A DNA stretch of 26,941 nucleotides from Actinomycetota bacterium. Lineage in GTDB: Bacteria > Actinomycetota > Actinomycetes > S36-B12 > UBA5976. The translations under genes were made by a program, and so were the position numbers. Below, piece after piece: positions 1 to 26,941 of the stretch. Within the stretch, counting starts at the first letter, position 1. The number at the start of each line of letters is the position of its first letter. The DNA is taken from positions 1-26,941 of the forward strand of contig JBDLQS010000054.1 of assembly GCA_039800445.1 (NCBI GenBank). The letters are read 5' to 3'. Under the pieces are notes generated by a model. It was not told the origin of the DNA. It worked only from the letters and a program-made list of their open reading frames with translations, and made no database searches.

Positions 1-927
1 AGCATCGCCCAGAAGATTAAAGGACAGAACAGCTGCCAGAAGCATGGTTAGCGGTACAAAGAAATAAAACGGATCTACCGTGAAATAGCCAACTGATTCC
101 TGCAACATTGATCCCCAGGTAGGGGTTGGCGGTACAACTGAAATACCTAAATACGCAAGTGCTGCCTCCGCGCCAATCAACCCAGGCATAGCGATGGTTG
201 CATAAACCAAGATTGGTGCCCAAAGGTTTGGAAGTAATTCACGAAATAAGATTCGGCGTTTACTTGAACCAATTGAAACCGCAGCTTCCACGAATTCACG
301 CTCACGTAACGAAAGTACTTGGCCTCGAATCAATCGCGCCAAGTAAGGCCAACCAAAAACACTTAGTACCAAAATTAAAGTTGTAATTCGGGAAGGATTT
401 CCGGCTGGCAATCCCCAAGCTTGCAGTCGCTGTTCTAAAACTGGTGACATTGCGATGATCACTAGCAGTAATGGGAATGCCAATGTGATGTCCATAAAGC
501 GACTGAGCACCGTGTCAGTGCGACCTCGCGAATAACCCGCAACGATTCCGACGATAGTTCCAACCACAACCGTGATAACTGTTGCGGATAGTGCGATGAA
601 AAGCGAAATTCTAGATCCATAGAGCAGTCTTGCAAGAATGTCTCGACCAGTTAATGGTTCAACGCCAAGCGGGTGGTCCCAAGAAACACCGCCAAATGGG
701 CCTATCGGCAAACTGCCTGCATCACTTAACAGATCTGTGTTGAAGTCATACGGATTGACCCCAACCCATCGGGAAATCAGTGGCCCAAAAATGGCAATCA
801 AAACGATGAAAGTCAATACGATCATGCTGGCTACAGCAACGCGATCTTTGCGCAGTCGGGACCAAGCTAACTGGCGCAGGGTACGCCCGACGACGGCTTG
901 TGATTCGGTGGCATCTACCAAGGTCAT
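1..927 (-). CDS. dppC: Peptide ABC transporter permease, DppC/OppC type (BldKA-like); runs off the left edge; absent from the ORF track
   Basis: Manual translation from ATG at 927 (SD-like AGGAAGG upstream): MTLVDATESQAVVGRTLRQLAWSRLRKDRVA...HPLGVEPLTGRDILARLLYGSRISL...RGQVLSLREREFVEAA (EAA loop)...PPTPTWGSML...FNLLGDA. Frame is open to position 1. Confidence 0.93.
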   Translation of the reverse strand, partial: MTLVDATESQAVVGRTLRQLAWSRLRKDRVAVASMIVLTFIVLIAIFGPLISRWVGVNPYDFNTDLLSDAGSLPIGPFGGVSWDHPLGVEPLTGRDILARLLYGSRISLFIALSATVITVVVGTIVGIVAGYSRGRTDTVLSRFMDITLAFPLLLVIIAMSPVLEQRLQAWGLPAGNPSRITTLILVLSVFGWPYLARLIRGQVLSLREREFVEAAVSIGSSKRRILFRELLPNLWAPILVYATIAMPGLIGAEAALAYLGISVVPPTPTWGSMLQESVGYFTVDPFYFFVPLTMLLAAVLSFNLLGDA

Positions 928-944
928 TGGCTGCCTTCCTAACT

Positions 945-966
945 GTTCACGCTTTGTTAACCTACG
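945..966. promoter_or_regulatory. Candidate OmpR-family (GlnR/PhoP/MtrA-type) 11-bp direct-repeat box overlapping a candidate -10 (TAGGTT, 959-964, - strand) upstream of dppC
   Basis: + strand GTTCACGCTTT GTTAACCTACG gives two 11-nt units; the second matches the Streptomyces PHO-box unit GKTCAYYYRSG at 10/11. Short motif, may be chance. Confidence 0.3.
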
Positions 967-1037
967 AAGTCTATTTGGGTTGATACCTTCGCCAATACCG
1001 AATTTGTCAGTTTGTGACTTTGCTTACGAAGGGGAAA

Positions 1038-1053
1038 CCCAGTATTTACTGGG
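1038..1053 (-). terminator. Hairpin overlapping the stop codon of the substrate-binding protein gene (terminator or mRNA-stabilising stem)
   Basis: - strand CCCAGT-AAAT-ACTGGG followed by TTTCCCCTT; the TAA stop straddles stem and loop. Confidence 0.4.
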
Positions 1054-2824
1054 AAATATCGCGCTTTCCAATGTTTACCAGGTCATATTGATTACCAAGT
1101 GCCATCTGAACGTAAACGTCGGTTAATGCGCTCGGGCGATACAAAACTATGCGATCTACCGCATATGGCAAGTAAACCGCTTCTTGCATGACCAATTCTT
1201 CAATCATTCGATTTAGCCGCGCAGCTTCGATCGGAGTCTGACTGACCTCTAAAGCATCTAGCAGATCATTGATTTCATCCAGATTGATTTCAGCAAAGTT
1301 TTGATTTGACGATGGCTTGATCTTTCTGCCGTCGATCAATGGCGCCCAAAATGAAAGTGCAGATGAATAATCTGGGCCCCAACCGGTTGAAGCGAGTCCG
1401 ATTTTCTGGGCCCCCATGGTTTCCGGAGAACCAATTCCGGTGGTGAAATACTGGGCAAAGTTTGCAAACTCAACTGGATCAACAACAATACCTACTCGAG
1501 CCAAGCTTTTCTGCACTGACAGAAATATGTCTTTACCAATTCCAATTGCAACATAGGCCATCTTTACCTGGAAGCCATCTGGGTAGCCGCATTGCGCAAG
1601 ACTGTCTCTAGCCTTTCGAATGTTTCCAGTTTCATCGCTTCCGCTTGGATATGGATTGTATGAATCGTCATGTCCCAAAATTGTTGGCGGACTCAATGAA
1701 TGAGCAATAGCTGCAGTGGCACTTCCACCTCGGACATTTTGAAGATCTGCTTTGTCTAATGCATAAAAGATTGCGTCCCGACATGGTGCTCGATCTAGTG
1801 GTGGGATATCTGGGTTAACCACAATGAAATTAACAAAGCTCATTTCTGGATTATCAATTAGAGATCTCTGAGACTCTTCTGCCAGCATTGCATCTCGCGC
1901 CGCTGGAGCTAGCCCATAGTTCAACTTCACATCTATCTCACCATTCAATAGCGCCTGATCTGTGCTATCGGCATCAGGGAAAATTCTCCAAGACATGGCA
2001 TCCACTTTTGGAATTCGAATTCCGTCTGATTCCTGACTCCAGAGTTCGTTCTTGGTAAAGGAATACTGAGAATCAGCTTGGTCGATCGTAATTACAAAGG
2101 GGCCATTTGATGCTGGATTAGTTGCATAGGTCGCCCCACCAGCGCGCAATGTTATGTCACGCGTCATTTGAATTGGGGCAAATTGCGGCGTTGCGAGTAG
2201 TCGCGAAAATTCGTGGAAAGAACGATTCAAATTAAAGGTGATTGTTGATTCATCTAAGGTAACAATCGAAGTTAGGTCGTCTGTTGGGGAGACGTATGGG
2301 CCTTGGTAGTCAGGCTTACCAGCGCTACATGTACTCAACAAGCACAAAGTGTCCAGAGCAATGGGGCTTTGAAGTGAATCATCAAACAAGCGTTGGATCG
2401 AATACTTTATGTCAGTTGATGTAACTGCCGACCCATCATTCCAGAATGCATCCGGTCGAATCTTAAATGTCCACATTGACTTGTCAGAATTTGTAATCGG
2501 TAAATCGGACGCCAAGTCCGGGACCACAACTAAACCTTGCTCACCGGGTTTGCCAGCAAATGCCATCAGGTTTCTGGAAAAAGTTCGGTGCACTACTGCG
2601 CACCAAGGATCAAACGTCTGAGCCGGATCAAGTGAGTCACACGGCGTAGAAGATCCGATTCGAAGCAGGCCGCCTGGGGAATCACCACTGCCAACTGTCC
2701 GAGTTAAGCCGGCATTAAATCCACCCGGAGAGTTCACAACAATCATCGAACCGCTTAACAAGGCGACACTAGCAATTGCTACAACTGCAAAGGTTCCAAC
2801 TTTTTTCCAGGGGCTTGACTTCAT
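1046..2824 (-). CDS. ABC transporter family 5 (peptide) substrate-binding protein, 592 aa
   Basis: DSLDPAQ, PDLA, WTFKIRPDAFWNDGSAVTSTDIKYSIQR, NGPF and RxAIxYALDK motifs of DppA/OppA/BldKB-type proteins; N-terminal hydrophobic anchor; upstream of dppC. Confidence 0.93.
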   Translation of the reverse strand: MKSSPWKKVGTFAVVAIASVALLSGSMIVVNSPGGFNAGLTRTVGSGDSPGGLLRIGSSTPCDSLDPAQTFDPWCAVVHRTFSRNLMAFAGKPGEQGLVVVPDLASDLPITNSDKSMWTFKIRPDAFWNDGSAVTSTDIKYSIQRLFDDSLQSPIALDTLCLLSTCSAGKPDYQGPYVSPTDDLTSIVTLDESTITFNLNRSFHEFSRLLATPQFAPIQMTRDITLRAGGATYATNPASNGPFVITIDQADSQYSFTKNELWSQESDGIRIPKVDAMSWRIFPDADSTDQALLNGEIDVKLNYGLAPAARDAMLAEESQRSLIDNPEMSFVNFIVVNPDIPPLDRAPCRDAIFYALDKADLQNVRGGSATAAIAHSLSPPTILGHDDSYNPYPSGSDETGNIRKARDSLAQCGYPDGFQVKMAYVAIGIGKDIFLSVQKSLARVGIVVDPVEFANFAQYFTTGIGSPETMGAQKIGLASTGWGPDYSSALSFWAPLIDGRKIKPSSNQNFAEINLDEINDLLDALEVSQTPIEAARLNRMIEELVMQEAVYLPYAVDRIVLYRPSALTDVYVQMALGNQYDLVNIGKRDISQ

Positions 2825-2830
2825 CTCACC

Positions 2831-2836
2831 AACCTA
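2831..2836 (-). promoter_or_regulatory. Candidate -10 element (TAGGTT) of a leaderless promoter; its first three bases are the typA TAG stop
   Basis: - strand TAGGTT-GGTGAG-ATG: TANNNT exactly 6 nt before the start codon. Confidence 0.5.
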
Positions 2837-4705
2837 GTTATTGCGGGCTTTCGTTCGATTACGATCGCGATCAACTTTTGCCAGTGCGACTTTACGGATT
2901 CGCACTGCAGTCGGTGTTACCTCTACGCACTCATCTTCGCGACAGAATTCCAGTGCCTGCTCAAGGCTTAATTGCTTGGCTGGAATTAGACGCTCAAGTT
3001 CATCCCCAGTTGCAGAACGCACGTTCGTCAGCTTCTTTTCTCGAACTACGTTAACGTCCATGTCTTCAGCACGAGCATTTTCACCAATGATCATGCCTTC
3101 GTAAACTTCAGTCGTTGGTGAAACGAATAAAGTGCCTCGCTCTTGTAGGCCAAAGCAAGCATAAGAAGTAACTGCGCCACGTCGATCGGAAACTAGCGAT
3201 CCAGATGGCCGAGTACGTAATTCACCAAACCATGGCTCGTACTTTTCAAAGATGTGATGCATCAGGCCAGTGCCACGAGTTTCAGTAAGGAACTCAGTGC
3301 GGAAACCAATTAGGCCACGAGCTGGAACGATGTATTCCATGCGAACCCAACCCGTTCCATGGTTAACCATTTGTTCTAGACGGCCTTTACGCAAACCTAA
3401 TAGTTGAGTTACCACACCCACATAATCTTCTGGAACGTCGATTGTCAGACGCTCCATCGGTTCGTGAATCTTGCCACCAATTTCCTTGGTCACAACTTGT
3501 GGTTTTCCAACCGTCATTTCAAACTTTTCACGGCGCATAAGTTCGACGAGCACCGCTAGCTGAAGTTCCCCGCGGCCCTGCACTTCCCAAGTATCAGGTC
3601 GCTCTGTCTCAAGTACGCGAATCGAAACGTTTCCAACCAACTCGGCTTCAAGTCGAGTCTTGAGTAGTCGTGCGGTTACTTTGCTACCGGTCTCACCCGC
3701 AAGCGGTGAGCTATTGATTCCGATAGTCATGGAAATTGATGGTTCATCAATTACAAATAGTGGCAATGCAATTGGGTTGTCTGGGTCAGCCAAGGTTTCA
3801 CCGATTGTGATGGTTTCAAAACCAGAAACCGCAATGATGTCACCAGGACCAGCTGAATCCACTGGGATGCGATCGAGAGCTTCTGTCATTAATAGTTCGA
3901 CAATTTTTCCACGCTCAGTTGTGCCATCGGATTTCATCCAAGCAACTTGTTGTCCCTTGTTGATGTTTCCATTGATCACGCGACATAGTGCTAGACGACC
4001 CAAGTATGGAGATGAATCAAGGTTTGTAACGTGAGCCTGAAGTGGAGCCTCTGGATCGTATGTTGGTGCTGGAATGCTTCCAATCAATGTGGCAAATAAC
4101 GGCTCAAGATCTTCTTCATCAGGCATGCCGCCATCAACTGGGCGAGTTAGTGAAGCGCGCCCAGCTTTAGCTGAGGCATAAACGATCGGAAACTGGATTT
4201 GTTCTTCATCCGCATCAAGGTCGAAAAATAGTTCATACGTCTCGTCGACAACTTCTGCGATGCGAGCATCTGGTCGGTCAACTTTATTAATCAGAAGAAT
4301 TACTGGAAGTCGTTTTTGTAAAGCCTTGCGAAGTACGAAACGAGTCTGTGGCAGTGGGCCTTCACTTGCATCAACAAGTAGAACGACACCATCAACCATT
4401 TCTAGGCCGCGCTCGACTTCTCCACCAAAGTCAGCGTGACCTGGAGTGTCAATGATGTTTAGTGTGACGCCACCCGCTTGAGCTGCTGGCCCTACGTATC
4501 GCACGGCAGTGTTCTTTGCCAGGATGGTAATTCCCTTTTCACGCTCCAAGTCCATGGAATCCATGACGCGGTCATTTACGTCTTGGTTTGCGCGGAAAGC
4601 TCCAGATTGCCAAAGCATGGCATCTACGAGCGTGGTTTTTCCATGGTCAACGTGGGCGATGATTGCAACATTTCGAAGGTCGTTGCGGACAGCAGATTGG
4701 GTCAC
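2834..4705 (-). CDS. typA: Translational GTPase TypA/BipA, 623 aa (GTG start)
   Basis: AHVDHGKTTLVD, REKGITI, DTPGHADFGGEVER, NKVD, GRGELQL and the BipA C-terminal EYIEVTP-like ECVEVTPTAVRIRK. Confidence 0.98.
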   Translation of the reverse strand: MTQSAVRNDLRNVAIIAHVDHGKTTLVDAMLWQSGAFRANQDVNDRVMDSMDLEREKGITILAKNTAVRYVGPAAQAGGVTLNIIDTPGHADFGGEVERGLEMVDGVVLLVDASEGPLPQTRFVLRKALQKRLPVILLINKVDRPDARIAEVVDETYELFFDLDADEEQIQFPIVYASAKAGRASLTRPVDGGMPDEEDLEPLFATLIGSIPAPTYDPEAPLQAHVTNLDSSPYLGRLALCRVINGNINKGQQVAWMKSDGTTERGKIVELLMTEALDRIPVDSAGPGDIIAVSGFETITIGETLADPDNPIALPLFVIDEPSISMTIGINSSPLAGETGSKVTARLLKTRLEAELVGNVSIRVLETERPDTWEVQGRGELQLAVLVELMRREKFEMTVGKPQVVTKEIGGKIHEPMERLTIDVPEDYVGVVTQLLGLRKGRLEQMVNHGTGWVRMEYIVPARGLIGFRTEFLTETRGTGLMHHIFEKYEPWFGELRTRPSGSLVSDRRGAVTSYACFGLQERGTLFVSPTTEVYEGMIIGENARAEDMDVNVVREKKLTNVRSATGDELERLIPAKQLSLEQALEFCREDECVEVTPTAVRIRKVALAKVDRDRNRTKARNN

Positions 4706-4798
4706 TGTCCTTATTCTAGTTGAGAAATATCGCGCTAATGAACCACGTAAGCCCAGCCTTTAAGCGCAACGGCTCTAAAGTGGACATGAGGCCAAATC

Positions 4799-5818
4799 AT
4801 GACATCACACCTAAATCCCCCGCGCGCATCCATAAATTTTGTTTGGCAGCACCATAGAAATTACGCCTACATTCAGGAGCAAATATTTGACCTGATTGAA
4901 GCATGTTTGCCTAAGGGAACTGTGGTTCACACGGTTGGTGATGCCGTTGAAGGAGCCTTAAGCCTTTCTTTGTTCATCCGACAGAGTCGCGAGGAGATTG
5001 CTGCCACCCCTGCCGACATTGTGATGGCTCACGGAATTGCGGATAAGCGATACTTCTTTATTGTTGGCGGCGACGACTTACCATTAGTTAACAGTTGTAA
5101 ATACGTGTTTATTCCGGGCGATTGGCACGTTAATCGATTAGTTGAAGGTAGATTTCGTCGTAATCCAAAATATCAATTGACTTTGCAAGATAGCCAAATT
5201 CGCAAGGTGGGTTGGCTAAGACTTGATCCGATGATCGAGGCAACAAAGCGCTTAGCTCCAGCTACACATCGCAGGCTGAAAGTTTTGTGGGCACCAACTC
5301 ATAACACAATTTCAAGCACTAAATCAGACTCAGACTTATCCCCATCAAGTTTTCCAGCATTCAAAAAACATTTACCTTGGCTCTATTTGAAATATCAGAG
5401 TGATGTTTCGCTTCACCCTCGCAATCGAGGAACTAAAACTCCAACAACTGAGAAGTTGATTGCTAGCGATGTCGTCATTTCCGACTTTGGCACAATGGTG
5501 TTTGAAAGTTGGGCGCTTGGTAAACCAGTGATTTTTCCACGCTGGTGTATTGATGTGAAAACCTTGATGGAACGCAATCCACTCAGTGCTGAGGCATATA
5601 TCTATCGCAATCGAATTGGGCTGCACCCAGAAACTCCAAAAGAGATGCATCGAATGCTGCGTGATATAGATCGGATGCGATTTGAAGACCCAAACTTTGA
5701 TTCCCGCGGAACTGGCGTGGCAGAGTTCATTGATCACTACATTGATCCTGCGGAACGTGGTTTTGACGCCAAACGAACTGCACAGGAATTGATTTCAATT
5801 TTGAGTGAGGTCTCGTGA
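4799..5818 (+). CDS. CDP-glycerol glycerophosphotransferase (TagF/TagB-like, GT-B fold) family protein, paralog 1, 339 aa
   Basis: Ordered TagF-family motifs: AHGIADK (cf. HGTPLK), VGWLRLD (cf. GYPRND), VLWAPTH (cf. ILYAPT), LHPRN, SDVVISDFGTMVFESWALGKPVIF (cf. SDxLITDYSSxxFEFxxLxKPxIF). Confidence 0.75.
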   Translation: MTSHLNPPRASINFVWQHHRNYAYIQEQIFDLIEACLPKGTVVHTVGDAVEGALSLSLFIRQSREEIAATPADIVMAHGIADKRYFFIVGGDDLPLVNSCKYVFIPGDWHVNRLVEGRFRRNPKYQLTLQDSQIRKVGWLRLDPMIEATKRLAPATHRRLKVLWAPTHNTISSTKSDSDLSPSSFPAFKKHLPWLYLKYQSDVSLHPRNRGTKTPTTEKLIASDVVISDFGTMVFESWALGKPVIFPRWCIDVKTLMERNPLSAEAYIYRNRIGLHPETPKEMHRMLRDIDRMRFEDPNFDSRGTGVAEFIDHYIDPAERGFDAKRTAQELISILSEVS

Positions 5819-6921
5819 GTGAATCACTTAAACATGACTTAAAACCTGGTGCAATAAATTTTTGTTGGATCTACAGCAAGACATATGCAAATGTGCAAGA
5901 ACAGATTTTTAATCTAATCGAAGCTCAGTTGCCACCTGGTTCAGTAAGTCACTCAATTGAAGATGCAATAGAAGGTGCAGTAAACCTCTCACTATTTATT
6001 CGGCAAGGACGAGAGCTTGAAGATGCGCATCGGGTGCCAGCTGATGTGATTTTGGCTCATGGCATTGCAGATAAGCGTTACTTCTTCACCCAAGATTCAA
6101 CAACGTCACTGCCGCTGGCAAATGAATATGATTTTTTGCTGGTACCCGGTGCTTGGCACGTAAACCGATTGATCGAGGGTACGTACCGAAAGAACCCCCA
6201 CTACCAAATCAAAGTTTTGGAATCGCAAATCAAAAAGGTTGGTTGGTTGCGATTAGATGCATTATTTGAGGAAGCTAAAACTCGGGATAAAGAGCCACAT
6301 CATCGTCTGCGCTTACTTTGGGCTCCGACCCACAACGTAATCCCTCGCACAAATGAGCAAACTGTCGACGCACTTGCGCCATCCAGCCTTCCCGGATTTA
6401 AACCGCATGTTAAGCAAATGGCTGCAAGATACATCTTCCGCGTCTCACTGCATCCGCGAAATCGATCAGATCGAAAGCCAACTGGAAGTCAATTAGTTTG
6501 GTCAGATGTTGTGATTAGTGACTTTGGCACCATGGTTTACGAAGCTTGGGCGCTTGGCAAACCGGTAATCTTCCCGCGTTGGGCTATGGATGTTGACACC
6601 TTGATTAACCGAAATCCATTGAGTGCAGAGTCCTACATTTATCGAAATCGAATTGGTTTGCATCCGGAGTCGCTAGCCGAAATGCAAGACATGCTCGATC
6701 AAATCCAAAGACAGATTATTGGCAATCGTATTACGCGAACTCTGAAGCGATTTACTCGAATCAAGACACATCGCAAGGATGCAAGTGATCTTCGTGGGCC
6801 AGGGGTAAAGGAATTCATCGCGCACTATGTAGATCCTGAACAACAGGGAAACGATGCAAAGCGCACTGCAGATGTCCTAGTTGAAATTGCTAATCTACCT
6901 AAATACCAGAATTCAAAATAG
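5815..6921 (+). CDS. CDP-glycerol glycerophosphotransferase (TagF/TagB-like) family protein, paralog 2, 368 aa (GTG start overlapping the upstream TGA)
   Basis: Same motif set (AHGIADK, VGWLRLD, LLWAPTH, LHPRN, SDVVISDFGTMVYEAWALGKPVIF). Aligns end to end with paralog 1. GTGA overlap at 5815-5818. Confidence 0.75.
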   Translation: MSESLKHDLKPGAINFCWIYSKTYANVQEQIFNLIEAQLPPGSVSHSIEDAIEGAVNLSLFIRQGRELEDAHRVPADVILAHGIADKRYFFTQDSTTSLPLANEYDFLLVPGAWHVNRLIEGTYRKNPHYQIKVLESQIKKVGWLRLDALFEEAKTRDKEPHHRLRLLWAPTHNVIPRTNEQTVDALAPSSLPGFKPHVKQMAARYIFRVSLHPRNRSDRKPTGSQLVWSDVVISDFGTMVYEAWALGKPVIFPRWAMDVDTLINRNPLSAESYIYRNRIGLHPESLAEMQDMLDQIQRQIIGNRITRTLKRFTRIKTHRKDASDLRGPGVKEFIAHYVDPEQQGNDAKRTADVLVEIANLPKYQNSK

Positions 6922-6979
6922 TTCTAAATCACCATAATTCTTGGCAAGTTCTTAACTGTGTGGCAATTAGCATGAATCT

Positions 6980-7870
6980 ATGCGCACTCATCATCTGGTT
7001 CCAGTTGTTACGGTTACTTTTGCCGCACTAATTGCATCAACCATCCAACCTGCGCAGGCAAAATCCTCAGTAACCATCGTTGCTGTGGGTGACATTGCAA
7101 AGTCGCGTGGTGGCCAGGCAAAGACCGCTGCTTTAACAAAAAATTTAAAGCCCCAACAAGTACTGCTTTTAGGTGACTTGGTTTACCAAAGTGGAACAGA
7201 CAAAGAATTTAGAAAGTATTTTCTGCCAAAGTGGAAGAGTCTGCTTTCAAAGAGCTGGGCAGTCCCTGGCAATCATGAATATCGAACTGCAAATGCCGCT
7301 GGATATCGAAATTTGATTACCCAGAATGCAATGCCTGCAACTGGTGAAGATCTTTGGTGGGTTAAACAAACTGGTAGTTGGTCTGTCATCGGATTAGATA
7401 GTGAAGTTTTGACTGGCGCAACAGGCGAAAAGCAAATTGAATTTTTGAAGCAAGCCTTACTTGATAATGATGGCCGTCCAACTCTCGTCACTTGGCATCG
7501 GCCAACATTCTCTCGTGGTCACCATGGAGATCAGACAGACACCGCAAGTCTTTGGAATCTGGTAAGTGCTGATCAAGATGTGAAGTTAGTTTTATGGGCC
7601 CATGATCACAATTACGAACAAGTGGAGCGCACAGTTCAATCTGGTACTGGCATCGAGCGAAAAGTGAACACTATTGTCGTCGGCACAGGTGGCGCTGACT
7701 TGCGAAGGTGCAAGACGCCAAACATTCCTGGTGAATTAATTTGTGGTAAGAAAAACAACTTCGGCGTACTGCAGTTAAAGCTTTCGGAATCTGGATACTC
7801 CTGGTCTTACCGAAATGCCAACGGCAAAAAACTTGGTCGGCAATTAGATAGTGGAAGAGTTAACTTCTAG
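6980..7870 (+). CDS. Secreted calcineurin-like metallophosphoesterase (purple acid phosphatase-like), 296 aa
   Basis: Signal peptide ending AQA|K; metal-binding motifs in order VGD, LGDLVY, PGNHEY, TWHRP, AHDHNY. Confidence 0.9.
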   Translation: MRTHHLVPVVTVTFAALIASTIQPAQAKSSVTIVAVGDIAKSRGGQAKTAALTKNLKPQQVLLLGDLVYQSGTDKEFRKYFLPKWKSLLSKSWAVPGNHEYRTANAAGYRNLITQNAMPATGEDLWWVKQTGSWSVIGLDSEVLTGATGEKQIEFLKQALLDNDGRPTLVTWHRPTFSRGHHGDQTDTASLWNLVSADQDVKLVLWAHDHNYEQVERTVQSGTGIERKVNTIVVGTGGADLRRCKTPNIPGELICGKKNNFGVLQLKLSESGYSWSYRNANGKKLGRQLDSGRVNF

Positions 7871-7942
7871 ATTCAACTAAACGTTGCTAACTCTGAAATT
7901 CAGCAGTGCTTACTGGTTGAATTTAGATTCAACTAAACGTTG
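7868..7942. repeat. Perfect 19-bp direct repeat TAGATTCAACTAAACGTTG (7868-7886 and 7924-7942), 37-nt spacer
   Basis: Read directly. Copy 1 begins at the phosphoesterase TAG stop; copy 2 spans the ychF stop. Confidence 0.95.
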
Positions 7943-7956
7943 AATCTAAATTCAAC
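7916..7956. terminator. Perfect 18-bp inverted repeat with 5-nt loop; probable bidirectional terminator between convergent genes
   Basis: GTTGAATTTAGATTCAAC-TAAAC-GTTGAATCTAAATTCAAC. The right arm is ychF coding sequence (VEFRFN). No long U-tract, so terminator function is inferred. Confidence 0.6.
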
Positions 7957-9006
7957 GACATCCCCATCAGACATGACATACTCTTTGCCTTCCATGCGGA
8001 CTTTGCCCTTTGACTTTGCTTCTGCAACTGAACCAGCTGAAACTAAATCCTCAAAGGCGACAATTTCTGCCTTGATAAATCCTTTTTGAAAATCGGTGTG
8101 GATTACGCCCGCAGCTTCTGGCGCGGTAGCTCCTACTGGGATTGTCCAGGCGCGAGATTCTTTCGGACCAGCAGTTAAATAAGTTTGCAGTCCCAGAGTT
8201 TTGAATCCAACACGAGACAAAATTGCAATGCCACTTTCTTGTTGACCAACTGATTGCAGCAATTCAAGTGCTTCTTCATCGGGAAGTTCGCCGAGCTCAG
8301 CTTCAAGTTTTGCATTCATGAAAACTGCTTCAACTGGCGCCACTAGGGCACTAAGTTCTTGCTGCAAGGCCTCGTCAGTCAGTTCATCTTCATCCAAGTT
8401 GAAGACGTATAGAAATGGCTTCGCGGTCAAGAGAAACAGTTCTCGGATTGGCTCATAATCAAGACCTGATTCAAAAATTGTTTTGCCAGAGTTAAGTATT
8501 TCTACAGCCTTTTCTGCGGTGGCTAAAGATTCAGCTTTGGCCTTATCCAATCGTGACTCTTTGAGAAGTCTTGGCATAGCTTTTTCAAGCGTCTGCATGT
8601 CCGCCAAAATCAATTCAGTATTTATGGTTTCAATATCGTCTTTTGGTGAAATCGCACCATCTACGTGAACTACGTCAGGATCTTTGAAAGCTCTAATCAC
8701 CTGGCAAATAGCCTCAGACTCGCGAATGTTTGCCAAGAACTTATTTCCCAGTCCTTCACCTTCGCTTGCGCCGCGAACAATTCCGGCAATGTCAACAAAG
8801 GTAACGGTAGCTGGAAGGATTCGTTCTGAAGCAAATATTTTTGCCAGTACCGGAAGTCGAGCATCTGGAACTTCAACTACACCGGTGTTTGGTTCAATCG
8901 TGGCAAACGGATAATTCGCAGCCAACACATTATTTTTCGTCAAAGCATTAAAAAGTGTCGATTTTCCCACGTTGGGTAATCCGACGATTCCGATAGTTAG
9001 GGCCAC
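7933..9006 (-). CDS. ychF: Ribosome-binding ATPase YchF (Obg family), 357 aa
   Basis: GIVGLPNVGKSTLFN, NYPFATIEPN, DIAG, GEGLGNKFL and C-terminal TGS domain ending GDVVEFRFNV. Confidence 0.99.
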   Translation of the reverse strand: MALTIGIVGLPNVGKSTLFNALTKNNVLAANYPFATIEPNTGVVEVPDARLPVLAKIFASERILPATVTFVDIAGIVRGASEGEGLGNKFLANIRESEAICQVIRAFKDPDVVHVDGAISPKDDIETINTELILADMQTLEKAMPRLLKESRLDKAKAESLATAEKAVEILNSGKTIFESGLDYEPIRELFLLTAKPFLYVFNLDEDELTDEALQQELSALVAPVEAVFMNAKLEAELGELPDEEALELLQSVGQQESGIAILSRVGFKTLGLQTYLTAGPKESRAWTIPVGATAPEAAGVIHTDFQKGFIKAEIVAFEDLVSAGSVAEAKSKGKVRMEGKEYVMSDGDVVEFRFNV

Positions 9007-9014
9007 GGCACATA

Positions 9015-9066
9015 AGCGTAGCCGTATTTCAACCTTCGCACGGACTCGGCCTAGACCCGATACGTT
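9015..9066. promoter_or_regulatory. Divergent -10 elements for ychF (TACGCT, - strand, 9015-9020) and the DUF6542 gene (TACGTT, + strand, 9061-9066)
   Basis: TANNNT hexamers 8 nt and 6 nt before the respective start codons; no SD sequences. Confidence 0.55.
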
Positions 9067-9072
9067 TATTCC

Positions 9073-9483
9073 ATGGCAAACACATCAATCGAGCCGCTAG
9101 ACATAGCTCCCGCCCAAATCGGTTGGACCTATCCAGGTGTCATTATTTTGACCAGTGCGGCCATGATGGTTGTGATGGCGCTAGACATCATATTCACCGG
9201 CGGTATTGGAATTGTTTCTAACATCGGACTTGTAATCATCGGAGTTGTTGGAGCAATCAACGTGCGAACTGCCGATTATCAAGCTGCGATTTGGGTCGTG
9301 CCGATTGCTTGGGTGATTGCACTCTTAACAACTGGACAACTCGCTCCAATGCGTGGTGGTTCATTTATGCGTGAACAGGTGCTGCATTTTGCATATGGGC
9401 TTTCCATGCACGCTTGGTGGATACTTGGGGCCACAGCGATTAGTGCCGGCGTCGCAATCTTTAGGCGCGGCCGGCAGCCTTAA
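9073..9483 (+). CDS. Small membrane protein, DUF6542-like (Rv1111c-like), 136 aa
   Basis: Four hydrophobic segments; sits between ychF and ispH, the conserved position of this family in actinobacteria; leaderless -10. Confidence 0.7.
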
Positions 9484-10426
9484 TGTCTCTGCGTAACTCT
9501 GGTGGCAAGGCAAAAATCAAGTGCTCTTCAATGGTTTCTACTTCTTCCACATCGGTGTAGCCACGTTCTGCCAACCAAGTCAAAACGCTATTAACCAAGA
9601 TCTCTGGAACCGAAGCGCCACTAGTTAGTCCAATAGTTTGCGCATCCTTAATCCAGGATTCATCAATCTCACCAGCGAAGTCAACGCGGTAAGCAGCGTT
9701 AGCTCCGGCCTCGAGCGCCACATCAACCAGACGTACTGTATTTGAAGAGTTTGCCGATCCAACTACAAGCATCACATCGCAAGCTTGAGAAATTTCTTTT
9801 ACGGCCTTTTGGCGATTTTGTGTGGCGTAACAAATATCGTCACTTGGTGGATCAAGCAAATTTGGAAACTTTGCACGCAACAAATCAACGGTTTCCAAAG
9901 TCTCATCGACAGAAAGTGTAGTTTGGGAAAGCCAGGCTACAGGTCGGGTCGGGTCTATTTCGATTTCCTGGACGTGAGCTGGACCATCAACCAAAGTCAT
10001 GTTGTTTGGTGCTTCACCCATTGTGCCTTCGACTTCTTCGTGGCCTTCGTGTCCAATAAACAGAATCTGGTAGTCATCGGAAGCAAATCGCCTCGCCTCG
10101 GAATGAACTTTTGTTACCAATGGGCAAGTCGCATCAATAGTTTTTAGATTCCGCTGTGCTGCTTCTTCGTGAACCGCAGGTGATACACCATGGGCGCTAA
10201 AGACAACCGTTGCACCTTCCGGTACTTCGTCCGTTTCATTAACAAAAATTGCGCCCTTGGCTTCAAGTTCGGTAACAACATACTTGTTATGAACAATTTC
10301 CTTACGCACATAAATCGGTGCGCCATGAACCGTCAAAGCCTTTTCAACTGTGACTACAGCTCGATCTACACCTGCGCAATATCCACGAGGCTTTGCTAAC
10401 AGGACTTTCTTCTTTGTTTCGCTCAC
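9461..10426 (-). CDS. ispH: 4-hydroxy-3-methylbut-2-enyl diphosphate reductase IspH, 321 aa (GTG start)
   Basis: [60 protein letters not shown]. Confidence 0.99.
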
Positions 10427-10432
10427 TCTCCT

Positions 10433-10479
10433 ATCGTAAGCCCGCGCCTCCCCTCCCGCTTTCTGGCATTAGGCACAAT
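10433..10479. promoter_or_regulatory. Divergent leaderless -10 elements for ispH (TACGAT, - strand, 10433-10438) and xseA (CACAAT, + strand, 10474-10479)
   Basis: Each hexamer lies exactly 6 nt before its start codon (GTG 10426; ATG 10486). Confidence 0.55.
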
Positions 10480-10485
10480 AGATCC

Positions 10486-11709
10486 ATGGACCAGATAGAA
10501 CCAGCCAAGCCAGGACTCGATCCAGAGTCTCCCCTGGCGGTTCATTCAGTCAGCACCATGATTGGTGAATATATTGGCCGACTTGGAACCATTTGGATCG
10601 AAGGCCAACTGGCTGAAGTTAATCCAAGAAAAGGATTAACTTACCTATCTCTGCGCGACACTGATCGTGATGTTTCGCTTTCGCTCTACGTTGCTTCTGG
10701 GGTTATGGATTTACTAGCAACCACAGTGGAACAAGGAAGTCGAGTTCTAGTCCAAGTCAAAGCCGATTGGTGGGCTAAGCGTGGCTCATTGCAGTTCAAG
10801 GTTTTGCAAATGCGTGCCGTGGGCATTGGTGAACTTATGGCTCGTCTTGAGGCGTTAAGAAATCTATTAGCAGCAGAAGGCTTGTTCAATGAAGATCGCA
10901 AAAAGCCACTTCCATTTTTACCAAGACGAATTGGATTGATTTGTGGCCAAGCAAGCGACGCAATGCACGACGTAATTGAAAATGCTAAACGGCGTTGGCC
11001 CGACGTTCAGTTTGAAGTCCGGGAAGTTGCAGTGCAAGGGGTTAACTGCGTTAAGCAGGTAAGTGCGGCACTGACTGAACTTGATGCCATTTCTGACATT
11101 GATGTAATTGTGATTGCCCGCGGTGGCGGAGCATTCGAAGATCTTCTGCCGTTTAGTGATGAGTCCTTGATCCGAGTGGTTGCTGGAATCGAAACTCCGG
11201 TAGTAGCTGCCATTGGTCACGAAGAAGACCGGCCGCTAATTGACTATGTTGCGGACTATCGCGCTTCAACTCCAACAGATGCCGCTCGCAGAATAGTTCC
11301 TGATGTTCTGCAAGAAATATCTGACTTGAGAAACGCTCGAGCCAGACTTCAAACGTTAGTTTCAACTGGAATAACGCGACTTGAGCAACAACTTGCCCTA
11401 ACTAGAAGTCGTCCAGCACTTGCGTCGCCAGCCACCTTGATAACCCAGCGCCTTAGCGACAACAAAGTTTTGCGCACTGCAATGCACGTCAAAGTGAAAA
11501 ACTTTATTGCACTCGAAGGTGCTCATTTAAACGGTGCAAGGGGGACTTTGCGAGCCCTATCGCCGCAAGGAACCTTAGAACGTGGTTTTTCAATTGTTCG
11601 AGATTCAAACAATGTAATTGTGAAGAGTGCTGCCGGGGTAAATGCAGGAGACGAACTGCGCATCAAGTTAGCAGATGGCGACTTAGTTACTCGCGTCGAA
11701 GGAAATTAG
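10486..11709 (+). CDS. xseA: Exodeoxyribonuclease VII large subunit (start moved from 10393 to ATG 10486)
   Basis: IWIEGQ/YLSLRD OB-fold, KKPLPFLPRRIGLI, ARGGGAFEDL, AIGHEED, STPTDAA, TLERGFS. The ORF-track start overlaps ispH. Confidence 0.97.
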   Translation: MDQIEPAKPGLDPESPLAVHSVSTMIGEYIGRLGTIWIEGQLAEVNPRKGLTYLSLRDTDRDVSLSLYVASGVMDLLATTVEQGSRVLVQVKADWWAKRGSLQFKVLQMRAVGIGELMARLEALRNLLAAEGLFNEDRKKPLPFLPRRIGLICGQASDAMHDVIENAKRRWPDVQFEVREVAVQGVNCVKQVSAALTELDAISDIDVIVIARGGGAFEDLLPFSDESLIRVVAGIETPVVAAIGHEEDRPLIDYVADYRASTPTDAARRIVPDVLQEISDLRNARARLQTLVSTGITRLEQQLALTRSRPALASPATLITQRLSDNKVLRTAMHVKVKNFIALEGAHLNGARGTLRALSPQGTLERGFSIVRDSNNVIVKSAAGVNAGDELRIKLADGDLVTRVEGN

Positions 11710-11921
11710 TCCTCGTCAGAAATACCTGGACGCAAAGCTTCGAGTCTGGCTTTTGCTCCAGCCAATCGTTCTTCGCAGATTGCCGCGAGCTTTTCACCTT
11801 GTTCCCAAAGATTAACCATGTCGTCAAGCGGGAGATCTTTATCTTCAAGGCGGGTAACAATTTCATCTAACTGAGATTTTGCAGCCTCGTAAGACAGTTC
11901 CGAAGATTGATCCTTTGCCAT
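11706..11921 (-). CDS. xseB: Exodeoxyribonuclease VII small subunit, 71 aa, on the opposite strand from xseA
   Basis: LSYEAAKSQLDEIVTRLE...LPLDDMVNLWEQGEKLAAICEERL is the XseB signature (YE..l..LE.gdl.Le.....ye.G..L...C...L). Confidence 0.93.
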   Translation of the reverse strand: MAKDQSSELSYEAAKSQLDEIVTRLEDKDLPLDDMVNLWEQGEKLAAICEERLAGAKARLEALRPGISDED

Positions 11922-11927
11922 AAAAAG

Positions 11928-11933
11928 ATTCTA
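11928..11933 (-). promoter_or_regulatory. Near-consensus -10 element TAGAAT for leaderless xseB; includes the DUF4245 TAG stop
   Basis: - strand TAGAAT-CTTTTT-ATG; no SD. Confidence 0.65.
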
Positions 11934-12476
11934 TGGTTTCGCTGGCACTAAAGATTCAGCAAACCGCAATAACTCATCCCATTGCGCAGTCCCAGAAACG
12001 ATCGAAGTTACTTCACCTTCAGTCTTTACGAAGGCTCGAGTAAGGGGCTTATCGATTTCACACTTTTGCCAGGTCGCGCCGTTTATGGTTTCTGTTGACT
12101 CGCATGGGGCGCTATTTGTAGCTGGGGCAACTACGCGCTTCACTGGTCCATCACTTTGCCAGATCGAAACATACTCGCCGGCTTCAGTCTGAAATCCTAG
12201 AATCCATCTAATGTCGCCCTCGTCACCATATGTCTCCGGCTCAAGTCGAGCGAGCGTGGCTTGATATCCGGAAGGCAAAGTTTTGGGAATTGAAATAGGC
12301 CAGGTTTGCGCGATAACTGCACTAGCAACTGCGGTCTCGTAATCTACTTGTTGCTTTACTTCTTGCTGTGGCCGCCACGCAATCAACATGATCACACCAA
12401 CAGTCGCAATCACTGCACCCATTGATAGAACCATGTCCCACGCAGTTTCCCGCCCTCGTGGTTTTTTGTTGGCCAT
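11931..12476 (-). CDS. DUF4245 family membrane-anchored protein (Rv1100-like), 181 aa
   Basis: RGRETAWDMVLSM plus one TM helix, P..LP.GYQAT.AR, W.LGF, GTA..DEL..FA.SL pattern; conserved position beside xseAB and fumarase. Confidence 0.8.
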   Translation of the reverse strand: MANKKPRGRETAWDMVLSMGAVIATVGVIMLIAWRPQQEVKQQVDYETAVASAVIAQTWPISIPKTLPSGYQATLARLEPETYGDEGDIRWILGFQTEAGEYVSIWQSDGPVKRVVAPATNSAPCESTETINGATWQKCEIDKPLTRAFVKTEGEVTSIVSGTAQWDELLRFAESLVPAKP

Positions 12477-12482
12477 AACTCT

Positions 12483-12554
12483 ATTTTGCCTGCTTTATCT
12501 GAAGTTCGCTCTGGCACGGTCCTTTCCGCCACACGTTCAGAAACGGATTAGGCT
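12483..12554. promoter_or_regulatory. Divergent leaderless -10 elements for DUF4245 (CAAAAT, - strand, 12483-12488) and fumarase (TAGGCT, + strand, 12549-12554)
   Basis: Each lies 6 nt before its ATG. Confidence 0.55.
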
Positions 12555-12560
12555 AACCAT

Positions 12561-14225
12561 ATGAGCTCGTTTAACTACACCGAAATCTTGCCACTTGCGC
12601 AAAACGAACCTGAGTACCGACTGGTCACAACCGAAGGAATAACGACTACTACCGTTGGCGAGCGGACATTTCTTAACATTGATGACAGCGTTTTGGAAAA
12701 GGTTGCCTACGAAGCAATCCATGATATTTCTCACTACTTGAGAACCAGCCATCTTGAGCAACTAAAGAAAATCATCGACGATCCAAGTGCGTCACCAAAC
12801 GACAGATTTGTTGCAATTGATTTGATGAAGAATGCCAACATCGCAGCTGGCGGTATCTTGCCTATGTGCCAAGACACTGGAACTGCAATTGTTTCCGGCA
12901 AACGTGGTTCGCAAATTTTGACGAAAGGACCCGACGAAGTTGCAATCAGTCGCGGCATTTTTGACGCCTACCAGAAGCTGAACCTTCGCTATTCCCAACT
13001 TTCGCCACTAAACATGTGGGATGAGAAAAACACTGGCGATAACCTGCCAGCTCAAATTGAGATCTATTCAGACACCAAACCAGGTCATGAAAACTCTTAT
13101 GAAATGTTGTTCATTGCTAAAGGTGGCGGTAGTGCTAACAAGAGTTATCTATATCAAGAAACTAAGGCGGTTCTGAATCAAGAGAGCTTCTTACGATTCA
13201 TGGATGAGAAACTGCGCCTAATTGGAACATCGGCTTGTCCGCCATATCACTTAGCAATTGTTGTTGGGGGCACGAGTGCTGAATATGCCCTCAAAGTATC
13301 TAAATTGGCCAGCACTAAGTATTTGGACTCTCTGCCAACTCAAGGTGGACCAGATGGCAACGGTTACCGAGATCTAGAGATGGAAGCGGAAATTTTAAAG
13401 CTCACTCAGAATTTTGGAATTGGAGCGCAATTCGGTGGTAAATACTTCTGCCACGACGTTCGAGTAATTCGCCTGCCACGACATGGTGCTTCGTGCCCAA
13501 TCGCAATTGCCGTTTCTTGCTCAGCTGATCGACAAGCGCTGGTGAAAATTGATGCCACCGGTGCTTACATCGAAAAATTAGAGACTGACCCGGCTCGTTT
13601 TCTACCAGAAATTACTGATGAGCATTTGAACGACGATGTAGTAAACATTGATCTAACTCGTCCAATGTCAGAAATCCGTGAAACTCTTTCTACACTTTCG
13701 GTAAAAACTAGAGTTTCACTAACTGGTCCGCTCATTGTGGCCCGAGACTTAGCGCACGCAAAAATTCTCGAGATGATCGATCGCGGTGAAGAAATGCCGC
13801 AGTACTTCAAAGATCATGCGGTTTACTACGCCGGTCCAGCAAAAACCCCAGAAGGATATGCCTCTGGTTCATTTGGACCGACGACGGCTGGTCGAATGGA
13901 TGCTTATGTAGATCGCTTTCAAAAAGCCGGTGGTTCTTATGTCATGTTGGCAAAAGGAAATCGAAGTGATGCAGTAACAAAGGCTTGCCAGGAAAATGGC
14001 GGTTTCTACCTCGGATCGATTGGTGGCCCGGCTGCCCGACTAGCTAAGGACAACATTAAGAAAGTAGAAGTTTTAGATTTCCCTGAAATGGGAATGGAAG
14101 CTGTTTGGAAGATTGAGGTTGAAAACTTCCCAGCTTTCGTTGTTGTAGACGATAAAGGAAATGATTTCTTTGCTGAAACCTTGCGTCCGATTGCCTTAAA
14201 TATTCCAATCGGGCCACCCAAATAA
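12561..14225 (+). CDS. fumA: Class I (Fe-S) fumarate hydratase, 554 aa
   Basis: [75 protein letters not shown]. Confidence 0.97.
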
Positions 14226-14228
14226 CTT

Positions 14229-14639
14229 TTAGGGTTTGAAATTTTTAGCTGGCGGCCAAGGGCTCCAGCCACGCGCTAGCCAGCCTTTATAGGCGACTAG
14301 GTCTTGTTCTTTACAAGTTGCCTTACTGGCTTTTGAGGCGTATTTCTTGCCACCGTAAGTTTTCCAGAATCCTGCATTCATTTGCCAGGTTCCTTGATAT
14401 TTACCTTTTGACCCTGTGGCCTTGCAGTTGTTATTTGATTCTTTTTTCTTCAGATATTTTGCAGTCGGTGAATTCACCCAAACTTCAAAGGAAATTTTCT
14501 TGCGTTCTTCTTTAGAGAGATTACGTGTTGGATCTTCAGCTATTTGAATTGTGGCTGATGCTGGCGCACTATTCATTGTCTGCATAGGCAAGAGAGCACA
14601 CAATGCAACTGCTGTTGAAATCCAAAGGCGTTTTGTCAT
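14229..14639 (-). CDS. Secreted Rpf-like (resuscitation-promoting factor / transglycosylase-like) protein, 136 aa
   Basis: Signal peptide (ASA|T); ES (catalytic Glu67), G..Q...W..YGG..YA..A..A...EQ...A......GW.PW pattern of the Rpf lysozyme-like domain. Confidence 0.8.
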   Translation of the reverse strand: MTKRLWISTAVALCALLPMQTMNSAPASATIQIAEDPTRNLSKEERKKISFEVWVNSPTAKYLKKKESNNNCKATGSKGKYQGTWQMNAGFWKTYGGKKYASKASKATCKEQDLVAYKGWLARGWSPWPPAKNFKP

Positions 14640-14672
14640 AACACCAATTAGGTTAACAAATGATATTTTGAA

Positions 14673-15980
14673 TCAGGCAGGCAGGTCTTCGAGCATGTCT
14701 GTAACCAGCGCTGCAATTGGAGAGCGCTCTGATCTATTTAGAGTTACGTGCGCAAATAGTGGGTGTCCTTTTAGTTTTTCCACGACTGCAACGACGCCGT
14801 CGTGTCTACCCACTCGCAAATTATCTCGCTGCGCCACATCGTGAGTTAAGACAACACGGCTGTCTTTTCCAATTCGGGAAAGCACAGTGAGCAAAACATT
14901 TCGCTCGAGAGACTGCGCTTCATCCACGATTACAAACGTGTCATGCAACGAACGACCACGAATATGTGTAAGCGGAAGCACTTCCAGCATTCCTCGATCT
15001 AGAATCTCGTCGATCACATCACCTGATGTAACAGCTGACAAAGTATCAAAGACTGCCTGGGCCCAGGGCGACATTTTTTCGTTTTCGCTGCCTGGCAAGT
15101 AACCCAACTCTTGGCCACCAACCGCATACAACGGCCGGAAGATAACAACTTTGCGATGTTGTTGACGTTCCATCACGGCTTCTAAGCCTGCGCAAAGTGC
15201 CAACGCACTCTTACCTGTTCCAGCCCGTCCACCAAGTGACACAATTCCAATTTCAGGGTCCAGTAATAAATCCAATGCGATTCGCTGCTCAGCACTTCTG
15301 CCATGCAGGCCGAATGCCTCACGATCACCACGGATTAGCTGTAATCGCTTATCCGGAGTGACTCTCGCTAATGCGCTACCTCGTTCACTAGAAAGAACGA
15401 TTCCGGTATGGCACGGATTCTCTCGTGCACTTTCATGGTCAATGATTTCACCGCTGTATAGGTCATCAATTTCCGAGGAGCTAACCGAAACTTCTGCCAT
15501 CCCAGTCCAGCCACTTGATGGCACAGTCTCCGCGCGATACTCCTGCGCTTCCAATCCAACAGCGGATGCTTTTACGCGAAGTGGCAAATCTTTACTTACT
15601 AAAACTACGTCGCGGCCTTCAGTGGAAAGATTTTTGGCAACCGACAAAATACGAGTGTCGTTATCTCCCAACCGAAAACCAGCGGGCAAAATTTCAGAGT
15701 TAGTGTGATTCAGTTCAACTCTAAGTACTCCACCTTTATCTCCAAGTGGGATTGGGGCGTCAAGACGTCCGTACTTGATTCTTAAATCGTCAAGGCTCCG
15801 TAGCGCCGAACGCGCAAAGTATCCCAACTCAGGATGGGTGCGTTTAGATTCCAACTCGGTAATCACAACAACTGGAATCACGACTTCGTGTTCATCAAAT
15901 CGAAATAGGGCACTCGGATCAGAAAGCAATACGCTGGTATCTAAAACATACGTGCGCTTTTGAGTGTTCGATTCGGTCAC
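14673..15980 (-). CDS. phoH2: PIN-PhoH fusion protein (PhoH2-like RNase/helicase), 435 aa
   Basis: PIN motifs [12 protein letters not shown], NDxRIL, SKDLPLR; PhoH motifs [27 protein letters not shown]. Confidence 0.93.
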
Positions 15981-16166
15981 GAGCTCACCCCAAATTTTCA
16001 GATTTATCCCTGGGAAGGCTCGGAATTTACCGATATGAATGACGGTATTCCTGCAGTGGATTTCACTCGGTCAGACACGCCGTAATGAAGAGTTGCAACT
16101 AGGTGAATTTTGCGAATAATTACGGGGATGTGTGCACCACTTTAGCGATCTACTAACCTTAGGCGC

Positions 16167-16943
16167 ATGGGAAGAATCCGCACTCTCGTGGGCGATGTTG
16201 CGTATGACCTGTATGGTCACCGACTAACTTCCTCACTTCCACGCGATCAACTTCCCGCACATGTTGGTGTGATTCTGGATGGTAATCGTCGCTGGGCTGC
16301 TGAAATGGGTTCACCAAGTGCGCATGGACATCGGGCCGGTGGCGAGAAAATTGCTGAATTCCTGGGGTGGTGCGAAGAGCTCGGCGTTGAAGTTGTAACA
16401 CTTTGGTTGCTTTCGACTGACAACCTAATGCGAGAACCAACCGAATTAGACGCCTTGCTAGAAATCATCGAAGACACCGTTACTTCCCTGGGTGATACCG
16501 GTAGATGGCAAATCCATCCTGTTGGGGCGCTTGAACTCCTGCCTGAGCGAACTAAGGACTTACTCAATAAGACAAAGATAGCTACTGAGAATGTGCCGGG
16601 GCTGCTGGTCAATGTCGCTATTGGATATGGCGGCCGCCAAGAGGTGGTGGATGCAGTTAGATCTTTATTGCTCGAGGAATCTGCAGCAGGTAAATCACTT
16701 GATGAAGTTGCGGACAAAATTGATATCGAGCACATTGCTGCCCATCTCTATACCAAAGGTCAGCCTGATCCTGATCTGGTAATCAGAACTTCAGGTGAAC
16801 AAAGATTAAGTGGATTCTTATTGTGGCAAAGCGCTCACTCTGAGTTTTATTTCTGTGAGGCTTATTGGCCAAACTTTCGCCAAATTGATTTCTTGCGAGC
16901 TGTGCGCTCATATACAGCGCGAAACCGTAGGTTTGGAATTTAA
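16167..16943 (+). CDS. Cis-prenyltransferase (UppS family; Rv1086-like short-chain Z-isoprenyl diphosphate synthase), 258 aa
   Basis: [64 protein letters not shown] -10 7 nt upstream. Product chain length is not determinable from sequence. Confidence 0.92.
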
Positions 16944-19018
16944 CTGAAGACTCCAATTGAATTCTTAAGGCTTTGCAAATCCGTAGTTGGGGCATCACAA
17001 ACAAATCCCCGACAGACATATGCCGTAGGTTTACCTTCCACAACTTTTCGATTCACTAATAGTGGTTGGTCGCTGCCCCAGGCATAAACCATTCCAGGCG
17101 CAGTCCCCTTAGTTAATGCAGTCCGGAATTCAGAATCATTCGATCCAATAATCGCTACTTCACGTGGACCATCTAACCAAGTTGCGAACATAGCACTGCC
17201 CCAGCCGGCAAAGCGAGTATGTGATGCAACCAACGGAATCAGAGCTGGAATAAATTTTTCCGCCCAAGTTCGCATTTCAGTATCCCCAGATAGTGCAGAG
17301 TAAGTTAAGGCTGCATCGATGGTGGCTGCCCAACCTGATGGAGTTACGTTGTCGGTTGGATCCACTTGCCTAGTTGCGACATCCTTGGCTACCGGCTCAA
17401 CATCATTTGCTGTATCCGTTAAACCTGAGTCCTGTTGAAAATGATCCTTTATATCGTTAAGCAAAGTTCCAGCTAGTTCCCGCCAAACATCGTCACCATT
17501 TGTCTGAGCCAAGGACAAGAAGGCACTTGCTACCAATGCTTGATCTTCCAGAACACCAAGGGCATGTAGTCCAGCTTTACCATCGCGGGAAACTCTGACG
17601 AGTCTGCTTGGGTGCTTTGGATCAGCACCCAAGTGGGTGCTTACTAATAAATCAGCAGCACGTGTTGCGCACTCAATCCAGTCTTGGCGATTGCAAACAC
17701 TGCCCGCATCAACCAAAGCCCTGATGGCTAAACCATTCCAACTTGCAACGATTTTGTCGTCTCTGCCAGGGCGTGGCCTGACTGCTCGTGCCGTCAAAAG
17801 TTTTGCACGTAATGCATTCCATCTATCCCAATCATCTGGATCGCTATGGAGTGTGAGAACTGATTTCCCGTGTTCAAAAGTACCCACTTCAGTTACATTG
17901 CAAAGTTGGATAACCCAGTCTGCATCGGATGCCCCTTGTGAATCCGAACCAAGTGTTTCCCGAATTTGTTGTGGTGTCCAGGCATAGAACGCGCCTTCTT
18001 CTGAATGTCCAGTTTCCATGTCGATGCTGTCAGCATCAAGGGCAGCAGCAAATCCACCTTCTGAAGTCAGCATTTCACGAATTAAGAATTCGGCGGTTTC
18101 AGTAGTGATGCGCAATGCTTGCTCGGCACCTGTTAGGCGGTACAAGTGGGCATAAATCGAAAGTAGTTGGGCATTGTCATAGAGCATTTTTTCAAAGTGT
18201 GGAACGGTCCAAGTTGCATCTACGCTATAGCGCGCAAACCCACCACCAAGTTGGTCGTACATACCGCCTCGCGCCATGGCATTGCACGTGTGTTCAATCA
18301 TTTGCATGCCACGGAAATCTGGTTCACTGCCAGCGAGTCTTTGCAGCGCTTCATTTCGAAGCAAAAACTCAAGCACTAGTGAAGGTGGGAATTTTGGAGC
18401 GTCGCCGAATCCCCCATTAATTGGGTCAAACGAAGATGCCAATGAATCGAGGCCTGAAGTTACGGCAAATGAGATTTCATCTTTAGTGAAGTCAGATTTG
18501 GATTTAACAATTAGTTCGTTTCGAGATCCAATATGCTCCATGATTCTGGCCGAGGAATCATTTACTCGCTCTCGCTCACCTGTCCAAGTGTCATTGAGGG
18601 CAAGTAAGACCTGCGTAAATGACGGCATTCCGTGAGATGGGCGTGGTGGGAAATATGTTCCGGCATACCAAGGTCTGCGGTCATGGTCTAACCAAACTGA
18701 ATTTGGCCAACCGCCGTGGCCTGTCATAGCTTGGGTAGCTTCCATATACAAAGAATCAACCGCCGGTAGCTCTTCCCGATCAACTTTTATGTTGACGAAA
18801 TACTCATTCATCAAAGCTGCTACAGATGGATTCTCAAAGCTCTCGTGTGCCATCACATGACACCAGTGGCAAGCGCTGTAACCAACACTTAAAAAGATTG
18901 GGACATCGCGAGTTCGGGCAAGTTCAAATGCTTCTTCTGACCATGGGTACCAATCCACAGGATTGTCGGCATGCTGCAGTAAGTATGGCGATGTTGAGTC
19001 TACGAGGCGATTGGACAC
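16940..19018 (-). CDS. Thioredoxin-domain / six-hairpin glycosidase-like protein (YyaL/SSP411, DUF255), 692 aa
   Basis: NRL...[70 protein letters not shown]. Confidence 0.93.
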
Positions 19019-19029
19019 ACCTCATTGTT

Positions 19030-20235
19030 TCATTTCTCTTCAGTAATCAAAACTGGCCGGGAGATAATCACACCAGAGATAAGTTGCACAACCAAGGCAA
19101 CACCCAGTGCAAAGAATGCTGCTGACCATGAATTAGTAATGTCTCGCAAGAATCCCAGAGTCAAAGGACCCAATGCCGAAATCACATATCCCCCACCTTG
19201 CATAAAGGATCCTAAATCTCTTGCTGTTTCTGGCGTCCCCGACCGCAATAAAACTAAAGTCAAGGCAAGCGGAAATGACGATCCAAGTCCCACCCCTAGT
19301 AAGAAAACCCAAAGCCACGTGGCAGCTGGCCAGAGTCCATGGATTGCAAAGCTATAGATTCCAATGAGTCCAACCGCAAAGACGGCAACAAATCCAACAC
19401 ATAGGCCAACTTGAGATGTGTACTTGGCAGCAAGTGGTGGCACAAATAAGCCAGTAGGCAGTCCGATCAAAACTAATAGTGCAAGTTGATTTCCTGCCGT
19501 GACTGGATCCGTTCCGGCTTCGCGCAAAATAGTTGGTAACCAAGTATTCATTGAGTGGAAATTTATGGACTGGAATCCGAAGTACAAAGTCAAACTCCAA
19601 GCCAATGGATTTCGAACTAATGCCTTCATGTTGTGCGGAGTATCTAGGCGTACATCTTGGGAACCTGGATGCTTGTAGAAATGCCAAATAATCAAAACAA
19701 TGAGTGGCAGGATTGCCCATACCTCGAGGGCTTCGCGCCATGAACCTAATCGATCAGCAATCGGGTAGGTAATCAGCGCTGCCACCGCTGCAGAAAATGA
19801 AATTGCACCAGCGATCATCCCCATCACGCCACCAATACGTGTTGGAAAATCTCTTCGCGTAATTAGTGATGGCACAACATTTCCAACAGCAACACCAAGT
19901 CCGATGATTATGGTTCCTAAGTAAAGAACAACAACAAATGGAAGTAATCGAAGATGACCGCCGACTGCAAGAGCTAGCAGACTTAGTGTGATTGCTTTGT
20001 TTGGACTAATTCGATGAAGTAGACGCGGCACAAGAAGTGCACCAAGGCCAAACATAAGAATTGGAAGCGTGCTCAATAACGAGCCCGCTGTTGCCGATAG
20101 ACCAAAATCTTCACGAATCTCCGGTAGCACCGGACCTACAGAAGTTGTCAATGGGCGCAGCGTCATTGCGACAAAGAAAAGTGGCAGTGCCTTAATTATG
20201 AAATCTTGCTTTTCCAAGCTTTGATTTTGTGACAT
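19030..20235 (-). CDS. MFS transporter, CynX/NimT family, 401 aa
   Basis: ~12 TM helices; LRPLTTSVGPVL, GNVVPSLITRRDFP, LYFGFQS, WLPTIL, QGGGYVISALGP, LRDITNSW. Substrate unknown. Confidence 0.9.
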   Translation of the reverse strand: MSQNQSLEKQDFIIKALPLFFVAMTLRPLTTSVGPVLPEIREDFGLSATAGSLLSTLPILMFGLGALLVPRLLHRISPNKAITLSLLALAVGGHLRLLPFVVVLYLGTIIIGLGVAVGNVVPSLITRRDFPTRIGGVMGMIAGAISFSAAVAALITYPIADRLGSWREALEVWAILPLIVLIIWHFYKHPGSQDVRLDTPHNMKALVRNPLAWSLTLYFGFQSINFHSMNTWLPTILREAGTDPVTAGNQLALLVLIGLPTGLFVPPLAAKYTSQVGLCVGFVAVFAVGLIGIYSFAIHGLWPAATWLWVFLLGVGLGSSFPLALTLVLLRSGTPETARDLGSFMQGGGYVISALGPLTLGFLRDITNSWSAAFFALGVALVVQLISGVIISRPVLITEEK

Positions 20236-20302
20236 CTACAACTCCCAACGGTTCAAACCTAGTGGTCAACGAGTAATTGATTTGTTTGGGATGTAATGAA
20301 AT

Positions 20303-20563
20303 GACACCCACCCGTCCGACCTGATTTTCGACCCCACATTCGCCTGCTGGAACTTTCGCAGCGTCAATCGCCACTACTAACCCTCGCTGTTTATTTTGAC
20401 CATCTGGATCAAAGAACAGGCAGGACTTACTTCTAAACCGCACCGTGCTCAACGACCAAAAGTCGTCTTACGTGGACCGCTTTGCCTGCGGCTGGCATCG
20501 GCTTGTTGCAAACCAACTTCGAAGCACTGGTTTGCAACGCAATCACGGACCCGGGTGGGTGCC
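20303..20563 (-). ncRNA. raiA-motif structured RNA (~260 nt)
   Basis: - strand carries, in order, the blocks I recall for raiA RNAs: CGATGCCAGCCGCAGGCAAAGCGGTCCACGTAAG, TGAGCACGGTGCGGTTTAGAAGTAAGTCCTGCC, TTAGTAGTGG, GCGAAAGTTCCAGCAGGCGAATGTGGGGTC, CAGGTC. A 12-bp closing stem (GGCACCCACCCG/CGGGTGGGTGTC) and internal hairpins are visible. It lies directly downstream of comF, the canonical position. Confidence 0.92.
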
Positions 20564-20570
20564 GGCCTTT

Positions 20571-20576
20571 AGGTTA
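20571..20576 (-). promoter_or_regulatory. Candidate -10 (TAACCT) for the raiA RNA; includes the comF TAA stop
   Basis: Hexamer ends 7 nt before the first base of the RNA closing stem. Confidence 0.55.
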
Positions 20577-21194
20577 TCTGGTTTTTGGCGTGCCGCACAA
20601 AGTCAGTGCAAATATTCGTTGGGCGCCTGCAAATTTAAGTGCTTTCGCTGCACTATTCAAGGTGGCTCCAGTTGTAATGACATCGTCAACAATTACAACA
20701 GCTCCGTGCAAGGTTTTTCGAATGCCGAATGCGCCTTCTAGGTTGGCATGACGTTGCGAGGCTGATAATCCAACTTGATCTACAACCTGTCTGCGAAGAA
20801 ATAGATTTGCACCATCCACACTGATTGACTCATTGCCTCTTGCCAATCTGATGCAAAGATTTGCCACGGAATCAAAACCTCGTTCTCTCACCTTTTGTGG
20901 AGAGCTAGGGATTGGGATCAAGGTCAAGTCCTCAGATCTAAAGAATTTTTCATACGTACTTAACAAAATCTGCGACAGCATCTCGTTGTATCTAGCATCG
21001 CCATTCTTGTAGCAAATAATTGCGTCACGAAGCCAACCCGAATACTCACCTGCACAGAAACATGCCTCGAGTTCGCTTAAGTCCCTGGCTCTAAATGGCC
21101 TAATCGAATTGATACACGCAGCACAAAACTCAACCCCCAGGCGCGAGCAGATTAAACATCTGGGTGTAAATACCAACTGCTTTAGAACAGACAT
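20574..21194 (-). CDS. comF: ComF family protein (Zn-ribbon plus phosphoribosyltransferase), 206 aa
   Basis: CLIC...CAAC, ERGFD, QVGL...RHANL, VVIVDDVITTGATL; follows lpqB as in other actinobacteria. Confidence 0.92.
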   Translation of the reverse strand: MSVLKQLVFTPRCLICSRLGVEFCAACINSIRPFRARDLSELEACFCAGEYSGWLRDAIICYKNGDARYNEMLSQILLSTYEKFFRSEDLTLIPIPSSPQKVRERGFDSVANLCIRLARGNESISVDGANLFLRRQVVDQVGLSASQRHANLEGAFGIRKTLHGAVVIVDDVITTGATLNSAAKALKFAGAQRIFALTLCGTPKTR

Positions 21195-21267
21195 AAGCCA
21201 GCCTGAAACGAAAATCTCTATCTTTGAAATACTGGATCTGGATTTGTTGATAAATCTTGGGTGTTAA

Positions 21268-22965
21268 CTAATTTGAGAAAAATCCACCGATGCCAGAAGT
21301 AACTTGAGCCCAAGATCCGAAACTTTGCTGGAAAACTATTTGGTTTGCGCCATCAACAGCAGAAACAAATAGTTTTCCCATTCCATCTACCGAAATCTGT
21401 TGTGCACCGACAGGTGTACTGAACAACTTAGTTTTTCCATCAAGCAATGACACATCAAAAAGTAGTTCGCTCTTTGATTCATCTGAGCCAATAACTGCCA
21501 CTGAAGTCGGTGAACTCCAAACAATGTCGCGAACTGATGTGATGGATCGCTCGATTCGATGTAAGCCAATGATCCTGGTTTCTGAATCTGTCTTAAAAAT
21601 GGCTCCAACAGCAATTACATCTTGGATTCCGTTTGAAAGAACAACGGCTACTCGAACACCATCACTTGCCACTGCAACTTGCTTAACTTGATCATTAGTT
21701 CCTAGCGTTGATACGTCGACAAGCACAGGGCGTAATGTTCCATCACTTAAGACCTCACGTACCCCTTGGCCAGTATCTGAAAAATAGATGTTTCCATCTC
21801 GATCCCATGTTGGTTTAGAAATCTGATCCCCTTGCGCAACTACCCCAAAGTTTGATTCCGATGAGTTGGTTACCTGAAGAGATTTGCGATCCGCAGTGAC
21901 AGTTGCTATTCGGGTGCCAGTGGGATTTAGTGCTGCAAACACCAATGGCGCCGGGGCAATGTACTTTAAGTTATCCGACTCGTTTACAACAGAGAAGATC
22001 TTTTCGTTTCTAATCACATTTAGGTTCGTCATCGCAGAATTAGGTAATGTTGAAAGACTTTGCCAATCCTGAATGGTTTGGAGTGCTCCAAAGTTTGACA
22101 GTGCAAACGGTTGGCCTGAAACTGAAATCTGAACAGCTGAGACATTTGGCAGCACACTAAGTGTCCAAACCAATTGGGCGGAAATCGCCTGTCTTGTGGC
22201 TTCATCTGCGCCTAGGACTTCATTTGATAGATCTACCTGGGCAATCCCATTTGTAATTGGAACTGAACCATAGGTCAAAGTTGTGCCCACCGGGAAAGCA
22301 CTTGTTGCAACTGGGGATAGGTACGGTGATGGGCCATCAAGAAGTAACCGCACTAAAGTTGTCGCGGCACCGGAATTACTAACCGGCACCAAAACATTGT
22401 CAGTAATTAATGAATTCAACTCAGTATCAAAAAAGTAAATTGGGAAACTGCGGAAAGATCGATCTACGTCTCCAGTCGACAACAAAATTCCATCATTTAG
22501 TTTTGCAATTCGCCATTGTTCGCTTGAGTCTTGCGTTAACTCAAACGACTTGGACACCTGTGCACCCGGATCACTACTTTGATATCTACCTAAATCTGAA
22601 ATTGTTCCAAGTTTTCCAGCACTTAGCGTAATTGTTGGGGAGCTACCTGAGACTTCAATTGTTGAAGGGTCGTAAATCTCGATACCTGTCAGTGGATTCC
22701 AGCTCCCAGCAGATTCAGCCTCCAGGTACTGGCGAGCAATTCCATAATTATCCGACGGGTCTGCGCTTGCATCTAAGAATCCCCGCACAATCTCTTCTGG
22801 AGTCATTCCAACACTGGGTGGACGAGCAATTACTCTCACAAATTGCGCGGAAGTATCTGCAGAGATTTCCTCTCCGTAGTACACCTCACTAGAGTTTGGA
22901 ATTCCGGCACAGCCGGTAAGTAACATGACAAGTCCAAATAAACCGCCGGAAAGTTTTAACCTCAT
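21268..22965 (-). CDS. lpqB: Lipoprotein LpqB (GerMN plus beta-propeller), 565 aa
   Basis: Lipobox LLTGC; PEEIVRGFL, ARQYL, WRI, LLDGPS..L.P, QLVWTL, PTWD, SDGVRVA; directly after mtrB. Confidence 0.92.
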   Translation of the reverse strand: MRLKLSGGLFGLVMLLTGCAGIPNSSEVYYGEEISADTSAQFVRVIARPPSVGMTPEEIVRGFLDASADPSDNYGIARQYLEAESAGSWNPLTGIEIYDPSTIEVSGSSPTITLSAGKLGTISDLGRYQSSDPGAQVSKSFELTQDSSEQWRIAKLNDGILLSTGDVDRSFRSFPIYFFDTELNSLITDNVLVPVSNSGAATTLVRLLLDGPSPYLSPVATSAFPVGTTLTYGSVPITNGIAQVDLSNEVLGADEATRQAISAQLVWTLSVLPNVSAVQISVSGQPFALSNFGALQTIQDWQSLSTLPNSAMTNLNVIRNEKIFSVVNESDNLKYIAPAPLVFAALNPTGTRIATVTADRKSLQVTNSSESNFGVVAQGDQISKPTWDRDGNIYFSDTGQGVREVLSDGTLRPVLVDVSTLGTNDQVKQVAVASDGVRVAVVLSNGIQDVIAVGAIFKTDSETRIIGLHRIERSITSVRDIVWSSPTSVAVIGSDESKSELLFDVSLLDGKTKLFSTPVGAQQISVDGMGKLFVSAVDGANQIVFQQSFGSWAQVTSGIGGFFSN

Positions 22966-24515
22966 GGAGCACCTGCTGAAATTGCCACATCGGTAATTGC
23001 ACCCAATTCAAGGCGTGGAAGTGTTAACACAAACTGTGCCCCTTCATTTGGTGCTCCCCACACATCGATGATTCCGCCATGTAGAGCCGCGTCCTCTGCG
23101 GAAATTGAAAGTCCCAATCCGGTGCCTCCAAGAGTTCGCTGCCGAGCCGGATCCGCTCGCCAAAAGCGGCCGAAGACTCTCGAAAGGTCTTCTACGGCAA
23201 TACCTTGACCGTGATCTCTAACAGAAATTGAAACACATGATTCATTTCCTACAATTTCAACTTCAACATTGCTGCCATCACAATGCTCTATGGCATTCAC
23301 AATTAGATTTCGGATGATTCGAGAAACTCTTCGCTTATCCGCTGTCACAGTAGTGTCACCATGACTTGCAAACATAAATTTAGTTGAGTGCTCAGCTGCA
23401 ATTTCTTCATTATCACGCAAAATAATTTCAGTAATTACAGAAAGATCAACCGGCGCACTCTCTAGAGGTGAGGCACCCGCGTCAATTTTGCTCATCTCAA
23501 GTAAGTCACTCAAAAGTAAATCAAATCTGTCAACCTGGTTTCTCAGTAGTTCCGCTGATCTTGCCATGTCAGGATCAAAATCCGCTCGTGCGTTGTAAAT
23601 CATTTCGCTTGCCATTCGAACCGTTGTCAATGGCGTGCGCAGCTCATGAGATACGTCAGAAACGAACTGTTGCTGAATTTGAGATAGAGATTCCAGGCGA
23701 ATGATTTGGCTTTGCAAGCTAGTCGCCATTTCGTTAAACGAGCCAGCAAGTCGAGCAATATCATCCTCGCCATTTACCTGCATTCGCCGATCCAAGTCTC
23801 CAGATGCAATCTGGACCGCAATCTCGGCTGCCTCTCTGACTGGGTCAGTGACTCGTGCGGTAACAAACCATGCCAGTACCATCAAACTCACTAACAGAAT
23901 GATTCCTGTTGCCGCAACTCCTTGTTTTACCAGGTCAATAGTTCGTTGCTCATTATCAAGTGGGAATAACAAATACAGCTCGTATGCTCCCACTCGCGGA
24001 ATAGTAACTGGCGAACCAACAACAAGACCTGGAGAAGTAGCACCACCCTCGTAAATCAAGTTTGAATATGCCCAGGCTTGACGATCGCGTTCCCGAATTG
24101 CGGTTCTTAAAGTTTCAGGAATGGAGGCTTCTGAAATCAATTTAGTTCCACGCTCGGGCACGCCCACTAAATCTGGATCACTCAAGAACAAGGCGTCATA
24201 GATTCCCGGTGACCCAGCGCGCACGGCAAGGGCGGTGATTACAGAATCGACAAGTCTGGTGTTGTTCGGTGCTACGAGTCCGACATCGGAGGCATCAAGT
24301 AGTCGTTGAACTTCAAGTCTGGCAGCAGTTGCTTCGGTTAAGGCACTTTGTTGTTTCGCTTCAAGCAAACCTGAAGTCACTTGATTTACCAGAAGGATGC
24401 CAACAATACTCAAAACCGTTGCAGAGATTGCAAAGGTCAAAATGAGCAACCGAAACTGCAGGTTTCTTCTCCAACGGCTTCGGATCGAGGTCTTCTCTCG
24501 AGCTAGGGTGCTCAC
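22962..24515 (-). CDS. mtrB: Sensor histidine kinase MtrB, 517 aa
   Basis: Two TM helices, HAMP, FVSDVSHELRTPLTTVRMA, NLIVNA, VRDHG, RFWRADPARQRTLGGTGLGLSI; between mtrA and lpqB. Confidence 0.95.
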   Translation of the reverse strand: MSTLAREKTSIRSRWRRNLQFRLLILTFAISATVLSIVGILLVNQVTSGLLEAKQQSALTEATAARLEVQRLLDASDVGLVAPNNTRLVDSVITALAVRAGSPGIYDALFLSDPDLVGVPERGTKLISEASIPETLRTAIRERDRQAWAYSNLIYEGGATSPGLVVGSPVTIPRVGAYELYLLFPLDNEQRTIDLVKQGVAATGIILLVSLMVLAWFVTARVTDPVREAAEIAVQIASGDLDRRMQVNGEDDIARLAGSFNEMATSLQSQIIRLESLSQIQQQFVSDVSHELRTPLTTVRMASEMIYNARADFDPDMARSAELLRNQVDRFDLLLSDLLEMSKIDAGASPLESAPVDLSVITEIILRDNEEIAAEHSTKFMFASHGDTTVTADKRRVSRIIRNLIVNAIEHCDGSNVEVEIVGNESCVSISVRDHGQGIAVEDLSRVFGRFWRADPARQRTLGGTGLGLSISAEDAALHGGIIDVWGAPNEGAQFVLTLPRLELGAITDVAISAGAP

Positions 24516-24518
24516 AGC

Positions 24519-25196
24519 TTAGGTTTGCCCTGCCTTGTAGCCAACCCCTCGAACGGTGACAACAATTTCAGGATGCTCTGGATCGATCTCAATCTTTGCG
24601 CGAAGTCTTTGTACGTGAACATTTACCAGTCTGGTGTCAGCTGCATGTTGATATTCCCATACCTCTTCAAGTAAAGCCTCCCGTGAAAAAACCTGCCAAG
24701 GGCGTTTAGCAAGCGTGACTAGTAATTTGAATTCCAAAACCGTGAGCGGAATGTTTACTTCGCCACGTTTTACTCCATGACCAGCTACGTCAATTACTAA
24801 GTCGCCAACTTTAATTTCATTTACCACCGGTGCTTCGATGTTTCTTAAACGTGCTCGAATTCTGGCAATCAACTCTTCATTCTTGATTGGCTTCACGACA
24901 TAGTCGTCTGCTCCAGCTTCTAACCCGGTTACTACATCACTTGTGTCACTGCGGGCGGTCAACATAACAATTGGAACTCCACTTGATTCCCTAATTGCTC
25001 GACAAATCTCAACACCATCTCTACCTGGCAGCATTAAATCGAGTAAGACTAAATCTGGATTAACAACTTGAAAGGCATTGAGAGCCTGATTTCCATCAGC
25101 GCAGTATGAAACTTCAAAACCCTCTGCGCGCAGCAGAATACCTACGATCTCAGCAATGGATTGATCATCTTCGATGACCAAGATGCGCTGACCCAT
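24519..25196 (-). CDS. mtrA: Response regulator MtrA (start moved to ATG 25196; 225 aa)
   Basis: LLDLMLPG, VPIVMLTA, GADDYVVKP, REALLEEVW.Y..AADTRLVNVHVQRLRAKIE..PEHPEIVVTVRGVGYKAG; SD GGGAG upstream of 25196. Confidence 0.96.
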   Translation of the reverse strand: MGQRILVIEDDQSIAEIVGILLRAEGFEVSYCADGNQALNAFQVVNPDLVLLDLMLPGRDGVEICRAIRESSGVPIVMLTARSDTSDVVTGLEAGADDYVVKPIKNEELIARIRARLRNIEAPVVNEIKVGDLVIDVAGHGVKRGEVNIPLTVLEFKLLVTLAKRPWQVFSREALLEEVWEYQHAADTRLVNVHVQRLRAKIEIDPEHPEIVVTVRGVGYKAGQT

Positions 25197-25302
25197 TCCG
25201 GCACTCCCTATTAACACTGTTTGAATGCCAAATTTACCTCACGAATGAGAAACCTCGGTACCGATTGGAGTAATGCCTATAAACGTTGGCTAAACTGAGG
25301 TA

Positions 25303-25764
25303 ATGCTCCTTAAAGATTTTGTCACCAAATTGCGCAAAGAACTGGGCAAGTTTGGTGTCGTTGGTTTGGTGGCATACATAATCGACCTGACAGTATTTAA
25401 CCTTTTGCGTTTTGCTGGTGGTGAGGGTCCGCTTTATGACAAGCCACTGACTGCAAAAGTAATCAGCGTTTTATTCGCCACCACTTTTGCTTACTTTGGA
25501 AATCGAAACTGGACCTTTAAAGACCGTTCCCGGTCATCATTCCGACGCCAATACACCTTATTTTTTGTTTTCAATGCTGTCGGAATGATAATTTCTCTAT
25601 CTTGCCTCTGGGTAAGCCACTACTTACTTGGATTTACAAGTGCACTTGCTGACAACATCAGTGCAAATGTTGTTGGACTAGTTTTAGGAACTATCTTTAG
25701 ATTTTGGGGATACCATAATTGGGTTTTTCCAAATGACGTTTCTAGTGTTGAACAAAACAGCTAA
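25303..25764 (+). CDS. GtrA family membrane protein (lipid-linked sugar translocation), 153 aa
   Basis: KFGVVG, AKVIS, AYFGNRNWTF, LFFVFN, N..G...GTIFRFWGY..WVF; TAAACT -10 6 nt before ATG. Confidence 0.9.
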   Translation: MLLKDFVTKLRKELGKFGVVGLVAYIIDLTVFNLLRFAGGEGPLYDKPLTAKVISVLFATTFAYFGNRNWTFKDRSRSSFRRQYTLFFVFNAVGMIISLSCLWVSHYLLGFTSALADNISANVVGLVLGTIFRFWGYHNWVFPNDVSSVEQNS

Positions 25765-26777
25765 ACAGATTTTGCTGTAGTTGTTCCAACTGACATAAGA
25801 AAAATTCCAAAAACTGCTGGCTTCAAACTTCGTAACTCGAGTCGGCCACCATCAGATGCGACTTGGTTTCGAGCCCATGCCAAACCTAGTCCGGTGCCAC
25901 CAGTCGTTGTGCCCTGCGTCATTAAAGTACTTTCAATGTCTTGCGAAATTCCGTTACCTTCATCCTGGATTTCTATCAGAGTCCAGGATTGAAAATCACG
26001 CGCGGATATCTCAATAGTTCCAGCCCCATGTTGTAACGAGTTTTCAATTAGTACCGACAGAACAAGTTCCTGAACTTCAGGGGTGCCCAGTGCTGCTAAC
26101 CCAGGCTCACAGGCAACAACAATTTTTCGACCAGAAGAATGAACTTTTGCCTGCCATCTCTCTTTAACGTTCACAAGTAACTCAGAAACATTAATTTCTG
26201 TAAGGTCACGGTCTGTTGTTGATCTCCAAGTGGTGAGCAATCCTTCTACCAACTTCACGAGTCGATCCACTTGCGCAAGTGCTGCAATTGAATCCTGCTC
26301 AACATTGGAATCTTTTGTGTCCTGTGAGATTTGTTCTAGGCGAAGTGACAGGGCAGTCAGCGGGGATCTGAGCTGATGTGAGACGTCGGCTGCAAGGGTA
26401 CGTTCGGCATCAAGTCGGCGCTGGGCATCAGTTGCAGCTAGATAAAGATTGTTAATCGTTAAGTCAACTTCATGCATACCAGTTTCTTCTGGCGGAGTAA
26501 TTGATCGTCGGGTAGTTATTAAGTTGATCTGACTTAATAAAGTCTCAAATGGTCGCACCGTAGCTTTTGCCAATATCTGAGACGCGAACACAACTAGCGC
26601 CGCAGTTAGACCCACAATGGCTTGAATTCCAAAACTCAGCGCAGAGGAATCTATAAAGAAGACATTTGAACTTGAGGTTTGATTTGAATCCAAAAACCAA
26701 AGGTTCGCAACTATAGCCAACAAAATTACCCAAGGAAGTATGGCAAGGACGAAAAATCTAAATAGCCTTTGTTGCAT
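25761..26777 (-). CDS. Sensor histidine kinase with a very short extracellular loop (possibly DraK-like), 338 aa
   Basis: Two TM helices; AADVSHQLRSPLTALSLRLE (H box), LIENSLQHG (N), IQDEGNG (G1), GGTGLGL (G2). DraK resemblance rests on GtrA-adjacent synteny only. Confidence 0.88.
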   Translation of the reverse strand: MQQRLFRFFVLAILPWVILLAIVANLWFLDSNQTSSSNVFFIDSSALSFGIQAIVGLTAALVVFASQILAKATVRPFETLLSQINLITTRRSITPPEETGMHEVDLTINNLYLAATDAQRRLDAERTLAADVSHQLRSPLTALSLRLEQISQDTKDSNVEQDSIAALAQVDRLVKLVEGLLTTWRSTTDRDLTEINVSELLVNVKERWQAKVHSSGRKIVVACEPGLAALGTPEVQELVLSVLIENSLQHGAGTIEISARDFQSWTLIEIQDEGNGISQDIESTLMTQGTTTGGTGLGLAWARNQVASDGGRLELRSLKPAVFGIFLMSVGTTTAKSV

Positions 26778-26779
26778 GG

Positions 26780-26941
26780 TTAGGTCCGATCGAATCTAAA
26801 CCCAAGGCCACGAATTGTGGAGATGTGTTCGCCTTCTTCCCCAAGTTTTCGACGCAAAGCTGAGACATGCATATCCAAATTCTTTGTCGACCCTGACCAG
26901 TCGGTGTTCCACACATCGCGCAAGATTTGTTGCCGACTAAT
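26780..26941 (-). CDS. OmpR-family response regulator, C-terminal 53 aa (runs off the right edge; absent from the ORF track)
   Basis: Manual translation ISRQQILRDVWNTDWSGSTKNLDMHVSALRRKLGEEGEHISTIRGLGFRFDRT* is a winged-helix domain; ends 2 nt before the kinase ATG. Confidence 0.92.
   Translation of the reverse strand: MSRQQILRDVWNTDWSGSTKNLDMHVSALRRKLGEEGEHISTIRGLGFRFDRT

Follow-up and report, generated by a model that had tools for sequence, protein, structure and literature searches.

Polyol-phosphate transferases of the TagF/TarL/TagB type, which act on wall teichoic acid (PF04464; structures 3l7i and 8va1), have a GT-B fold of two Rossmann domains, two catalytic histidines and a recurring motif set consisting of WHGxxxK, GYPRxD, APTWR, HP and DYSS. 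The TagF-like group 2 capsule polymerases, e.g., Cps3D and Cps7D (8qoy), and the transition transferases CpsA and CpsC have also been described (Litschko et al., PMC5974469, PMC11666461). Regarding the release of phosphate outside the cytoplasm, described enzymes include GpdQ and, from Bacillus subtilis, GlpQ and PhoD, phosphodiesterases that degrade teichoic acid, with PhoD placed as the sister group of the purple acid phosphatases (PAPs) and carrying a Tyr-ligated Fe3+ (PMC4223295). The small (about 35 kDa) PAPs (ACP5/TRAP; 1qfc, 1war, 1ute) and the bacterial PAP-like proteins are secreted and share seven ligand positions. PAPs are known mainly as monoesterases.

In fresh waters, few bacterial groups are as abundant as the Nanopelagicales (acI). 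To our knowledge, almost nothing has been reported about their wall polymers, and a literature search on Nanopelagicales and teichoic returned no match. The window analyzed here is a DNA stretch of 26,941 nucleotides from a freshwater Candidatus Nanopelagicales genus, in which typA and ychF enclose the locus of interest, a small flexible islet (Table 1). The first-pass annotation had described three co-oriented genes between these two housekeeping genes, and the open reading frames together with the TIGR01394 and TIGR00092 matches agree with it. That annotation had further proposed that the three genes form one module which builds and remodels a surface phosphopolymer. Our analysis instead indicates that the islet represents ordinary surface-polymer variation combined with probable phosphate scavenging and not a new three-gene system. 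On balance, we favor a reading in which two coupled, divergent TagF-like phosphotransferases vary a surface polymer, next to an older and functionally separate PAP-like phosphatase.

Table 1. Features of the typA-ychF region, in window coordinates.
Feature	Position	Strand	Remarks
typA	2834-4705	-	TIGR01394, 912 bits
divergent typA/tagF1 intergenic region	4706-4798		GAGG Shine-Dalgarno-like element and TAAAGT hexamer
tagF1 (P0001)	4799-5818	+	339 aa; from the ORF list
tagF2 (P0002)	5815-6921	+	368 aa; GTG start
intergenic region before the phosphatase gene	6922-6979	+	direct repeat and TAGCAT
GTTCTT-N5-GTTCTT direct repeat	about 6939-6960		upstream of the phosphatase gene
TAGCAT	6968-6973		-10-like
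phosphatase gene (P0003)	6980-7870	+	296 aa; PF00149 match
19-nt direct repeat	7868-7886 and 7924-7942 (region 7868-7942)		sequence read
ychF	7933-9006	-	TIGR00092, 427 bits

The GTG start of tagF2 overlaps the stop codon of tagF1 (GTGA), and the two products are paralogues sharing 54% identity, that of tagF2 having an additional basic insertion of about 25 residues near residues 290-320. As read from the sequence, the GAGG element lies 8-11 nt before the ATG of tagF1, with the TAAAGT hexamer further upstream. The 60 nt preceding tagF1 are near-identical across eight genomes, and the same sequence stands before tagF2 in species lacking tagF1. Both translations carry HGIADK, GWLRLD, WAPTHN, LHPRN and SDFGTM, i.e., all five motifs quoted in the first-pass annotation, including its two-His signature. 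In the tagF1 product the invariant residues are H78, G79, K83, G107, G138, H206, and D229, of which H78, K83, H206, and D229 do not vary among 57 homologous sequences.

Direct searches with the two transferases were of little help. P0001 missed the gathering score of PF04464 (22.1 bits), with a score of 11 bits (E 0.21) confined to residues 220-246, and the Pfam scan of P0002 gave no PF04464 match at all. No other Pfam domain was found in either protein, in line with the previously noted lack of a fused glycosyltransferase; NCBIfam and Pfam scans returned no significant match, and single-sequence phmmer against the PDB gave noise only. However, homologues of about 40% identity do pass as PF04464, and a profile of the 57 homologues retrieved TarL (8va1, E 5e-9), Cps3D (8qoy, 1e-6), and TagF (3l7i, 2e-4) from the PDB with hmmsearch. 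In hhalign, the profile matched canonical PF04464 domains with 98.5% probability (E 2.6e-15, 239 columns), pairing HGiADK with wHGtplK, GwpkLD with GyprID, LWAPTH with LYaPTwrG, ViSDfGS with LItDySS, and the histidine of the HP motif with its counterpart. Thus, the HMMER comparison with PF04464 suggested earlier fails at the direct threshold and succeeds at the profile level. In canonical domains, the aligned counterparts of H78 and H206 are the histidines of WHG and HP. The HMM alignment with TagF stops at chain residue 585, the HP motif; the presumed TagF equivalents are H444 and H584, the link to H444 being set by motif identity.

The AlphaFold model of the TagF-like protein (pLDDT 93.2, pTM 0.91) adopts a predicted GT-B fold, for which Foldseek placed TagF and TarL at ranks 1-12 (E about 5e-9, TM 0.55-0.61), followed by Cps3D and Bcs3, so that the structural comparison proposed in the first-pass annotation points to the expected relatives. 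Compared with TagF, TarL and TagB, the islet proteins retain both catalytic histidines and counterparts of every motif, but consist of a core of about 300 residues without the N-terminal membrane-targeting or oligomerization regions. The other active-site motifs of the five are recognizable but changed (HGIADK, APTHN, which lacks the Arg, and SDFGT). Profile, predicted fold, and invariant histidines argue that the two products belong to the superfamily of two-His GT-B phosphotransferases of the TagF/TagB/TarL type as divergent members. They form a short (about 300 aa) and rare subfamily, for which we know of no characterized member, as had been supposed from the DNA alone.

Under the favored reading, tagF1 and tagF2 would encode translationally coupled, short stand-alone phosphotransferases. 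The reaction would take place on the cytoplasmic side of the membrane, where the N-domain histidine (H78) may act as the base and the C-domain histidine (H206) may hold the donor pyrophosphate. A polyol-phosphate or sugar-1-phosphate, supplied by a nucleotide-activated donor, would be passed to a hydroxyl group on a lipid-linked wall glycopolymer. For the priming, export, and ligation of this acceptor, the cell would rely on a separate genomic cluster. The islet genes would then add or extend a phosphodiester-linked unit, so that surface chemistry would differ between closely related species. The paralogues probably act independently and not as an obligate pair, since either one is retained singly in some species.

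A separate cluster of this kind was identified in a related genome (G011), where it comprises an LCP ligase, GT2, CDP-alcohol transferases, PF04464, a nucleotidyltransferase, a TagH-like ABC exporter, and UDP-Glc dehydrogenase. A canonical PF04464 gene and a 234-aa nucleotidyltransferase are present in each of the four near-complete carriers of the islet (at least 92% complete), both of which genes are missing from the close non-carrier G045. This 234-aa protein (NTP_transf_3) is the sole cluster-linked candidate for donor synthesis. TagD (TIGR01518) was not found in G000 or in four carriers that are 92-98% complete, and near-complete relatives have one IspD and one GlmU per genome with no second IspD/TarI-like gene; a CDP-glycerol or CDP-ribitol donor is therefore not evident. 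Searches of the window's own MAG (60% complete) found no TagD, second IspD, or canonical PF04464 gene. Domain scans of the window, the remaining genes of which encode SBP, DUF6542, ispH, xseA, DUF4245, fumarase, PhoH-like, uppS, DsbH-like, MFS, lpqB, and mtrB/mtrA products, gave no TagD/TarI-type or TagGH-type gene, as the first-pass annotation had noted with respect to a CDP-polyol synthase and the TagGH exporter. The genome-wide search it had called for gave a divided answer, i.e., TagD/TarI was not found, but a TagH-like exporter is present in the separate cluster of relatives. We consider that this cluster probably supplies donor, acceptor, and export for the TagF-like pair.

Alternatively, the pair could constitute a self-sufficient polymerase independent of the canonical cluster, producing for example a poly(hexose-phosphate) from UDP-sugars. 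TagF-like domains can indeed move hexose-1-phosphate as well as glycerol-phosphate (PMC5974469), TagD/TarI was not detected, and several islet-carrying MAGs have no canonical PF04464 gene. However, those MAGs are only 56-74% complete, whereas every near-complete carrier has the canonical cluster. Moreover, an exporter, a primase, TPR and a membrane anchor are all lacking from the islet, single paralogues persist, and the known polymerases of the superfamily are larger or multidomain. We thus regard this alternative as unlikely. The two lone transferases would hardly produce a polymer unaided; the genes of relatives for donor synthesis, export, and ligation lie in a separate cluster.

Concerning the wider distribution of the subfamily, fusions to TPR-PF04464-GT1 polymerases as well as to Stealth, LicD and hexapeptide transferases were found elsewhere, and the subfamily also occurs as the N-terminal domain of proteins of 1,300-1,580 aa with TPR, canonical PF04464 and GT1. 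The neighbors in 26 diverse loci were enriched for PF04464, LicD, Stealth, pyruvyl transferase, IspD/NTP_transf_3, GT2, and GDPD, and in some loci the relatives adjoin cytidylyltransferases. Fusions and neighbors together place the relatives in phosphoglycopolymer loci, which fits the type of polymer first proposed. With the group 2 capsule systems the islet proteins have in common the profile and fold match to Cps3D and, through fusion or adjacency elsewhere, an association with LicD, the family to which CpsC belongs. In contrast to those systems, they consist of one domain each, and they come from an actinobacterium of the Gram-positive type, with export genes of the Kps type lacking; their equivalence to CpsA-type priming enzymes is offered as a lead only. 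A broader and rather tentative idea is that the short class, in bacteria and phages alike, adds one phosphodiester-linked unit as priming or decoration, that in this abundant lake lineage gain and loss of the islet switches surface chemistry, and hence recognition by phages or grazers, among species that are otherwise nearly identical, and that in this genus only the PAP-like enzyme might recover polymer phosphate. Characterizing one member biochemically would extend an annotation to a few hundred sequence clusters. Among soil actinomycete MAGs, many have a lone homologue beside sulfate-assimilation genes and PPK2, without polymer genes nearby. An apparent linkage to typA in 20 distant loci was rejected, as the gene concerned is CysN (27% identical), part of a sulfate-assimilation operon.

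The ESM Atlas clusters resembling the TagF-like proteins are mostly viral, 54 IMG/VR contigs encode relatives, in one of them (L135) 3-4 kb from the genes for a head scaffold and a major head protein, and Thermobifida phage P1312 encodes a relative too. It could thus be argued that phages brought in the transferases as morons or auxiliary genes, which stayed behind in the chromosome and alter the phage receptor (superinfection exclusion). However, the viral relatives are more distant from the islet proteins (26-34% identity) than the cellular ones (about 40%), and both paralogues predate a clade of 22 species. Furthermore, the GC content of the islet lies within about 4 points of that of its flanks, and neither an integrase nor an att-flanked prophage nor any further phage gene was seen among its ORFs and domain matches. 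A phage origin is, in our opinion, quite improbable.

Within the genus, TagF-like genes are present in 14 of 41 genomes and are missing from relatives whose typA is at least 98% identical, and thus the set is accessory among close relatives, as the first-pass annotation had it. Repeated losses are seen on the genus tree, a deletion scar in G011 retains the N-terminal 44 codons of tagF1, and in G016 tagF1 is kept next to a C-terminal 21-codon remnant of the phosphatase gene. Such scars and losses might suggest that the islet genes are decaying, functionless remnants. This we find hardly credible, because in 14 genomes the genes are uninterrupted and encode every catalytic residue, and dN/dS among orthologues is about 0.044 for tagF1, 0.037 for tagF2, and 0.077 for the phosphatase gene, values to be read with dS near saturation. 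The islet appears, from its sequences, to be accessory yet functional. At one fixed place in the chromosome, closely related species differ in the presence of one or two inserted phosphotransferases of the teichoic-acid type, a variation through which surface microdiversity can be approached concretely.

The third gene had been described as encoding an exported metallophosphoesterase, and both aspects find support in a PF00149 match (E 2.9e-14) and, as read from the sequence, in a Sec-type signal composed of a basic n-region, a 15-residue hydrophobic stretch, and AQA|K. The signal residues have pLDDT below 50 in a model of pLDDT 91 overall. Seven metal-ligand positions (D38, D66, Y69, N98, H173, H208, and H210), arranged in the motifs GDxx/GDLxY/GNHE/H/GHDH as in PAPs, are invariant in 40 homologues. 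The profile matched plant and mammalian PAPs at about 1e-10, and the top 30 Foldseek hits are all PAPs (E 1e-16 to 1e-11), with rat, human and pig PAP the best (TM about 0.70). Identity to small PAPs is about 20%. Behind some 30 PAP entries follow GpdQ (3d03) at rank 33 and PhoD (2yeq) at rank 42; unlike GlpQ, PhoD, and GpdQ, P0003 gave no PhoD or GDPD domain in the domain scan, and its distribution shows no link to PF04464 at the level of the order. Source annotations of the homologues vary between CpdA, alkaline phosphatase and acid phosphatase type 7. P0003 is thus predicted to be a Sec-exported small PAP-like metallophosphatase, whose most likely role is to free phosphate from organic phosphoesters outside the cell. 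The notion that it trims the polymer does not sit well with a fold of the PAP type and not of the GlpQ/GpdQ/PhoD type.

The build/remodel module of the first-pass annotation, in which the pair polymerizes a teichoic-acid-like or capsular polymer that the phosphoesterase trims or recycles, is not without arguments. The genes are adjacent and co-oriented, and no terminator was predicted between tagF2 and the phosphatase gene, in a promoter/terminator scan that scored below shuffled controls. Moreover, the phosphatase gene is next door in 12 of the 14 genomes with TagF-like genes, and there is a precedent in PhoD, which has been proposed to free teichoic-acid phosphate (PMC4223295). The phosphatase also co-varies with the PF04464 machinery inside the genus: among genomes at least 75% complete, nine have both, one has each alone, and 17 have neither. 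All 3-4 independent contrasts run in the same direction (sign test p at least 0.25), and for the pairing of the TagF-like genes with the phosphatase only 2-3 such contrasts exist in the genus. However, the phosphatase gene stands alone at the typA-ychF site in six congeners (G003, G009, G017, G047, G051, and G052), G016 has tagF1 with only a remnant of it, and no phosphatase relative lies within 10 kb in any of 66 distant loci of TagF-like homologues (0/66). In addition, its orthologues extend to further genera and families of the order, where distributions disagree: in genus g10 they occur mostly without PF04464 (7 vs. 2 of 22), and in family f7 PF04464 occurs without them (54 vs. 0 of 70). 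Given the few contrasts and this disagreement, a dedicated teichoic-acid enzyme was rejected as a general rule, and the module is in our judgment improbable.

Beyond what shared ancestry would produce, the TagF-like genes and the phosphatase were not found to co-occur, and the phosphatase has been at the site longer. The earlier caveat that it has its own -10 and that linkage may be coincidental has gained weight, as TAGCAT lies 6 nt before its ATG, and TAnCAT followed by 6-7 nt and ATG is kept in 14 genomes, phosphatase-only species included, likely as a leaderless-type promoter. We propose that adjacency to the transferases is historical and not mechanistic. Gene adjacency at typA-ychF does not define a system, and a reading that went too far is thereby removed. 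A lineage-specific link between phosphatase and phosphodiester polymer may still exist within this genus. For the favored reading, the phosphatase would be transcribed from its own promoter, secreted, and used to scavenge phosphate from external organic phosphoesters. Finally, the 19-nt direct repeat directly past the phosphatase stop codon is a copy of the 3' end of ychF, and at the same spot G045 and G009 carry duplicated C-terminal fragments of ychF.

The three genes between typA and ychF are co-oriented, as the first-pass annotation had stated, and every motif quoted there was found in the translations. They lie on contig C54 of a 0.96-Mb MAG (60% complete); the remaining genes of the window are housekeeping, with no nucleotide-activation or export genes among them. 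The TagF-like proteins P0001 and P0002, encoded by tagF1 and tagF2, are 54% identical, and P0002 carries an additional basic, R/K/T-rich insertion of ~25 residues (residues about 290-320), which may be an amphipathic membrane-binding helix.

Neither protein reached a family threshold in Pfam or NCBIfam, the sole trace being PF04464, the canonical TagF-type domain family (E 0.21, 27 residues). PF04464 is present in homologues at about 40% identity, with some sources giving the CDP-glycerol glycerophosphotransferase family. A 57-sequence profile matched TarL (5e-9), Cps3D (1e-6) and TagF (2e-4) in the PDB, and hhalign against canonical PF04464 domains gave 98.5% probability over 239 columns, with each family motif, including both histidines, paired. 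The closest structural matches of the AlphaFold model (pLDDT 93.2) were TagF and TarL, followed by Cps3D and Bcs3. The subfamily has H78, G79, K83, G107, G138, H206 and D229 as invariant residues. Five active-site motifs together with two catalytic histidines define the TagF-like family, whose members can transfer glycerol-phosphate or hexose-phosphate (PMC5974469). Membership of the TagF/TarL superfamily is thus well supported, a specific activity is not; the TagF-like call was right and the subfamily is uncharacterised. It is also small: when 1.84 billion cluster representatives were searched exhaustively, no more than 189 clusters matched at E of 1e-3 or better.

Positions of the islet, its regulatory sequences and related loci (window positions unless a locus or accession is given)
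Feature	Position	Strand	Remark
typA	2834-4705	minus	left flank of islet
tagF1	4799-5818	plus	339 aa
tagF2	5815-6921	plus	368 aa; GTG start overlaps tagF1 stop
P0002 basic insertion	about 6680-6775
GTTCTT-N5-GTTCTT	6939-6960		11-nt period
TA(G/A/C)CAT + 6-7 nt + ATG	6968-6979; orthologous sites L012-L025, L122-L130		leaderless-type arrangement
Phosphatase (P0003)	6980-7870	plus	296 aa
19-nt direct repeat	7868-7886, 7924-7942
ychF	7933-9006	minus	right flank of islet
Alternative cargo	L026:8813-9524, L028:7014-7663, L029:8634-9284, L021:5289-6674, L023:2082-3312		~160-aa SRPBCC-like, ~190-aa GNAT acetyltransferase, ~235-aa SDR
Wall-glycopolymer cluster of G011	L030:6336-19873		contig C2; close relative
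Giant TPR/PF04464/GT1 proteins	L098:11186-15721; L100:12115-16812		P0133, P0147, P0151 and others
Soil MAG homologue	L067:8007-12426		example
Thermobifida phage P1312 relative	KT021004.1:21773-22402
Viral relative	L135:7836-8966		58.7-kb IMG/VR contig

Of the genus's 41 species genomes, 14 have TagF-like genes and 18 have the phosphatase. Five states of the typA-ychF site were observed: empty or with different small cargo (SRPBCC-like, GNAT, SDR), phosphatase alone (in 6 genomes, at 43-51% identity), tagF2 with phosphatase, all three genes, and tagF1 only. The differing small cargo marks the gap as a hot spot for small insertions in general. In the typA and ychF tree the phosphatase-only species occur in deeper clades, so the phosphatase is the older resident, and the transferases are limited to one 22-species clade. 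Close kin with typA at least 98% identical (G045, G055, G012, G022 and G019) lack the transferases, and gene losses are documented by remnants of tagF1 (44 codons, G011) and of the phosphatase (21 codons, G016). Where present, the islet genes are under purifying selection, judging by dN/dS values of 0.044 (tagF1), 0.037 (tagF2) and 0.077 (phosphatase) against 0.016 for flanking genes, with dS near saturation. In the 19-nt direct repeat, the final codons of ychF, its stop and the first downstream bases are duplicated, and one copy begins at the phosphatase stop codon; ychF C-terminal fragments are duplicated at the same spot in G045 and G009 (L026, L019). The repeat could be a scar left by recombination, or it may represent a 3' element conserved at this variable site.

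P0003 matched PF00149, and forty homologues keep D38, D66, Y69 (GDLVY), N98 (GNHE), H173, H208 and H210, which is the set of seven ligands seen in purple acid phosphatases (PAPs). Its profile matched plant PAPs, PPD1 and mammalian TRAP at about 1e-10, and the best structural matches of its model (pLDDT 91) were rat, human and pig PAP (TM about 0.70), whereas GpdQ and PhoD ranked 33 and 42. P0003 begins with what reads as a Sec signal, which ends in AQA|K. A TAnCAT hexamer lies 6-7 nt 5' of the ATG in all 14 genomes examined, phosphatase-only species included. Just 5' of this -10 is a GTTCTT-N5-GTTCTT direct repeat, kept in the close clade (G001, G007, G041, G044, G046, G054), which resembles actinobacterial PHO boxes; this likeness would fit phosphate-starvation control of the phosphatase.

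The first-pass annotation had proposed that the three genes form a surface phosphopolymer module. This is not supported, given the phosphatase-only species, the gene's own hexamer, the absence of a phosphatase relative within 10 kb of any of 66 distant TagF-like loci, and the orthologues (43-52% identity) that occur elsewhere in the order, in further genera and families. A link of the phosphatase to canonical PF04464 was also considered. Within the genus (completeness at least 75%) the two co-vary, with both in 9 genomes, either alone in one each and neither in 17, a pattern comprising 3-4 independent contrasts, for which a sign test cannot reach significance. The link fails at order level: of 22 genomes in genus g10, 7 carry the phosphatase and 2 carry PF04464, and family f7 has PF04464 in 54 of 70 and the phosphatase in none. 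We therefore treat the adjacency of phosphatase and transferases as historical.

In our best reading, the TagF-like pair are accessory wall-polymer-modifying phosphotransferases reliant on a separate core pathway, and the adjoining secreted PAP-like phosphatase is unrelated. The core wall-polymer pathway, presumably located elsewhere in the genome, would provide the acceptor that the islet transferases modify. A 430-aa canonical PF04464 gene was found outside the islet in all four carriers of at least 92% completeness. The G011 cluster encodes an amidase with FlgD-Ig and Fn3 domains, an LCP ligase, GT2s, UDP-glucose dehydrogenase, two CDP-alcohol phosphotransferase-family proteins (one with DUF5941), PF04464, a 234-aa nucleotidyltransferase and an ABC exporter (Wzm-like permease and TagH-like ATPase). 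Its presence varies in the genus; the window's 60%-complete MAG yielded no such cluster, and the close non-carrier G045 has neither the PF04464 gene nor the nucleotidyltransferase. TagD was not found in the window's MAG or near-complete carriers, nor a second IspD in near-complete relatives.

Beyond the genus, the short TagF-like domain is N-terminal in about 20 proteins of 1,300-1,580 aa, followed by TPR repeats, canonical PF04464 and GT1; it occurs twice in tandem in P0124 and fused to Stealth (P0136), LicD (P0141) or hexapeptide acyltransferases (P0127, P0139). At 26 loci from diverse taxa, the families met most often among 100 immediate neighbours were PF04464, LicD, Stealth, TPR, polysaccharide pyruvyl transferase, SDRs, methyltransferases, hexapeptide transferases, NTP_transf_3/IspD, GT2 and GDPD, which is a phosphoglycopolymer signature. 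In a group of related soil actinomycete MAGs (L063-L087) the homologue is a lone gene in a conserved arrangement, flanked by sulfite reductase or CysD-CysN-type sulfate-assimilation genes and PPK2 polyphosphate kinase; genes for glycopolymers are absent from the vicinity. Finally, viral contigs (L131-L184) often encode relatives at 26-34% identity, and Thermobifida phage P1312 also has a relative; the one on L135 adjoins a FabG-like SDR, with head scaffold and major head protein genes 3-4 kb downstream.

Follow-up and report, generated by a model that had tools for sequence, protein, structure and literature searches.

A raiA/ModT RNA gene, probably stand-alone, kept next to comF after the loss of hpf in Candidatus Nanopelagicales

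What becomes of a raiA RNA when the gene that gave it its name is no longer beside it? The raiA/ModT RNAs are among the most widespread structured RNAs of bacteria without a known biochemical function, and both the name and much speculation tie them to the neighbouring ribosome-hibernation factor. The stretch of DNA analysed here (the window, 26,941 nt) comes from a MAG of Candidatus Nanopelagicales whose close relatives are lake MAGs. A sequence-only reading placed an unannotated raiA RNA in the interval 20236–20576, which is exactly the intergenic region from the stop codon of a comF-family gene to the start codon of an MFS transporter gene. The best overall explanation of this interval, to which we assign a probability of about 0.82, is a stand-alone gene for a raiA/ModT structured non-coding RNA of 261 nt, read from 20563 to 20303 on the minus strand (Table 1).

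Table 1. Features of the raiA locus and its surroundings in the window
Feature	Positions	Strand	Basis or remark
mtrA	24519–25217	-	MtrA NF040689, 358.9 bits (cut-off 300)
mtrB	22962–24515	-	Profile match, upstream of comF
lpqB	21268–22965	-	Domains PF10647/PF10646
comF-family phosphoribosyltransferase-fold gene	20574–21194	-	TIGR00201 positions 1–189 of 190, E = 2e-22
Weak -35-like TTGTGC	20595–20600	-	Sequence reading; within the coding part of comF, 18 nt before the -10
Candidate RNA -10 box TAACCT	20571–20576	-	Overlaps the comF stop codon TAA
Predicted full transcript, 261 nt	20303–20563	-	Rfam match plus 4-bp P1 extension
raiA/ModT RNA, P2+P8 subtype	20307–20559	-	RF03072 match
Conserved single-stranded PK1–P6 linker UUAGAAGUAA	20427–20436	-	Covariance-model match, 32-copy alignment
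U-rich tract AUUUCAUU, immediately following the 3' strand of P1	20295–20302	-	Congener alignment
MFS promoter motif CCACTAGGTT, with -10 TAGGTT at 20261–20256	20256–20265	-	Congener alignment
MFS Shine-Dalgarno GGGAG	20242–20246	-	Sequence reading
MFS_1 transporter, CynX/NimT-like	19030–20235	-	Profile matches
DUF255 thioredoxin-domain protein	16940–19018	-	Profile match, beyond the MFS gene

The element is a bona fide raiA RNA. In a cmscan search against Rfam 15 the whole raiA model (RF03072, model positions 1–209, untruncated) is matched with 150.6 bits (E = 7e-38), well over the gathering cut-off of 101.3 bits; this is the single gathering-level match to Rfam within the window, and one copy is found in the entire 0.96-Mb MAG. 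The apparently complete RNA of ~260 nt proposed from the letters is thus confirmed, its length coming to 261 nt once the closing stem P1, which exceeds the Rfam model by 4 bp, is counted in full (5' GGCA at 20560–20563 with 3' UGUC at 20303–20306, in the MFE fold). The additional pairs form in 30 of 31 congeners, five congeners showing a compensatory change from A-U to G-C, and the P1 pairs 1–261, 5–257 and 7–255 change from C-G to U-A in three to eight congeners. The RNA departs from the model by two inserted elements, a P2 hairpin of 34 nt and an extended P6/P7 arm, and these assign it to the P2+P8 subtype represented by Ns-raiA of Nocardioides sp. Iso805N, with which it shares P1 with its conserved bulges, the P2 hairpin, P3–P8 and the linker UUAGA(A/C)GUAA between PK1 and P6, the proposed KhpA/KhpB site (PMC12968392). 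Eight of the ten positions of this linker, UUAGAAGUAA, are invariant in 32 congeners and the other two nearly so. The core sequence blocks are invariant in all 32 copies; the pseudoknots PK1 and PK2, which would form the compact core, lie outside RNAalifold and the covariance model. Mechanical open reading frames overlap the RNA at 20192–20452 (minus strand) and at 20396–20572, 20445–20741 and 20482–20751 (plus strand). Three spurious ORFs had been noted over the RNA, and indeed each of the six frames is interrupted somewhere among the 32 congeneric copies, which rules out a protein-coding reading of the interval.

The neighbourhood is as first described: the RNA follows comF, the Rfam match beginning 14 nt after its stop codon, and is itself followed after 71 nt by a CynX-type MFS gene in place of raiA/hpf, all on one strand. 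The comF-family gene matches TIGR00201 (ComF) over its full length, yet under the curated cut-off, and contains the PRTase domain. Elsewhere in the window (4799–6921, plus strand), typA/bipA and a metallophosphoesterase gene enclose two adjacent open reading frames (339 and 368 aa), for which Pfam gave no match at E ≤ 0.001. In published work, raiA RNAs lie downstream of comFC in 74% of cases and upstream of raiA/hpf in 66%, contexts that are typical and not defining (PMC10861870); the window shows the first and lacks the second. As in many Actinomycetota, the RNA stands after comF on the same strand and downstream of mtrA-mtrB-lpqB (PMC10861870). It differs from that family in its P1, longer than in the model by the pairs described above, in the absence of hpf/raiA downstream or anywhere in near-complete relatives, and in its host, a streamlined planktonic actinobacterium (~1.4–1.8 Mb) that yielded no GGDEF gene.

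Whether hpf has been lost or merely moved can be judged from the relatives, all of which are MAGs; its absence is based on these genomes together with the deletion seen at the locus itself. No match to PF02482 (S30AE) was found in the host MAG, which is 60.5% complete. Among 41 species genomes of the genus, 33 carry the RNA and seven carry PF02482/hpf. Ten RNA-bearing congeners that are 90–98% complete (G001, G003, G011, G021, G023, G044, G045, G046, G047 and G053) have no S30AE gene anywhere, and one of them, G011, is assembled in only eight contigs. Searches with the HPF protein of a congener returned nothing in five of these ten, and as a positive control the same query found HPFs of 51–62% identity in other congeners. 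hpf is therefore missing genome-wide in near-complete RNA-bearing relatives, lost and not relocated, as had been supposed.

This combination is rare. In 150 genomes drawn evenly from the class, each at least 90% complete, hpf is present in 140 and the RNA in 76, and only two of these 76 lack hpf; the tallies include two unpublished genomes, G131 and G138, both with RNA and hpf, whose removal changes nothing material. The two exceptions, G114 and G148, belong to one other genus of small genomes (1.4–1.7 Mb) in another family, and constitute an independent case of RNA without hpf. In G148 the order is lpqB-comF-raiA RNA-secA, with hpf excised (locus L138, C86:1257–7491); the RNA scores 165 bits, and no S30AE gene was found in this genome.

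Within the family (93 genomes, eight genera) the RNA is found in 33 of 41 genomes of the present genus, in 3 of 19 of one other genus and in none of 33 from the remaining six, and hpf is common outside this genus. A distribution of this kind allows speculation that raiA RNA and HPF are alternative, partly redundant answers to one ribosome task in growth arrest, in which case streamlined genomes could afford only one of the two. Among the 29 family genomes that are at least 90% complete, ten have the RNA only, eight have hpf only and just four have both; against redundancy, seven keep neither, and kinship between the genomes inflates the pattern. We consider this explanation quite unlikely.

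Missing genes must be read with care in such data. Six genomes of the genus have neither RNA nor hpf, but all are at most 83% complete, and we count them as assembly gaps and not as true losses; in two of them, G016 and G020, lpqB lies at a contig end. Contigs break at or beside the raiA locus in G016 (C43), G020 (C157), G064 (C21), G054 (C25) and G049 (C64), so 'missing RNA' calls in MAGs need care; near-identical RNAs in co-occurring species may fragment metagenome assemblies at this locus. A partial RNA match in G064 (77 bits) was considered as a decaying relic beside hpf and set aside, as the contig ends exactly at the match.

The history of the locus was reconstructed from 34 congeneric loci, oriented and mapped with the proteins of the window and Pfam, and from a tree of a single gene, the bipA codon alignment, for which four genomes of the same order but of other families served as root. 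One genome without a bipA match (G004) and five with a partial bipA (G006, G015, G043, G050 and G054) were left out of the tree. The order comF-RNA-hpf is still present in five congeners. In G009, G017 and G051 hpf converges on an AlkZ-like gene beyond which lies the MFS gene, and in G013 (with a SOUL-domain gene) and G018 hpf is followed by another gene. In G003, G047 and G052 hpf is cleanly gone and the RNA abuts the convergent AlkZ-like gene, with gaps of 20–55 nt; in G002, G006, G010, G023 and G056 it abuts a convergent FMN-binding (FMN_bind_2) or UppS gene, with gaps down to ~5 nt. In the window and 19 relatives the MFS gene begins 43–101 nt after the RNA. The tally of downstream genes suggested at the outset thus yields MFS, hpf, AlkZ-like, FMN_bind_2 and UppS genes within one genus. 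As comF-RNA-hpf occurs in the basal congeners, the arrangement of the window results from a deletion of hpf together with the AlkZ-like gene.

In the bipA tree, the group formed by the RNA–MFS clade and the FMN/UppS genomes has a support of 100, as does the pair G047 and G052, and G003 is the sister of the hpf-bearing G051 and G017 (supports 100 and 98); deeper nodes are weakly supported. Combined with the synteny maps, this topology shows at least three losses of hpf in lineages that kept the RNA: in clade A, where the MFS gene follows the RNA, with its sister group, in G047 and G052, and in G003 relative to G051 and G017. The reverse also occurred once. A clade of G042 with G008 and G024 (support 100) has mtrA-comF-hpf without the RNA, the gap between comF and hpf being only 165 nt; a sensitive re-search for the RNA in G008, G042, G024, G016 and G020 gave 14.7 bits at best. 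All four combinations of RNA and hpf, the incomplete genomes with neither included, are therefore found in one genus at loci that are otherwise collinear.

From the RNA-less clade mtrB and lpqB are missing as well (G008, G042 and probably G024; loci L085, G008:C3:5225–17512, and L086, G042:C13:47558–59845). Its MtrA passes the NCBIfam equivalog cut-off (311.6 against 300), with comF and hpf directly downstream of it, and PF10647 has no match anywhere in genomes of this clade that are 95–97% complete. This orphan MtrA, with MtrB and LpqB lost along with the RNA, is found in one lineage only. A general dependency of the RNA on LpqB was considered after this co-loss and rejected: LpqB, itself patchy, is kept in many genera without the RNA.

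Could the RNA that outlived hpf be a functionless relic in decay? Its usual downstream partner is gone, and the family sheds the RNA easily, as its absence from all genomes of the six sister genera illustrates. The conservation data lead us to reject the idea, to which we give practically no credence. In 32 congeneric copies 132 of 261 columns are invariant, and RNAalifold recovers a raiA-like fold with compensatory changes in 26 of 76 consensus pairs. Within the hpf-less clade the RNAs are on average 95.2% identical in pairwise comparison, against 83.3% for the highly conserved bipA of the same clade and 57.0% at its third codon positions. The mean Rfam score is 150.2 bits both in genomes with hpf (n = 5) and in those without (n = 27). 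The RNA was moreover retained through each of the hpf losses counted above and is present in environmental RNA libraries. After the loss of hpf it is thus under strong and undiminished structural selection.

A second possibility is that the RNA is a cis-acting, riboswitch-like 5' UTR of the CynX-type MFS gene. The two are close and on one strand, no canonical terminator separates them, and Rfam labels the family 'Cis-reg; riboswitch'. The adjacency, however, is derived: in 13 of 32 mapped congeners the next gene is either hpf (5) or a convergent AlkZ-like, FMN-binding or UppS gene (8), and conservation of the RNA is unchanged whatever lies downstream. The constant, co-oriented downstream gene expected of a riboswitch is not found within the genus, nor did 20100–20800 contain a terminator-like hairpin that could form part of an expression platform (terminator/antiterminator or sequestration of the Shine-Dalgarno).

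The MFS gene also has signals of its own, as first noted. GGGAG or a close variant precedes its start codon across clade A and lies, in the window, downstream of the gene's own -10 motif. A TANNNT -10 (TAGGTT or a close variant) is found in 18 of 18 clade-A genomes, with CC[AG]C upstream of it in 16, and a near-identical CC[AG]CTA[GA]NGT precedes the MFS gene also where a divergent AlkZ-like gene stands before it. The motif, seen also in L056, L072, L076, L079, L082 and L074, accompanies the MFS gene whatever the arrangement. It is thus older than the fusion, and the transporter appears to have brought its own promoter to the junction. This motif could be the -10 region of the MFS gene or an operator for a regulator. 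RNA-only contigs ending at P1 (see below) and the experimental exclusion of a cis role in clostridia (PMC10861870, PMC11706538) point in the same direction. That the RNA exists only as the 5' UTR of the MFS mRNA, the outcome named beforehand as fatal to a separate RNA gene, is disfavoured by the variety of downstream genes, and a cis-acting leader appears very improbable.

Evidence for a promoter of the RNA itself comes from conservation and from the ends of environmental contigs. A generic scan of 20100–20800 for E. coli-type sigma-70 promoters and terminators called no promoter and no terminator hairpin, so the promoter argument depends on these two lines only. The candidate -10 proposed for the RNA proved to be conserved: TANNNT is present in 31 of 31 congeners, 10–13 nt before the Rfam start and 6–9 nt before the extended P1. 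The hexamer TTGTGC would be the corresponding -35, its conservation being confounded with the coding constraint on comF. At the other end, nearly all congeners have a stretch rich in U just behind P1, and in the window the tract AUUUCAUU is likely to be a determinant of the 3' end. Hairpin terminators follow the RNA in G003, G017 and G051 and recall ModT(L); the window itself has no read-through into a hairpin terminator of the ModT(L) type (PMC11706538).

The RNA is found in freshwater metatranscriptomes as RNA-only contigs. Nineteen freshwater, riverine or estuarine RNA runs contain 12–15% of the sampled words of the window section 19900–21200, and a twentieth, of uncertain type, contains 21% (20 runs, 17 studies). 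The RNA makes up 253 of the 1301 nt of this section (19%), and a word content of 12–15% is about what the RNA by itself would give. Metatranscriptome contigs from four studies were compared, contigs as such fixing neither ends nor strand nor level. In three studies, contigs of ~99% identity cover the RNA only, at 20303–20563 (a 266-nt contig), 20305–20545 and 20309–20555; the last has a word depth of 583 and runs into the Illumina adapter directly at its 20555 end. In the fourth, a contig of a 94%-identical relative continues from the RNA into comF. The flanks are nearly uncovered, a single 84-nt contig of a relative lying on the 5' part of the MFS gene at depth 2; we do not take this as proof that comF and MFS are silent, since the flanks are simply uncovered. 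RNA-only contigs whose limits agree with the predicted ends, in three studies, give a consistent hint of a discrete species of ~260 nt.

These data also bear on the possibility that the RNA has no promoter and is the processed 3' end of an mtrA-mtrB-lpqB-comF transcript, with a function tied to comF. The short distance to comF, its adjacency in each of the 31 congeneric loci with assembled upstream sequence, and the relative's contig spanning the 3' end of comF and the RNA, which may reflect co-transcription or DNA carry-over, all speak for it. Yet TANNNT keeps its fixed distance from the extended P1 despite differing comF stop codons and C-termini, the high-depth contigs end at 20555–20563, in one case straight at an adapter, a northern blot shows an independent transcript in Clostridium acetobutylicum (PMC10861870), and the clade without the RNA kept comF. 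We regard such a tail of comF as unlikely. The overlap of the -10 box with the comF stop codon gives a structural reason for the linkage of the two. A tighter link of the RNA to comF/MtrAB-LpqB than to hpf, as first suggested, is so far one of synteny only; LpqB is present in many RNA-less relatives.

The closest experimental parallels to a stand-alone RNA are the raiA RNA of C. acetobutylicum and ModT of C. difficile, discrete and abundant transcripts beside comFC, to which the RNA of the window may be likened (PMC10861870, PMC11706538). In clostridia raiA/ModT is very abundant, acts in trans, as shown by complementation, and has effects on the stationary-phase transition, on sporulation, on aggregation and, for C. 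difficile, on the level of c-di-GMP (PMC10861870, PMC11706538). C. acetobutylicum, like the window, has no raiA immediately downstream, gntR standing there. Unlike that of the window, the clostridial RNAs have no P2, and nothing in the lineage studied here obviously corresponds to the phenotypes seen in clostridia (sporulation, aggregation, c-di-GMP rise, toxin production). Trans action, demonstrated for the clostridial RNAs themselves, is for the window an inference by analogy, to which the variable downstream genes would lend indirect support.

The following model can be proposed. A sigma-A-type promoter of its own, with TAACCT over the comF stop codon as -10, most likely drives the RNA; the long closing helix P1 and the U-rich tract would set its 3' end, and the product would accumulate as a discrete, abundant species. 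From an arrangement in which comF-RNA-hpf converged on AlkZ-MFS, the ancestor of the sub-clade deleted hpf and the AlkZ-like gene, a deletion that joined the 3' flank of the RNA to the MFS gene's own promoter. The RNA presumably acts in trans, like its clostridial homologues, probably as a compact protein-binding RNA that uses its exposed UUAGAAGUAA linker and P1 arm and tunes growth-state transitions. Its activity here would be independent of HPF and, it appears, also of c-di-GMP synthesis and sporulation. That the RNA is at once stand-alone, trans-acting and independent of HPF is, in our view, probable.

As to a protein partner, the raiA fold has a compact core from which the P1 arm protrudes, with the conserved linker exposed, and KhpA-KhpB binds raiA RNA at ~2 uM (PMC12968392). 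KhpA and a KhpB-like gene with KH and R3H domains are present in the genus; both are also kept in G042, which has lost the RNA, so their presence says little. A KhpA/B ribonucleoprotein as the working form of the RNA is a possible but rather doubtful proposal.

c-di-GMP is the sole pathway so far tied mechanistically to ModT. A search of five congeners of 92–98% completeness (G011, G045, G001, G018 and G042) gave no GGDEF-domain gene, so the lineage appears unable to make c-di-GMP. To our knowledge, Nanopelagicales are non-sporulating planktonic cells. With hpf lost at least three times, no GGDEF gene and no sporulation, none of the three can be obligatory in the core mechanism of the RNA, and on the best reading their links to it in clostridia are downstream or lineage-specific. 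The search is thereby narrowed to functions common to clostridia and a minimal planktonic actinobacterium.

The RNA family, its action in trans and its non-adjacency to raiA in a third of cases, C. acetobutylicum included, were already known. Trans action having been published for clostridia (PMC10861870, PMC11706538), the present case adds support and is not its discovery. The present analysis contributes the tree-based count of hpf losses, the reciprocal loss of the RNA, the rarity of RNA without hpf in the class, the finding that GGDEF genes are absent, the conserved promoter motif, the longer P1 and the environmental RNA evidence. The genus usefully constrains the function of the RNA and lends itself well to comparison, but the element is not of a new kind.

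The HPF proteins of the family are themselves diverse. Those of the present genus are ~210 aa long and have the C-terminal dimerization domain. In sister genera many S30AE matches lie in open frames of ~103–150 aa (for example G060:C12:37727–38014, and in G061, G063 and G084); judged by their length, these would be short HPF/YfiA-like forms without that domain. The S30AE copy of G078 carries two in-frame TGA codons.
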